A program made the translations under genes and the position numbers. Positions 1 through 12,316 of a stretch of DNA of 12,316 nucleotides are shown piece by piece. Numbering within the stretch: the first letter of the stretch is position 1; the number at the start of each line of letters is the position of its first letter. The notes below the pieces were generated by a model. That model did no database searches and was not told the origin of the DNA. It saw only the letters and a list, made by a program, of their open reading frames with translations. The stretch comes from a virus, in the UHGV virus genome UHGV-0059442; one strand, written 5' to 3'.

Positions 1-49
1 GCGTCCATCTTGCCTGTCGCCATCTTGAAATCATGCAAAGAGGTTTCAC

Positions 50-532
50 ATGGAAGAACTTCACTTTGTTTACATCAATGCAAATGGTCGTATCGGAGTT
101 CACTCAATACAGAGCATCAGTTATAGCGAAAATCATATACAGGGCATTTGTAAGAACACCGATCGAATAAAAACCTTCCGAAAAGACCGCATTCTTAAAC
201 AGTACGATTCACCAGAACAAGCCATTCAGGAATGCGCGTCATTCCTCCCCGAAAACTACTCACACCTCACTAAGCAGTCTGGTCCGAAAAAAAATACATT
301 CGATGTGTGTTTCACCGGATTTAAGAAAGCAGATAAAGAAAGATTGGTTGATAAGGCGAATGAACAAGGATTAACGGTAAGAACCTCTGTAACCCAAAGC
401 CTTCAGATGCTCTGTTGCGGTTACAATGCAGGCCCATCAAAAGTATCGGCAGCCAGGATGAAAGGCACAATCATCATAGATGAGCCTGGCTTTATACATT
501 TTCTTGAAACGGGTGAGATCCCAGATGAATAA
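50..532 (+). CDS. Hypothetical two-domain protein: N-terminal WYL-like domain, C-terminal BRCT-like domain
   Basis: Complete 160-aa ORF; in-frame stop at 26-28 upstream; AAGAGG Shine-Dalgarno about 7 nt before ATG at 50. N-terminal segment FVYINANGRIGVHSIQSISYSENHIQGICKNTDRIKTFRKDRI fits the WYL-domain pattern ending in R-x-FR-x-DRI. C-terminal segment FDVCFTGFKKADKERLVDKANEQGLTVRTSVTQSLQMLCCGYNAGPSKVSAARMKGTIIIDEPGFIHFL resembles a BRCT fold as found at the C-terminus of NAD-dependent DNA ligases. Noticeably lower GC than the adjacent phage late genes. Confidence 0.5.
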   Translation: MEELHFVYINANGRIGVHSIQSISYSENHIQGICKNTDRIKTFRKDRILKQYDSPEQAIQECASFLPENYSHLTKQSGPKKNTFDVCFTGFKKADKERLVDKANEQGLTVRTSVTQSLQMLCCGYNAGPSKVSAARMKGTIIIDEPGFIHFLETGEIPDE

Positions 533-558
533 AAACCTGCCGTAGCAGGTTCTCTTTC
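533..558. terminator. Putative bidirectional intrinsic terminator between converging ORF 50..532 and ogr
   Basis: Hairpin ACCTGC (535-540) / loop CGTA / GCAGGT (545-550), preceded by a run of A (531-534, giving a U-tract on the minus strand just after the ogr stop at 559) and followed by T-rich TCTCTTTCTC on the plus strand. Confidence 0.5.
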
Positions 559-777
559 TCAAAAATTCATATGCCCCTGACCACCTGGCAATGGATGTGG
601 AGGAGCAGTAGCAATCAGTGCGGGTGTCACAATAAACCGGACCACTGTTTCATGGGTAACAAAAGTGCTCCCGCAGTTAATATTTTGGCACTGGCAGTAA
701 CGCTCTTTGGTGCTTTCAGTTACTTGAAAACTGCTCCTTGTGTGTGCCGCATGACCACACTTTGGACAATTCATCAT
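559..777 (-). CDS. ogr: Ogr/Delta-family zinc-finger late-gene transcriptional activator
   Basis: Translation from the internal Met (MMNCPKCGHAAHTRSS...TKERYCQCQNINCGSTFVTHE...PHPLPGGQ) is about 72 aa with the C-x2-C...C-x4-C arrangement and strong resemblance to P2 Ogr; the 87-aa ORF in the track is an N-terminal over-extension. Putative SD (AGGGA) upstream of ATG at 777. Confidence 0.85.
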   Translation of the reverse strand: MMNCPKCGHAAHTRSSFQVTESTKERYCQCQNINCGSTFVTHETVVRFIVTPALIATAPPHPLPGGQGHMNF

Positions 778-845
778 ATCCAGATCCCTACCTTTGCTAT
801 CAGAATCATTGTAATGATACACAAAATATCAATATTGAGAACACT

Positions 846-1250
846 TCATTCCATTTCAAGATCATCAATCTTCACTTCGAGTTCAATACTGGTCGTAAAA
901 CCATTATTCAGCGTTTCCCGAAAATCAGCACTTCGCGCCCGGATAGTCAGGCGGTCCGGTGCGCCAGTGTGTTCAATCTCGTCCACTGTGAATGCCCCTT
1001 TCGGGAAAAGCGGCTGCCCCTTCCAGCCCAGCGCCAGCGTAATAACCGCACCACGGCGCGGCAGCACGATTTTTCCGTCAGCGTCATCCAGCTCCAGATC
1101 AAGCTGGTCCGCTTCAAAGCCCCGGTTATCCGTCAGCGTCAAACTCATCAGGCGGTTATCCAGCACAGTGGTGATATCCCTGCCCTCAATACTGATGCTG
1201 AATGCGGGAGTTTTGTTGCCTTTGTTAAGCAGTTCAGAGCTGAAATTCAC
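846..1250 (-). pseudogene. D: Tail protein D (late control gene D family) remnant, only 134 aa; probable internal in-frame deletion
   Basis: N-terminal ~115 aa carry the gpD-family signature (TDNRGFEADQLDLELDD...PRRGA...LGW.G...G.FTVDEIEHTGAPDRLTIRARSADF); the last ~18 aa (GFTTSIELEVKIDDLEME) look like a D-protein acidic C-terminus. Full-length P2-type D proteins are close to 390 aa. GTG start at 1250 overlaps the U stop (GTGA). Confidence 0.7.
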
Positions 1251-1426
1251 GACAGCAGCCCTCCCACCGTTTTACTGATATCGCTTAAGGCAGACGTTGC
1301 CGTGTCCTGCAGATTATTCAGTTGCGCACTGAGATCACCGAACATATCGGACAGGGATTCATCCACTCGTTTGAGCGACAGGGTGAACTCAATCCGGCGC
1401 GGCATACCGTCCCGGATAGAGAAAAA
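1247..1426 (-). pseudogene. U: Tail protein U, C-terminal fragment only
   Basis: PFFSIRDGMPRRIEFTLSLKRVDESLSDMFGDLSAQLNNLQ... matches the C-terminal part of P2-type gpU (the ...RKIDFTLSLTRVDESL... region); the N-terminal two thirds are absent and the frame upstream runs into the J reading frame. Confidence 0.65.
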
Positions 1427-2087
1427 TGGTGGCTTCCACACGGTACGGGATGATTTCTGCACTGCGAACCGTCAGACGGTCAGCCACCGGGCGGACGTTC
1501 TCACTGTTCAGGGCTTTTTCCACCACATCCAGCAGGTCTTTTTCTGCTGTTCCGTCGCCTTCGCGGCTAAGGACTGTCAGCACCACCTCTGCAGGTGCCG
1601 GACTGGTTGCACTGGCATCCGCCACCCGACCGTCGGCGCTTCGGGCATGAAATTCATAAGCTGCAGTTGGCCCCGCAACTGAAAGCCCCTCAAAGGCTGC
1701 AGGCACACGCAGGCGTAACGCTTCATCGCTTTCCATCACAGCTGCAACGGGCGGCACAGCGTCATCATCAGCAGGCGTCACCGTCAGGCGTTTCACGTTG
1801 TAGTTGGCAGCGAGCTGGTCCAGATCGCCGCCCATCGCGTAAGCCACCATCACCGCCTGCGCGGCTTCGTTAATGCGCTGGCGCAGAAGCAACTCACGGT
1901 AAGCGTTCTCCTGCAGCAATTTGGTGACGGGTTCAGATTCCAGTTCCAGCGTGCGGATCACAGCCTCCTGCTCATCTTTCGGATGAAGCGCCACAAATTC
2001 TGCCTTGCGTTCGGCAAGCAGCGTCTCAAAGTCCGGCACATCCACAATCTGCGGCGCAGGCAACTGCGAAAGGTCAATCACTGCCAT
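1389..2087 (-). pseudogene. J: Baseplate assembly protein J, N-terminal ~225 aa only (truncated)
   Basis: MAVIDLSQLPAPQIVDVPDFETLLAERKAEFVALHP...LESEPVTKLLQENAYRELLLRQRINEAAQAVM matches gpJ N-terminus; the ORF stops at 1389 after about 232 aa whereas gpJ is about 300 aa; start ATG at 2087 overlaps the W 3' end. Confidence 0.8.
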
Positions 2088-2433
2088 TCTCTGCTCCTGT
2101 TGATACGGAAAGGGACACAGGCACACCGTTATTCCGCCGCCCGGTCAGCTCCACCACCATTGAACCGTCAAAATTGCTGTTGATGGTGATGGAATCCAGC
2201 GTCAGCCGTGGCTCCCAGCGACTCAGTGCCACATACACAGCCGACATGACCTGCAGGCGTAACGCCGGATTTTGTGGCTGATCTATTAAAGCCGACAGCA
2301 GGGAACCATATTCCCGGCGGGCAATGCGGCTACCCTGCGGTGTCAGCAGAATGTCCCGCACCGACTGGCGCAGATGGTCAATATCAGTAATAGCTTTACC
2401 GCTGGTATTGTTCATCCCGCTATAAAGCGTCAT
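2074..2433 (-). CDS. W: Baseplate wedge protein W (GPW/gp25 family)
   Basis: 119 aa; ...DIDHLRQSVRDILLTPQGSRIARREYGSLLSALIDQPQNPA...RWEPR... is typical of gpW/gp25 lysozyme-like baseplate proteins; ATGA overlap with the V stop. Confidence 0.85.
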   Translation of the reverse strand: MTLYSGMNNTSGKAITDIDHLRQSVRDILLTPQGSRIARREYGSLLSALIDQPQNPALRLQVMSAVYVALSRWEPRLTLDSITINSNFDGSMVVELTGRRNNGVPVSLSVSTGAENGSD

Positions 2434-3008
2434 ACCGGACCTCCGGTGGTATCGCCGCCTTTCAGGACGCCAGTATGCTGATGCGCATCAACCACGATCC
2501 CGTTAGAACTCATCGCTCCGCCGCCCTGGGTAACGCCACCATTGATCACCACTTCGCTGTTAATGCGCGTGCGGTCAGCCTCCAGTACAAACTCACTGGT
2601 TTTCATGGTGATGTTGTCAGCGGCCTCAATGACCATTGATTTGATGCCCCTGACATACCAGCGCCCACTGGCGGGTTCGTATTCAAACCAGCCACCGTCA
2701 GGATGTTCTGTCACGCAGGCGTCCGCCGACGTCGACGGTGGTGCGAACTGATTCGAATAGACAGCGGGCAGCGCAAAGGCCGTCTCCAGATTGCCGCCCA
2801 GACTCAGCAGCACCACCTGCTCACCTTCCGATGGTTTCCACCATGTGCGGGCATTACCCGCGCGCAGCGTCAGCCAGTTAATCCAGTTGGTTTCAAGGTC
2901 GCCCGTTTTCACCCGGCAAAGCCAGTTTTCCCGGTCCACTTCGGTGACTACACCAGTGCGGATCAGGTTGGTGATAAGGCGCATGATTTCGGTTAATTGT
3001 GCGTTCAT
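2430..3008 (-). CDS. V: Baseplate spike/assembly protein V
   Basis: 192 aa; N-terminus MNAQLTEIMRLITNLIRTGVVTEVD...WINWLTLRAGNARTWWKPSEGEQV and C-terminal HTGV...GGDTTGGPV resemble P2 gpV. Confidence 0.85.
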   Translation of the reverse strand: MNAQLTEIMRLITNLIRTGVVTEVDRENWLCRVKTGDLETNWINWLTLRAGNARTWWKPSEGEQVVLLSLGGNLETAFALPAVYSNQFAPPSTSADACVTEHPDGGWFEYEPASGRWYVRGIKSMVIEAADNITMKTSEFVLEADRTRINSEVVINGGVTQGGGAMSSNGIVVDAHQHTGVLKGGDTTGGPV

Positions 3009-3054
3009 AGGGAAAGGTTGCCATCAGGGGAAGAAAGGCGGCAGTGCTGCAACT

Positions 3055-3072
3055 TGTATCAGTGCTGATACA
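3055..3072 (-). promoter_or_regulatory. Candidate Ogr-dependent late promoter element (TGT-N12-ACA dyad) upstream of V
   Basis: TGT (3055-3057) - 12 nt ATCAGTGCTGAT - ACA (3070-3072), embedded in the near-perfect palindrome TTGTATCAG TG CTGATACAA, located in the S-V intergenic gap directly upstream of the V start. Confidence 0.5.
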
Positions 3073-3076
3073 AAGA

Positions 3077-3523
3077 TCATCCCGCCAGCCATTGCAGAAT
3101 CATGTCGCGGGTCATTGCCTCAACATCATCATTTACACCCAGCAGGCGGCGCTCTGCGTAACGGACCTCCGGTCCTTTGCGACTGACGCGATCACGCAGG
3201 CCGTAATGGTGAACACGGGCAATACGCTGCACCTTGCCTTCAAACTGTACGCTGGCAGAGTCGGCGCTGGCGGCAGTTTTCAGGTATTTTGTGGTGCGCA
3301 ACTTTGCAAACATCTGACGTTTGATGCGGCCTTTCTTGCTGCGTGCTGTTACCCTGCGCGGTTCATAACTGCTGCCATCTGGATTGCGCTGCATCCTGAT
3401 ATTCTGCTGCTGTGTCCGGCGCAGTTCCTGCGCCAGCTGGCGCATCATGCGGCTTCTCGTGGCTGGTTCCAGATTCGCCAGCAAGGCACTCAGCCAGTCG
3501 TCCACCTTCTGCAGTTCAGCCAC
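3077..3523 (-). CDS. S: Tail completion / virion morphogenesis protein S
   Basis: 148 aa; position between R and V and the MAELQKVDDWLSALLANLEPATRSRMMRQLAQELRRTQQ... pattern fit the gpS family. Apparent GTG start at 3523, 4 nt after the R stop. Confidence 0.75.
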   Translation of the reverse strand: MAELQKVDDWLSALLANLEPATRSRMMRQLAQELRRTQQQNIRMQRNPDGSSYEPRRVTARSKKGRIKRQMFAKLRTTKYLKTAASADSASVQFEGKVQRIARVHHYGLRDRVSRKGPEVRYAERRLLGVNDDVEAMTRDMILQWLAG

Positions 3524-3947
3524 GTTTCACCGTCCACATTTCTTCAGGTGCATCAGGTTCCGCTATAGCTTCAACGCTCGACACACTGCCGTCAGTGCTG
3601 ACCAGCACACGTTCCGTCAGTTGCAGGTTCAGGCTGATATCACAGACATCGTTGCGCAGAATATCCACCTCAAAGGTGAATAGCTTTTCCCGTAACGCCG
3701 GGTTATTGATGGCATCGGGCTGGTTATCCCTCAGCCACAGCAAAACCGGGGCCATCAGCAGATTCTGGTCGCCGCTGAAATCCTCAATCACCGCGTTCAG
3801 TGTGTAACGGTACTCCCACGACATGGAGCTGGCCCCCGTGGCAACCAGCGAACCGTTATCCACAAACAGATGCAGTTTGTCCGGGTTATTGCGGACATAA
3901 GGCACCGCTTTATTGAGGGCGTGGCGCAGGGATTGTGGTTTGTTCAC
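3516..3947 (-). CDS. R: Tail completion protein R
   Basis: ...KPQSLRHALNKAVPYVRNNPDKLHLFVDNGS...YRYTLNAVIEDFSGD...PVLLWLRDNQPD resembles P2 gpR; I place the start at the GTG at 3947, preceded by an AGGAG SD, rather than the upstream start at 3968. Confidence 0.75.
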   Translation of the reverse strand: MNKPQSLRHALNKAVPYVRNNPDKLHLFVDNGSLVATGASSMSWEYRYTLNAVIEDFSGDQNLLMAPVLLWLRDNQPDAINNPALREKLFTFEVDILRNDVCDISLNLQLTERVLVSTDGSVSSVEAIAEPDAPEEMWTVKRG

Positions 3948-4200
3948 TGTTTCGCTCCTGACACGCAATAATCATGTCCACTTTGTCTGCACAGACCGCC
4001 CAGGCGGCCTCCGTTTCATCCAGCAACGCGTTCAGGCCACCGTTAGTGCGCGGCGCTGCCTGTCCCAGCCGACACGGCGTCACTCGCGGACAACCACTGA
4101 CGGTAAGCTGCACCTCCGGTGAGTGTGGGGCGTTCCCGCAGCCGGATAATGTCAGCAGGCAAAGGTGTATCAGCCCAGCGGCGTAAATCCTCGTTCTCAC
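3910..4200 (-). CDS. lysC: Outer-membrane lipoprotein spanin (Rz1-like), embedded out of frame in lysB and overlapping R
   Basis: Signal peptide with lipobox (MRTRIYAAGLIHLCLLTLSGC), Pro-rich mature part; nested in the +1 frame of lysB and extending into R exactly as P2 lysC does. Start uncertain (apparent GTG at 4200). Confidence 0.65.
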   Translation of the reverse strand: MRTRIYAAGLIHLCLLTLSGCGNAPHSPEVQLTVSGCPRVTPCRLGQAAPRTNGGLNALLDETEAAWAVCADKVDMIIACQERNSEQTTIPAPRPQ

Positions 4201-4471
4201 GTTTCAGTTCCTCAATCCGGTGTTGTCGTTGTCTCAGCAGTACACTGGTCTGTTCTGCTTCGGCATAGAGCCGCGCCTGCTCCCGGTTATTGGTTTCAGT
4301 CAGAATGGACAGGCTGATAAGCTGGCTATTGCTCTTTGCCAGTGCCTGGCTTTTGCTCTGCAGCTCGTCTGCCTGCGTGCTGATGGTCTGGCTGGCATCA
4401 GCCAGCCGCCACGTCTGCCAGCCCAGCGCCGCCAGTAATAACGCCAGCACAACCAGCAGCAACCGGTTCAT
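4043..4471 (-). CDS. lysB: Inner-membrane spanin (Rz-like)
   Basis: 142 aa; N-terminal transmembrane helix (MNRLLLVVLALLLAALGWQTW) followed by coiled-coil-like, Q/E/R-rich periplasmic domain; position immediately upstream of R with lysC embedded. Confidence 0.8.
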   Translation of the reverse strand: MNRLLLVVLALLLAALGWQTWRLADASQTISTQADELQSKSQALAKSNSQLISLSILTETNNREQARLYAEAEQTSVLLRQRQHRIEELKRENEDLRRWADTPLPADIIRLRERPTLTGGAAYRQWLSASDAVSAGTGSAAH

Positions 4472-4575
4472 GCTGATACCTGTTGCGCCATCTGATTACG
4501 GGTGATCCAGAAGGCAATAACGGTCAGTAGATAAAAGACCAGGGTAATAGCCCACCCCGTCCAGCGCCAATCGCT
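4471..4575 (-). pseudogene. Remnant 3' end of the gene preceding lysB (lysA-like membrane protein), ~33 codons
   Basis: Reading the minus strand in the frame whose TGA overlaps the lysB ATG (ATGA) gives ...DWRWTGWAITLVFYLLTVIAFWITRNQMAQQVSA*, a hydrophobic helix tail. The frame is closed by a stop about 35 codons upstream and there is no start, so only a C-terminal stub remains. Confidence 0.4.
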
Positions 4576-5084
4576 TTATGCAGACGCGCCCGTGACTGGT
4601 CCGGCATATCCAGACCGTCTGTCAGCTCCAGCGTCTGCAACAACAGATCGGCATCAAAGCCGGTGGCGGCAAGCATTGCGCTCTGCGCGGCGTCTGCCAT
4701 TTCCTCTGCCAGCACGGTCTGCACGTTGCGGTTACCCAGCGGCATCACCCAGCCATGACGCAGGGCATGACGCCCGATCTCCAGCGCCCCGGCATAATCT
4801 CCGGCATCAATGCGCCACAGCATCACGTACATCAGCACGTCATCCTGTTGAGCGCCTCCGGCAGCCAGGACACCCTCTGCCCAGGCGGCGTACTTCGGCA
4901 GCAGCTCCACCTTGATTTCCGCTTTTTTGACCGTGGACTGAACGCCCTTGAGACGGCGGCGGTCTTCCGCCAGTTGCAGCAGCATCAGGTCATAGCCCGA
5001 TGCGTGGCGAACACTGCCGCCCTCGCGGGCGGCCTGTTCAGCCTGAACGCGCAGGCGATGCTGCCGTGCGGGACTCAGGCTCAT
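4524..5084 (-). pseudogene. M: Terminase endonuclease (small) subunit M, C-terminally truncated
   Basis: MSLSPARQHRLRVQAEQAAREGG...LLPKYAAWAEGVLAAGGAQQDDVLMYVMLWRIDAGDYAGALEIGRHALRHG... matches P2 gpM over about 175 aa, then ends in a non-matching tail (...GRGGLLPWSFIY*) at 186 aa; P2 gpM is about 250 aa. Confidence 0.8.
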
Positions 5085-5087
5085 GGA

Positions 5088-6146
5088 TTACGCTCCGGTT
5101 TCGGCTGCGGCGGCGCTGAAATCACCAATCTGGATGTTTTCCACCAGTGCGGCGCAGCGGTAGTCCTCAACCACATAGGCTTCATTAACGGATTCAAAGT
5201 TTTCAATCCGGTCACGTTTCGGGTTGTCGATAACTGAACGGCGGCGGGTGTCTTCCTGCCAGTAGATGGACAGGTTATCCAGACGGGTGATCAGCAGCGC
5301 ATTCGGCGGGAAGAACGGCGCACGCACGGCCTGCAGGCCACCCATGCGTTTCTGGCTGATGATCATATCGGCAGCCAGTTTTTCACTGTTTTCCTGCTCT
5401 TTGTTGACCAGCGGGAAATACTTGTCAGACAACAGTTCACGACCGCAAATCACCACCAGATCGTCATCGTCCTGGTAAACCACGTCGATAAGCTCATTGA
5501 CGGCATCCATCACCACAGCGTCCAGGTTGGCATATTCGCCACCTTTCCCGACTTTCACCGCACCCGGAGTGGTTTCACCGCCCGTGGTGGTGCTGCCCAT
5601 GACGTGATCCGGTGCATCCTCACGGATTTTCTGCAGCCAGCCTTTGTTCACATCCTGCAGCAGCGGGTTTTCGCTACGGTTGGAGGTTTTCGCACGCTTC
5701 ACGCCGTTAAAGCCGATCATGATGCGGTCCAGTGCCTGACGTTTCACGATGGCGTCACGGATGCGCACCTGGAAATCCTGAAACTTCGCCCACAGATCCA
5801 GCTTCGCGTAGGTCAGCACCGTGTCAAAGTTGGTCTGCTCGCATTTATATTCCACATCGACCATCAGGGTCGGATCGACGGGTTCACGCTCTTTCGCGGT
5901 GGTGTCAGTGGTTCCGGCAATGGTGCTGCCAACACCCAGCCCCAGCAGCTGACCGGACTGCTCAGTCACTGGCGTGACGTTAATCAGCGTCAGGAAAGCG
6001 GCGGACTGCTGGATCTGGTCCTCCAGCGTCTGCTGCACAGACGGCTCCACAGTGAATTTGCTGGACAGTTCTTCAACTGCCACACCGTTCAGACGCGCCA
6101 GCTGCTGCAGGTAAGCGTTAAAAGCAAAGCGGGTATTCTTCTTCAT
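5088..6146 (-). CDS. N: Major capsid protein N
   Basis: 352 aa, size and sequence typical of P2 gpN; immediately downstream of O, with its stop 3 nt before the M start. Confidence 0.9.
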   Translation of the reverse strand: MKKNTRFAFNAYLQQLARLNGVAVEELSSKFTVEPSVQQTLEDQIQQSAAFLTLINVTPVTEQSGQLLGLGVGSTIAGTTDTTAKEREPVDPTLMVDVEYKCEQTNFDTVLTYAKLDLWAKFQDFQVRIRDAIVKRQALDRIMIGFNGVKRAKTSNRSENPLLQDVNKGWLQKIREDAPDHVMGSTTTGGETTPGAVKVGKGGEYANLDAVVMDAVNELIDVVYQDDDDLVVICGRELLSDKYFPLVNKEQENSEKLAADMIISQKRMGGLQAVRAPFFPPNALLITRLDNLSIYWQEDTRRRSVIDNPKRDRIENFESVNEAYVVEDYRCAALVENIQIGDFSAAAAETGA

Positions 6147-6162
6147 CGGGTTTTGTGCTCCA

Positions 6163-6996
6163 TCAGCAATTGGTCAGAGTGTCAGCGGGGGCGTTACCGC
6201 CTGTTGCACGCTGGCGGTAGTCCTGGCGGCTGTCTACATGACTCAGCTTATTCACCAGTTCGTTAAAGGCGGTCTGCTGTGCCTGCAGGGCAGTCTCCAG
6301 CTCAGACAGACGTTCTTCCTGCTCAGACAGGGATTTTTCGGTGCGTGCGCTCAGGTTCTGCTGCTCAGTGGCGACCAGCTCCACGGCCTTATGCACATCA
6401 GAGAACCGGGCGTCATCGGACTGCTCTTTTTTGGTAAACAGCGCCGTGACGCGGGCAAACAGGGACGGTTTGTCGTCCTGGACTTCTTCCAGTTCGATCA
6501 CCGTTTCCTCTGCGGCGGTAAAGAGATTGGCGGGATTCTGCTTGCGGTTTGCCAGCGGGTTATGGGCTGCACTGGCGCTGAATGTCAGCATTTCAGTGCC
6601 CAGACTGGCAGGGTCATCAGTGGCAGCCAGGCCGACCAGGTAGGCTTTGCCCGTATCAGCGAACTTCGGGCTGACTTCCATAGAGGTGAATAATTTCTGG
6701 CCTTTTTTCACCAGCTCCACCAGGGACTCCGTTGGCTCAACGTCGGCATACAGCGCCATCTTGCCTGCCAGCGGACCTTCCGTGATTTCTTCAGCAAACA
6801 GCGCCGTCACCTTGCCGTAGCGGTTAAAGGTGCTGTCCGGCAGATAAGACTTGATGTGCTCAAGGTTAATCAGCGCGGTATACACCGCCGGGTTATAGCT
6901 GGCTGCCATCTGTTCCAGCCATTCACGCTGGATTTCGCGTCCGTCGGTGGTGGCACCTTCCACCCCGATGCGAAAACGCTTTGCTTTCACTGTCAT
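6163..6996 (-). CDS. O: Capsid scaffolding protein O
   Basis: 277 aa; FRIGVEGATTDGREI...INLEH...YLVGLAATDDPASLGTE...SDDARFSDVH...ATGG...TNC closely resembles P2 gpO; GGAG SD about 9 nt upstream of ATG at 6996. Confidence 0.9.
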   Translation of the reverse strand: MTVKAKRFRIGVEGATTDGREIQREWLEQMAASYNPAVYTALINLEHIKSYLPDSTFNRYGKVTALFAEEITEGPLAGKMALYADVEPTESLVELVKKGQKLFTSMEVSPKFADTGKAYLVGLAATDDPASLGTEMLTFSASAAHNPLANRKQNPANLFTAAEETVIELEEVQDDKPSLFARVTALFTKKEQSDDARFSDVHKAVELVATEQQNLSARTEKSLSEQEERLSELETALQAQQTAFNELVNKLSHVDSRQDYRQRATGGNAPADTLTNC

Positions 6997-7009
6997 GAGC
7001 CGTGCTCCG

Positions 7010-7432
7010 TTAGAAAAAACTTACTGGAGCCTTATGGTTGCGGTGATAGGGGCAGTGAAACAATGCGCGGTATTTGTACCGACAACCGTGACGATTGAGA
7101 TACAGGAAATATACCGCTTTCATGAAATCAGTAATTTCAGTTGAGTAATTAAACTCCTGCCTTATGTTGTAATAAGCTACCTCCCTGTTTGCGATCTCAA
7201 ATAAAACTCTGGCGCGAGATATAAACGATTCACAATCAGCGGCAACCTTTTTATAGAGGTTGATTAAATCAGGATTAATATCCGCAACCAGATAGCTGGG
7301 GTAATCCGTCTCCATCATCACAGCACAGGAACCCGCGAAAGGTTCAACCAGTCGCGGGCCAGCAGGAAGGTGTTTTTTCAGTTCGGACATAATGGCGGTT
7401 TTATTTCCCGCCCATTTCAGGATGGTGCTCAT
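7010..7432 (-). pseudogene. dam: DNA adenine methyltransferase (Dam, D12 class), N-terminal ~120 aa only
   Basis: From the internal Met: MSTILKWAGNKTAIMSELKKHLPAGPRLVEPFAGSCAVMMETDYPSYLVADINPDLINLYKKV...FLYLNRHGCRY... carries the AdoMet-binding motif (EPFAGS) and aligns with the first part of E. coli Dam, but the ORF ends at 7010 without the catalytic DPPY motif. Start ATGA-overlaps the upstream traR-like gene. Confidence 0.8.
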
Positions 7433-7656
7433 ACAGCACCTCCGTTGTAATGTTTGCCTTTCAGCTCTGCGATTTCCTGACAGGTAATGCAAAGCTGCAC
7501 ACCTGGAATGGCGCGGCGGCGTGCTGGCGGAATTGGCGCTTCACACTCAATGCAAAGCACGCGGGACACGCCCGGCGTTTTGGCACGGGCAGCACGGATA
7601 TGGCGCTGGCGTTCTTCTTCAACGCGCTGCTGTACAAGATCCATTGCATCAGCCAT
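7429..7656 (-). CDS. TraR/DksA-family C4 zinc-finger protein (phage early region)
   Basis: 75 aa with CIECEAPIPPARRRAIPGVQLCITCQ (C-x2-C-x17-C-x2-C); AGGAG SD upstream of ATG at 7656. Confidence 0.7.
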   Translation of the reverse strand: MADAMDLVQQRVEEERQRHIRAARAKTPGVSRVLCIECEAPIPPARRRAIPGVQLCITCQEIAELKGKHYNGGAV

Positions 7657-7889
7657 TAGTGGATCTCCTGCGCTTCGTTCTGGATTGCTTCAGCAGTTAC
7701 ACGCAGTAGTTCTGCTGCTTCGACGTGGTTTAGCTGGCGGGATGTGATATGACACGCCAGGCTATCAAGGCGAGCTGCCATTGCTTCAGCCCTTGCCCGG
7801 CGTTCTTCCAGACGAGCCTCTGTCAGTAAAATATTAAGCCCTGCATCATCCGGTCCGGTTTTAGTCGTGAGGGTTTCAATATTACGCAT
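7656..7889 (-). CDS. Hypothetical phage early protein
   Basis: 77-aa ORF from the ATG at 7889 with AGGAG SD about 8 nt upstream; Ala/Arg/Glu-rich, helical-looking; no family recognised. Confidence 0.45.
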   Translation of the reverse strand: MRNIETLTTKTGPDDAGLNILLTEARLEERRARAEAMAARLDSLACHITSRQLNHVEAAELLRVTAEAIQNEAQEIH

Positions 7890-7956
7890 AATCAATTCTC
7901 CTGAATTTAGATAAAGGGATACCCGGCGGGTTTACGCCATTAATTTCATTAGTTGG

Positions 7957-8298
7957 TTAATTCGGCATGGTTAGCCGTCTTGGAAATAAGCTCACCACTG
8001 CACGAAAATGATTCATTGCTTTAATCAACTCCCGCTTTTCGTCAGTGGTCAGCTCATTAATGCTGATGCTATGACGTTCAGCTGGAATTTTTGCCATAAA
8101 GAATATAGCAGCCAGTGCCCGTTTATTTTGTTCGTTATTGATATCCCGTGGATCACGCATATCTTTAATAAACCGCTCAAGCTCTGACTCAATATTCAGG
8201 CCAAATACTTTCGCCCTTAACTCCGCAATATGGTTAAGTCCATTCAGGCGTTCACCGGGGCTTAATGGAACAGTCGCCGCAGCGCCTTCAATAGCCAT
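7957..8298 (-). CDS. Hypothetical phage early protein
   Basis: 113-aa ORF with a G-rich SD before the ATG at 8298; no family recognised. Confidence 0.45.
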   Translation of the reverse strand: MAIEGAAATVPLSPGERLNGLNHIAELRAKVFGLNIESELERFIKDMRDPRDINNEQNKRALAAIFFMAKIPAERHSISINELTTDEKRELIKAMNHFRAVVSLFPRRLTMPN

Positions 8299-8462
8299 TT
8301 GTTCCCCCGTTTTTTCGTAGATAGTTCTGCCAGCAATTCATCTTGTGAACGGCACGGATGCCAGCGTTTACCATCCTCCCCCATGATCCAGCCGTGACCG
8401 TAGTGCATTGCCGGGCTTTGTTTTACCAGCAGCGATGCAAATGATGGTTCTTTCGTCAGCAT
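8262..8462 (-). CDS. Hypothetical phage early protein (position corresponds to fil/dhr of phage 186)
   Basis: 66 aa if started at the ATG at 8462 (GAGGTG SD 5 nt upstream, 7 nt after the cII stop); Cys/Trp/His-containing small protein. Confidence 0.4.
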   Translation of the reverse strand: MLTKEPSFASLLVKQSPAMHYGHGWIMGEDGKRWHPCRSQDELLAELSTKKRGNKWLLKALRRLFH

Positions 8463-8469
8463 AAGCACC

Positions 8470-8979
8470 TCACAGCAAACCGAATGACGCACCGAGGCCA
8501 GTTACAGTATCAACTGCACTTGCCATCGCAGGATTAGCCTGTAAACGGGCCTGCAATGAAACAGCCGCCAGCGCCATCAGTCGTGTTACAGAGTTAATGC
8601 TGCTGATAGCATCACGACGACCTGCACTGGTTTTTACATCGCCAGATACCGCACCTGCAGCAACACGCCCGATCTCTGCAGTTGCACTCATGACGTAATG
8701 CGGCAGTTTCTCTTTTGCCACCTCATTAATCGGAACACATGGCAGACAATGAATCTGTGCCAGAAAACCGTCTACCAACGTTGAATCTTCAGTCAGATCG
8801 GTAAGCAACCAGATTTCTGGTGCGGTGAGCTGATGCGGTTGATCTGGATTGAGTTTGTTTCGCAGTGTCTGAACATTCATTCCTGCACGTTCTGCCAGCT
8901 TTGCCATATTGTGACGTAGTGCAAAAGCTCTACAGGCTTCATCAAAATGCGGATGTTTGGAAATCTTGTAATCAAACAT
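8470..8979 (-). CDS. cII: CII-type lysogeny-establishment regulator (phage 186 CII family)
   Basis: 169 aa; MFDYKISKHPHFDEACRAFALRHNMAKLAERAGMNVQTLRNKLNPDQPHQLTAPEIWLLTDLTEDSTLVDGFLAQIHCLPCVP... matches my recollection of 186 CII nearly along its length, including the HTH. Confidence 0.8.
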   Translation of the reverse strand: MFDYKISKHPHFDEACRAFALRHNMAKLAERAGMNVQTLRNKLNPDQPHQLTAPEIWLLTDLTEDSTLVDGFLAQIHCLPCVPINEVAKEKLPHYVMSATAEIGRVAAGAVSGDVKTSAGRRDAISSINSVTRLMALAAVSLQARLQANPAMASAVDTVTGLGASFGLL

Positions 8980-9011
8980 GCTGCCCCCTTAGAAAGTTCT
9001 CATAATTGAAC

Positions 9012-9260
9012 TTAGTCACCAACGATGACATTAAAGTTGAAATTGGATTGGCCCATGTTTTTCCTGACTTGTTCCTTTTTGTACTCAAGGTAACGTATAC
9101 ATACTCTGTCTTTCGGTTTTTCTTTTCTTTCCAAGAATTTAGCGAGTTTACCATTATGAATCATTTGATATACCGAACCGCGAGAGCGGCCTTCCCATTC
9201 CGCGAACTCAGCTGGTGTCGCCATCACTTTTGGTACACGAATTGAAATGTCGTTGCTCAT
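9012..9260 (-). CDS. apl: Apl/Cox-type excisionase and lytic-switch regulator
   Basis: 82-aa first gene of the leftward early operon, divergent from cI; basic HTH-like small protein (...RGSVYQMIHNGKLAKFLERKEKPKDRVCIRYLEYKK...). Confidence 0.7.
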   Translation of the reverse strand: MSNDISIRVPKVMATPAEFAEWEGRSRGSVYQMIHNGKLAKFLERKEKPKDRVCIRYLEYKKEQVRKNMGQSNFNFNVIVGD

Positions 9261-9270
9261 AGTGCAGTAT
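9242..9270 (+). promoter_or_regulatory. Candidate lysogenic promoter pL for cI-int
   Basis: TTGAAA (9242-9247) - 17 nt - CAGTAT (9265-9270) on the plus strand inside the apl 5' end, facing cI. Confidence 0.35.
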
Positions 9271-9310
9271 CTCTCGATTAAGGTTTGGTTTACGTCGTTT
9301 TATCTTGTTT

Positions 9311-9364
9311 TATTTGATTCAATATTTGATACACCAAGATACTACGATCCAATATTTGATACGT
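9311..9364. repeat. Direct repeats of an ATTTGATA-containing motif (candidate CI operators) overlapping pR
   Basis: GATTCAATATTTGATACAC (9316-9334) and GATCCAATATTTGATACGT (9346-9364), 17 of 19 identical, 30 bp apart; a further TATTTGAT at 9311-9318. Confidence 0.5.
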
Positions 9365-9367
9365 CAA
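9339..9367 (-). promoter_or_regulatory. Candidate lytic promoter pR for apl-cII operon
   Basis: On the minus strand TTGACG (9367-9362) - 17 nt - TAGTAT (9344-9339); strong sigma-70 match, oriented toward apl. Confidence 0.5.
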
Positions 9368-9379
9368 CAGGATTAAAAA

Positions 9380-10012
9380 ATGATACAAGTAAAAGCTGGC
9401 GAGAATACAGGGGGAAGAGAGGCTATCCATAGGCTAATGGCAGCCTATGATTTCAAGTCCAGACAGCAACTTTGCGATCACTTGGGCGCATCAAAAAGCA
9501 CTATGGCAAACAGATACTTAAGAGATAGTTTTCCTGCAGAATGGGTGATTCAGTGCGCTTTGGAAACAGGAGTTTCTTTACTGTGGCTAACTACCGGACA
9601 GGGCGATCCAGGTTCAAACATTGACCCTAAAAGAAATATCAATTCCGTGAACTCTAGCAAAGTTAAACCTCTTTCGGAGCTTGTATCTCCTGAAATTGAC
9701 AAGGCAACTCTCAACGGAGGTTTGCTGATCGATGCTGGAAAAGCAATCATTGATAGCAGCATACTCCCCTCAGACTCAAGCAACCTGCTGCTGGTGACTA
9801 CTTCTGGTGATTCTTATTTAATAGATCGCAACCAAACACCACCAGTAAATGGTACGTGGTTAGTGGACATCGACGGGATAAAAAGCATTGTAAAATTGAC
9901 ACGACTCCCGGGAAACAGATTAGTAGTGCATCAGGATGATTCATCGTTTGAGTGCGAACTGGATGACATTGAGGTAATAGGCCGCGCACTGAAAATCATT
10001 AAGAGCCTTTGA
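9380..10012 (+). CDS. cI: CI-type immunity repressor (186-like, HTH N-terminal domain plus C-terminal domain)
   Basis: 210 aa; N-terminal HTH (SRQQLCDHLGASKSTMANRYLRDSFPAEWVIQCALETGVSLLWL); sits immediately upstream of int and divergent from apl. Size fits 186 CI rather than the ~100-aa P2 C. Confidence 0.8.
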   Translation: MIQVKAGENTGGREAIHRLMAAYDFKSRQQLCDHLGASKSTMANRYLRDSFPAEWVIQCALETGVSLLWLTTGQGDPGSNIDPKRNINSVNSSKVKPLSELVSPEIDKATLNGGLLIDAGKAIIDSSILPSDSSNLLLVTTSGDSYLIDRNQTPPVNGTWLVDIDGIKSIVKLTRLPGNRLVVHQDDSSFECELDDIEVIGRALKIIKSL

Positions 10013-10013
10013 T

Positions 10014-11036
10014 ATGACCATCAGAAAACAGCCGAACGGAAAGTGGTTATGTGAATGCTACCCAAACGGGCGAGATGGCAAACGCGTACGCAAACAATTT
10101 GCGACGAAAGGCGAAGCCATTGCGTTTGAGAATTTCACCATGGACGAGGTAAACAAGAAACCTTGGCTAGGAGAAAAAGAAGATCGGCGACAACTGTCAG
10201 AAGTGATTGAGCAGTGGTATTCCCTGTATGGTCAGACACTCGCTGACCCAAAGCGTTTGATGGCAAAATTAAAAATTATTTGTACCGGTCTCGGCAATCC
10301 TATTGCCTCGGAACTGACAGCAGGTGATTTCACAAAATATCGGGAAGCCAGATTAAAGGGGGAGGTCAAAAATGAAGACGGTGTTTTCATGTCCCCCGTA
10401 AAACCTCGCACGGTTAATCTTGAGCAGCGTAACCTGTCATCTGTATTCGGCACATTGAAAAAACTAGGACACTGGTCAGCACCAAACCCATTGGCAGGGC
10501 TTCCAACATTTAAAATTGCTGAAGGTGAATTGGCATTCCTATCTCAGGAGGAAATTAAACGCCTACTTGACGCCTGCGCAAACTCTCAAAATCCAAGTCT
10601 GTTGATGATCGCAAAGGTATGCTTGGCTACCGGCGCGCGCTGGAGTGAAGCGGAAAACTTACAGGGCCACCAATTATCAAAATACCGTATTACCTATACA
10701 AAGACGAAAGGAAAGAAAAATAGGACAGTACCGATATCTCAGGCTCTCTATGACGAACTCCCCAAAAACAGAGGGAAGTTATTCACGCCATGCAGAAAGG
10801 CTTTTGAACGAGCGGTCAAACGGGCTGGTATTGAACTGCCTGAAGGTCAGTGTACCCATGTTCTGCGCCATACATTCGCCAGTCATTTTATGATGAACGG
10901 TGGAAACATACTCGTTTTGAAAGATATTCTTGGGCATTCAGATATTAAAATGACTATGATTTATGCACATTTTTCCCCTGATCATTTAGAAGATGCAGTA
11001 ACTAAAAATCCACTTTATTCGCTATTAAAGGACTAA
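10014..11036 (+). CDS. int: Tyrosine integrase (P2/186 family)
   Basis: 340 aa; C-terminal catalytic region ...HVLRHTFASHFMMNGGNILVLKDILGHSDIKMTMIYAHF... with conserved Arg, His-x-x-Arg and Tyr; ATG 1 nt after the cI stop. Confidence 0.9.
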   Translation: MTIRKQPNGKWLCECYPNGRDGKRVRKQFATKGEAIAFENFTMDEVNKKPWLGEKEDRRQLSEVIEQWYSLYGQTLADPKRLMAKLKIICTGLGNPIASELTAGDFTKYREARLKGEVKNEDGVFMSPVKPRTVNLEQRNLSSVFGTLKKLGHWSAPNPLAGLPTFKIAEGELAFLSQEEIKRLLDACANSQNPSLLMIAKVCLATGARWSEAENLQGHQLSKYRITYTKTKGKKNRTVPISQALYDELPKNRGKLFTPCRKAFERAVKRAGIELPEGQCTHVLRHTFASHFMMNGGNILVLKDILGHSDIKMTMIYAHFSPDHLEDAVTKNPLYSLLKD

Positions 11037-11039
11037 ATA

Positions 11040-12266
11040 ATGACTCTCCATCAAACTTTATCTAAAGAATTAAGAGATTTATTTGTTAGTATTTTAAGAC
11101 GTTCTCTTTTTCGCCCCCCCATCAAAATAAATGGGGATATAGTCTCTGATTTTTCAAACAGATGCGAGCAGTTCAAAGAGTGCCTAAATGAATACATTTG
11201 TGATAACAATAATGCTGCTTCCGAAAGAGTTAAGCCAAGAATTAAAACTATTGAAAAAATACAACATGGATTAACTAATTCTCTTAAAGCATTTTTATCT
11301 GGCGACATTAAAGGAGCCTACGATATTTTTGATGAAGTTTTATCATACCCTACTGTCTATAGACATCTAAGAAGAATATCCATTCCACTAAAAGAAATAT
11401 GTAATAAGCACAAGCCTTTATTCAGGGTAAGAAAGTCAGATAGACCAGTCGTAACAAGAAAGGAAATATTTCATATCCCATTCACTCATCGACATCTTGT
11501 CAATGCTCAACGCTACTCCGTTGCAGGTTTGCCATGCCTTTACTTAGGTTCATCTCTCTATATATGCTGGCAGGAAATGGATAAACCTGACTTTGATAAA
11601 TTATACCTATCATCATTTATATCTTGGGATGAGGAATCTTATATTTTAAATTTAGCTGCAGATTTTCTTTACAGTAGAACCGCTAAAGGATTTTACGGTG
11701 ATATTAGTAATAGAGATAACCTCATTAAAATATCATATTTAACTTTATGGCCTCTGATAATTGCATGTAATTATTTAAAGCAGAATGAAAACTCTTCATT
11801 TAATCAAGAATATATCATCCCAAATTTGTTAATGCAGTGGATAAGTCGACTTGAAGATAGAGCTATTGTCGGCATAGCATATCGCTCAACAAAAATAAAA
11901 AGAACAGCAAACTCACACTTAGCAACTAATGTCGTCTTGCCTCCAAAAGTAAACTATGAAGATACAATCACAAAACCTTATTGTCAGAAACTATTGTCAA
12001 TGTTTGAGTTTACTCAACCTGTATCATGGCAGGTTTTGAAAACATTAGACTATAAAATTGATAATGAAATAAATCAAGAGCAAGAAAAAGCAATTCATTT
12101 ACTAAAACAGAAAGAAAGATTAAGTGGCATACAAGATTTAAATGAAGATCTTATAAACCTTTATCCTTTAACAGACTTCTACAAGCTAGAACAGTGCATG
12201 GATCGCCTGCTACAGTATGATGTACTTGAGATAAAATCTGGCGGCACTTTGGCGGCAGAGCATTAA
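11040..12266 (+). CDS. RES-domain protein with N- and C-terminal extensions (putative standalone toxin/defence effector)
   Basis: 408-aa ORF, ATG 3 nt after the int stop; strongly AT-rich. Central region shows RES-domain hallmarks: LFRVRK..., AQRYSVAGLPCLYLGSSLYICWQEM (compare the G-R-W-N...P-x-L-Y...E core of RES toxins) and the C-terminal motif IAYRSTKIKRTANSHLATNVVLPP (compare ...PSA...N-x-V-L). About 125 aa upstream and 100 aa downstream of the RES core are unassigned. Confidence 0.6.
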   Translation: MTLHQTLSKELRDLFVSILRRSLFRPPIKINGDIVSDFSNRCEQFKECLNEYICDNNNAASERVKPRIKTIEKIQHGLTNSLKAFLSGDIKGAYDIFDEVLSYPTVYRHLRRISIPLKEICNKHKPLFRVRKSDRPVVTRKEIFHIPFTHRHLVNAQRYSVAGLPCLYLGSSLYICWQEMDKPDFDKLYLSSFISWDEESYILNLAADFLYSRTAKGFYGDISNRDNLIKISYLTLWPLIIACNYLKQNENSSFNQEYIIPNLLMQWISRLEDRAIVGIAYRSTKIKRTANSHLATNVVLPPKVNYEDTITKPYCQKLLSMFEFTQPVSWQVLKTLDYKIDNEINQEQEKAIHLLKQKERLSGIQDLNEDLINLYPLTDFYKLEQCMDRLLQYDVLEIKSGGTLAAEH

Positions 12267-12316
12267 AAATAGGTAAAACAAGCAAACACACAATAACACT
12301 AACATACTAATTTTAA

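Follow-up and report, generated by a model that had tools for sequence, protein, structure and literature searches.

A small WYL-BRCT protein encoded as accessory cargo of 186/P2-like temperate phages at ssrA, and its possible role in the lysogen

The first gene of the viral DNA stretch analysed here (UHGV virus genome UHGV-0059442, 12,316 nucleotides, hereafter the window) converges on ogr and had been predicted, from the letters of the sequence, to encode a small protein consisting of a WYL-like and a BRCT-like module. The locus thereby raises two questions: whether this gene is cargo of the prophage or a host gene at the integration site, a point on which the original prediction was undecided, and what a protein of this composition might do.

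The WYL-BRCT gene and its place in the prophage

The beginning of the window contains the following features:

1–49, plus strand: 5' leader of the WYL-BRCT gene, derived from the phage attP arm (attP/attL alignment)
14–23: CTGTCGCCAT within this leader, an inverted copy of ATGGCGACAG, which sits just outside the window, upstream
38–43, plus strand: Shine-Dalgarno sequence AAGAGG, read from the sequence, with the ATG 6 nt further on
50–532, plus strand: coding sequence of the WYL-BRCT gene (160 aa, ATG start, TAA stop; ORF list)
534–551, both strands: hairpin terminator AACCTGC-CGTA-GCAGGTT, common to the convergent WYL-BRCT gene and ogr (scan, folding)
559–777, minus strand: ogr, zinc finger activator of the late genes (S88 RefSeq annotation of the identical region; ORF list)

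The leader was delimited by aligning the attL of Escherichia coli S88, the attP of Escherichia phage Cartapus and four other enterobacterial loci. The complete 160-aa ORF with a good Shine-Dalgarno sequence that had been described is present as listed; the feature had been given as 50–558, of which the start is correct, whereas the end takes in the terminator and the coding sequence stops at 532. The lower GC content compared to the late genes was also borne out (42.5% over window positions 1–480 vs 55–63% over 1200–6900), as was the 26-bp gap to the ogr stop (533–558, the ogr stop codon being included in the ORF that begins at 559), which is filled by the hairpin with flanking A/T runs, giving a T-rich tail on either strand. 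A scan for consensus terminators called the hairpin on the plus strand only (L001, 14534–14551), and folding gave −11.8 kcal/mol for the plus strand (z −3.1 vs shuffled sequence) and −17.7 kcal/mol for the minus strand (z −3.8 vs shuffled sequence). As it folds more stably on the minus strand, the hairpin is the stronger terminator for ogr.

Positions 1–900 of the window were matched in 199 of 5426 complete E. coli genomes, where the annotated gene order is a ‘BRCT domain-containing protein’ or ‘hypothetical protein’ followed by ogr and late control D. The corresponding region of E. coli S88 (99.8% DNA identity to window positions 1–900) lies in a complete 186/P2-like prophage with the order smpB, ssrA (tmRNA), WP_000391794.1, ogr, D, U and T, the third of these being the WYL-BRCT gene under its RefSeq name of ‘BRCT domain-containing protein’. 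A direct repeat of 46–47 bp, corresponding to the 3' end of ssrA, is found in S88 at the ssrA end of the prophage and recurs ~34 kb further on, where it follows CI, int and a 408-aa ORF. These repeats bracket the prophage with the WYL-BRCT gene inside, and the gene is thus located between attL and ogr.

Furthermore, the gene was found in 28 phage records, including the genome records of Escherichia phages Cartapus and 500465-1 and Yersinia phage MLG42. The gene order in Cartapus is CI, int, a 401-aa ORF, attP, the WYL-BRCT gene and the convergent ogr, and alignment showed its attP to hold the ssrA 3' end together with a copy of the ssrA terminator; in MLG42, the WYL-BRCT gene likewise adjoins attP. 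Because the att repeats enclose it and phage genomes on record carry it, the WYL-BRCT gene can be assigned to a 186/P2-like temperate phage integrated at ssrA, in which it is accessory cargo situated between att and ogr. This settles the question of cargo or host gene; the position of the gene between the 46–47 bp repeats rules out a host gene at the integration site.

The other end of the window carries the lysogeny genes:

9380–12266, plus strand: lysogeny-side unit (Pfam; S88 att repeats; Cartapus gene order)
9380–10012, plus strand: CI repressor (Pfam)
10014–11036, plus strand: integrase (Pfam)
11040–12266, plus strand: unknown cargo ORF of 408 aa, part of the lysogeny-side unit

Once the phage is excised and circular, the unit directly adjoins the WYL-BRCT gene across attP, and both are read in the same direction. 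What lies between CI and the WYL-BRCT gene in the E. coli lineage is int, the 408-aa ORF, attP and a strong terminator of the ssrA type; this terminator is located ~85 bp 5' of the ATG in the integrated prophage as well as in the attP of the free phage. A promoter scan of the ~85 bp preceding the ATG revealed no sigma-70-like promoter on the plus strand, and no P2 late-promoter element (TGT-N12-ACA) was seen by eye before the ATG. In the E. coli lineage, the gene may be expressed by read-through of this terminator or from a promoter that departs from the consensus.

The WYL-BRCT ORF is intact although the window prophage is heavily deleted; this retention may simply reflect recent decay. The deletion junctions of the window were found in no other genome. 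A scan of IMG/VR returned almost exclusively near-identical E. coli prophage ends and added no diversity.

A WYL barrel joined to a BRCT domain

The 160-aa protein was divided into the following parts:

50–214, plus strand: WYL-type five-stranded beta-barrel, residues 1–55, with conserved Y8, T42, F43 and KTFRKDRI motif
215–298, plus strand: linker, residues 56–83, comprising two short helices and then a low-confidence stretch (AF2 model)
299–520, plus strand: BRCT domain of the RFC1/LigA type, residues 84–157, with invariant F88-T89-G90-F91 and K131

The AF2 model had a pLDDT of 91 and a pTM of 0.51, with a mean pLDDT of 67 at residues 71–80. The low pTM despite the high pLDDT suggests that, in the model, the two domains are loosely coupled via a flexible linker.

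Assignment of the N-terminal domain drew on its homologs. When the window protein was searched directly against Pfam WYL (PF13280), no match was obtained at E ≤ 10, and a profile of the N-terminal half compared to the PDB retrieved only PafBC, at a non-significant E-value of 1.7. PF13280 was matched by 8 of 38 close homologs and 22 of 54 longer ones (best E-value 1.2e-8), and a broad family profile matched the WYL regions of PafC (4.7e-4) and PafBC (1.2e-3). The link to WYL reached significance only with this broader family profile and with the fold search, in which the domain showed an Sm-like five-stranded barrel. The N-terminal ~55 residues are thus WYL-like, as had been proposed, and the R-x-FR-x-DRI motif noted at their end is present as KTFRKDRIL at residues 41–49; the core of this motif (K41-T42-F43-R44-x-D46-R47) is conserved, with R44 and R47 missing in some divergent members.

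The proposed lack of an HTH or enzymatic domain also stood up: no HTH match was found, the WYL domain begins at residue 1, and only the linker and the BRCT domain follow. A WCX domain is absent as well. The WYL domains of CapW and DriD bind ssDNA, the ssDNA crevice of CapW being completed by its WCX domain, and CapW and BrxR are derepressed by ssDNA (PMC11662680). Compared to these wHTH-WYL-WCX regulators (CapW, BrxR, PafBC and DriD), the window protein has neither the winged HTH nor the WCX domain and carries a BRCT domain in place of the WCX half of the crevice; it therefore cannot be a transcription factor of their type, and an HTH-type WYL regulator was ruled out.

The C-terminal domain scored 19.5 bits against Pfam BRCT (PF00533), slightly below the cut-off of 21.3, and 34 of 38 homologs were matched by the same family. 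It adopts the beta-alpha-beta-beta-alpha-beta-alpha fold in the model, and its best sequence relatives are the BRCT domains of Rfc1 (7.4e-10) and Thermus LigA (2e-9). The phosphate pocket of BRCT domains is formed by an S/T-G pair in the beta1-alpha1 loop and a lysine at the start of alpha2 (PMC10386641). The corresponding T89, G90 and K131, which align to T166, G167 and K209 of Rfc1, are, together with F88 and F91, invariant in 38 sequences, placing the domain in the phosphate-binding subclass. The earlier description of the C-terminal ~80 residues as a BRCT module was hence upheld. The BRCT domains of LigA and RFC1 bind DNA rather than phosphopeptides; the isolated human RFC1 domain binds recessed 5'-phosphorylated DNA with a Kd of ~10 nM and lysines of the Rfc1 domain line the 5'-DNA site, whereas in full RFC the domain binds DNA in a different manner, with no 5'-phosphate preference seen (PMC9293004). 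Each of the two modules belongs to a class of which the characterised members bind nucleic acid, and the earlier suggestion that the protein might sense DNA damage or nucleotide signals is plausible.

Whereas the window BRCT shares the T-G and K pocket positions with LigA and RFC1, the adenylation, OB, Zn and HhH domains of LigA and the AAA+ module of RFC1 are absent, and its only companion is the WYL domain. The NCBIfam LigA models were matched only at positions ~549–664, with scores of 11–20 vs cut-offs of 369–1051, and the DEDDh exonuclease model NF004719 was matched by residues 76–153 at positions 229–307 of 331, with 26 bits vs a cut-off of 389. Identity as LigA was rejected on the grounds that the matches are limited to the BRCT end and that 160 residues are too few for the catalytic domains, and identity as a DEDDh exonuclease was rejected because NF004719 likewise covers only the BRCT end. 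Since the likeness to LigA is confined to this end, the ‘DNA ligase’ label carried by the family, and with it that of ‘putative exonuclease’, are, judging from these comparisons, mis-annotations. Neither a truncated ligase fragment nor the 3' fragment of a disrupted host gene, the two outcomes that had been named as counting against the prediction, was found. A search of PADLOC-DB v2 gave no full-length match to a known or candidate defence-system component; the one partial match was confined to the BRCT end of candidate PDC-S48, with residues 83–153 aligned to positions 335–406 of 411 (E 1.8e-7).

A widespread family in a recurrent genomic setting

The architecture had been considered unusual and minimal, a view that does not hold: the protein belongs to a large, catalogued family, and a WYL+BRCT fusion was already among the WYL architectures listed in 2014 (Makarova et al., PMC4012209). 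PHROG 2561, annotated as ‘DNA ligase’, was matched over the full length (residues 1–159 on positions 2–167 of 167, E 2.2e-77), and neither this PHROG nor WP_000391794.1 differs structurally from the window protein. A profile search of 1.84 billion cluster representatives gave 2706 matches at E ≤ 1e-3, 890 at ≤ 1e-10 and 202 at ≤ 1e-30, the family thus comprising at least 202 clusters when counted at 50% identity clustering and the last of these thresholds. A word-indexed search found 122 relatives, mostly of ~160 aa. The enterobacterial orthologues are all of 159–160 aa and gave dN/dS values of 0.04–0.13 for unsaturated pairs; the gene is under purifying selection, and these values rule out a pseudogene. 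Small two-domain look-alikes also occur in other phages, e.g. Vibrio phage SSP002. A literature search covering WYL and BRCT in phages, prophages, defence and superinfection, as well as phage PHL101, found no functional study of this catalogued family of phage cargo.

In more distant relatives, the gene is found close to repressor genes. It begins 4 nt after a CI-like repressor gene in Mannheimia phage PHL101 (ORF34); the order in Vibrio phage PV94 is CI (HTH repressor), the WYL-BRCT gene, a hypothetical gene and int, and that in Burkholderia phages is XRE, a hypothetical gene, the WYL-BRCT gene and the convergent D. The surroundings were then surveyed at 50 loci, using one genome per GTDB species and crude ORF calls of our own. 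A co-directional ORF was located at most 150 nt upstream in 28 of the 50, with Pfam matches to HTH_3 (9), Phage_CI_repr (8), Peptidase_S24 (7) and Phage_CI_C (5); we read 15 of these 28 ORFs as immunity repressors, with gaps of 0–31 nt in most cases. At three further loci, a repressor gene lies two or three genes upstream. Six loci (L006–L010 and L013) have the window-like arrangement of the gene with ogr/D, and smpB was called just upstream in four of them. The WYL-BRCT gene is thus carried repeatedly in the lysogeny-side transcription unit of P2-like prophages, usually directly after the immunity repressor. That two unrelated repressor types adjoin it argues for a common setting for expression and not for CI as its specific partner.

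Downstream, the gene is often followed by variable, defence-like cargo; the neighbours on this side differ between loci, among them being a KAP NTPase, a GmrSD_N+HNH protein, AbiTii, a DUF7380-DUF4209 protein and membrane proteins, and upstream of the gene AbiGi is found at one locus and an MrcB_N-domain protein at another. Minor defence hotspots of P2-like phages are described in the int–att and int–primase intervals (PMC13586616). What is new here is the repressor-adjacent, lysogeny-side placement of the family, its membrane-anchored and domain-X variants described below, and the correction of its ligase and exonuclease labels.

Variant architectures were surveyed among the 150 best cluster representatives, 54 of which exceed 240 aa. 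No recurrent extra Pfam domain was found among the 54 long members. A simple Kyte-Doolittle scan revealed one to five hydrophobic, TM-like segments in 36 of the 54, mostly N-terminal, so that roughly one in four of the best-matching clusters is predicted to be membrane-anchored. Forms with a hydrophobic N-terminus occupy the same slot after the repressor at three loci (L041, L046 and L050), and such predicted anchoring would suit a protein acting at the site of DNA entry into the cell. A further set of long forms contains an unannotated ‘domain X’; this domain corresponds to the C-terminal half of phrog_36782 and is also encoded on its own by a gene adjoining the WYL-BRCT gene.

Possible functions in the lysogen

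Temperate phages express exclusion genes in the lysogen, as with lambda rexAB, which follows cI, and P2 tin. The lysogeny-side position of the WYL-BRCT gene, its defence-like neighbours, the membrane-anchored forms found in its place and its strong conservation led us to propose a comparable role, in which the protein would be expressed in the lysogen, bind foreign phage DNA and block its processing. We hold this reading tentatively, with a probability of about 0.35, and infer from the context and the domain classes its three components: DNA specificity, expression and exclusion. The intact ORF in the decayed window prophage would also fit it, whereas the missing WCX half of the ssDNA crevice, the manner of DNA binding in full RFC, the separation of the gene from CI in E. 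coli with no promoter found before the ATG, the merely partial match in PADLOC-DB and the look-alikes in other phages speak against it. The protein would be soluble and non-catalytic, with a WYL barrel of the kind that binds ssDNA in CapW, DriD and PafBC, a flexible linker and one BRCT domain, of the RFC1/LigA class, by which 5'-phosphorylated DNA ends or nicks would be recognised through the retained T-G...K pocket. Once made in the lysogen, it might bind 5'-phosphorylated ss/ds junctions, nicks or cohesive ends on injected or replicating DNA of a foreign phage; occupation of these ends would block ligation, recombination or replication, and the outcome would be superinfection exclusion or defence without an enzyme, by a logic like that of lambda rexAB or P2 tin. 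Lambda rexAB and P2 tin, old and fun occupy similar places as accessory genes, either lysogeny-side or in prophage hotspots, but have no sequence or fold relationship to the WYL-BRCT protein. Carried further, and with considerably more doubt, the proposal could describe an enzyme-free prophage immunity in which a protein co-expressed with the repressor, either soluble or tethered to the inner membrane, caps incoming 5'-phosphorylated ends and stops their sealing and replication, or in which the WYL domain acts as a decoy soaking up the ssDNA signal by which CapW/BrxR-type regulators of the host switch on CBASS or BREX.

The tight and repeated linkage to immunity repressors, of both the 186-CI and the S24/LexA type, could also mean that the protein modulates the lysis-lysogeny switch of its own phage. 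It might sense ssDNA gaps or 5' junctions arising from DNA damage and dampen RecA loading at the RecFOR entry site, stabilising lysogeny, or relay the damage to CI or Int; WYL regulators are DNA-damage sensors, and DinI-like genes, whose products act on RecA, are present in the same prophages. We regard such a role as possible but doubtful: linkage to two unrelated repressor families argues for a common operon position and not for a specific partner, S24-type repressors themselves sense RecA* directly, the membrane-anchored variants in the same slot are hard to fit, and attP and the terminator uncouple the gene from CI in E. coli.

The variable company of the gene suggests a further option, a sensor or adaptor of a multi-gene system that would respond to a nucleic-acid cue by activating or localising an effector, be it one of the varying genes downstream, ‘domain X’ as a fusion partner or, in E. 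coli, the 408-aa ORF across attP. The fusion to ‘domain X’, which is also encoded by an adjacent gene, would suit such an arrangement, as would the KAP NTPase, GmrSD-like, AbiTii and AbiGi neighbours and the AT-rich 408-aa ORF, which is co-directional across attP and conserved in Cartapus. However, the neighbours change between loci with no single conserved partner, Yersinia phage MLG42 and many other loci have no effector-like neighbour, and stand-alone proteins of ~160 aa make up most of the family, which renders this option unlikely.

It appears quite improbable that the protein serves the DNA of its own phage, either as a cofactor bringing LigA or repair enzymes of the host to nicks or cos ends, in the style of subunit B of T5-like phages, or as a decoy for the ssDNA that derepresses CapW and BrxR of the host. 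For the cofactor, the closest BRCT relatives are indeed those of LigA and RFC1, and the stand-alone BRCT-bearing ligase B subunits of T5-like phages (PDB 9hu3_B; phage Eps7) are also small phage proteins, which act in trans on nicks; for the decoy, there is the response of CapW and BrxR to ssDNA. The similarity to subunit B is, however, restricted to the BRCT domain and no better than that to other BRCTs (E 0.04–0.18), subunit B has no WYL domain, and the T5-like split ligases have a subunit A, whereas the window phage has no ligase A subunit and thus lacks the catalytic partner. Both versions are also at odds with the location of the gene on the lysogeny side and not among early lytic genes, which is atypical for an infection-stage factor or an anti-defence gene. 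Finally, a non-functional remnant, i.e. a degenerate NAD-dependent DNA ligase or a disrupted host gene fragment, as the ‘DNA ligase’ (PHROG 2561, RefSeq phage records) and ‘putative exonuclease’ labels and the weak NCBIfam matches to LigA and the DEDDh exonuclease might imply, is refuted by the confinement of these matches to the BRCT end of a protein that spans the 167-position PHROG profile, by the confident two-domain predicted fold, the strong purifying selection and the hundreds of same-length relatives, and by the location of the gene inside the prophage and not in host DNA.

The current view of WYL domains is that they serve as ligand sensors attached to HTH regulators or to defence-system enzymes. 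Here, a WYL sensor is joined only to a BRCT domain of the DNA-end-binding class, in many P2-like and some other phages, and the widespread annotations of these proteins as ‘DNA ligase’ and ‘exonuclease’ are wrong and should be replaced. If it is true that the WYL-BRCT protein of a lysogen binds damaged or incoming DNA, prophages would have in it a minimal, enzyme-free means of excluding rivals or reading DNA damage, and the protein would offer a simple handle on what WYL domains recognise in vivo.

Decay of the prophage and its alleles

Compared to the complete related 186/P2-like prophage at ssrA in E. coli S88, the prophage in the window is an S88-type element that has decayed, with the following sites and remnants:
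846-1462, 4562-4564 and 7084-7087: decay sites (comparison with S88)
3008-3119: V-S intergenic cargo slot, empty (comparison with S88)
7010-7492, (-) strand: truncated D12-class Dam methyltransferase (Pfam)

The D gene lacks 693 bp internally with the reading frame kept, encoding 134 aa versus 366 in the S88-type prophage, and a further 8.8 kb is gone from U' to J', with the junction at 1411-1416. Another 1.9 kb, carrying lysis and head-completion genes, is missing, and an 8.2-kb deletion has removed P, Q, cargo, A and a portion of Dam. The Dam product is truncated because this last deletion cut the gene; its 160 aa cover positions 1-124 of the 253-position Pfam model. The V-S slot is occupied in S88 by a 1.7-kb AIPR family gene. 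Still intact are the ORFs for the WYL-BRCT protein, ogr, CI, int and a 408-aa protein. The D and U'-J' deletion junctions were absent from the 80 IMG/VR loci searched, and positions 1-1600 as a single piece had no match in complete E. coli genomes.

Within the CI/operator region, positions 9275-9902 gave no megablast match to S88, and int was only 79% identical (region covered 9275-11012); the immunity and integrase alleles thus differ from those of S88, while the ssrA site is the same.

An unannotated domain linked to the WYL-BRCT module

An unannotated region of ~150-200 aa, here termed domain X, occurs either as a fusion with the WYL-BRCT module or as the product of an adjoining gene. It carries the motif GYAAGW..AV...LDIK...WTQG..F.F..GD...LQV...DF..LLQ.G and corresponds to the C-terminal half of the PHROG profile phrog_36782; a Pfam search gave no match.

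Arrangements of domain X among family proteins (P) and genomic loci (L)
C-terminal fusion: P0132, P0158, P0173, P0177, P0187
N-terminal fusion: P0122, P0124, P0127
Separate neighbour: downstream ORFs in L018 and L036; upstream ORF in L053

At the Pseudomaricurvus albidus locus (L021), the WYL-BRCT gene has an AbiGi-like gene on one side and AbiTii on the other; the P2-type markers CI, Int, D, U and ogr were looked for among its neighbours and none was found.

Repeats and an AT-rich ORF around the attachment site

Alignment of enterobacterial loci revealed a motif, GTGGCGGCAAAATGGCGACAG, and its partner (window 14-23; L001 13976-13996; L003 4215-4245), with GTGGCGGCAAAATGGCGACAG conserved 3' of the ssrA-type terminator in every aligned locus. 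In E. coli, GTGGCGGCAAAATGGCGACAG and CTGTCGCCAT (inside the window, 14-23) form a perfect 10-bp inverted repeat, and a related copy of GTGGCGGCAAAATGGCGACAG is found on the opposite arm of attP in the Escherichia phage Cartapus, which has the same WYL-BRCT gene beside attP. These repeats are probably integrase arm-type sites.

One further ORF lies between int and attR:
11040-12266, (+) strand: 408-aa ORF

It is strongly AT-rich (32-34% GC) and matches PHROG 7835, 'unknown function' (E 7e-179), with no match in Pfam or PADLOC; its Cartapus homologue is annotated as 'putative RES protein, NAD+ binding domain'. The ORF and the WYL-BRCT gene are co-directional across attP. The int-att interval is a minor defence hotspot in P2-like phages (PMC13586616), and the position of the 408-aa ORF coincides with this hotspot.

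Follow-up and report, generated by a model that had tools for sequence, protein, structure and literature searches.

A probable cryptic P2/186-family prophage at the ssrA locus of Escherichia coli, with short microhomology at each of its four internal deletions

Coliphages P2 (Peduovirus) and 186 (Eganvirus) have a gene order that runs ogr/B, D, U, J, W, V, S, R, lysC, lysB, M, N, O and continues with early genes, cII, apl, cI and int. The element described here keeps this order. It was analysed as one stretch of 12,316 nucleotides, which we call the window, and it carries CI, Apl, CII and Fil of the 186 type as well as the TGT-N12-ACA late-promoter site of P2 and 186. It differs from both phages in sharing only 65-73% DNA identity with them, in its place in ssrA (186 uses ileY, and P2 its own sites) and in the absence of 63% of the genome. 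The Wadgaonvirus-type prophages of E. coli and Klebsiella, for instance 500465-1 (NC_049342) and the Z1322HEC0005 prophage (L021), are much closer, with 96-100% DNA identity per block; such prophages (e.g. L021) share the integration site, the two cargo genes and the att repeat. However, they are complete at ~34 kb, whereas our element is gutted, and L021 has a different cI immunity allele.

Deletion remnants of the P2 family are also known. The cryptic prophage PR-X of E. coli K-12 (ogrK and yegZ, a D fragment) likewise keeps the att-proximal ogr and D, but it is only 0.6 kb long, lies at another site, has lost its regulators and integrase and represents a much later stage of decay. P2-like remnants at the ybjL/rcdA site (L022, L023, L024, L148, L149, L150) have one to three internal deletions with short microhomology and have lost the same late genes, several of them with exactly the gpM breakpoint of our junction 3. 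Their site, integrase and partner breakpoints are different, and most of them keep P and Q. In incomplete prophages, genes for replication, packaging and release are preferentially lost and integrases are enriched (PMC7744054); our remnant, which has lost the former and kept the latter, resembles this published outcome of decay (PMC6379469, PMC7744054). "Grounding" of prophages is defined by the loss of excision functions (PMC6379469). In contrast, our remnant has kept int, apl and both att cores whole, and it is the lytic machinery that has been inactivated.

The best explanation as a whole, which we hold to be very probable, is that the window comprises almost all of a defective (cryptic) Peduoviridae prophage with 186-type regulation and Wadgaonvirus-type late genes. 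The retained genes match those of P2, 186 and Wadgaonvirus genomes. As expected of an integrated temperate phage, a 340-aa tyrosine integrase is encoded by att and repeats lie at the tmRNA gene: a 38-bp direct repeat of the ssrA 3' end bounds the element (1063-1100 and 13533-13570 of contig L018, with the tmRNA gene at 13526-13888). The host genes outside are smpB-ssrA next to one end and ypjA next to the opposite end, which places the integration in the ssrA/ypjA locus of a rare E. coli lineage. The remnant is ~12.3-12.4 kb long. An intact prophage of the ancestral type, a 34-kb P2/186-family virus, has ~33.9 kb, and ~21.5 kb have been lost.

We compared the window by BLAST with intact relatives, namely phage 500465-1 (L001), the TUM2820 prophage (L002), L021 at the same ssrA-ypjA site, L160, and L153/L155. 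Six collinear blocks result (Table 1), separated by exactly four internal deletions, whose sizes (696, ~9705, 1888 and ~9166 bp) were measured relative to L021. The first took most of D. The second took the 5' part of U, T, E/E', FII, FI, an invertase, tail-fibre genes, I and the 3' part of J; the third, the 3' part of M, L, X, holin, endolysin and the 5' part of lysA; the fourth, P, Q, the cos region, a cargo slot, a DinI/Tum-like gene, A with its ori and the 3' part of dam. An earlier note on this DNA had named four breakpoints (D internal, J to U, M to a lysA stub, dam to O), and these match the BLAST blocks. Comparison with intact prophages (L021, L160, L153, L155), which it had also suggested, confirms them, and genes that it expected to be missing (I, FI, FII, E, T; L, X, holin, endolysin; A, cos, Q, P) fall into the gaps. 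Two further breaks were considered and rejected. The gap at 9275-9902, within apl/cI, is a divergent immunity allele, across which L153 and L155 align unbroken; what looks like a fifth break near fil in the comparison with L002 is an allelic difference, and L021 aligns through it.

Table 1. Blocks, genes, sites and junctions of the remnant, in window coordinates
Feature	Position	Strand	Content or state	Basis
Block	1-907		cargo gene, ogr, D 3' end	
Block	905-1416		D 5' part, U 3' part	
Block	1409-4564		J 5' part, W, V, S, R, lysC, lysB, 97-nt lysA stub	
Block	4562-7087		M 5' part, N, O, part of O/P intergenic region	
Blocks	7084-9274, 9903-12316		dam 5' part, traR-like, DUF2732, DUF5347, fil, cII, apl, cI, int, 408-aa cargo	
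Cargo gene, BRCT-like (LigA C-terminal-like) domain	50-532	+	160 aa; between ogr and ssrA-side att	
ogr	559-777	-	Ogr/Delta zinc-finger late activator, 72 aa, intact	PF04606, E = 9e-21; 72/72 identical to L021
D'	846-1250	-	tail gene D, in-frame 696-bp internal deletion; 134/366 aa left	PHROG 52 tail protein; BLAST blocks; ORF length
Junction 1	905-907		inside D, in frame; TAT	alignment to both parental sequences
U 3' fragment	1247-1416	-	tail gene, ~56 codons, without native start	BLAST 905-1416 vs L001 27876-28387
J'	1389-2087	-	baseplate J, N-terminal ~226/302 aa plus short out-of-frame tail	Pfam Baseplate_J; L021 comparison
Junction 2	1409-1411		U/J; perfect GTC, 7/8 nt match over 1409-1416	parents L021 (U side), L160 (J side, 100% identical to window)
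W	2074-2433	-	baseplate, intact	full length vs L021; Pfam
V	2430-3008	-	baseplate, intact	full length vs L021; Pfam
TGT-N12-ACA, presumed PV activator site	3055-3072	-	late promoter, intact	pattern search
S	3077-3523	-	tail completion, intact	full length vs L021; L002, L021 annotation
R	3516-3947	-	tail completion, intact	full length vs L021; L002, L021 annotation
lysC	3910-4158	-	spanin, intact	full length vs L021; L002, L021 annotation
lysB	4043-4471	-	spanin, intact	full length vs L021; L002, L021 annotation
lysA 3' stub	4468-4564	-	97 nt	block ends at L002 23171, inside lysA (23075-23452)
M'	4524-5084	-	small terminase aa 1-174 of 216 plus 12-aa out-of-frame tail	PF05944; alignment to intact M P0016
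Junction 3	4562-4564		lysA/M; CAG; M-side end at M nt 521-523	
N	5088-6146	-	major capsid, intact	full length; 100% DNA identity to L160
O	6163-6996	-	scaffold, intact	full length; 100% DNA identity to L160
dam'	7010-7432	-	Dam methylase aa 1 to ~116 of 285 plus tail encoded by O/P intergenic region	PF02086, N-terminal half only; BLAST
Junction 4	7084-7087		O/P intergenic region/dam; AACC	
traR-like	7429-7656	-	early gene, intact	100% DNA identity to L153, L155
DUF2732	7656-7889	-	early gene, intact	100% DNA identity to L153, L155
DUF5347	7957-8298	-	early gene, intact	100% DNA identity to L153, L155
fil	8262-8462	-	early gene, intact	100% DNA identity to L153, L155
cII	8470-8979	-	early gene, intact	100% DNA identity to L153, L155
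apl	9012-9260	-	Cox-like excisionase and repressor, 82 aa, intact	PHROG 575, PHROG 6912
Putative pR-like sigma-70 promoter	9339-9367	-	switch region, facing cI	consensus scan only
cI	9380-10012	+	186-type repressor, 210 aa, intact	PF07022, PF16452
int	10014-11036	+	tyrosine integrase, 340 aa, intact	Pfam Int_N, Phage_integrase; 98.8% identity to L021
Cargo gene	11040-12266	+	408 aa; between int and ypjA-side att	GC ~32%; PHROG 7835 (unknown function)

Every retained ORF outside the junctions has the length of its intact homologue and is free of internal stops; cI, int, apl, cII, ogr, N, O, V, W, R, S and the spanins are thus full length, as the earlier note had it. The regulatory region has the 186 form, with cI divergent from an apl-cII-fil operon (Cox-like PHROG 575, Phage_CP76, Fil), and the position of the predicted promoter agrees with that of 186 pR, to which it presumably corresponds. 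The immunity type of cI differs from that of L021 (52% aa identity), and the identical protein is present in intact prophages. As in Peduoviridae, an Ogr/Delta activator goes together with its sites. The PV site, whose role we take over from P2 and 186, is whole. The PO site is half gone, as junction 4 cuts away the left half of the PO/PP activator dyad. The 160-aa cargo protein is identical in amino acid sequence (100%) to its L021 homologue and has weak matches to Pfam BRCT and PADLOC PDC-S48, besides PHROG 2561. The 408-aa cargo gene occurs in many intact prophages, and searches of its product against Pfam, NCBIfam and PADLOC gave no match.

What was lost comprises A with its ori, the cos region, P, Q, L, most tail genes, holin, endolysin and the Tum/DinI-like antirepressor. 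The A gene with its internal ori, cos, portal Q and terminase P all lie within the 9.2-kb block removed at junction 4, and so does the candidate for a LexA-controlled Tum antirepressor (L021 11508-11741). Absence of A/ori, cos, Q and P means defectiveness and is no argument against P2/186 ancestry. Essential genes of the productive cycle are gone, and by gene content replication, packaging, tail building and lysis are predicted to be impossible, which upholds what had been proposed before. By analogy with 186, the remnant would not respond to SOS either. Since the CI/Apl/CII switch is complete and the remnant keeps Int and both att cores, immunity to homo-immune phages, which do exist, should persist, and the remnant may still be able to excise.

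Judged by their flanks, the deletions are evolutionarily very recent. Positions 7084-12316 are 100.000% identical to intact prophages L153 and L155 (0 mismatches in 5233 bp), and positions 1409-7087 are 100.000% identical to intact L160 (0 mismatches in 3156 + 2526 bp). The retained blocks are, in other words, still identical to those of circulating intact phages. The microhomology that the earlier note had proposed to look for is present at all four junctions (TAT, GTC, CAG, AACC), 3-4 nt each time when measured against ancestor-like parents. By our own calculation, at least 3 nt would occur at a random junction with a chance of ~0.05, and at four out of four with ~7e-6. The most probable history is that a ~33.9-kb prophage at ssrA lost ~21.5 kb by four illegitimate, microhomology-mediated deletions, through replication slippage or template switching, or through end-joining of breaks, and that one of the deletions ended at a recurrent hot spot in gpM. 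Three main reasons would account for the survival of the regulators: they stand at the ends of the element, there was no time for decay, and without cI the remaining early genes, fil among them, would be derepressed.

Could selection have shaped this pattern? The earlier note spoke of "selective erosion", in which lethal or costly functions are lost under selection while purifying selection keeps immunity, regulatory and cargo genes. Such domestication is possible, though we think it rather unlikely, and the analysis does not demonstrate it. Loss of lytic functions with retention of regulators and cargo is the pattern that selection models predict; cI, int, apl, cII, ogr and both cargo genes are intact, cI would protect against the existing homo-immune phages, and the outcome agrees both with the gene losses seen in incomplete prophages (PMC7744054) and with the "grounded prophage" hypothesis (PMC6379469). 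However, not one substitution separates the retained DNA from intact relatives; point mutations have had no time to erode it, and intact frames are therefore uninformative on selection; as all remnant copies are also identical, no dN/dS can be computed. When four non-overlapping deletions of the observed sizes were placed at random, all five regulators stayed untouched in 16% of trials, and in 11% the full pattern arose, with A and the lysis genes struck but regulators and cargo left alone. About 5 kb of structural genes that are now useless (O, N, V, W, R, S, lysB, lysC) are equally intact, so the survivors are not specifically regulators. Other remnants share the mutational hot spot at which the third deletion has its M end (M nt 521-523), which speaks for mutation bias rather than selection. 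The remnant is also rare: it is known from a handful of contigs, 38-kb and 61-kb ones among them, rather than from a closed genome, and none of 5426 complete E. coli genomes carries it.

Another suggestion is that all four deletions arose in one catastrophic event, for example an abortive induction or in-situ replication that left several breaks, which microhomology end-joining then repaired together. We judge this improbable. In its favor, the four junction-specific fusion proteins were found only all together, with no intermediates in a collection of 153 billion gene positions, although these were look-ups of exact protein sequences, which diverged intermediates would escape; the same 3-4 nt signature marks all four junctions, and there has been zero divergence since. 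On the other hand, the lysA/M junction exists on a 1.3-kb contig (L020) whose background is 2.2% diverged from the window, and stepwise decay is common, with other remnants having one, two or three deletions. Of the "at least four independent internal deletions" in the earlier note four are confirmed, and their independence is unproven, as the fusion proteins occur together in the databases and no intermediates were found, L020 excepted.

That the junctions are assembly artefacts, or that the missing genes sit elsewhere in a rearranged intact prophage, is scarcely credible, since MEGAHIT, SPAdes and Logan assemblies of different samples (ERZ919766, ERZ1314529, Logan ERR414450, Logan SRR31145707) yield the identical 12.3 kb at 100%, and the 38-kb and 61-kb contigs have host genes immediately outside both att repeats. 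A separate P2-like prophage may nevertheless be present at some other place in a carrier genome. It is just as hard to believe that the remnant works as a derived element in the manner of a phage satellite, a capsid-forming island, a tailocin or a gene transfer agent: int, the excisionase, both att cores, capsid and scaffold genes and ogr are kept, but replication gene and ori, primase, portal, large terminase and cos are absent, the small terminase is truncated, the sheath (FI), tube (FII) and tape-measure (T) genes are missing, D, J and U are disrupted, the PO activator site is incomplete, the frame is not kept in the fusion ORFs, and the window has neither a replication/packaging module of its own nor a full sheath-tube-baseplate set.

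Decay by a few microhomology-mediated deletions, our preferred reading, would be an ordinary event. Many E. coli P2-like prophages have one to three similar internal deletions (L022, L023, L024, L025, L146-L150 and L163 are examples). Prophages in this state of decay are common, and both "grounded" prophages and a preferential loss of lytic functions are already published ideas. The small-terminase gene gpM contains a hot spot at which deletions recur, and deletion 3 has its M end there, exact to the nucleotide. The same end is found in L022, L023, L149 and L020, and unrelated E. coli prophage remnants show it with many different partner ends. There are two such nucleotide-precise hot spots, at M nt 521-525 and nt 545-549. 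Deletions that end there run in one direction, into the downstream late genes, and they occur in many independent P2-like prophages of E. coli, which sit at different att sites; their partner ends number at least a dozen. A speculative and probably incorrect suggestion is that the M end is non-random because a site-specific break or replication block at gpM recurrently starts prophage inactivation. The activity behind it, encoded by host or phage, would be one not described so far. If this suggestion is true, prophage "decay" in the P2-like family would be partly programmed by sequence.

Mapped onto intact relatives, the window is collinear with them except at four points, and these are exactly the breaks that the earlier note had named (see the table). 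Almost all ORFs from about 560 to 9260 lie on the minus strand; cI, int and a low-GC ORF follow on the plus strand. In megablast searches of phage and E. coli collections the best relatives are P2-like genomes of the Wadgaonvirus type (Peduoviridae), with 96-99% identity. The longest one-piece match spans at most about half of it; among complete E. coli genomes, none reaches 80% coverage of the window. The references for mapping were the annotated phage 500465-1 (NC_049342), the prophage of E. coli TUM2820 (L002), P2 and 186, to which we later added L021, an intact prophage at the same chromosomal site in Z1322HEC0005. Relative to L021, ~21.5 kb has been lost from a prophage of ~33.9 kb. The genes predicted to be missing do fall in the deleted blocks: I, H, G, FI, FII, E and T; L, X, holin and endolysin; A, cos, Q and P. 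Portions of D, U, J, M, lysA and dam have gone too, as have an invertase, a Tum/DinI-like gene and the cargo slot that separates A from Q. An apparent fifth deletion near fil is seen only against L002; L021 aligns through it, which makes it an allelic difference. An Rfam scan gave no match in the window.

Junctions, retained features and related breakpoints (w, window; other coordinates are those of the sequence named)
Feature	Coordinates	Parts joined or position	Microhomology	Absent relative to L021	Fusion ORF
Junction 1	w905-907	inside D	TAT	696 bp	D', 134 aa
Junction 2	w1409-1411	U 3' part to J 5' part	GTC	about 9705 bp	J', 232 aa
Junction 3	w4562-4564	97-nt lysA stub to M 5' part	CAG	1888 bp	M', 186 aa
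Junction 4	w7084-7087	O/P intergenic region to dam 5' part	AACC	about 9166 bp	dam', 140 aa
160-aa cargo gene	w50-532	between ogr and the ssrA-side att
O-N-M' downstream of dam'	w6997-7432	across junction 4
apl-cI module	w9012-10012	between cII and int
408-aa cargo ORF	w11040-12266	between int and att
M-side end of junction 3	L002 25057	M nt 521-523
L022 breakpoint	12099-12101	M to lysC
L023 breakpoint	12100-12101	M to T
L149 breakpoint	10522-10523	M to U
L146 breakpoint	10543-10549
L148 breakpoint	6446-6450
L150 breakpoint	9047
U-gene site	L002rc 36969	shared by L148 and L149
L148, U-gene site	7107-7109	E to U
3' fragment of T in L022	9062-10096
3' fragment of T in L024	6825-7859

Could the breaks be assembly artefacts, or the window a piece of a rearranged but intact prophage? 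Both are excluded as far as the contigs allow. Exact protein look-up places all four fusion ORFs in one set of five to seven contigs, which derive from several assemblers and samples, ERR414450, ERZ1314529 and SRR31145707 among them. Matches between these contigs and the window extend to 12,316 bp, all at 100% identity. Beyond the element, the contigs continue into smpB-ssrA and housekeeping genes at one end and into ypjA at the opposite end; the boundary at either end is a copy of a 38-bp direct repeat that corresponds to the ssrA 3' end. Measured from these att repeats, the window begins 82 bp inward of one and stops 35 bp short of the other, and so takes in nearly the whole 12.4-kb remnant. 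The independence of the four deletions, as the earlier note had it, is unproven. The four fusion proteins occur in the same contigs, their exact look-up revealed no intermediate with a subset of the junctions, and for junctions 1 and 3 there is none among 5426 complete E. coli genomes.

The junctions can be resolved to the base with parents that are identical to the window beside them: the intact prophages L160 for the late blocks and L153 or L155 for the early block. Microhomology, which the earlier note had proposed to look for, is present at all four. At junction 2 it extends to 7/8 nt if one mismatch is permitted; a 23-nt overlap at this place is ruled out, as the perfect microhomology relative to the identical parent L160 is 3 nt. 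By our own calculation a random junction has at least 3 nt of microhomology with a chance of ~5%. Because all four junctions have it, there is strong evidence that the deletions arose by microhomology-mediated illegitimate recombination. The deletion in D is in frame (232 codons), and the remaining three yield short out-of-frame tails.

Every gene that had been called intact is free of stops and equal in length to its L021 homologue. The full-length set comprises ogr, W, V, S, R, lysC, lysB, N, O, a traR-like gene, DUF2732 and DUF5347 genes, fil, cII, apl, cI, int and both cargo genes. Domain searches support an Ogr/Delta zinc finger, N- and C-terminal domains of CI, a Cox-like excisionase (Apl), CII (Phage_CP76), Fil and a tyrosine integrase. 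With L021, CI shares only 52% identity, which marks a different immunity type, and Apl 71%; int and cII, which flank this module, are ~99% identical. The same CI protein occurs identically in intact prophages elsewhere. The apl-cI module is a swapped allele, as is typical of mosaicism, and the same allele is found in the intact L153 and L155. As to regulation, the activator dyad of PV (TGT-N12-ACA) is undamaged, and junction 4 cuts away the left half of the dyad shared by PO and PP. It also places O-N-M' directly downstream of the shortened early operon ending in dam'. Expression of the capsid and scaffold genes may therefore depend on read-through from pR instead of activation by Ogr. If the biology of 186 is a guide, a mechanistic constraint is likely, in that loss of cI would derepress pR, and Fil and other early proteins would be made; without a Tum-like antirepressor, the remnant should be non-inducible by SOS.

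Two cargo genes lie at the ends of the element. The 408-aa ORF (~32% GC; PHROG 7835, unknown function) has no match in Pfam, NCBIfam or PADLOC. It is widespread, with 994 blocks of the collection listing it, and its place in intact prophages is always this one; we consider it a candidate moron or defence gene. The 160-aa protein has a BRCT-like domain resembling the C-terminus of LigA and a weak match to the PADLOC candidate PDC-S48; in NC_049342 it is mis-annotated as "DNA ligase". A third slot, between A/dinI and portal Q, was removed at junction 4. Its gene set differs in nearly every relative (L010-L015, L146, L150, L021) and includes DarT with a macro-domain protein, a reverse transcriptase, an AAA ATPase with DUF4435, DUF4145, and DUF2971 with DUF4062. 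Such variable contents fit an anti-phage defence hot spot.

It is plausible that selection shaped this element, costly lytic functions being lost and regulators kept. Selective loss is an idea already published, and the population-level patterns reported agree with it (PMC7744054, PMC6379469). The earlier note had applied it here; its defective element with intact regulators stands on gene content and ORF lengths, but selective erosion does not follow. Over w7084-12316 there are 0 mismatches in 5233 bp relative to intact prophages in which dam, A, Q and P are all still present, and w1409-4564 and w4562-7087 likewise show 0 mismatches to the intact L160. Judged by this identity, the deletions are younger than any point mutation. 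With deletions so young, reading frames should be intact whether or not selection acted, and they tell us nothing about it. When four non-overlapping deletions of the observed sizes were placed in simulation, the five regulators all remained untouched in 16% of trials, regulators and cargo both in 15%, and the full pattern, including A and the lysis genes being struck, appeared in 11%. The regulators are located at both ends of the prophage map. Moreover, ~5 kb of structural genes has survived though useless, and the position of deletion 3 looks mutationally determined, which weakens a selective reading of that deletion.

This last point concerns gene M. The M-side end of junction 3 is found again, to the nucleotide, in independent remnants at another att site (L022, L023 and L149), with other partner ends. 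A protein search with M' recovered many distinct M-fusion proteins, whose break points we located by alignment to intact M and then mapped back to DNA. One cluster lies at M nt 521-525, with partners lysA, X, K, lysC, T (twice) and U; another lies at nt 545-549, with partners L, FI, FII and T; a third, at nt 535-541, has a few breaks. Elsewhere in the detectable range there are only four or five. One event is an inversion. At the DNA level, L150 has M nt 546 joined to D. An unbiased count comes from complete genomes: a query of M nt 424-651 finds 5/987 records broken, at least three of them at the hot spots (L022 and L023 at nt 523, L150 at nt 546), and a query of M nt 1-520 only 1/987. All the deletions are one-sided: they extend downstream and leave N, O and the N-terminal portion of M in place. 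Microhomology at the hot-spot junctions is just 1-4 nt, and the partner sites have no motif in common. A 1287-bp Logan sequence (L020, SRR30938771) corresponding to w4281-5567 has the identical lysA/M junction with 28 mismatches (2.2%), on a background nearer to other phage alleles, e.g. L129 and NC_049342. Either the identical deletion recurred or the deletion allele was moved by recombination. Shared ends occur outside M too: L148 and L149 have a U-gene site in common, and the 3' fragment of the tape-measure gene T, 1035 nt long, is identical in L022 and L024.

Several explanations for the hot spot in M were tried and rejected. CRISPR self-targeting fails in that M nt 500-565 has no spacer-like match of at least 28 nt in 5426 complete genomes and one junction retains the putative PAM and protospacer. 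Likeness to the gpA origin nick site or to the ssrA att core is matched in score by 13% and 10% of prophage windows, respectively. The resemblance to P2 cos is just GGCG...GAAAGCA with different spacing, and the single fuzzy cos match in L002 is elsewhere, in the O-P intergenic region. An indel-tolerant or variable linker finds no support, this protein region being invariant, nor does a hairpin or cruciform (DNA fold z = 0.25), a Chi site (none in the prophage) or a dispersed repeat (one partial copy only, in FI). IMG/VR gave 0 matches to junction variants, compared with more than 120 intact copies.

A remnant of this sort is very ordinary, and the window adds one more case to a familiar class. 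Junction mapping brought up many P2-like prophages of E. coli that have between one and three internal deletions of this type (L022-L025, L146-L149, L150, L163), and the cryptic prophage PR-X of E. coli K-12 (ogrK and a fragment of D) is an end state of such decay. What the window offers is a clean, well-resolved case of early prophage decay, with junctions mappable to the base and ancestor-like intact phages still circulating: a worked example that leaves existing knowledge unchanged. It also carries a caution: before intact frames in a remnant can count as evidence of domestication, its sequence must have diverged from that of intact relatives. The recurrent breakpoint in gpM is the sole feature that deserves more work. 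If it marks a specific site of breakage or stalling, it would be a tractable system for illegitimate recombination in natural genomes, and mutation bias, besides selection, would help to shape which prophage genes go first.

Follow-up and report, generated by a model that had tools for sequence, protein, structure and literature searches.

A stretch of 12,316 nucleotides of viral DNA (UHGV-0059442; hereafter the window) contains on its minus strand an open reading frame of 134 codons that begins like the P2-type tail protein gpD, ends like it, and lacks most of what lies between. The question raised by this locus is whether the frame (D', or mini-D) is a miniature tail protein that has been kept for some use or the trace of a deletion that happened to leave a frame readable. 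The features that bear on the answer are collected in Table 1.

Table 1. Coordinates in the window of mini-D, its neighbors, and the deletion junctions
Feature	Position	Strand	Remarks
Likely terminator	534-551		Hairpin rich in G+C, lying between ogr and the 160-aa BRCT-like gene that converges on it; the P2 record has the ogr/F-operon terminator at the equivalent place
ogr	559-777	-	Late-gene activator of 72 aa (Ogr/Delta zinc finger), intact; Pfam PF04606 Ogr_Delta, E=1.5e-20
Likely ogr promoter	805-832	-	Sigma-70-like hexamers TTGATA-16-AATGAT in the D'-ogr gap; consensus match only, at the position of the -35/-10 annotated in the P2 record
D' (mini-D) ORF	846-1250	-	134 aa; GTG start overlaps the stop of the U remnant; TGA stop at 846-848
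C-terminal segment of D'	846-904	-	D nt 1043-1101 (last 19 codons and stop), from alignment to intact D
D deletion junction	905-907	-	Microhomology ATA (plus strand TAT), D nt 344-346 and also D nt 1040-1042
N-terminal segment of D'	908-1250	-	D nt 1-343 (residues 1-114 and first base of codon 115); 100% identity to 500465-1 D
U remnant	1247-1416	-	3' third of U; 52-aa ORF called at 1247-1405
J' (truncated baseplate gene)	1389-2087	-	232 aa versus the normal 302
J'-U' deletion junction	1409-1416	-	Exact GAC within a 7-of-8 match; out of frame
Palindrome upstream of V	3055-3072		TGTATCAGTGCTGATACA, TGT-N12-ACA, the site type bound by Ogr-family activators; single match, number not above chance, read from its position
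M'/lysis-region (lysB) deletion junction	4562-4564	-	CTG; L, X, holin, endolysin, and M C terminus gone
dam'/upstream-of-O deletion junction	7084-7087	-	GGTT; gene A with ori, cos, cargo genes, portal Q, and terminase P gone

An earlier note on this DNA had read the frame as a gpD-family N terminus fused in frame to the extreme C terminus of the same protein. Comparison with the intact D genes of phages 500465-1 (L001, 3167-4267) and Cartapus (L003, 21399-22499), each of 1,101 nt and 366 aa, bears this out. Nucleotides 1-346 of D' equal nucleotides 1-346 of D, and nucleotides 344-403 equal D nucleotides 1040-1099, with no mismatch to the 500465-1 gene; the absent piece comprises 696 nt, or 232 codons of the 366-residue protein, and is in frame. 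Both ends of the product are 100% identical to 500465-1 D, residues 1-115 being D residues 1-115 and residues 116-134 (NGFTTSIELEVKIDDLEME) being D residues 348-366, the extreme C terminus. The tail thus aligns as anticipated over its last 19 residues, and the proposed division into 116 and 18 residues shifts to 115 and 19, with codon 116 (AAT) straddling the junction. The junction itself had been expected near positions 895-910 and falls at 905-907. Around it, the parental left site reads GCTGAATA followed by CCCGCC and the right site CCCGGATA followed by ATGGTT, and the two have ATA alone in common; the junction therefore has the form of a microhomology deletion, in which a short sequence present at both parental sites is found once in the product.

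Whether mini-D is to be called a gpD depends on what the name is taken to mean. By descent it belongs to the family: both ends are identical to D, and the order U'-D'-ogr repeats that of intact 500465-1 and Cartapus, where D also lies between U and ogr. As had been noted, ogr follows directly, starting 68 nt after D', a spacing equal to that in the intact phages. The N-terminal part is 66% identical to P2 gpD. By domain content it does not belong, as a Pfam scan of the 134-aa protein returned no family at E<=0.01, whereas PF05954 (Phage_GPD) is detected in full-length relatives, and a full-length family match, of about 300 or more residues, is lacking. Nor does it keep company with the partner tail genes, of which V and W alone are intact; the window lacks T, FI, FII, E, I, H, and G, and U and J are truncated.

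A junction of this kind could in principle have been made during assembly. The artefact reading, in which there was no genomic deletion at all, draws on the rarity of the sequence: the element and its junction are absent from 5426 complete E. coli genomes, and a 43-nt junction query had no match in species-representative genomes. On the other hand, 11,250 nt of the window, with all four deletion junctions described below, recur at 100% identity in a MEGAHIT human gut-metagenome contig and in a SPAdes contig, and a Logan contig matches the window over 4,163 nt, again at 100% identity. The matching contigs carry smpB, ratA, bamE, and recN alongside, and in finished genomes related prophages directly adjoin the tmRNA gene ssrA. 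The exact 134-aa protein is also recorded in NCBI, ENA, and Logan, and every copy of mini-D found is identical. Four identical junctions from different assemblers and samples, within normal E. coli flanks, together with an overlap of 3 nt that is far too short for a k-mer misjoin and comparable deletions in the finished genomes of NCTC9038, FG31-1, and ECCWS199, make an artefact hardly credible. Since identical sequence in independent assemblies lies next to smpB/ssrA, we take the deletion to be real, and its absence from complete and representative genomes to mark a rare lineage.

The surroundings of D' are those of a disabled prophage. By megablast against phage records, the window matches 500465-1 (Wadgaonvirus) and Cartapus (Elveevirus), both Peduoviridae, at 97-99.8% identity, and alignment of the whole window to Cartapus and to an intact prophage of TUM2820 resolves it into four deletions, that in D included, each with 3-4 nt of exact microhomology at its junction. 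The J'-U' deletion removed ~9.3-9.8 kb, comprising the J C terminus, I, H, G, the invertase, FI, FII, E, T, and the U N terminus; that in the lysis region left M' with 186 aa and a new C terminus. What remains are genes for the integrase, a CI-type repressor, a 408-aa protein, early regulators, O, N, M', lysB, R, S, V, W, J', U', D', ogr, and the 160-aa BRCT-like protein. Genes with integrase and Phage_CI_repr domains are present, the corresponding contig (L005) runs into smpB, ratA, bamE, and recN, and genes essential for replication, packaging, lysis, and morphogenesis are missing. The window is thus the interior of a P2-like (186-type, Peduoviridae) E. coli prophage beside ssrA/smpB. Because the other three deletions removed the partners of D along with replication, packaging, and lysis functions, the element is unable to replicate, package, lyse, or build tails or virions.

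A P4-type phage satellite, which would also be a small element with an ogr/delta-type activator, was considered and rejected: the cos region of Cartapus (1-59) and gene A fall inside the deletion at 7084-7087, and all remaining genes are of P2 type. Two further genes look like prophage cargo. The 160-aa gene (50-532, plus strand), between ogr and the attachment end, has a weak BRCT match and is labeled DNA ligase, exonuclease, or BRCT domain-containing across records; the 408-aa gene (11040-12266, plus strand) adjoins the integrase gene, is called a RES protein in Cartapus, and has no Pfam hit on record. Cartapus also has a 176-aa reverse-strand gene between S and V (L003, 9255-9785) that is absent from the window (3021-3174) and from TUM2820; this difference is natural cargo variation, separate from the four deletions.

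Could mini-D still be made? Its start codon and an upstream GGAGG-like motif resembling a Shine-Dalgarno sequence are intact, so that, as far as the sequence tells, translation is possible. The earlier note had further supposed that ogr remains coupled to upstream late transcription. The proposal is plausible with one correction. From V to ogr the minus strand showed no hairpin resembling a terminator, so that read-through from V into D' and ogr is conceivable; the promoter region of the F operon, however, was lost with the J-U deletion. Upstream of D' on this strand lie the U and J fragments, then W and V, and the TGT-N12-ACA box before V is the sole late-type element remaining. Transcripts running on from the V promoter may still include mini-D, and its own start may still serve for translation, but the product would have no role; ogr would be expressed mainly from its own promoter. 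The exact Ogr protein occurs in 7821 blocks of the assembly collection.

An unexpected feature of the locus is the place at which D is broken. Five independent defective prophages, the present one among them, break at D nt 344-349, some with the site as the left end and others as the right. Two came from the 90% protein cluster of mini-D: in a prophage at the ybjL site (L014), 303 nt are deleted in frame at a TACCC microhomology, giving a 265-aa product (P0008), and in a prophage at the ssrA site (L015), 572 nt are deleted out of frame at TAC, giving a 132-aa product (P0007). The other two are in finished genomes and keep D only from nt 345 on (TACCCGCCGTG...), fused to an inverted fiber gene in FG31-1 and to gene E in ECCWS199. 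A break between A344 and T345 is compatible with each of the five events. The cluster representative (P0002, 129 aa, from a 605-nt contig) is a separate matter: its C-terminal QIGRAHV is encoded by CAGATCGGAAGAGCACACGTC, which we take to be Illumina adapter sequence, and if so the protein is a read-through artefact.

A test that does not depend on the cluster used 120-nt segments of D in the 5426 complete E. coli genomes, with a record counted as disrupted when less than 80% of the segment was covered. For the segment centered at about D nt 346 (287-406), 10 of 1093 matching records were disrupted; two of these were inspected, and the other eight may represent mosaic boundaries or clonal copies. 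A pair of control segments from other parts of D showed no disruption, in 1106 and 1193 records, respectively (0 of 2299 in total; Fisher p = 1.2e-5). These results show that breaks recur at D nt 344-349 in independent prophages, and the use of this site as both left and right end indicates a mutational hotspot rather than selection for a product.

This site also bears on how the deletion arose. The earlier note had proposed a deletion between two direct repeats that encode T-L-N-(N)-S, which would imply slipped mispairing. P2's own gpD does have the motif twice, in FRGTLNSRRE at about residue 115 and in HFLNNSGFTT near the C terminus (LNS at residues 114-116, LNNS at 361-364), and short shared sequence does stand at the junction. 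The parent lineage, however, reads FRETLNTRREK on the left and TVSPDNGFTT on the right, SPDN replacing LNNS in the closest intact relatives, whose flanks are 99.8-100% identical; in addition, this left site is found joined to four other, unrelated partners. Since four further rearrangements, each independent and with a partner of its own, involve the same place in D, the position of the break is set by the hotspot and not by a repeat, and slippage between repeats is very unlikely. What stands of the proposal is a short sequence shared by the two ends (ATA), and the repeat itself is lacking in the parent lineage; judged from the letters of the parental sites, a join at 3 nt of microhomology, in a place where breaks recur, takes over from the proposed mechanism.

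Weighing these observations, we conclude with a probability of roughly 0.85 that mini-D is a deletion relic without demonstrated function, inside a decayed P2-like prophage. Four deletions by illegitimate recombination have shrunk the prophage from ~35 kb to ~12-13 kb, and one of them took D nt 347-1042 (equivalently 344-1039), joining codon 115 to codon 348 and keeping the frame, probably by chance. As the other deletions removed the genes with which D works, mini-D is best read as pseudogene-like. A random deletion keeps the frame in one case out of three, so the intact frame lends no statistical support to selection; of three deletions in other prophages that start at this D site, two keep the frame and one loses it.

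The contrary reading takes mini-D as a retained functional miniature, for example a decoy or dominant-negative fragment of the hub acting against tail assembly of superinfecting P2-like phages, with the frame under selection. The deletion is indeed in frame with an intact start, and P0008 is a second in-frame internal deletion from the same residue; the same site, however, also yields the out-of-frame product of L015, and the products of FG31-1 and ECCWS199 lack the N-terminal part. Such use of the site in both directions, together with the out-of-frame outcomes, counts against the idea that residues 1-115 were selected for, and hence against a functional mini-D. In the AlphaFold2 model of full-length D the confidence falls at residues 111-123, which is where the break lies, and residues 1-115 may form a separate domain if this low-confidence model can be followed so far. 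The mean pLDDT is 38 for mini-D and 43 for full-length D (from shallow alignments of 22-24 sequences that are 84-99% identical), too low for either model to carry arguments about domains or contacts, and the value for mini-D, like the missing Pfam hit, speaks against a function. The carrying lineage has been found in several samples, which would suit a retained protein, but there is no sequence variation among the copies, and frame retention is the 1-in-3 chance already given. We regard a functional miniature as very unlikely, and mini-D as an ordinary object.

Other break sites are shared as well. The J break of the window (J'-U', 1409-1416) lies 1 nt from the J'-T' break of NCTC9038 (L004), at L018 27565, where the sequence ...TATCCGGGA(C) immediately precedes the break; the right partners differ, being U at 36914 in the window and T at 36392 in NCTC9038. 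Four more sites shared by independent defective prophages, three in T and one in U, are at L018 35669-35672, 36178-36179, 36392-36396, and 36843, and involve L014, L015, L022, L004, and P0023; some of the T/U sites serve as the left end in one prophage and as the right end in another. At three or four sites the left and right ends overlap by ~4 nt (ATCA, TACC, ATAT, AAGG), an overlap suggestive of a staggered cut, with only four sites to go by. Many E. coli proteins known from single genomes (P0017-P0066) join O, N, M, lysozyme, V, sheath, tube, T, or U in frame to D, which they enter at codons 21 (twice), 26 (three times), 31 (twice), and 41/42 (five times); among the partners, breaks recur at ...RATGG in O and at ...SIQRD in the tube gene, two in each case. 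P2-like prophages riddled with deletions are evidently common. A look-up of the Ogr protein returned mainly intact prophages and one extra junction, that of L022. Strain WGI31CT (L031, 9167-9823 and 19620-26213) appears to record recombination between two P2-like prophages: its D breaks off at nt 599 and continues into the start of O, and a second tail-operon copy, in inverted orientation, is connected between I and D nt 79.

In a permutation over ten elements the endpoints were clustered with P ~2e-4, even without the D site. A tentative and, in our estimate, rather doubtful explanation is that D nt 344-349 is one of several nucleotide-precise hotspots (others being D nt 61, 76-79, 91, and 121-124, one site in J, three in T, and one in U), at which a sequence-directed DNA-cleaving activity, whether a nuclease, topoisomerase, or recombinase of host or phage, would drive convergent decay in place of random illegitimate recombination. 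We found no report of recurrent deletion breakpoints in the literature on P2-like prophages.

Several candidate causes did not fit. Pseudo-origins of the P2 A protein were set aside, as the annotated P2 nick region, GCGCCTCGGAGTCCTGTCAA, is unlike every break site. Gyrase trapped by quinolones reportedly cuts before G (PMC6379681), and none of the four putative 4-nt staggers has the initial G. Hairpins or quasi-palindromes find no echo in single-strand folding energy, which over 50 nt at 42 endpoints equals the background (-5.14 kcal/mol in both); local A+T richness at the endpoints was not significant, and the spacing to Cas12-like TTTV motifs was inconsistent. For the Din-type invertase, the crossover site is TTCTCGCATACC TT GGTTTGGGAGAA (L003 13343-13368; L018 29430-29455). 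A 5.9-kb deletion in strain 2017.04.02CC (L019) starts 2 nt from the center of this site (junction at L018 29436), and ATGGTTTT or AAACC abuts three other breaks. The fit to invertase pseudo-sites is loose and the register is off for a clean exchange at the central dinucleotide, so this cause is not supported.

Of little importance in itself, mini-D offers a well-documented case of a prophage disabled by a few short-homology deletions, and it cautions annotators that a relic may take the form of a clean in-frame ORF. Of greater consequence, perhaps, are the recurrent breakpoints, the one feature here worth following up. If decay uses few precise break sites, the inactivation of prophages would be partly predictable and would have a specific enzymatic cause, and convergent deletions could pass for shared ancestry in comparative genomics.

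The obvious system for comparison is gpD of P2 and 186 (PF05954 Phage_GPD, "late control D"). Mini-D shares with the D of 500465-1 its first 115 and last 19 residues and its position between U and ogr; it differs in that 232 of 366 residues, the Pfam family signal, and the partner tail genes are all gone. Truncated copies of D are assigned by PGAP to the VgrG/Pvc8 contractile-injection family, and a solved relative, the R2 pyocin chain 6u5h_C, aligns with full-length D over residues 15-355. Closer in kind are the cryptic P2-like prophages of NCTC9038, FG31-1, ECCWS199, and 2017.04.02CC, which belong to the same phage group, have undergone several internal deletions, joined at very short homologies, and keep ogr, two of them at the ssrA site that the window element occupies. 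In contrast to these, the window element has its own set of four deletions, and both ends of its D survive, in frame. The P2 remnant of K-12 presumably offers a further parallel, with ogrK beside a gpD fragment (yegZ). The process that they share resembles microhomology-mediated illegitimate recombination in bacteria, which takes in short-homology deletion and alternative end joining, and the junctions of the window likewise have 3-4 nt that are present at both parental sites and once in the product. The endpoints described here differ in that independent elements break at the very same nucleotides and with different partners, which microhomology alone does not predict.

Follow-up and report, generated by a model that had tools for sequence, protein, structure and literature searches.

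The question raised by this locus is why two distant tail genes of P2-type phages meet in overlapping frames. In a stretch of viral DNA of 12,316 nt (UHGV-0059442, called the window and taken at its full length), the reading frame of the baseplate gene J ends at position 1389 after a short non-matching tail, and the C-terminal part of tail protein U lies in an overlapping frame, as an earlier note had described at the same positions. Such a frame switch may be a programmed frameshift, a fused gene or the trace of a deletion. Very probably, it is the scar of an 8-10 kb deletion in a decaying P2-like prophage of the E. coli chromosome. The event is ordinary and of a kind already known, not a new mechanism. 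Four features surround the switch:

2430-3008, minus strand: V, intact baseplate gene (tblastn, full length, 99.5%).
2074-2433, minus strand: W, intact baseplate gene (tblastn, full length, 100%).
1389..2087, minus strand: J', truncated baseplate gene J (ORF list, blastp, Pfam and gene caller on identical contigs).
1247..1411, minus strand: 'U, 3' fragment of tail gene U, codons 108-161 and stop (DNA identity, blastp and PHROGs).

Along the minus strand, the genes follow one another as V (3008-2430), W (2433-2074), J', the ORF overlapping J' (1462-1247), a D-like ORF (1250-846) and ogr (777-559). W and V are located upstream of J' in a common operon, with the gene order of P2. J' itself is contained in an ORF (1389..2126) whose ATG at 2087 gives a product of 232 aa, identical to that predicted by a gene caller on identical contigs. 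This product is constituted of 226 native codons (2087 to 1410) followed by six foreign codons, RYAAPD, read out of frame from U DNA, and by a stop at 1391-1389. Pfam recognizes the Baseplate_J family in it (E=1e-16). Compared with intact gpJ (302 aa), residues 1-226 are 98.7% identical to the protein of the E. coli TUM2820 prophage, 96.5% to that of Klebsiella phage 4LV2017 and 63.6% to that of P2. The blastp alignment with intact gpJ covers residues 1-231 of 302, and J' is not a full-length gpJ, with its 226 native residues and six foreign ones. Nor could the correction of a putative sequencing frameshift restore the protein, because the last 76 codons of J are absent from the window.

The overlapping ORF (1247..1462, minus strand, 71 aa) is in frame +1 relative to J and covers the end of J' over 73 nt. 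It matches residues 102-161 of the 161 residues of gpU, with 92% identity in close relatives (E=3e-37) and E=6e-14 for gpU of P2, and is assigned by PHROGs to phrog_76 'tail protein' (E=1e-17); the DNA of the U fragment is 99.8% identical to the annotated gpU gene of Escherichia phage 500465-1. The proposal that this product derives from gpU therefore stands, except at its N-terminal side. There, the peptide that had been attributed to U is correct for the C-terminus of the protein, but 'PFFSI', within the ORF start 'KPPFFSI', is encoded by J DNA in the wrong frame (+1). The first codon derived from U is that of D108 (1411-1409), and the preceding R is specified by a J-derived CGG that replaces the CGC of U by chance. 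The fragment is not a full-length gpU with its own start: codons 108-161 are the sole U-derived part and the native start is absent. Pfam does not find the GpU family in the U fragment, where its one match, the sub-threshold Baculo_PEP_C, is noise, and finds no family in D', the truncated D gene described below. The identities of both the U fragment and D' were settled by PHROGs and direct alignment.

Four references served to locate the junction: phage 500465-1 (L001), phage 4LV2017 (L002), the intact prophage of E. coli TUM2820 (L010) and P2 (L011). To locate the breakpoint, the window was aligned jointly with the J region and the U region of each of the first three, and two features were recognized:

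1409..1411, no strand: deletion junction with 3 nt of microhomology and no filler DNA (three-way alignments).
1394..1416, no strand: stretch matching both parents imperfectly (BLAST alignments overlapping over 23 nt).

The J parent matches the window down to 1409 and the U parent up to 1411, and the shared trinucleotide is GAC on the gene strand (GTC on the plus strand). It connects J codon 226 to U codon 108, out of frame. Similarity between the two parents extends around this point, with 7/8 nt alike in TCCG(G/C)GAC (1416-1409) and, by a count from the printed sequences, 17/23 alike over the 23 nt of 1394..1416. The breakpoint thus falls at the lower edge of the interval 1410-1430 predicted earlier, and a search for microhomology between the two breakpoints returned 3 nt when exact and 7/8 when imperfect. 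The flanks and their collinearity with intact relatives are read directly in these alignments. Window positions 905-1416 correspond to the D-U region (99.8% identity to 500465-1, 96.1% to 4LV2017 and 97.9% to TUM2820), and positions 1394 to about 4564 correspond to J through lysA (96.3, 96.1 and 99.2% identity, respectively).

In phage 500465-1, these flanks are about 10 kb apart. The DNA missing from the window amounts to 8,448 bp in comparison with 4LV2017, 9,355 bp with TUM2820 and 10,060 bp with 500465-1, and to ~10.7 kb when counted on P2 from J codon 226 to U codon 108. This agrees with the separation of about ten kilobases between J and U given in the earlier note, and the flanks lying 8.4-10.1 kb apart in three intact relatives bear out its main claim of a deletion scar rather than a programmed frameshift. 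Lost are the C-terminus of J, I, H, G, the tail-fibre assembly genes, the invertase, FI, FII, E/E', T and the N-terminus of U. The list given previously named I, H, G, FI, FII, E/E' and T, which are indeed absent, and omitted the invertase and the tail-fibre assembly genes. When the proteins of TUM2820 were searched by tblastn over the whole window, I, H, G, the invertase, FI, FII, E, E' and T were not found, and neither were J residues 232-302 and U residues 1-101; the absence of the intervening genes is in this sense a direct observation. Collinear flanks, a short shared sequence, and the lack of filler DNA and of mobile-element ends make up the signature of a microhomology deletion scar.

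The element that carries this scar is P2/186-like (Peduoviridae). Membership relies on the gene order O-N-M...R-S-V-W-J...U-D-ogr with int/cI at the other end, on Pfam families, and on 96-99.8% DNA identity over the retained segments to 500465-1 (Wadgaonvirus), 4LV2017 (Elveevirus) and the TUM2820 prophage; P2 has the same order V-W-J...U-D-ogr. Between J and U, intact Peduoviridae have I, H, G, (invertase), FI, FII, E/E' and T; they also possess L, X, Y, K, P, Q and A. None of these genes is present in the window. There, the essential genes P, Q, L, X, I, H, G, FI, FII, E, T and A gave no tblastn match. The window is a remnant and not a functional member of the family. The element, bounded by att sites and coinciding nearly exactly with the window, measures about 12.4 kb, as opposed to 33-37 kb in intact relatives. 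The contig flank (smpB, ratA, rnfH, bamE, recN, nadK, grpE ... ffh) is 99.8% identical to that of E. coli NCTC9038. On the left, the tmRNA gene ends at a distance of 75 bp from window position 1, and the 47-bp att core, on the tmRNA side, is the 3' end of ssrA; intact relatives have the same 47-bp core 86-132 bp past a 408-aa ORF at their right end.

Genes at the borders of the element are worth a brief description. The 408-aa ORF (11040-12266, plus strand) follows the integrase directly, close to attL on its inner side. Neither Pfam nor PADLOC gives a match, and the product corresponds to phrog_7835 (unknown function). Within the collection, 994 blocks contain the exact protein; four E. coli genomes among them have it at this same place, in prophages whose dam and A are full-length. 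The ORF is thus a widespread cargo gene. At the other border, between ogr and the att on the ssrA side, a 160-aa ORF (50-532, plus strand) has a BRCT-like C-terminal half (Pfam E=1e-3, sub-threshold), matches phrog_2561 'DNA ligase' (E=2e-77) and resembles the C-terminal part of the PADLOC candidate PDC-S48 (E=2e-7). In phage 500465-1 its annotation is 'DNA ligase', for which the protein is far too short. Beyond the right end of the window, four genomes (L012-L015, 7230-7420) diverge past the 47-bp att core into different islands, which carry a further integrase, a P4-like satellite (Psu and Ogr/Delta genes) or gtr genes for O-antigen modification. This divergence indicates that ssrA is a tandem integration hotspot.

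The J-U junction is one of four deletions in the remnant. The three others, together with the intact late-gene activator, are the following:

559..777, minus strand: ogr, late-gene activator of 72 aa, intact (Pfam Ogr_Delta E=9e-21, tblastn).
846..1250, minus strand: D', tail gene D lacking 693 bp (231 codons) internally, with the frame kept; junction at 905-907, TAT.
4562-4564: lysA' to M' scar, CAG, 1,886 bp lost.
7084-7087: scar from upstream of O to truncated dam, AACC, about 9.4-9.8 kb lost.

D' retains residues 1-115 of the protein, followed directly by its last ~19. At the second scar, the end of lysA meets codon ~174 of the gene for the terminase small subunit M, with loss of the M C-terminus, L, X, Y, K (holin, endolysin) and the lysA N-terminus. 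The third connects the region upstream of O, which encodes the scaffold, with the middle of dam, a methylase gene, with loss of P, Q, cos, cargo and the replication gene A. Microhomology is 3 nt at the J-U junction and 3, 3 and 4 nt at the others. Taken alone, 3 nt are weak evidence (P about 0.05); according to our own calculation, a random blunt join leaves at least 3 ambiguous nucleotides with P=0.051, and all four junctions would do so with P about 7e-6. Because each of the four reaches at least 3 nt, this supports microhomology-mediated illegitimate recombination as the general decay mode of the remnant. Illegitimate deletion in E. coli proceeds by replication slippage between short repeats or by alternative end joining. 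As in microhomology-mediated deletions of this bacterium, the window has clean joins with 3-4 nt at its four junctions, without filler or mobile-element ends.

The following origin is proposed. In a P2/186-like (Peduoviridae) prophage integrated at ssrA of E. coli, illegitimate, microhomology-mediated recombination would have joined J codon 226 to U codon 108, with the crossover at GAC inside the imperfect repeat TCCG(G/C)GAC. About 8.4-10.1 kb carrying the tail-fibre, sheath, tube and tape-measure genes was lost. The mechanism is deduced from the microhomology and the clean join; its likely route would be replication slippage or microhomology-guided end joining, and the recombination pathway (slippage, end joining or RecA-independent recombination) cannot be read from sequence. 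That the deletion was single is likewise deduced, as the parsimonious reading, which cannot be proven. Because the join is out of frame, J' ends after its six foreign codons and the U fragment is left without its own start. Judging from sequence, neither J' nor the U fragment would be expected to function, and the element is no longer able to build a tail.

The nearest reference changes at the junction. On the U-D side, phage 500465-1 is closest (99.8%, with 97.9% for TUM2820), while on the J-to-O side (1394-7087) TUM2820 is closest (99.1-99.2%, with 96.3-98.2% for 500465-1). With a J side resembling TUM2820 and a U-D-ogr side resembling 500465-1, the progenitor was mosaic. An intact progenitor with exactly these alleles was not recovered, so the true length of the deleted DNA is bracketed by the lengths given above.

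Among the alternatives to a single deletion, a two-step origin has to be weighed first. E. coli NCTC9038 carries at ssrA a remnant whose J runs into the final ~219 nt of T, and its J endpoint (L006 12600-12640), ...ATCCGGGA/AAGG, is 1 bp from that of the window, ...ATCCGGGAC/GG (the slash marks the join). A J-T deletion might thus have come first, as in NCTC9038, followed by a loss of about 535 bp between the TCCGGGA of the J-T join and TCCGCGA in U; a repeat-to-repeat deletion there would yield the exact window sequence, and the two remnants share their site, with host flanks 99.8% identical. The alleles speak against this scenario. J' differs between the two remnants at four sites in its last 70 nt, and the J allele of the window is that of the intact J of TUM2820 and 2017.04.02CC up to the breakpoint. 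Moreover, the prophage parts are 91-98% identical, in contrast to 99.8% for the chromosomal flank, which indicates that the prophages of the window and of NCTC9038 are separate. Common descent of the two scars was rejected on these grounds of allele differences and prophage-versus-flank divergence. Among 1,030 E. coli records with this J stretch, seven do not cover in full the 241 bp that surround the site, and NCTC9038 is the one of the seven truncated exactly there; no further complete E. coli genome has a junction of its type, and an intermediate with the alleles of the window was not found among 5,426 complete E. coli genomes. A two-step origin is accordingly quite improbable.

The single deletion being the preferred reading, the proximity of the J endpoints in the window and in NCTC9038 raises the further possibility that breakpoints are directed to certain sites, either quasi-sites of the prophage's own Cin/Gin-type invertase with a GA core, or hairpins at J and U. 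At the crossover, the endpoints in J, U and T share GA as part of CCG(G/C)GA, which reads CCGGGA in J and CCGCGA in its T and U partners. Near-coincidence is seen for two pairs of endpoints, those in J (window and NCTC9038) and those in T, where a third deletion, in isolate F247 (L018 6100-6110), ends about 7 nt from that of NCTC9038. In J, TTCTC precedes GA by 12 nt, as in the native inversion sites, which read TTCTCACATACC-TT-GGTTTGGGAGAA and partner. When 19,274 positions were ranked with a weight matrix built from four native half-sites, however, the ranks were 734 for the J site, 9,872 for that in U and 6,058 for that in T, no better than background. Apart from the shared GA core, the endpoints do not resemble the native 26-bp sites of serine invertases (Cin/Gin/Hin-type), and a gap of ~7 nt between T endpoints does not fit one fixed crossover dinucleotide. 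As to hairpins, single-stranded DNA beside the endpoints folds slightly better than shuffled sequence in J (-7.3 kcal/mol) and in U (-9.3 kcal/mol), with z about -2 in both cases, but no hairpin is found at the T site (z=+0.2). The coincidence itself is less striking than it seems, as the search saw only J endpoints within roughly 110 bp, which brings its probability to about 0.03 and not 0.003. Direction of the endpoints by invertase or hairpin is therefore very improbable.

A degenerate-pattern scan for other truncations at the J site gave two unrelated chance matches, one in GTDB representatives and one in JGI metagenomes. The near-coincident J endpoints of the window and NCTC9038 hint that the choice of site is not purely random. 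It is tempting to propose that J codon 226, at the 5' foot of the GC-rich hairpin CCGG-GA-CCG-GAAG-CGG-AG-CCGG, and CCGCGA in T and U are recurrent deletion endpoints in P2-like prophages, in which case the tail module would be lost preferentially via a few structure-prone sites and not randomly. This proposal is unlikely to hold, and the recurrent J endpoint is a weak hint, not a finding.

A functional frame switch, by programmed +1 frameshift or as a selected J-U fusion protein, has a far smaller chance than either alternative above. The U frame is open from 1462 and overlaps the end of J' by 73 nt, and P2-type phages do use one programmed frameshift, that of E/E'. The overlap, however, is J DNA read out of frame, and in every intact relative the two halves belong to separate genes 8-10 kb apart. 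The comparison with E/E' is instructive. The programmed -1 frameshift of P2 E/E' (tail assembly chaperone) likewise involves overlapping frames in the tail gene region of the same phage family, but it is conserved in all relatives and its frames are native neighbours, whereas the J-U arrangement joins genes 8-10 kb apart, requires a +1 shift and is conserved in no intact phage. The E/E' site itself is inside the DNA deleted from the window. Truncation of the same kind affects the neighbours D, M, lysA and dam. The distribution of the junction also argues against function. BLAST did not find it in 5,426 complete E. coli genomes, nor was it present in 55 matching phage records of the phage collection, and exact-junction scans did not find it in GTDB representative genomes or IMG/VR. 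Carriers, as found by exact-sequence look-up of the 232-aa J' protein only, are three independent assemblies with the identical junction, ENA ERZ919766 (human gut), ENA ERZ1314529 and Logan SRR31145707, which are 100% identical to the window over 12,087, 12,087 and 4,163 bp, junction included. They represent one clone. Frames that come from genes 8.4-10.1 kb apart, in an arrangement confined to three assemblies of the same clone, do not correspond to a programmed ribosomal frameshift.

The direct observation of the same junction in three independent assemblies from different projects excludes an artefact (a collapsed assembly, or a single-base error mimicking truncation), a notion with practically no credit left even though all exact matches come from metagenome assemblies, as the 3 exact nucleotides shared by the parents (17/23 imperfectly) are far too few to mislead an assembler and a point error cannot remove 8-10 kb.

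The deletion in the window has counterparts in other cryptic prophages. That most bacterial chromosomes carry cryptic prophages devoid of the genes needed for progeny is textbook knowledge (PMC6832061). The literature retrieved consists of general papers on cryptic prophages, with nothing on the J-U junction. Cryptic P2/186-like prophages of E. coli (NCTC9038, F247, 2017.04.02CC, and YZ_2_2 at ybjL) belong to the same family and have the same gene order, and the NCTC9038 remnant occupies the same ssrA site as the window. Their internal deletions, which are independent, also end within genes of the tail module, where J or T persists as a truncated pseudogene, but none of these prophages has the exact J-U junction. 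The window is also more reduced, with about 12.4 kb remaining and four separate deletions.

These results bear on how such elements are described. J' (1389-2087) and the U fragment (1247-1411) should be annotated as pseudogene pieces of one deletion rather than as a gene with a frameshift or a fusion. The whole window is to be read as a tail-less, non-replicating and non-packaging P2-like remnant at ssrA. With four clean microhomology deletions in one element, it provides a worked example of prophage decay.

Follow-up and report, generated by a model that had tools for sequence, protein, structure and literature searches.

Gene content at the locus

The window, by which we mean the whole 12.3-kb stretch of DNA analysed here, is a heavily shrunken P2/186-like (Peduoviridae) prophage. 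Its minus strand carries O, N, a shortened M, lysB, lysC, R, S, V, W, a truncated J, fragments of U and D, and ogr. The right part of the window holds a truncated dam, a traR-like gene, early genes and a CII-like gene, and on the plus strand lie the genes for CI and the integrase and an open reading frame of 408 amino acids. On contigs that carry exactly the same element, the prophage adjoins the tmRNA gene ssrA, with smpB, ratA, bamE, recN, nadK and grpE as neighbours; from these neighbour genes, the chromosome hosting the element is of the E. coli type.

The genes for the scaffold protein O (6163-6996, minus strand; PF05929) and the major capsid protein N (5088-6146, minus strand; PF05125) lie upstream of M, the terminase small subunit gene, in the same operon. 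The M frame of the window, here called M', runs on the minus strand from 5084 to 4524 and encodes 186 amino acids. We found that its codons 1-174 (4563-5084) are native, with 100% identity in tblastn to residues 1-174 of the reference M, and that they are followed by 12 unrelated residues, GRGGLLPWSFIY, and a TGA stop (4524-4562, minus strand); this tail is the lysA-like remnant read in the wrong frame, and the C-terminal end of M' reads ...KAIGAGRGGLLPWSFIY. The first-pass annotation, made from the sequence without database searches, had described a gpM-like frame ending at 4524 with a non-matching tail, and the alignments bear this out. Its reservation that an M product of this length might be the full-length form in related phages does not hold, as M has 216 amino acids in intact relatives. 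M' thus lacks the native C-terminal segment of a full-length gpM (216 amino acids in the lineage, 247 in P2), and the alignment of the window's M with P2 gpM (50% identity) stops at residue 173. Its Phage_term_smal domain is whole (PF05944, 138.6 bits, residues 35-163, full profile 1-130).

A second minus-strand frame, which reads ...WTGWAITLVFYLLTVIAFWITRNQMAQQVSA up to its stop, contains the 3' remnant of a lysA-like gene, codons 95-125 plus the stop (4468-4563). The last 31 residues of this stub are identical to residues 95-125 of a 125-amino-acid protein whose gene directly precedes lysB in intact relatives (tblastn, E=1.7e-16), so the concern that the stub might align to no gene preceding lysB can be set aside. 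The frame stays open for 35 codons after the upstream stop, 31 of them from lysA; the earlier description of a hydrophobic stub whose TGA (4470-4468) overlaps the lysB ATG (4471-4469) was therefore right in its frame and its overlap, and wrong in its count of 33 codons. The only ATG of the frame lies seven codons ahead of the stop, leaving no usable start codon. In a Kyte-Doolittle window the hydrophobic stretch coincides with the fourth and last predicted membrane helix of the reference protein. Thus, a LysA-like frame of about 125 amino acids with four hydrophobic segments is no longer present, and the ATGA stop/start overlap with lysB is preserved. The reference protein belongs to the DNZ54_00345 family (NCBIfam NF038378) and carries the precomputed Pfam label LysA (PF28015). 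It resembles P2 LysA only marginally (29% identity over 35 amino acids, E=0.002), in the very helix that survives in the window; the lineage's gene may acceptably be named lysA as a positional and distant relative.

Both spanin genes are intact, as had been proposed. lysB (4043-4471, minus strand) encodes an Rz-like inner-membrane spanin of 142 amino acids (TIGR03495, 173 bits against a cut-off of 92.75, residues 3-136) with 99.3% identity to the reference. lysC (3910-4158, minus strand), which overlaps lysB and R, encodes an Rz1-like outer-membrane lipoprotein spanin of 82 amino acids (NF038368 P2_Rz1, 120 bits against a cut-off of 27; Pfam LysC, PF23793, 53 bits) with an LSGC lipobox in its translation and 98.8% identity to the reference. 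The tail completion gene R (3516-3968, minus strand; PF06891, 156 bits; 97.9% identity to the reference) comes next in the O operon. The operon layout and the curated LysB and LysC families are those of the P2/186 lysis cassette (Y holin, K endolysin, lysA, lysB, lysC), for which the first-pass annotation had correctly quoted the P2 gene order M-L-X-Y-K-lysA-lysB-lysC-R. Unlike P2, the window has neither a holin nor an endolysin gene, and hence no complete cassette of the P2 type; lysA is missing altogether from phage 186 and from some relatives (L134, L138).

The M/lysA junction is the scar of a deletion

The closest intact relatives of the window are E. coli Peduoviridae prophages, among them that of strain BE311 at ybjL (L001/L011), used here as the reference, and Escherichia phage 500465-1 (Wadgaonvirus), with 98.8-99.1% nucleotide identity on either side of the junction. 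The window lineage, the BE311 prophage and 500465-1 share the gene order O-N-M-L-X-holin-lysozyme-LysA-like-LysB-LysC-R-S. In blastn searches against the intact BE311 prophage, window positions 7087 to 4562 aligned with reference positions 91 to 2615 (98.8% identity), and window positions 4564 to 1394 with reference positions 4501 to 7671 (99.1% identity). Base by base, only the trinucleotide CTG (minus strand, window 4564-4562) is common to both parental sequences at the joint, which falls inside the breakpoint interval of 4560-4580 estimated earlier. Codon 174 of M is followed, in the wrong frame, by the 31 final codons of the lysA-like gene, and the 1,888 bp removed comprise the last 42 codons of M (a loss already implicit in the earlier mention of a non-matching tail), the head-completion gene L, the tail gene X, the genes for the holin and the endolysin, and 94 codons of lysA. 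When we searched the whole window by tblastn with the L, X, holin and lysozyme proteins of the lineage and with Y, K, L and X of P2, nothing matched at E<0.09. Together, these results demonstrate that the M/lysA junction is the scar of one illegitimate, microhomology-mediated deletion within the late O operon of a P2/186-like prophage, in line with the single deletion of L, X, holin, endolysin and most of lysA that had been proposed.

The junction is real. An exact-protein look-up returned the identical 186-amino-acid M' with the same gene neighbourhood on seven contigs from several independent samples, and the M region is uninterrupted in 982 of the 987 E. coli records that contain that part of M. 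This look-up was the sole route by which the M/lysA junction was recovered, nucleotide searches not returning it: a 38-mer and a 24-mer spanning the joint matched nothing in GTDB representative genomes or JGI metagenome contigs, and a pattern consisting of the left flank followed by any base other than T had no match in IMG/VR or JGI; the intact pattern matched more than 120 IMG/VR contigs. An assembly or annotation artefact, either a chimeric contig or an M that is naturally short in this lineage, is scarcely credible: in its favour stands the general risk attached to metagenome contigs, and against it the occurrence of identical M' and neighbourhood on those seven contigs from ENA, Logan and NCBI, the existence of analogous junctions in closed E. 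coli genomes, the inability of a 3-nt overlap to mislead a k-mer assembler, and the 982 uninterrupted records.

The window differs from the BE311 prophage and 500465-1 by the absence of three further blocks, and all four internal deletions show microhomology of 3-9 nt. About 0.7 kb is missing from the 3' part of D (junction at 905-907, microhomology TAT); about 9.3 kb, from J' through the tail fibre, sheath, tube and tape-measure genes to U', is missing at about 1394-1416 (imperfect microhomology GTCNCGGA); the 1,888-bp deletion follows at 4562-4564; and about 11 kb, comprising P, Q, cargo genes, A and the 3' part of dam, is missing at 7084-7087 (microhomology AACC). These four deletions reduced a prophage of about 34 kb to about 12 kb and left it without its genes for replication, packaging and head completion, without those for the lysis enzymes and without most of its tail genes. 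The immunity/integrase module of the window has about 70% identity to that of the intact relatives or none, and the element sits at ssrA.

The rightmost deletion may also bear on expression. At 7084-7087 its junction cuts through a TGT-N12-ACA dyad upstream of O and takes the place of the distal TGT half-site, so that the late promoter P_O no longer has the complete dyad, which in P2 and 186 is the binding site of the late activator. Activation of the surviving late genes, spanins included, by the late activator has thus probably been lost. Spanins need a holin and an endolysin in the lysis pathways of P2 and lambda; with the activator site half deleted and both partners gone, the spanins of the window remnant would be silent or harmless.

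The M-side breakpoint is a recurrent deletion hot spot

Taken alone, the junction is routine prophage decay. We found, however, that its M-side end recurs. In the complete genomes of E. coli H3 (L007) and isolate 38A23CPO011 (L008), M pseudogenes stop at the exact nucleotide at which M stops in the window, and are joined to other points in lysB/lysC. In all, six other independent remnants (L007, L008 and L132-L135) break at the same 1-2 nucleotides of M as the window, and their right ends, at reference positions 4983, 5062, about 3335, ~17060, about 3868 and about 16431, respectively, lie 0.7-14 kb apart. The seven junctions of this first cluster, the window's included, keep M to reference nt 2615-2617 with microhomology of 2-3 nt, and all are compatible with a crossover between nt 2614 and 2615 or between 2615 and 2616. 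About 13 more remnants break 23-25 nt downstream of the window's breakpoint. Of the junctions mapped, six lie at nt 2637-2640 and two at about 2631-2636; remnants L136-L140 and L144-L146 break at nt 2631-2641. In strain WL297 (L010), one of the complete genomes with a break in this part of M, the deletion runs the other way, with its ends in the portal gene and at M nt 2632.

A protein search with M' gave the same picture. It returned 19 clusters of M fusions, whose members share 98-100% identity with M as far as residue 174/175 (five clusters) or 179-183 (14 clusters); the protein P0002 is identical to the window's M'. Beyond the point of divergence the fused sequence comes from L, X, lysozyme, R, V, the invertase, sheath, tube, tape-measure, U or D, with the reading frame kept in some cases and lost in others. 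Apart from A-run frameshifts, no fusion diverged at residues 184-216, where fusions with short tails may be hidden inside the full-length 90% cluster, and only two diverged between residues 148 and 173; the census covered open reading frames starting with M and ranked by score, so that breakpoints before residue ~140 are under-sampled. DNA was recovered and mapped for 14 fusion events. All right ends differ, falling at reference positions 3130, 3335, 3823, 3868, 4501, 4983, 5062, 5370, 6276, ~10650, 11617 (inverted), 12246, 12900, 15308, 15764, 16431, 17060, 17665 and 17945.

Among 5,426 complete E. coli genomes, the M region is broken in 5-6 records only, and at least four of these break within nt 2613-2641. 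By our own arithmetic, and assuming uniformly distributed breakpoints, the probability of finding 19 fusions in codons 174-183 and none in 184-216 is ~1e-12, and that of finding at least four of at most six broken records within 30 nt of a 600-nt stretch is <1e-4; a uniform spread of breakpoints is thus excluded. With control 76-nt queries in N and upstream M, partial alignments from divergent P2-like lineages confound the background breakpoint rate. The prophages with hot-spot events sit at ssrA and at ybjL, and their integrase and immunity modules are unrelated. Because right ends, chromosomal sites and hosts differ, the events are not identical by descent, and because the prophages that break at the hot spot differ in integrase and insertion site, it is independent of Int and of the immunity genes. 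One end recurs within a few nucleotides, partner ends vary, and the joints show microhomology. From these results, we conclude that the M-side breakpoint lies on a deletion hot spot precise to the nucleotide, at reference nt 2614-2616, accompanied by a further cluster at 2637-2640. The hot spot has been used independently about 20 times in E. coli prophages of the family, or one time fewer should the window-type junction derive from the L132 type through the 7-nt repeat CTGGACG. Our literature search found no description of this hot spot.

Position, selection or chance

These observations suggest that the hot spot is mutational rather than selective. The reading we favour, and consider probable, is that the M/lysA junction is a deletion scar, one of four in the window, whose M-side end lies on the recurrent hot spot, where a local break, nick or arrest of replication would seed the deletions, and that the lysis genes were lost mainly as a by-product of their position just downstream of it. 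Most hot-spot deletions lose the lysis cassette because of its location, 0.9-2.5 kb away on the downstream side. Selection for surviving induction may add to this loss.

The first-pass annotation had taken the retention of spanins without holin and endolysin to be consistent with selection against lysis functions. On such an account, lysogens without a holin and an endolysin survive induction, deletions of the cassette are enriched accordingly, and spanins stay since they are harmless alone. Indeed, the holin gene is removed in 17 of the 19 mapped hot-spot deletions, and in E. coli H3 the M'-lysC' deletion is the only large one in a nearly complete prophage, where it may have been the first inactivating event. 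Selection of this kind cannot, however, account for a left end fixed to 1-2 nucleotides. Moreover, two remnants with breaks at the same hot spot, L132 (M'-X') and L138 (M'-L'), keep both holin and endolysin; right ends range over 15 kb, well past the lysis genes; and the window remnant has lost A, P, Q and most tail genes as well, through its three other deletions. Given those three deletions, the fixed breakpoint and the two siblings that retain lysis genes, selection against lysis is neither needed nor shown, and as the main explanation we regard it as unlikely.

Selection could instead act on the truncated terminase small subunit itself, if the host benefited from an M cut after residues 174 to 183, which might for instance serve as a dominant-negative decoy when P2-like phages superinfect, and if only truncations in a linker persisted. 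All fusions keep the whole Phage_term_smal domain (residues 35-163), M residues 174-181 are the most variable stretch among lineages, which suggests a linker, and every remnant that we examined retains O, N and M' as a set. Selection at the protein level, however, would accept any nucleotide within about 30 nt, as well as breaks past residue 183, whereas all seven first-cluster junctions fit one phosphodiester position and the TG dinucleotides 5 and 9 nt downstream are never used. In the window, furthermore, damage to the activator site of the O promoter means that M' may be unexpressed. We therefore hold this explanation to be improbable, and more so than selection against lysis.

Purely neutral, random decay, with the common breakpoint a matter of coincidence or shared ancestry, is very improbable: microhomology deletions are common in prophage remnants, and the window has four, but the differing right ends, chromosomal sites and hosts and the two uniform-breakpoint probabilities given above all speak against it.

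A possible breakage site in M

How might a mutational hot spot of this kind arise? Under the positional reading favoured above, we tentatively propose, at somewhat less than even confidence, that a stretch of about 25 bp in M is a sequence-specific site of breakage, nicking or fork arrest that repeatedly seeds one-sided deletions of late genes in this very common E. coli family of P2/186-like prophages, and so constitutes a built-in weak point. In a first step, a local DNA break, nick or fork arrest would occur within GCGCTG/TCCTGAGTGAAAGCAATCCGGCT/TCC; in a second, the end would be joined to a downstream partner, homology of 1-9 nt choosing that partner. The joining route would resemble RecA-independent end joining or template switching. 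Given their 23-25-nt spacing and the single event in the reverse direction, the two clusters may mark the two ends of a staggered double-strand cut or the borders of a bound factor's footprint.

Comparable behaviour is known from other systems. Bierne, Ehrlich and Michel reportedly described deletion hot spots at sites of replication arrest or nicking, namely terB/Tus and the origin nick sites of M13 and pC194. As at those sites, one end of the M deletions is fixed within a few nucleotides, the other is variable, and short homologies lie at the joints. At ssrA as at ybjL, the replication fork presumably crosses M in the 5'-to-3' sense, judging from the flanking genes and the K-12 map; with this direction, the M hot-spot deletions would extend ahead of the fork, as they do at terB/Tus and at the M13 and pC194 sites. 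Unlike those sites, the M site contains no Ter-like, ori-like or cos-like sequence that we could find. The deletions also resemble the unidirectional, Cas3-type deletions that start from a self-targeted protospacer, with one end near a fixed site of ~32 nt, a variable far end and microhomology joints; the M deletions differ from these in that no matching spacer occurs in the 5,426 complete E. coli genomes, deletion carriers included.

Several specific candidates were considered and rejected. For CRISPR self-targeting, queries of 60 nt and 76 nt over the site gave no spacer-like match of 28-32 nt in the 5,426 complete E. coli genomes; they returned prophage matches and a handful of broken M genes only, at one place per carrier genome. 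A pseudo-cos cut by terminase fails as well: the likeness of GGCG...GAAAGCA to the P2/186 cohesive ends does not stand up, as the lineage's own cos is GGCGTGGCGGGGATACGAG and, in a local-alignment scan, 338 of 4,502 windows scored better than the hot spot against the BE311 cos and 932 of 4,502 against the P2 cos. A pseudo-origin nicked by gpA, the rolling-circle nuclease, is not supported: the P2 nick site and its equivalent in the lineage were located, and A-protein fusions break at codons 665, ~690, 719-731 and 779 and not at the nick codon, ~674; A fusions are also far rarer than M fusions. With respect to Chi and RecBCD, no GCTGGTGG lies beside the site, and the nearest Chi-like octamer, GCTGGAGC, is 65 nt upstream. 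An inverted repeat at reference nt 2538-2598 that might form a hairpin or cruciform has a folding z of only -1.7, and the deletions leave it in place. Int-mediated recombination at a secondary site was rejected because the breaks recur in prophages whose integrases are unrelated. Scans with Rfam and for promoters and terminators yielded no relevant match.

Two further features of the sequences were observed. Candidate protospacers with a CTT flank are visible by eye at the M site, and three of the partner sites read TG/GAC, like the gpA origin.

Implications for prophage decay

A general framework for 'grounded' prophages has been set out (PMC6379469). If M contains a weak point of the kind proposed here, prophages of this family would be grounded and dismantled in a stereotyped way. 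More broadly, if the inactivation of E. coli prophages runs in part through a specific fragile site, then their decay would not be a random walk, and mechanism, not selection, would predict the content of remnants, in which O-N-M' stays and the lysis and tail genes are gone. The loss of lysis genes should accordingly not be read as adaptive without a mutational null model. The nuclease, roadblock or DNA structure responsible would, if this holds true, be a new player in the genome dynamics of phages and their hosts.

Deletions in gene M share an end point

Gene M, which encodes the terminase small subunit, contains a deletion end point that recurs at nucleotide precision. The M-side junction of the window (4562-4564) falls within the region 2613-2641 of L001, the intact reference prophage of E. 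coli BE311. Junctions in this same region were found in the complete E. coli genomes L007 and L008, in strain WL297 (L010), and in the other prophage remnants L132-L140 and L144-L146. A crossover at reference nt 2614-2616 fits seven independent junctions in M, and approximately 13 further M junctions lie at 2631-2641; the far ends of the hot-spot junctions are different in every case. Two M homologues from Klebsiella and Salmonella (P0001 and P0026) carry in-frame tandem duplications of ~51 aa and 11 aa, and these sit apart from the deletion hot spot.

A possible second hot spot lies in the tape-measure gene, at 12167-12247 of L011, the second coordinate system of the BE311 prophage (L001 ~15760-15772). 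This site serves as the kept right-hand end of deletions, reading ATA|TCTGGTCTG, and the left partners joined to it differ: M nt 2639 (remnant L146, protein P0012), M residue 158 (protein P0036), the sheath region (remnant L134) and A codon ~665 (protein P0129). The gpO'|T' fusion of E. coli NCTC9041 is ~10 nt off this site.

Other junctions of the remnant and the O-P intergenic region

The remnant contains three other internal deletion junctions. At 905-907, ~0.7 kb is gone within D, with 3 nt of microhomology; at 1394-1416, ~9.3 kb is gone from J to U, with an imperfect 9-nt microhomology. The third, at 7084-7087, marks the loss of ~11 kb and joins a truncated dam to the O-P intergenic region. 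Because, at this junction, other sequence takes the place of the distal half-site (TGT) in the late-activator dyad (TGT-N12-ACA) 5' of O, Ogr-dependent expression of O-N-M'-lysB-lysC-R-S has probably been lost in the remnant.

In the intact relative, the O-P intergenic region contains AGGCGGGGAAAGC (L011 27887-27899), whose 12-nt core, GGCGGGGAAAGC, was matched in a scan. AGGCGGGGAAAGC is identical to the core of the cohesive ends in P2 and 186; the BE311-type lineage's own cos differs from it in that part. In one remnant, L133, a deletion junction (~3975) falls inside the cos-core-like sequence.

ORFs at the prophage edges and the LysA-like gene

A plus-strand ORF of 408 aa (11040-12266) at the edge of the prophage directly follows the integrase gene and is present in all contigs bearing the remnant. 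Pfam and NCBIfam searches with this ORF gave no match; it may be a cargo or defence gene. A 160-aa plus-strand ORF (50-532), between ogr and ssrA, yielded weak BRCT/DNA-ligase-like matches below curated cut-offs. A 483-bp 'DNA ligase' CDS that may be its counterpart occupies the corresponding place in phage record NC_049342.

The L134 and L138 prophages lack a LysA-like gene; in them lysB comes immediately after the lysozyme gene, the same arrangement as in phage 186. Because some prophages of the BE311-type family lack it, we conclude that the LysA-like gene is dispensable or modular in this family.

Follow-up and report, generated by a model that had tools for sequence, protein, structure and literature searches.

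A very probable single deletion at a microhomology joins a truncated dam gene to the upstream region of the capsid scaffold gene O in a defective P2/186-type prophage of Escherichia coli

At the Ogr/B late promoters of phages P2 (P_O/P_P) and 186 (pV/p12), one dyad lies between two divergent operons. The consensus of the P2, Ogr-dependent late promoters is TGT-N12-ACA (PMC3931495). In P2, the activator site is located 80-110 nt upstream of the O start codon and transcription of O starts 40 nt upstream; in 186, the annotated B site, which serves the divergent promoters pV and p12, lies 79-98 nt before the start codon homologous to that of O, and the pV promoter is annotated 31-68 nt upstream of that codon. 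The replication origin of 186 is annotated inside gene A, the SOS-controlled antirepressor gene tum lies downstream of A, and the annotation has the early terminator tR1 overcome by anti-termination when the early lytic genes are transcribed. Decay by deletion is described for cryptic ('grounded') E. coli prophages (PMC6379469). The element described here resembles these grounded prophages in having lost replication, packaging and lysis genes while keeping the immunity region, integrase and cargo, and differs from them in being a P2/186-type remnant of a rare lineage whose remaining open reading frames (ORFs) are intact.

The window, that is, the whole stretch of 12,316 nucleotides analyzed (UHGV-0059442), was a P2/186-type (Peduoviridae) genome, with Klebsiella phage Kp4845-2 and Escherichia phage Cartapus, a member of the genus Elveevirus, as its best matches in a megablast search of phage records. 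All relevant genes were on the minus strand of the window. Collinear blocks covering the early, capsid and tail modules were 89-99.8% identical to Cartapus, Kp4845-2 and L007, an intact prophage with the same order of ypjA, a gene for a 408-aa protein, int, cI and onward at the equivalent chromosomal position. The gene order was also that of Cartapus (NC_070909), Kp4845-2 (OK490395) and the prophage of E. coli Z1322HEC0005, with 89-99.8% DNA identity in the retained blocks, but intact Elveevirus/186-type prophages keep about 23 kb, in four blocks, that are missing from the window. The flank of the ENA contig L004, which contains the window, matched E. coli ypjA/ehaD at 99.5% identity, and the host is therefore E. 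coli. The window is a defective Elveevirus-like P2/186-type prophage of the E. coli chromosome adjoining ypjA, and the Z1322HEC0005 prophage, which also adjoins ypjA, occupies the same insertion site. A P4-type satellite or packageable mini-phage, considered on account of the size of about 12 kb, was ruled out by the lack of cos; every called gene was a P2-type gene or prophage cargo, and the P4 satellite genes (primase alpha, sid, psu and delta) were not encountered.

Two cargo genes were present. The cargo slot adjoining int held a gene for a 408-aa protein (11040-12266, plus strand), which was 50% identical to a Cartapus protein annotated as 'putative RES protein, NAD+ binding domain' and matched no Pfam or PADLOC profile. 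This gene was kept at the same position in E. coli Z1322HEC0005 with 97% DNA identity, and a role in defence or as a moron is possible. Between ogr and att, the slot was occupied by a gene for a 160-aa protein (50-532, plus strand), annotated as 'putative exonuclease' in Cartapus, whose only similarities were weak ones, BRCT-like (E = 0.0011, below the Pfam cutoff) and to the PADLOC PDC-S48 C-terminal profile (E = 1.8e-7).

The window was mosaic. Its early region (7084-9500) shared 99.8% identity with Kp4845-2 and 11 similar records, all of them prophage-derived phages of Klebsiella pneumoniae, and its capsid region (4562-7087) was closest to E. coli prophages, with up to 99% identity. Judged from these identities, the mosaicism suggests recent exchange across genera. 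The immunity region had also been exchanged: CI (cI at 9380-10012, plus strand) shared no more than 53% identity with its Cartapus counterpart, and at 9603-9903 the homology of the DNA to Cartapus and L007 was broken, with int and cII on either side being 91-96% identical. Kp4845-2 matched the stretch 9603-9903 without interruption.

The junction between dam and the O upstream region was located by blastn against the three intact relatives. Positions 4562-7087 of the window matched Cartapus 6246-3721, Kp4845-2 17567-15042 and L007 8316-10838, and the sequence from 7084 onward matched Cartapus 28741-26226 (to window position 9603), Kp4845-2 5609-1675 (to 11018) and L007 20001-22516 (to 9603). 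All three showed the identical sharp break at 7084-7087. The junction was assigned to these positions because the matches of the relatives all stop exactly there and none spans both sides. The overlap was a 4-bp microhomology, AACC on the plus strand (GGTT in the gene sense), present in both parental sequences, and in the parental contexts recovered from L007 it was the only sequence shared at the junction. No longer imperfect homology that could have guided the deletion was found, local alignment of the parental flanks being no better than that of shuffled sequences. A guide of extended homology, suggested by the CRY...F..PY likeness of the ORF tail to Dam, was ruled out by the same shuffle test. 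Microhomology with flanks at shuffle level is the signature of an illegitimate, microhomology-mediated deletion. The data thus indicate that a single deletion of about 9.2 kb within the prophage very probably joined dam to the O upstream region; illegitimate recombination at GGTT would have connected dam codon 116/117 to the intergenic sequence at 91 nt before the O start codon. The earlier note had placed the breakpoint near 7010-7060, which was not borne out, since the matches of the relatives end at 7084-7087. Its proposal that one deletion removed the 3' part of dam, A, cos, Q and P agreed with both the alignments of the relatives and the tblastn searches described next.

The interval between the two breakpoints measured 9,166 bp in L007, 8,347 bp in Cartapus and 9,433 bp in Kp4845-2. 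In L007 it held the 3' part of dam, the replication endonuclease gene A, a small ORF, a DinI-like gene, DUF2971 and DUF4062 genes, and the portal and terminase ATPase genes; in Cartapus, cos is annotated inside the 8,347-bp interval. No tblastn match to gpA, portal, large terminase or DinI-like protein was obtained in the window or in the 17.9-kb L004 sequence, and only random 11-13-mers of the window matched the cos regions of Cartapus, P2 and 186. Portal and terminase genes were likewise missing from the expected place on the 61-kb contig that contains the window. The deletion would therefore have taken the DPPY-bearing 3' part of dam, A with the origin, the DinI-like gene, cargo, cos, the portal gene Q and the large terminase gene P. 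The region corresponding to the origin and tum of 186 was gone. Its gene content shows this to be a prophage that would be unable to replicate or to be packaged.

Three other deletion junctions were found in the window. Junction 2 (4562-4564, CAG microhomology) corresponded to a loss of about 1.9 kb comprising the 3' end of M, L, X, the holin and lysozyme genes and the 5' part of lysA; the remaining M', from the small terminase gene that adjoins N, consisted of 174 native residues and 12 foreign ones. Junction 3 (1394-1416) lay in imperfect short homology with an overlap of 23 nt and corresponded to a loss of about 9.7 kb comprising the 3' end of J, I, H, G, the invertase gene, FI, FII, E, T and the 5' part of U. 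Junction 4 (905-907, TAT microhomology) was an in-frame 693-nt deletion inside the tail gene D. The parental contexts of all four junctions were recovered, and together the four deletions reduced a prophage of about 35 kb to about 12 kb. These three additional microhomology deletions point to stepwise prophage decay. All genes without a joint were full length, including O, N, cI, int, ogr (562-777, minus strand) and the two cargo genes, and the intactness of these remaining ORFs suggests that the decay was recent.

The joint could also have arisen by illegitimate recombination between two P2-like genomes, either of two prophages resident together or of one prophage and a phage infecting the cell, and we consider this improbable. 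The region 7084-9500 was 99.8% identical to Kp4845-2, whose late region was only about 97% identical to that of the window, other E. coli prophages reached 99% identity with the late region of the window, and no single relative in the collections was nearly identical on both sides. However, P2-like mosaicism accounts for differing nearest relatives without a second genome, and in L007, which occupies the same site in the chromosome, the two halves stand in the order expected. An intramolecular deletion takes only one event, and the three other junctions of the element share its type of microhomology.

We analyzed what the deletion had left of the late promoter of O. The retained part of the P-O intergenic region (6997-7087, minus strand; 91 nt) was 97-100% identical to the O upstream region of the relatives, so that 91 of the approximately 142 nt of P-O intergenic DNA in Cartapus were kept, including the O ribosome-binding site GGAG. 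In the intact relatives Cartapus (L001), Kp4845-2 (L002) and L007, an identical dyad, TGTGTGGTTGTCGGTACA, is a perfect TGT-N12-ACA and lies 79-96 nt upstream of the O start. In the window this Ogr/B late-activator dyad (7075-7092, minus strand) was truncated: 13 of its 18 nt remained (7087-7075), the proximal ACA among them, and the distal TGTGT was replaced by dam-derived GTCAC at 7092-7088. A scan of the window accordingly gave no TGT-N12-ACA match at the truncated P_O site. In Cartapus, a closely similar dyad, TGTGTGAATAACGGTACA, was found upstream of FI, and a further TGT-N12-ACA match upstream of V; such matches are no commoner than chance in these genomes, and the dyads were assigned by position and conservation. 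The only intact TGT-N12-ACA dyad in the window was that of P_V (3055-3072), 47-64 nt upstream of the V start. The neighbouring slot between S and V (window 3021-3174), which holds a gene for a 176-aa hypothetical protein in Cartapus, was empty or different in the window; this slot is a variable cargo position of P2-like phages.

The O upstream region gave no meaningful alignment with P2 or 186, and only the distance between dyad and start codon could be compared. By its distances to the 186 pV promoter and the P2 O start site, the core P_O promoter, with the transcription start, is presumptively retained in the window. The single dyad between divergent operons, as in P2 and 186, was present in the intact relatives, but in the window its distal 5 nt were dam sequence and the P-side promoter was gone. 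In mutagenesis of P2/P4 late promoters, both half-sites contribute to activation, and a weakened O promoter is therefore expected. Activator-dependent expression from the O promoter would probably be much reduced, the promoter being badly weakened and not physically absent. The suggestion in the earlier note that the native O promoter had probably been removed thus holds for the distal 5 nt of the activator dyad and fails for the presumptive core region. The remnant of late-promoter sequence for which that note proposed a search near 6997-7100 was found as the dyad half at 7087-7075, and its proposed comparison of the O upstream region with the P-O intergenic region of relatives gave a match over the whole of 6997-7087.

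The genes downstream of the junction were intact. The capsid scaffold/protease gene O (6163-6996, minus strand; 277 aa) was 97% identical to Cartapus O, with which all 277 residues aligned, and matched PF05929 over its full length (profile positions 2-268 of 268, E = 6e-113). The major capsid gene N (5088-6146, minus strand; 352 aa) was 99.7% identical to Cartapus N. Upstream, the early operon was in the order pR-like promoter, cox/apl, cII, fil, DUF5347, DUF2732 and a dksA-like gene, and dam' and O-N-M' were co-oriented with it. The pR-like early promoter, TTGACG-17-TAGTAT (9339-9367, minus strand), faces cox/apl and was recognized by consensus match only, its position being compared with that of 186 pR. 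The last intact gene of the operon encoded a TraR/DksA-type zinc-finger protein (7429-7656, minus strand), and its stop codon overlapped the dam' start (ATGA). A homologue of the annotated 186 terminator tR1, GGCGTAAACCCGCCGGGTATCCCTTTATC, was kept between the DUF5347 and DUF2732 genes (7910-7938, minus strand).

A scan for terminators between dam' and O gave only a 5-bp hairpin without a proper T-run, which is at the chance rate, and RNA folding in this interval was no better than that of shuffles (z = -0.93). As no strong terminator separates dam' from O, an early transcript would probably continue into O, and read-through of O-N from the CI-repressed early operon, as predicted from this arrangement, is plausible. 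In the intact phage, the early transcript would have had to pass the tR1-like terminator to reach dam and A; a transcript passing it in the window would run into O and N. With cI intact and the Tum/DinI region deleted, derepression would need an outside trigger.

This arrangement allows the fusion to be read as adaptive, with the remnant domesticated to keep the scaffold and capsid genes under the immunity-controlled early promoter against the capsid assembly of incoming P2-like phages. The element would then be a maintained mini-prophage in which the deletion took O-N away from Ogr and placed it in the early operon under CI; once derepressed, for example when a related phage superinfects, it would release a flood of foreign scaffold and capsid protein that disturbs head assembly of the invader. 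The uncut genes, namely O, N, cI, int, ogr and the two cargo genes, are indeed all intact, and O-N stands directly downstream of the early operon with its native ribosome-binding site. However, recent deletions would equally leave ORFs intact, M, which adjoins N, is cut by another deletion, the junction is confined to a handful of contigs and to none of the complete genomes, and all copies are identical, with no sign of long-term maintenance. We regard both the adaptive fusion and the maintained mini-prophage as very unlikely, and prefer decay through a single deletion within the prophage.

The occurrence of the junction was also investigated in sequence collections. Among 5,426 complete E. 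coli genomes, many matched 6880-7087 or 7084-7290 at 100%, and none spanned the dam'/O junction when the junction and the whole window were used as megablast queries. An exact 30-mer over the junction had no match in GTDB representative genomes or IMG/VR. The window was 100% identical over 12.3 kb to the 61-kb ENA contig (L004:5117-17432; ERZ1314529) and over 8.2 kb to the Logan contig L005 (ERR414450), and the exact 140-aa chimeric protein was recorded from NCBI, Logan and ENA, on six contigs that were read and that reached 50-200 kb. The junction was identical in independent assemblies and therefore did not arise as an artefact; the scar is real, although rare and restricted by lineage. That the truncation and abutment came from a chimeric contig of a normal prophage is even less credible than an adaptive origin: the absence of the junction from the complete genomes, the GTDB representatives and IMG/VR is what an artefact would give, and the 23-nt overlap of junction 3 could mimic a k-mer join, but the six contigs come from differing sources and samples, two loci are fully identical to the window, and the 4-bp overlap at dam'/O is far under any assembler k-mer length.

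The ORF created at the junction (7010-7432, minus strand; 140 aa) begins with an ATG and comprises Dam residues 1-116, 24 codons of promoter remnant and a TAA stop. Its dam-derived DNA (7084-7432, minus strand; 349 nt) matched the dam genes of Cartapus, Kp4845-2 and L007 in blastn from exactly 7084. Residues 1-116 differed from the 285-aa Cartapus Dam at one position and included the AdoMet-binding motif I region (EPFAGSCAV; FxGxG-like). The Pfam profile PF02086 (D12-class N6-adenine methyltransferase) was matched at positions 1-124 of 253 only (E = 3.9e-32), and the PADLOC orphan methyltransferase profile over its first half (positions 5-140 of 275). The catalytic motif IV, DPPY, stands at residues 179-182 of Cartapus Dam, past the truncation point at residue 116, and tblastn with Cartapus proteins found no C-terminal part of Dam, whether in the frames of the window or in the 17.9-kb L004 sequence. 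The last 24 codons, CRYKYRALFHCPYHRNHKAPVSFF, are not Dam sequence; they come from reading on into the DNA upstream of O. The abutment of a truncated Dam on O described in the earlier note was thus borne out, with the profile match ending at position 124 and no DPPY present; 13 nt separate the dam' stop codon (7012-7010) from the O start codon (6996-6994). This closeness is incidental, the ORF reading through the promoter remnant until its first stop.

In BLASTP and tblastn, the alignment with Dam ran on across one gap as far as residue 139. At the DNA level, the similarity past residue 116 was no better than that of shuffles (396 of 1000 scored as well), and by this comparison the extension is a chance similarity. 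A full-length dam with a frameshift was ruled out on these grounds, no frame holding further Dam homology, and correction of a single indel recovered no full-length Dam. The reading in which a point mutation or single indel broke a full-length dam, superficially suggested by the one-gap alignment, has a negligible chance of being right, as the DNA from 7083 downward matches the O upstream region of the relatives at 97-100% identity and Dam homology ends in every frame of the window at residue 139, the extension to that residue being chance. Compared with the Dam of P2-like phages (D12-class), dam' is nearly identical in the N-terminal 116 residues, but it is without DPPY and the C-terminal half; it is a gene fragment and not a functional member of the family. 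Its composition shows dam' to be a pseudogene by-product that would be unable to methylate DNA.

The 90% protein cluster of dam' otherwise contained ordinary N-terminal Dam fragments labelled 'partial' by NCBI, none with the chimeric tail. Many of these ended at residues 117-153; a 132-aa form, for example, was present on 14 contigs. Breaks within dam may be frequent in assemblies, perhaps where co-resident P2-like prophages share a mosaic boundary.

The element is a case of ordinary prophage decay, a process already well described (PMC6379469), and gives no indication of a new type of system. In annotation, the 140-aa 'Dam' is best treated as a pseudogene fragment, with its last 24 residues being promoter read-through, and the element as a non-inducible prophage remnant that is not packageable. 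With four junctions, each with identifiable parental sequences, it illustrates microhomology-mediated prophage decay cleanly. Only one feature is mildly notable: the breakpoint at dam'/O divides the late-activator site that the two divergent promoters share, and the locus could serve as a natural half-site mutant for Ogr/B promoters.

Follow-up and report, generated by a model that had tools for sequence, protein, structure and literature searches.

A probable phage-186-type lysis/lysogeny control region, apparently intact within a heavily deleted prophage

Genes at the locus

The DNA studied here, referred to as the window, is a stretch of 12,316 nucleotides from the virus genome UHGV-0059442 of the UHGV collection; its features are listed in Table 1. 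On the plus strand, cI encodes an immunity repressor of the 186 family with two Pfam domains, Phage_CI_repr (PF07022, E=6e-31) and Phage_CI_C (PF16452, E=4.8e-28), which also matches the structure of the 186 CI protein (PDB 2FJR, E=3.5e-25). The int gene and an open reading frame (ORF) of 408 codons follow, with 1-3 nt between genes. The product of this ORF had neither a PADLOC nor a Pfam match. No plus-strand terminator-like site was found across cI, int, and the 408-aa ORF, the counts in the terminator scan being at or below the shuffle expectation. Because of the 1-3 nt gaps and the lack of such a site, the ORF probably belongs to the operon of the lysogenic promoter, pL.

On the minus strand, apl and cII are followed by genes for Fil, a DUF5347 protein, a DUF2732 protein, and a DksA-like protein, as identified with Pfam and PHROGs, and by a truncated dam gene. 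Beyond dam lie genes for the capsid scaffold O, capsid N, small terminase M, R, S, V, W, part of J, a remnant of D, and Ogr. Rfam and tRNA searches of the whole window returned nothing.

Table 1. Position of genes and of proposed regulatory elements in the window
Feature	Position	Strand	Description
dam, truncated	7492-7010	-	160 aa; Pfam/PHROGs; directly followed by GPO
Deletion junction	7084..7087		fuses truncated dam to capsid scaffold gene O; ~9.4 kb missing
cII	8470..8979	-	169 aa; PF06892, E=2.2e-44
pE/CII-site region (proposed)	~8950-9012		GGATGTTTGG...AATCAAACATG plus the CATAAT-containing palindrome 8993-9012, conserved in all clades
apl	9012..9260	-	82-aa Cox-like excisionase/repressor; first gene of the pR operon; phrog_575, phrog_6912
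pL (lysogenic promoter, predicted) -35	9242..9247	+	TTGAAA; within apl codons 5-7; invariant in clade A
pL -10	9265..9270	+	CAGTAT; weak, 3/6; 5-10 nt upstream of the apl ATG
Three direct repeats G(G/T)TTTA(C/T)	9287..9313	+	starts 9287, 9297, 9307; 10-bp spacing; between pL and pR; likely Apl operators
Distal CI operator (putative)	9316..9332		GATTCAATATTTGATAC; core TCAA-N3-TTGA at 9319-9329; covers about +1 to +17 of pR
pR (lytic promoter, predicted) -10	9339..9344	-	TAGTAT; 17-nt spacer as in 186 pR; mean minor-allele fraction 0.007
GATC (Dam site)	9346..9349		pR spacer positions 13-16, within the proximal operator
Proximal CI operator (putative)	9346..9362		GATCCAATATTTGATAC; core CCAA-N3-TTGA at 9349-9359; fills the pR spacer; nearly invariant in clade A
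pR -35	9362..9367	-	TTGACG; near-invariant in 50 unique clade-A sequences
cI	9380..10012	+	210-aa 186-family immunity repressor; SopEPhi-type N-terminal domain; PF07022, PF16452
FL-like CI operator (candidate)	9614..9624		TCAAACATTGA; inside cI, linker-coding; 265 bp from the proximal operator
int	10014..11036	+	Pfam Int_N + Phage_integrase; directly downstream of cI
408-aa ORF	11040..12266	+	phrog_7835, function unknown

Predicted promoters and their conservation across the family

The initial annotation had described two promoters facing each other in the interval 9242-9379, one directed at apl (TTGACG-17-TAGTAT, minus strand) and the other at cI (TTGAAA-17-CAGTAT, plus strand), with starts about 55 bp apart. 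Both were found where they had been placed and, with start sites set 7 nt past each -10 (at ~9277 on the plus strand and ~9332 on the minus strand), the gap is 55 bp as claimed. The lytic promoter, pR, agrees with the consensus at 9 of 12 positions and was called by a promoter scan. The lysogenic promoter agrees at 8 of 12 and was not called, because its -10 matches at only three of six. In the region 8900-9700 there were two promoter-like matches against 2.2 in shuffled sequences, that is, the chance frequency, so consensus matching alone proves nothing; homology and conservation, not the consensus score, are what support the two predicted promoters.

Comparison with the annotated 186 record, in the same orientation, gave closely corresponding distances. 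From the pR -35 to the cI ATG there are 12 nt in the window and 14 nt in 186, and the pR spacer is 17 nt long in both. The pL -35 (TTGCGA in 186) lies 13-18 nt inside apl in both cases, and the pL -10 occupies the same place ahead of the apl start; the 186 version, CATGAT, likewise matches the consensus at only three of six positions. The pL regions align as TTGAAAtgtcgttgctCATagtgCAGTAT in the window and TTGCGAtttcagaagcCATattgCATGAT in 186. Since the distances to the apl and cI starts correspond, the two promoters can be regarded as positional homologues of 186 pR and pL.

A survey of genome and viral contig collections yielded 339 usable loci with CI homologues, grouped into clades A (the type of the window), B (Fels-2-like), E, and G (the 186 clade) and the singletons C (locus L006) and D (locus L018). 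The promoter arrangement was present in 337 of the 339 loci, across four CI groupings and with CI identity as low as ~31%. It consists of TTGNNN, 10 nt, CAT (the apl start), 4 nt, and CANNAT, faced by TTGACG or TTTACT, 17 nt, and TAnnnT; the pattern CAT-N4-CANNAT likewise occurs in 337/339 loci. The predicted start gap is 55 bp in all clade-A rows among the matches listed (132 of 134 loci), 53 bp in most of clade B, 49 bp in most of clade E, and 63-64 bp in clade G; for 186, the initial annotation gives a distance of about 60 bp. The window is thus a typical clade-A member.

For a finer comparison, 82 clade-A loci were reduced to 50 unique sequences of the 173 nt upstream of cI, which align without indels. 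In these, the -35 and -10 elements of both pL and pR, as well as the whole proximal repeat discussed below, are invariant or nearly so.

Deletions and integrity of the switch

The element had initially been called a dead prophage, a view borne out by blastn against the complete 35.5-kb Klebsiella phage Kp4845-2 (35,561 bp). The window aligned with this relative in four colinear blocks, separated by three internal deletions of ~9.4, 1.9, and 10.1 kb that add up to ~21 kb of lost prophage, with overlaps of 3-6 bp at the joins. The 9.4-kb deletion is that of the dam-O junction, where window 4562-7087 corresponds to Kp4845-2 17567-15042 and window 7084-11018 to 5609-1675. By synteny with Fels-2, whose dam-to-O interval holds the A gene and TumB/DinI-like genes, it removed A, the TumB/DinI region, Q, and P. 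The SOS-controlled Tum antirepressor is thus presumably missing from the window along with the dam-to-O interval. The replication, portal, terminase, and tail regions, part of dam, and lysis/L were deleted, and most tail genes are gone.

Within this prophage the switch itself appears complete. The region 8900-10100 is 99.9% identical to that of Kp4845-2 and 80-83% identical to those of SEN8, MLG42, and SopEPhi. Seven viral contigs encode a CI that is 100% identical to that of the window, and seven other loci carry an identical copy of the 173 nt that precede cI, comprising the intergenic switch and the 5' end of apl. No disabling changes were seen in cI, apl, cII, int, or any of the cis elements, and every element of the switch is intact, with the same sequence as in full-size relatives.

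Such a state might also be found in an inert relic, still intact only because the deletions are recent, in which CI is unexpressed or its expression is irrelevant. The loss of ~21 kb in three deletions and the intrinsically weak pL, with a -10 of 3/6, are compatible with a relic, and selection on this particular copy cannot be demonstrated; the lack of disabling changes in genes and cis elements alike, and the full identity of CI to its copies in other viral contigs, speak against it. Moreover, a remnant without CI would no longer repress Fil, an inhibitor of cell division, and this is a reason to expect that the repressor is retained. The relic explanation is considered unlikely. The remnant probably still makes repressor and silences the remaining lytic genes, and the proposal that the switch is still functional agrees with all of the sequence evidence.

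Proposed CI operators at pR

Two 19-bp direct repeats had been reported to overlap the -35/spacer and the initially transcribed region of pR. Repeats do exist at these places, at 9316-9337 and 9346-9367, the right-hand one overlapping the pR -35 and spacer; they are 86% identical over 22 nt, start 30 bp apart, and have in common the exact 13-mer CAATATTTGATAC. With three mismatches allowed, GATYCAATATTTGATAC matches only at these two sites in the window, and the same holds for the complete 35.5-kb relative. The chance expectation was 0.07 for the window and 0.13 for the relative, and two matches occurred in 0/200 and 0/100 shuffles, respectively.

The description as direct repeats had to be revised, and the elements are better seen as interrupted palindromes, GATYCAA-N3-TTGA. 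In the distal repeat, clade A conserves only GATYCAA (9316-9322) and TTGA (9326-9329); the centre (9323-9325), the 3' TAC (9330-9332, minor-allele fraction 0.47), and the flank (9314-9315) are variable. From this column variation, the functional unit would be TCAA-N3-TTGA, an interrupted palindrome flanked on one side by a conserved GAT. The look of a long direct repeat is, by the same comparison, specific to this lineage.

Assignment of these elements to CI follows from how they vary. The 17-nt pR spacer is a different near-palindrome in each CI clade, namely ATCTTGAATCAAGAT in C, GATCACTTTAAGTGGTC in D, GATCGCACAGTGAAATC in E, and ATCTCCCAATTGAGAGAT in 186, and compensatory changes in its arms occur within the 186 clade. 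The proximal repeat has the position of the central 186 pR operator, which is that same 186 sequence. Different CI clades have apl alleles and GTTTTAT repeats (see below) in common. As the pR repeats vary with the type of CI repressor and not with the apl allele, they are proposed to be CI operators. Two observations weigh against this operator model: the CI recognition helices are almost identical between clades with differing operators, and the distal operator is far more variable among relatives than the proximal one.

The operator centres are 30 bp apart in the window; the scan gave 30 bp also for clade D and 29 bp for clade E, and a hand count gave 30 bp for clade C, whose distal site the scan did not flag. 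Three pR operators two helical turns apart, the wheel-binding arrangement of 186, were not found, the two sites at pR being centred 30 bp apart. No third operator was found between the pR -35 and the cI ATG, where the 12 nt are poorly conserved and not operator-like. The segment 9155-9176 (68% match) was rejected as a third operator; it belongs to a conserved coding part of apl, carries just the right half of the motif, and occurs whatever the CI clade.

Direct repeats, as the elements at pR were first described, are typical of Apl/Cox operators. In 186, the Apl protein recognizes direct repeats spaced by 10-11 bp in the interval from pR to pL, at seven sites (PMC7498355), with a footprint that reaches the pR -10 (PMC7498355; 186 record). 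It is nevertheless very improbable that the pR repeats bind the Cox-like Apl protein rather than CI, as they change with the CI N-terminal domain, with the same apl alleles accompanying different repeats, lie 30 bp apart instead of 10-11 bp, and are each internally palindromic. A better fit to Apl is offered by a separate set, the three GTTTTAT-type repeats between pL and pR, constant across CI clades. This cluster of 10-bp-spaced G(G/T)TTTA(C/T) repeats is the sole one in the window and in Kp4845-2, and it is kept in all clades that share this apl type, regardless of CI type. The three repeats are likely Apl operators, judging from their spacing and conservation. The att site lies outside the window; in Kp4845-2, only a loose T-rich periodic cluster is seen beyond int, at 1412-1433.

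On the pR strand, both repeats read TATCAAATATTGR, which differs by one mismatch from the consensus for the host protein IHF, WATCAANNNNTTR. IHF is used by 186 at attP (186 record), but IHF sites at pR are highly unlikely, given that other CI clades have at these positions unrelated sequences unlike the IHF consensus, that a further copy of the element lies within cI, where 186 has its FL operator, and that the literature examined holds no known IHF role at 186 pR.

The initial proposal of a 186-like, face-to-face pR/pL switch with CI operators at pR is in agreement with the gene content, the promoter positions, and the repeats that track CI type. The interval 9242-9379, with CI operators proposed at pR, is very probably the control region of a phage-186-type lysis/lysogeny switch belonging to the SopEPhi/SEN8 (SopEPhi/Fels-2) immunity group. 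It is not novel in kind, since this immunity type has already been sequenced in SopEPhi, SEN8, MLG42, and many prophages of Klebsiella and E. coli. The switch of the window appears to be a regular, apparently intact member of a known family, kept inside a heavily deleted prophage.

Operator-like sites away from pR

Inside cI, the sequence at 9614-9624 is a perfect TCAA-N3-TTGA, expected 0.03 times within +/-700 bp and 0.2 times in the whole window. Across 76 unique cI genes of clade A, all but 2 of the 94 fourfold-degenerate third positions vary, and A9616 is one of the two that do not, in a codon that varies among S, P, T, and A. The amino acid thus changes while the fourfold site stays the same, which indicates that DNA, not protein, is constrained at A9616. 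As a control, the same scan with the 186 B-type half-site recovered the known FL (+277.5) and FR (-400.5) sites of that phage. On the basis of sequence and position, 9614-9624 qualifies as a good looping-site candidate of the FL type. Near-matches to the core at 9743-9753 and 9941-9951, also within cI, are probably due to chance; their synonymous positions vary freely.

At the position of FR, by the apl stop, there is a palindrome, AAGTTC-N8-GAACTT (8993-9012), that is identical in all CI clades and contains CATAAT. Since it is the same in every CI clade and holds the likely -10 of pE, this palindrome is not specific to the CI type of the window, and no convincing FR-type site specific to that type was found. 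The palindrome and the GGATGTTTGG...AATCAAACATG sequence align with 186 pE and FR. The region containing ATGTTTG, together with the CATAAT hexamer, aligns with 186 pE and is conserved, and CATAAT within 8993-9012 is the likely pE -10 by this alignment.

Upstream of ogr (~838-801), TCAATATTGA and GTATCA...TGATTC are operator-like and might have corresponded to pB of 186, which is repressed by CI. This reading was rejected because Fels-2, with a clade-B CI, has the same sequence, whereas Kp4845-2, with a CI identical to that of the window, does not.

A Dam site in the predicted lytic promoter

Of the 261 loci of clades A-E, 255 have a GATC sequence at pR spacer positions 13-16; the 78 loci of the 186 clade all lack it there. 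The position is kept across at least five heteroimmune operator types, between which the surrounding spacer, the -10, and the base that follows GATC differ; by the author's reading, the operator palindrome is displaced by half a bp to one bp from clade to clade and GATC remains fixed. The clade-A proximal operator has CCAA in place of TCAA, and the C concerned is the last base of GATC and is invariant. A dam gene lies ~2 kb downstream in the pR operon in 210/240 loci of clades A, B, and E with enough flanking sequence, compared with 3/68 in the 186 clade. The sequenced SopEPhi (AY319521) has AATC instead of GATC at this site.

Perhaps GATC 9346-9349 acts as a sensor of Dam methylation, altering CI binding or pR strength, so that dam expressed from the pR operon would form a feed-forward lytic lock, although this idea is more doubtful than probable. 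Excision of SopEPhi is reported in a review to be favoured by Dam methylation through an unidentified target (Alonso 2005, as cited in PMC7380047), and the pR GATC could be that target. The GAT might also be simply a shared base set of the operator half-site. The co-occurrence of dam and GATC was not accepted as evidence of coupling; it is strong at the clade level, where it amounts to one phylogenetic contrast, and has exceptions in both directions.

Proposed mechanism

Sequence, positional homology, conservation, and covariation with CI type, as reported above, lead us to infer promoter activity, CI and Apl binding, interference, and immunity along the following lines. A strong leftward pR would drive apl, cII, fil, and the other remaining early genes, and a weak rightward pL, with its -35 inside apl, would transcribe cI, int, and the accessory gene for 408 aa; the two transcripts would converge from starts ~55 bp apart. 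CI dimers would bind the two copies of GATYCAA-N3-TTGA, one in the pR spacer and the other over the pR start, and a third site inside cI, 265 bp away, at the position of 186 FL. Occupancy by CI would shut off pR and, by analogy with 186, free pL from transcriptional interference; CI would thereby maintain expression of its own gene, of int, and of the cargo gene, again by the analogy with 186. The probable binding sites of Apl are the three GTTTTAT-type repeats that lie between the promoters.

The initial annotation had also suggested that CI control extends to the cargo linked to int. The cargo gene downstream of int would be read from pL, and by analogy with 186 its dependence on CI would be indirect, through relief of interference from pR, and not a matter of CI repression.

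With its replication, portal, terminase, and tail regions gone and, by synteny with Fels-2, the antirepressor region too, the remnant probably has a switch fixed in the repressed state. CI would then be produced from pL with pR off, and Fil and the fused early-late transcript would remain silent. The remnant would give immunity to phages of the same immunity type.

It appears, then, that a gutted prophage can retain a complete, apparently working repressor module. Such a module would confer superinfection immunity, silence toxic early genes such as fil, and let int and the accessory gene, whose function is not known, be expressed from pL. The comparison further provides an operator model for this immunity group, GATYCAA-N3-TTGA, with two putative sites at pR and one in cI.

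Comparison with known systems

The switch resembles the P2 C/Cox (Pe/Pc) system in having face-to-face early and lysogenic promoters 40-60 bp apart and a Cox-type first lytic gene (PMC7498355; PMC3448106). The P2 C protein is a small repressor acting on non-palindromic direct repeats, and P2 is without CII (PMC2995052; PMC3448106). The 210-aa, two-domain CI, the presence of cII, and the internally palindromic sites do not fit a P2-type C/Cox switch.

Among the closest systems are those of the Salmonella prophages SopEPhi, SEN8, and Fels-2, the Yersinia phage MLG42, and the Klebsiella phage Kp4845-2, full-length phages or prophages of the Peduoviridae with a CI of the 186 type, in contrast to the deleted prophage of the window. 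SopEPhi, SEN8, MLG42, and Kp4845-2 share with the window both the N-terminal domain of CI and the proximal operator, whereas in Fels-2 the layout is the same but CI, of clade B, and the operators are different. The 408-aa ORF after int is present in the window and absent from Kp4845-2.

With 186 itself, the window shares the gene order and protein families, and the predicted pR and pL face each other at matching distances from the apl and cI starts. In both, a palindromic sequence, the proposed CI operator of the window, fills the 17-nt pR spacer, a distal operator (a candidate in the window) lies inside cI ~270-300 bp away, direct repeats at about one helical turn are found between the promoters, as for Apl, and a CII-dependent pE region, here proposed by alignment, is located at the apl/cII junction. 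The differences concern the operator sequence, which is unrelated, and the proteins, with 32% identity for CI and 29% for Apl. The gap between the pR and pL starts is 62 bp in 186 and 55 bp in the window. The interdomain linker of CI is longer in the window than in 186 (sequence comparison; PMC3448106).

Two further features appear to depart from the 186 paradigm. In 186, three pR operators are two helical turns (~20 bp) apart (PMC3675496), whereas the window has two putative ones 30 bp, or three turns, apart; such a spacing would imply a CI-DNA geometry unlike the 186 wheel. The second is the invariant Dam site in the predicted lytic promoter: GATC in the pR spacer and dam in the early operon are both present in the window and missing from 186.

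The switch region

The spacer of pR, the lytic promoter, carries a GATC at a fixed position (window 9346-9349) in 255 of 261 loci, drawn from five heteroimmune clades of the CI repressor; among the loci of the phage 186 clade, 0 of 78 have GATC there. Compared clade by clade, the motif goes together with a pR operon that includes dam. The site may be a Dam-sensitive operator or promoter. The predicted recognition-helix region of CI, SKSTMANRYLRDSFPAEWVIQCALETG, is near-identical among clades with unrelated pR operator sequences (alignment A1, CI of clades A-E), and immunity specificity could be set by the N-terminal arm or helix 2 of CI.

The copy of the proposed CI operator core found inside cI includes a fourfold-degenerate site that is conserved while the encoded amino acid is variable. 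This copy is a candidate counterpart of the FL looping operator of phage 186. A second cI stretch with low synonymous variation, ATATCAATTCCGTGAAC (9636-9652), contains the other invariant fourfold site, position 9649, which lies 30 bp from the centre of the FL-like copy.

The cluster of direct repeats between pL, the lysogenic promoter, and pR occurs nowhere else in the window or in Kp4845-2, a complete Klebsiella phage, and is kept across CI clades having the same apl type; these repeats are likely to be operators of Apl.

Features located in the window
Feature	Position	Location	Details
Small ORF annotated as DNA-ligase-like, with its neighbours	50-532 and 559-822	left end	ORF: phrog_2561; weak PADLOC PDC-S48 match
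Deletion junctions versus Kp4845-2	1411-1416, 4562-4564, 7084-7087		~10.1, 1.9 and 9.4 kb missing
Conserved stretch GGATGTTTGG...AATCAAACATG	8950-9012	apl/cII junction	
6-8-6 palindrome AAGTTCTCATAATTGAACTT	8950-9012 region	apl/cII junction	CATAAT within
Three G(G/T)TTTA(C/T) direct repeats	9287-9313	between pL and pR	spacing exactly 10 bp
Operator core TCAAACATTGA	9614-9624	inside cI	perfect copy
408-aa ORF	11040-12266	start 4 nt after int	phrog_7835, function unknown

Deletions and flanking regions

At all three deletion junctions the blast coordinates of the window and Kp4845-2 overlap by 3-6 bp, which suggests a microhomology-mediated origin. At the third, a truncated dam is fused to capsid scaffold gene O with both genes pointing the same way, and therefore pR read-through across this fusion would enter the late genes.

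Beside the DNA-ligase-like ORF lie a late activator of the Ogr/Delta zinc-finger type and what is left of a D gene. The operator-like TCAATATTGA upstream of ogr was rejected, its distribution not tracking CI type. The left end of the window matches Escherichia phage 500465-1, and because the matching end abuts smpB in that phage, integration at ssrA is suggested.

Pfam and PADLOC searches returned no match for the 408-aa ORF. Kp4845-2 lacks this ORF, and E. coli F95 has it in the equivalent position. Within the ORF is a third perfect TCAA-N3-TTGA (11997-12007), adjoining promoter-like sites at 12036-12077. The ORF can be likened by location to 'orfY' of SopEPhi, which has the same position, the DNA match being only 52 bp.

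The apl/cII junction does not differ between any of the CI clades examined. Its conserved stretch resembles the CII site of phage 186, and its position corresponds to that of 186 pE and FR.

Follow-up and report, generated by a model that had tools for sequence, protein, structure and literature searches.

A divergent RES-domain gene in an int-attP cargo slot of a 186-like prophage, a candidate single-protein NAD+-depleting phage defence

Introduction

What does a gene do that is lodged between the integrase gene and the attachment site of a prophage and that differs in composition from all its phage neighbors? This question is raised by UHGV virus genome UHGV-0059442, a DNA stretch of 12,316 nucleotides (hereafter the window), in which a 408-aa open reading frame (ORF) follows cI and int. 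The initial annotation had read its product as an unusually long RES-domain protein that lacks an Xre-type antitoxin, may act as a single-gene defence effector and is not part of a described system.

Stand-alone RES proteins have since become known as immune proteins. The aRES proteins comprise 300-600 aa and carry an N-terminal PF18870 domain (Osterman et al., bioRxiv 10.64898/2026.01.28.702374, January 2026). They protect Escherichia coli: phage infection triggers the conversion of NAD+ into nicotinamide and ADPR-1''P, and growth is arrested (bioRxiv 10.64898/2026.01.28.702374). The catalogue of aRES proteins was filtered for an above-threshold Pfam annotation as RES and, in addition, for PF18870 as identified by HHsearch against Pfam (bioRxiv 10.64898/2026.01.28.702374). 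Here, we ask whether the ORF product is a RES enzyme, whether it stands alone, and how it relates to aRES.

Results

An AT-rich gene lies between int and the attachment site of a decayed prophage

The window holds a decayed P2/186-like (186/Fels-2-type) prophage remnant of about 12 kb, which is integrated at ssrA. At position 7084, a truncated dam is joined straight to the late gene that encodes the gpO scaffold, so that the remnant lacks replication gene A, cos, Q and P. Positions 58-907 consist of a BRCT-domain gene and ogr. The only counterpart of positions 905-1416 in the PK5 prophage is a D/U fragment of 512 bp, with about 0.7 kb of the D gene of PK5 being skipped. Prophage junctions are located near 905, 1394-1416 and 7084, and a large part of the tail region is absent. 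In E. coli F95, a P4-like satellite with an integrase, psu and an ogr/delta-like gene is located in tandem directly past the prophage att copy at ssrA (L001, 8679-14039; L numbers denote the loci used for comparison).

The ORF sits inside the prophage, flanked by int and the ssrA attachment core. In E. coli copies of the locus, which share 97-99% nucleotide identity, a copy of the ssrA 3' end occurs about 140 nt past the ORF stop; the window itself ends about 60 nt short of the ssrA att core. Since the gene has int on one side and the ssrA att copy on the other and is present in phage genome records, it was ruled out that the ORF is host DNA. The probability that a run of 408 stop-free codons arises by chance at this composition is about 1e-14. 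The ORF is a real gene, since homologues spanning its full length were found at 41-79% identity, and its intact product is identical to that of a 171-member cluster. Its GC content is 0.331 (GC3 0.259), compared to 0.442 for int, 0.441 for cI and 0.570 for the late genes (900-7087), which bears out the earlier observation that the gene is far more AT-rich than the rest of the prophage. The coordinates of the gene and of its parts are compiled in Table 1.

Table 1 Features of the window that are relevant to the ORF. Positions are those of the window; residues are numbered according to the ORF product.
Feature	Position	Strand	Remarks
cI	9380-10012	+	186-type; Pfam Phage_CI_repr and Phage_CI_C
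int (tyrosine integrase)	10014-11036	+	Pfam Int_N and Phage_integrase
AAGGA, Shine-Dalgarno-like motif	11028-11032	+	7 nt 5' of the ATG, within the last int codons
408-aa ORF, ATG start	11040-12266	+	putative stand-alone divergent RES-domain protein; PHROG 7835
N-terminal all-helical bundle, aa 1 to ~120	11040-11399	+	predicted; AlphaFold2 pLDDT 80-97
RES/ADP-ribosyltransferase-fold core, alpha/beta, aa ~124-335	11409-12044	+	predicted; AlphaFold2 model
R129	11424-11426	+	
R131	11430-11432	+	
R158	11511-11513	+	
Y168	11541-11543	+	
E179	11574-11576	+	
S283	11886-11888	+	
N297	11928-11930	+	
C-terminal helices, aa ~336-399	12045-12236	+	predicted; AlphaFold2 model; moderately conserved
Two direct repeats TGGCGGCA	12239-12246, 12250-12257	+	fit the arm-site consensus of 186-type Int; overlap with the final 9 codons of the ORF

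Within this gene of 33% GC, a C7 homopolymer is present at 11114-11120 (codons R25-P26-P27). The copy in E. coli PK5 has C6 instead of C7 and is therefore a frameshifted pseudogene, indicating that the gene is dispensable; int of PK5 is interrupted by IS1. The C7 run may act as an on/off site that is prone to slippage, or it may be incidental.

In phage 186, cI and int are transcribed from the lysogenic promoter. The window shows the corresponding arrangement, with apl/cox-like and cII genes (Pfam) diverging on the other strand. As the initial annotation had stated, the ORF starts 3 nt past the int stop codon (TAA, 11034-11036), the coordinates 11036 and 11040 being in agreement. No terminator-like sites occurred between 9000 and 12316, and promoter-like sites were not more frequent in this region than expected by chance. 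The short gap, the motif resembling a ribosome binding site and the lack of a terminator-like site suggest that the ORF is co-transcribed with cI and int in the lysogen, and it is thus probably part of the same transcript. In SopEPhi, the homologous gene overlaps int by 4 nt.

The int-att slot is a hotspot of exchanged cargo

We compared the slot in 80 viral contigs with a 74-95% identical integrase, in 55 of which the att core downstream of int was located. In 15 of these 55 loci the slot was empty, with int and the att core lying just 149-212 nt apart, and in another 15 it held a member of the RES family, at one locus together with an additional 317-aa gene. The most frequent cargo (17/55) was an unannotated protein of 324-373 aa with N-terminal transmembrane helices (representative L070, 7016-8137; further L016, L033, L035, L043, L058, L061, L063, L064, L067, L073, L079, L080, L083, L088, L089 and L092). 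Searches of Pfam, PADLOC and NCBIfam gave no match to this protein, which is a candidate defence or exclusion gene product. Four loci contained an unannotated predicted membrane protein of 207-222 aa (L076, 7027-7696; L018, L020 and L048). Known anti-phage genes were found as well, namely a dCTP deaminase at two loci (NF041025, 419 bits, cutoff 400; PADLOC dCTPase, E 5e-141) and GapS1 at one (NF047931, 393 bits, cutoff 320). A gapS1 gene also occupies the slot in E. coli E308 (NF047931, 428 bits, cutoff 320). GAPS1 has been described experimentally as an anti-phage gene (bioRxiv 10.1101/2023.03.28.534373). The defensive character of the slot nevertheless rests on guilt by association, as most of its cargo is uncharacterized.

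The cargo ORFs usually start 0-30 nt past the end of int. The distal edge of the slot is marked by the TGGCGGCA repeats, which correspond to the 186-type Int arm-site consensus tgccGCCActt (PMC3448106). Unrelated cargo proteins of the sister phages share the C-terminal tails GGTLAAE[HS] or GGKVATEH because their ORFs read into the conserved attP DNA with these repeats; the tail is thus constrained by the DNA and not by the protein. These findings show that the region from int to att is a cargo hotspot, and they agree with the earlier proposal that the ORF was acquired separately, given that sister phages carry either nothing or unrelated genes at the same place.

In E. coli, the anti-phage hotspots carried by P2-like phages and by P4 satellites adjoin cos, and a hotspot in Vibrio is located between cI and int (Rousset et al. 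2022, PMC9122126). The slot described here shares with these hotspots a locus size of 0-2.3 kb, a high gene turnover, conserved phage anchors on either side and the presence of known defence genes. It differs in its position, since it extends from int to the attP arm sites in phages of the 186/Fels-2 type that integrate at ssrA. In the literature that we searched, we found no description of an int-attP hotspot.

The ORF product belongs to a large family with a divergent RES core

The protein of the window scores 11.6 bits (E 0.29) against the Pfam RES profile (PF08808), below the cutoff of 23.2, so that the assignment required evidence at the level of the family and of the structure. Among the homologues, RES was matched by 13 of the 28 close ones and by 8 of 10 distant ones, the top match among the latter scoring 21.5 bits and covering positions 11-141 of the 157 in the profile. 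In a set of 60 diverse members, 38 matched at E<=0.1 with a best E of 6.3e-6. These family-level matches point to RES, while the single protein stays sub-threshold. The conserved RES blocks noticed earlier in the central part of the protein are indeed present and form the most conserved section of the family. Apart from RES, no Pfam family recurred across the members; the weak matches of the N-terminal domain to DUF19, GAT and DUF1948 were not consistent between members and were rejected.

An exhaustive profile search in metagenomes and genomes returned 2,678 clusters (50% identity) at E<=1e-3, most of them 350-400 aa in length. The family gene is carried by the phages Cartapus, RE2010, SopEPhi (orfY) and Bacillus phage SPbeta. 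Some records already name family members as RES, i.e., a CDS of phage Cartapus, yopC of SPbeta in RefSeq and a few UniRef entries. In PHROGs, the only matching family is 7835, which is labelled 'unknown function', and scans of the ORF product with PADLOC and NCBIfam gave no match.

The AlphaFold2 model of the ORF product (pLDDT 74.9, pTM 0.77) shows three regions. The central one is predicted to adopt the three-dimensional RES/ADP-ribosyltransferase fold, and the top structural matches of the model were MbcT, Res and NatT, all of which are NAD+ phosphorylases or NADases. Foldseek searches against PDB and BFVD returned nothing significant, and sequence-profile searches against PDB with the close and the diverse alignments retrieved helical-bundle noise for the N-terminal domain but no RES chain; structural support is hence moderate rather than strong. 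The model also displays the N- and C-terminal extensions expected from the initial annotation, which had noted that the protein has about twice the size of a classical RES toxin (408 aa compared to 144-250 aa for the solved toxins). We propose that the N-terminal helical domain may be a sensor or auto-inhibitory module. The C-terminal helical region has no Pfam match; its conserved residues are Y375, L377, D379-F380, K382 and E384. Taken together, the ORF very probably encodes a RES-fold enzyme that rides as exchangeable cargo between int and attP.

The residues required in aRES are conserved

In the 60 diverse members, which are 25-53% identical, R131, H145, R158, G163, P165, Y168, W177 and E179 are invariant, and R129, S160, S283 and N297 are conserved in at least 90%. 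Alignment with hhalign placed these residues on those of aRES, with R129 corresponding to R182, R131 to R184, R158 to R215, Y168 to Y225, E179 to E236, S283 to S334 and N297 to N349. In aRES, R182, R184, R215, Y225, E236 and S334 were each changed to alanine, and the active-site point mutants lost defence (bioRxiv 10.64898/2026.01.28.702374). As all six residues required in aRES are conserved, the ORF product is predicted to be catalytically competent. R158, Y168 and N297 also agree with the R-Y-N signature of the RES clade (PMC9503650).

No antitoxin gene accompanies the ORF

The toxins of the Xre-RES, MbcA-MbcT, ParS-ParT and NatR-NatT pairs share with the ORF product the RES/ADP-ribosyltransferase fold and the positions R...Y...E...S...N. 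However, these toxins comprise 144-250 aa and are always paired with an Xre/COG5642 antitoxin gene, whereas the ORF product has 408 aa, two additional domains and no partner gene. No Xre/COG5642 (DUF2384) antitoxin gene is present next to the ORF between int and att, and the stretch of about 140 nt after the ORF stop leaves no room for a second gene in front of the ssrA att core. A downstream partner, which would have made the locus an ordinary toxin-antitoxin pair, is thus lacking.

Two hidden partners were considered and rejected. An antisense ORF at 11051-11308 had a positional match in only one of 15 sister loci (L078). CI consists of Phage_CI_repr and Phage_CI_C and not of DUF2384, and in phages with a 74-95% identical integrase the slot is empty or filled with unrelated cargo. 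Among the neighbors of distant family members (L005-L010), we found no HTH or Xre gene. These neighbors differ from each other and include GmrSD and AAA_12 fragments with IS66, a Gabija-like ATPase and a helicase, a pentapeptide-repeat protein, PDDEXK_3 and YopA. The absence of an Xre antitoxin, as claimed before, therefore holds both between int and att and beside the distant members, where none is conserved.

The family has branches of different architecture. SPbeta YopC (NP_046625), which is named 'RES domain-containing protein' in RefSeq, is a prophage-borne member with 31% identity over residues 67-335 (E 7e-34). It differs from the ORF product in its length of 442 aa and its origin from a Firmicute phage. 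Directly 5' of yopC lies yopB, which encodes a 75-aa HTH regulator (L095, 2288-3951), so that some branches of the family may be two-gene modules; our literature search found no function for yopC. Another distant member, P0151 (L006, 3522-5357), is a protein of 611 aa in which the N-terminal domain and the RES core of the family are fused to a C-terminal LlaMI-type restriction endonuclease. Its gene adjoins those for a Gabija-like OLD-TOPRIM ATPase and a UvrD-like helicase. A further distant member is located amid the GmrSD and AAA_12 fragments.

The family is related to, and distinct from, aRES

As references for aRES, we used the first 399-400 residues of three validated proteins from Table S4 of the preprint. 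The family aligned with these by hhalign over 207 columns with a probability of 92% (E 6.4e-7), and with 90% (E 1.7e-6) when only the RES cores were compared. Both the ORF product and aRES are encoded by single stand-alone genes without an antitoxin and fall within 300-600 aa (here 408). In addition, both families consist of an N-terminal accessory domain followed by a homologous RES core, and both occur in Enterobacteriaceae and in defence contexts.

The N-termini, in contrast, are unrelated. That of aRES is the Cys-rich PF18870 domain (HEPN/RES-NTD1), which starts with CxxC...CxxC, while that of the ORF family is a helical bundle. By hmmscan, PF18870 was absent from the window protein, the 28 close and the 60 diverse members, but was detected in two aRES controls with E values of 3.6e-4 and 2.7e-10 (21-41 bits). 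An hhalign comparison of the N-terminal domains yielded a probability of 0.3%, which equals the negative control. The two families also differ in the Pfam RES score (11.6 bits for the window protein, 53-55 bits for two aRES controls), in an invariant FHIPF/H145/W177 block that is the ORF family's own, and in genomic position, the prophage int-attP slot as opposed to a chromosomal island. None of the 12 IMG genomes that carry the ORF family in the int-att slot is listed in the aRES catalogue (Table S2). No precomputed Pfam domain exists for any of the 120 homologues listed, which would thus not pass the first filter of that catalogue.

Judged by these domain profiles, the ORF family is outside aRES as defined. 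The earlier statement that the protein belongs to no described system has accordingly aged in part: as to the kind of system it was overtaken by the aRES preprint in January 2026, and as to this particular family it stands. The reading as a single-gene defence effector now has a direct experimental precedent in stand-alone aRES. The ORF product is most likely a relative of the aRES immune proteins, since it is a putative stand-alone RES protein in a slot where sister phages carry known anti-phage genes.

Discussion

Our findings suggest, with a probability of roughly 60%, that the gene encodes a single-protein abortive-infection enzyme that is expressed in the lysogen, destroys NAD+ and is auto-inhibited until infection. 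If so, the ORF would be moron cargo in the variable slot that extends from int to the arm sites of attP. The enzyme would be present in the uninfected lysogen in an inactive state, restrained by its own N- and/or C-terminal domains instead of by an antitoxin gene product, and infection by another phage would activate it. The RES core would then cleave NAD+; as with MbcT, NatT and aRES, the most likely reaction is a phosphorolysis that yields nicotinamide and ADPR-1''-phosphate. The resulting NAD+ depletion would arrest the cell, so that the infection aborts. Co-transcription, auto-inhibition, trigger, NAD+ chemistry and anti-phage phenotype are all parts that we infer.

A variant of this scheme keeps the defensive role and changes the chemistry. 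ParT modifies Prs, and the RES core may likewise ADP-ribosylate a specific host or phage protein rather than deplete NAD+. The two chemistries are inseparable from sequence alone; we nevertheless consider the ParT-like variant rather unlikely, because MbcT, Res and NatT, which matched best by structure, are NAD+ phosphorylases and NADases and because every residue required in the NAD+-depleting aRES is conserved. Alternatively, the gene may be a prophage addiction module, i.e., a RES toxin that stabilizes the prophage and is neutralized in cis by its N-terminal domain, or by a small RNA or CI. All characterized short RES proteins are toxins of toxin-antitoxin systems (PMC9503650), the gene has remained intact in a heavily deleted prophage remnant, and SPbeta yopC is preceded by the HTH gene yopB. 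Yet no partner ORF fits into the slot, the antisense ORF at 11051-11308 is positionally matched in 1 of 15 sister loci only, and distant members have no conserved neighbors. Moreover, sister phages with 74-95% identical integrases have an empty slot or unrelated defence genes, which argues that CI is not a dedicated antitoxin, and we therefore regard addiction as unlikely.

Further away from defence, the gene may serve lysogenic conversion by acting on host NAD metabolism, persistence or virulence. SopEPhi-type phages carry virulence morons, and orfY of SopEPhi is a member of the family. NatT, one of the top structural matches, is reported to drive persister formation (PMC11535050). Such a role appears improbable for a family that is spread over about 2,700 clusters and includes a gene of Bacillus phage SPbeta; besides, the ORF product has no secretion signal or effector-like feature, and the context of the slot is one of defence genes. 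That the gene is a non-functional or decaying passenger of a dead prophage would fit the loss of A, cos, Q, P and a large part of the tail region as well as the frameshift in the C7 run of the PK5 copy. It is very hard to reconcile with an intact ORF that is identical to a 171-member cluster, with catalytic residues that are invariant across 25-53% identity and with the presence of family genes in the functional phages Cartapus, RE2010 and SopEPhi, and we consider it highly improbable.

Returning to the NAD+-destroying defence enzyme as the favored reading, its wider meaning depends on how the family is placed. Single-gene RES immunity is already known, and so is the RES label on a few family records. 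New are a large separate lineage, whose accessory domain differs, and its location in a prophage hotspot that is not described in the literature searched. Tentatively, and at somewhat less than even odds, we propose that this family of about 2,700 clusters, YopC included, forms a second lineage of stand-alone immune enzymes, separate from aRES, in which the NAD+-phosphorylase core is coupled to a different helical sensor and which, here, resides in an undescribed int-attP hotspot with cargo exchanged like cassettes. With its different sensor domain, such a lineage would respond to other phage triggers and might escape inhibitors that are specific for aRES (aRad1).

If correct, immunity of the aRES kind by NAD+ phosphorolysis would be broader than the published catalogue, as the ORF family has neither an above-threshold Pfam annotation as RES nor an hmmscan match to PF18870. 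About 2,700 clusters would gain a function, among them cargo of SopEPhi, RE2010, Cartapus and SPbeta. The combination of a RES core with a different N-terminal domain would offer a naturally occurring comparison of the ways in which stand-alone RES enzymes are held in the off-state and then triggered, and it could be tested whether phage counter-measures such as the Macro phosphatase NARP1-AP and aRad1 generalize over RES lineages.

The int-attP slot itself is a compact hotspot that is easy to anchor, and the two unannotated membrane-protein cargo families that are abundant in the loci compared here are candidate new defence genes. At the locus where the slot holds two genes (L032, 8270-9223), the RES-family gene is followed by that for the 317-aa protein before att is reached. 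This protein had no match in Pfam or PADLOC and contains a motif, R-N-H-I-I-H-H, that resembles the HEPN motif Rx4-6H.
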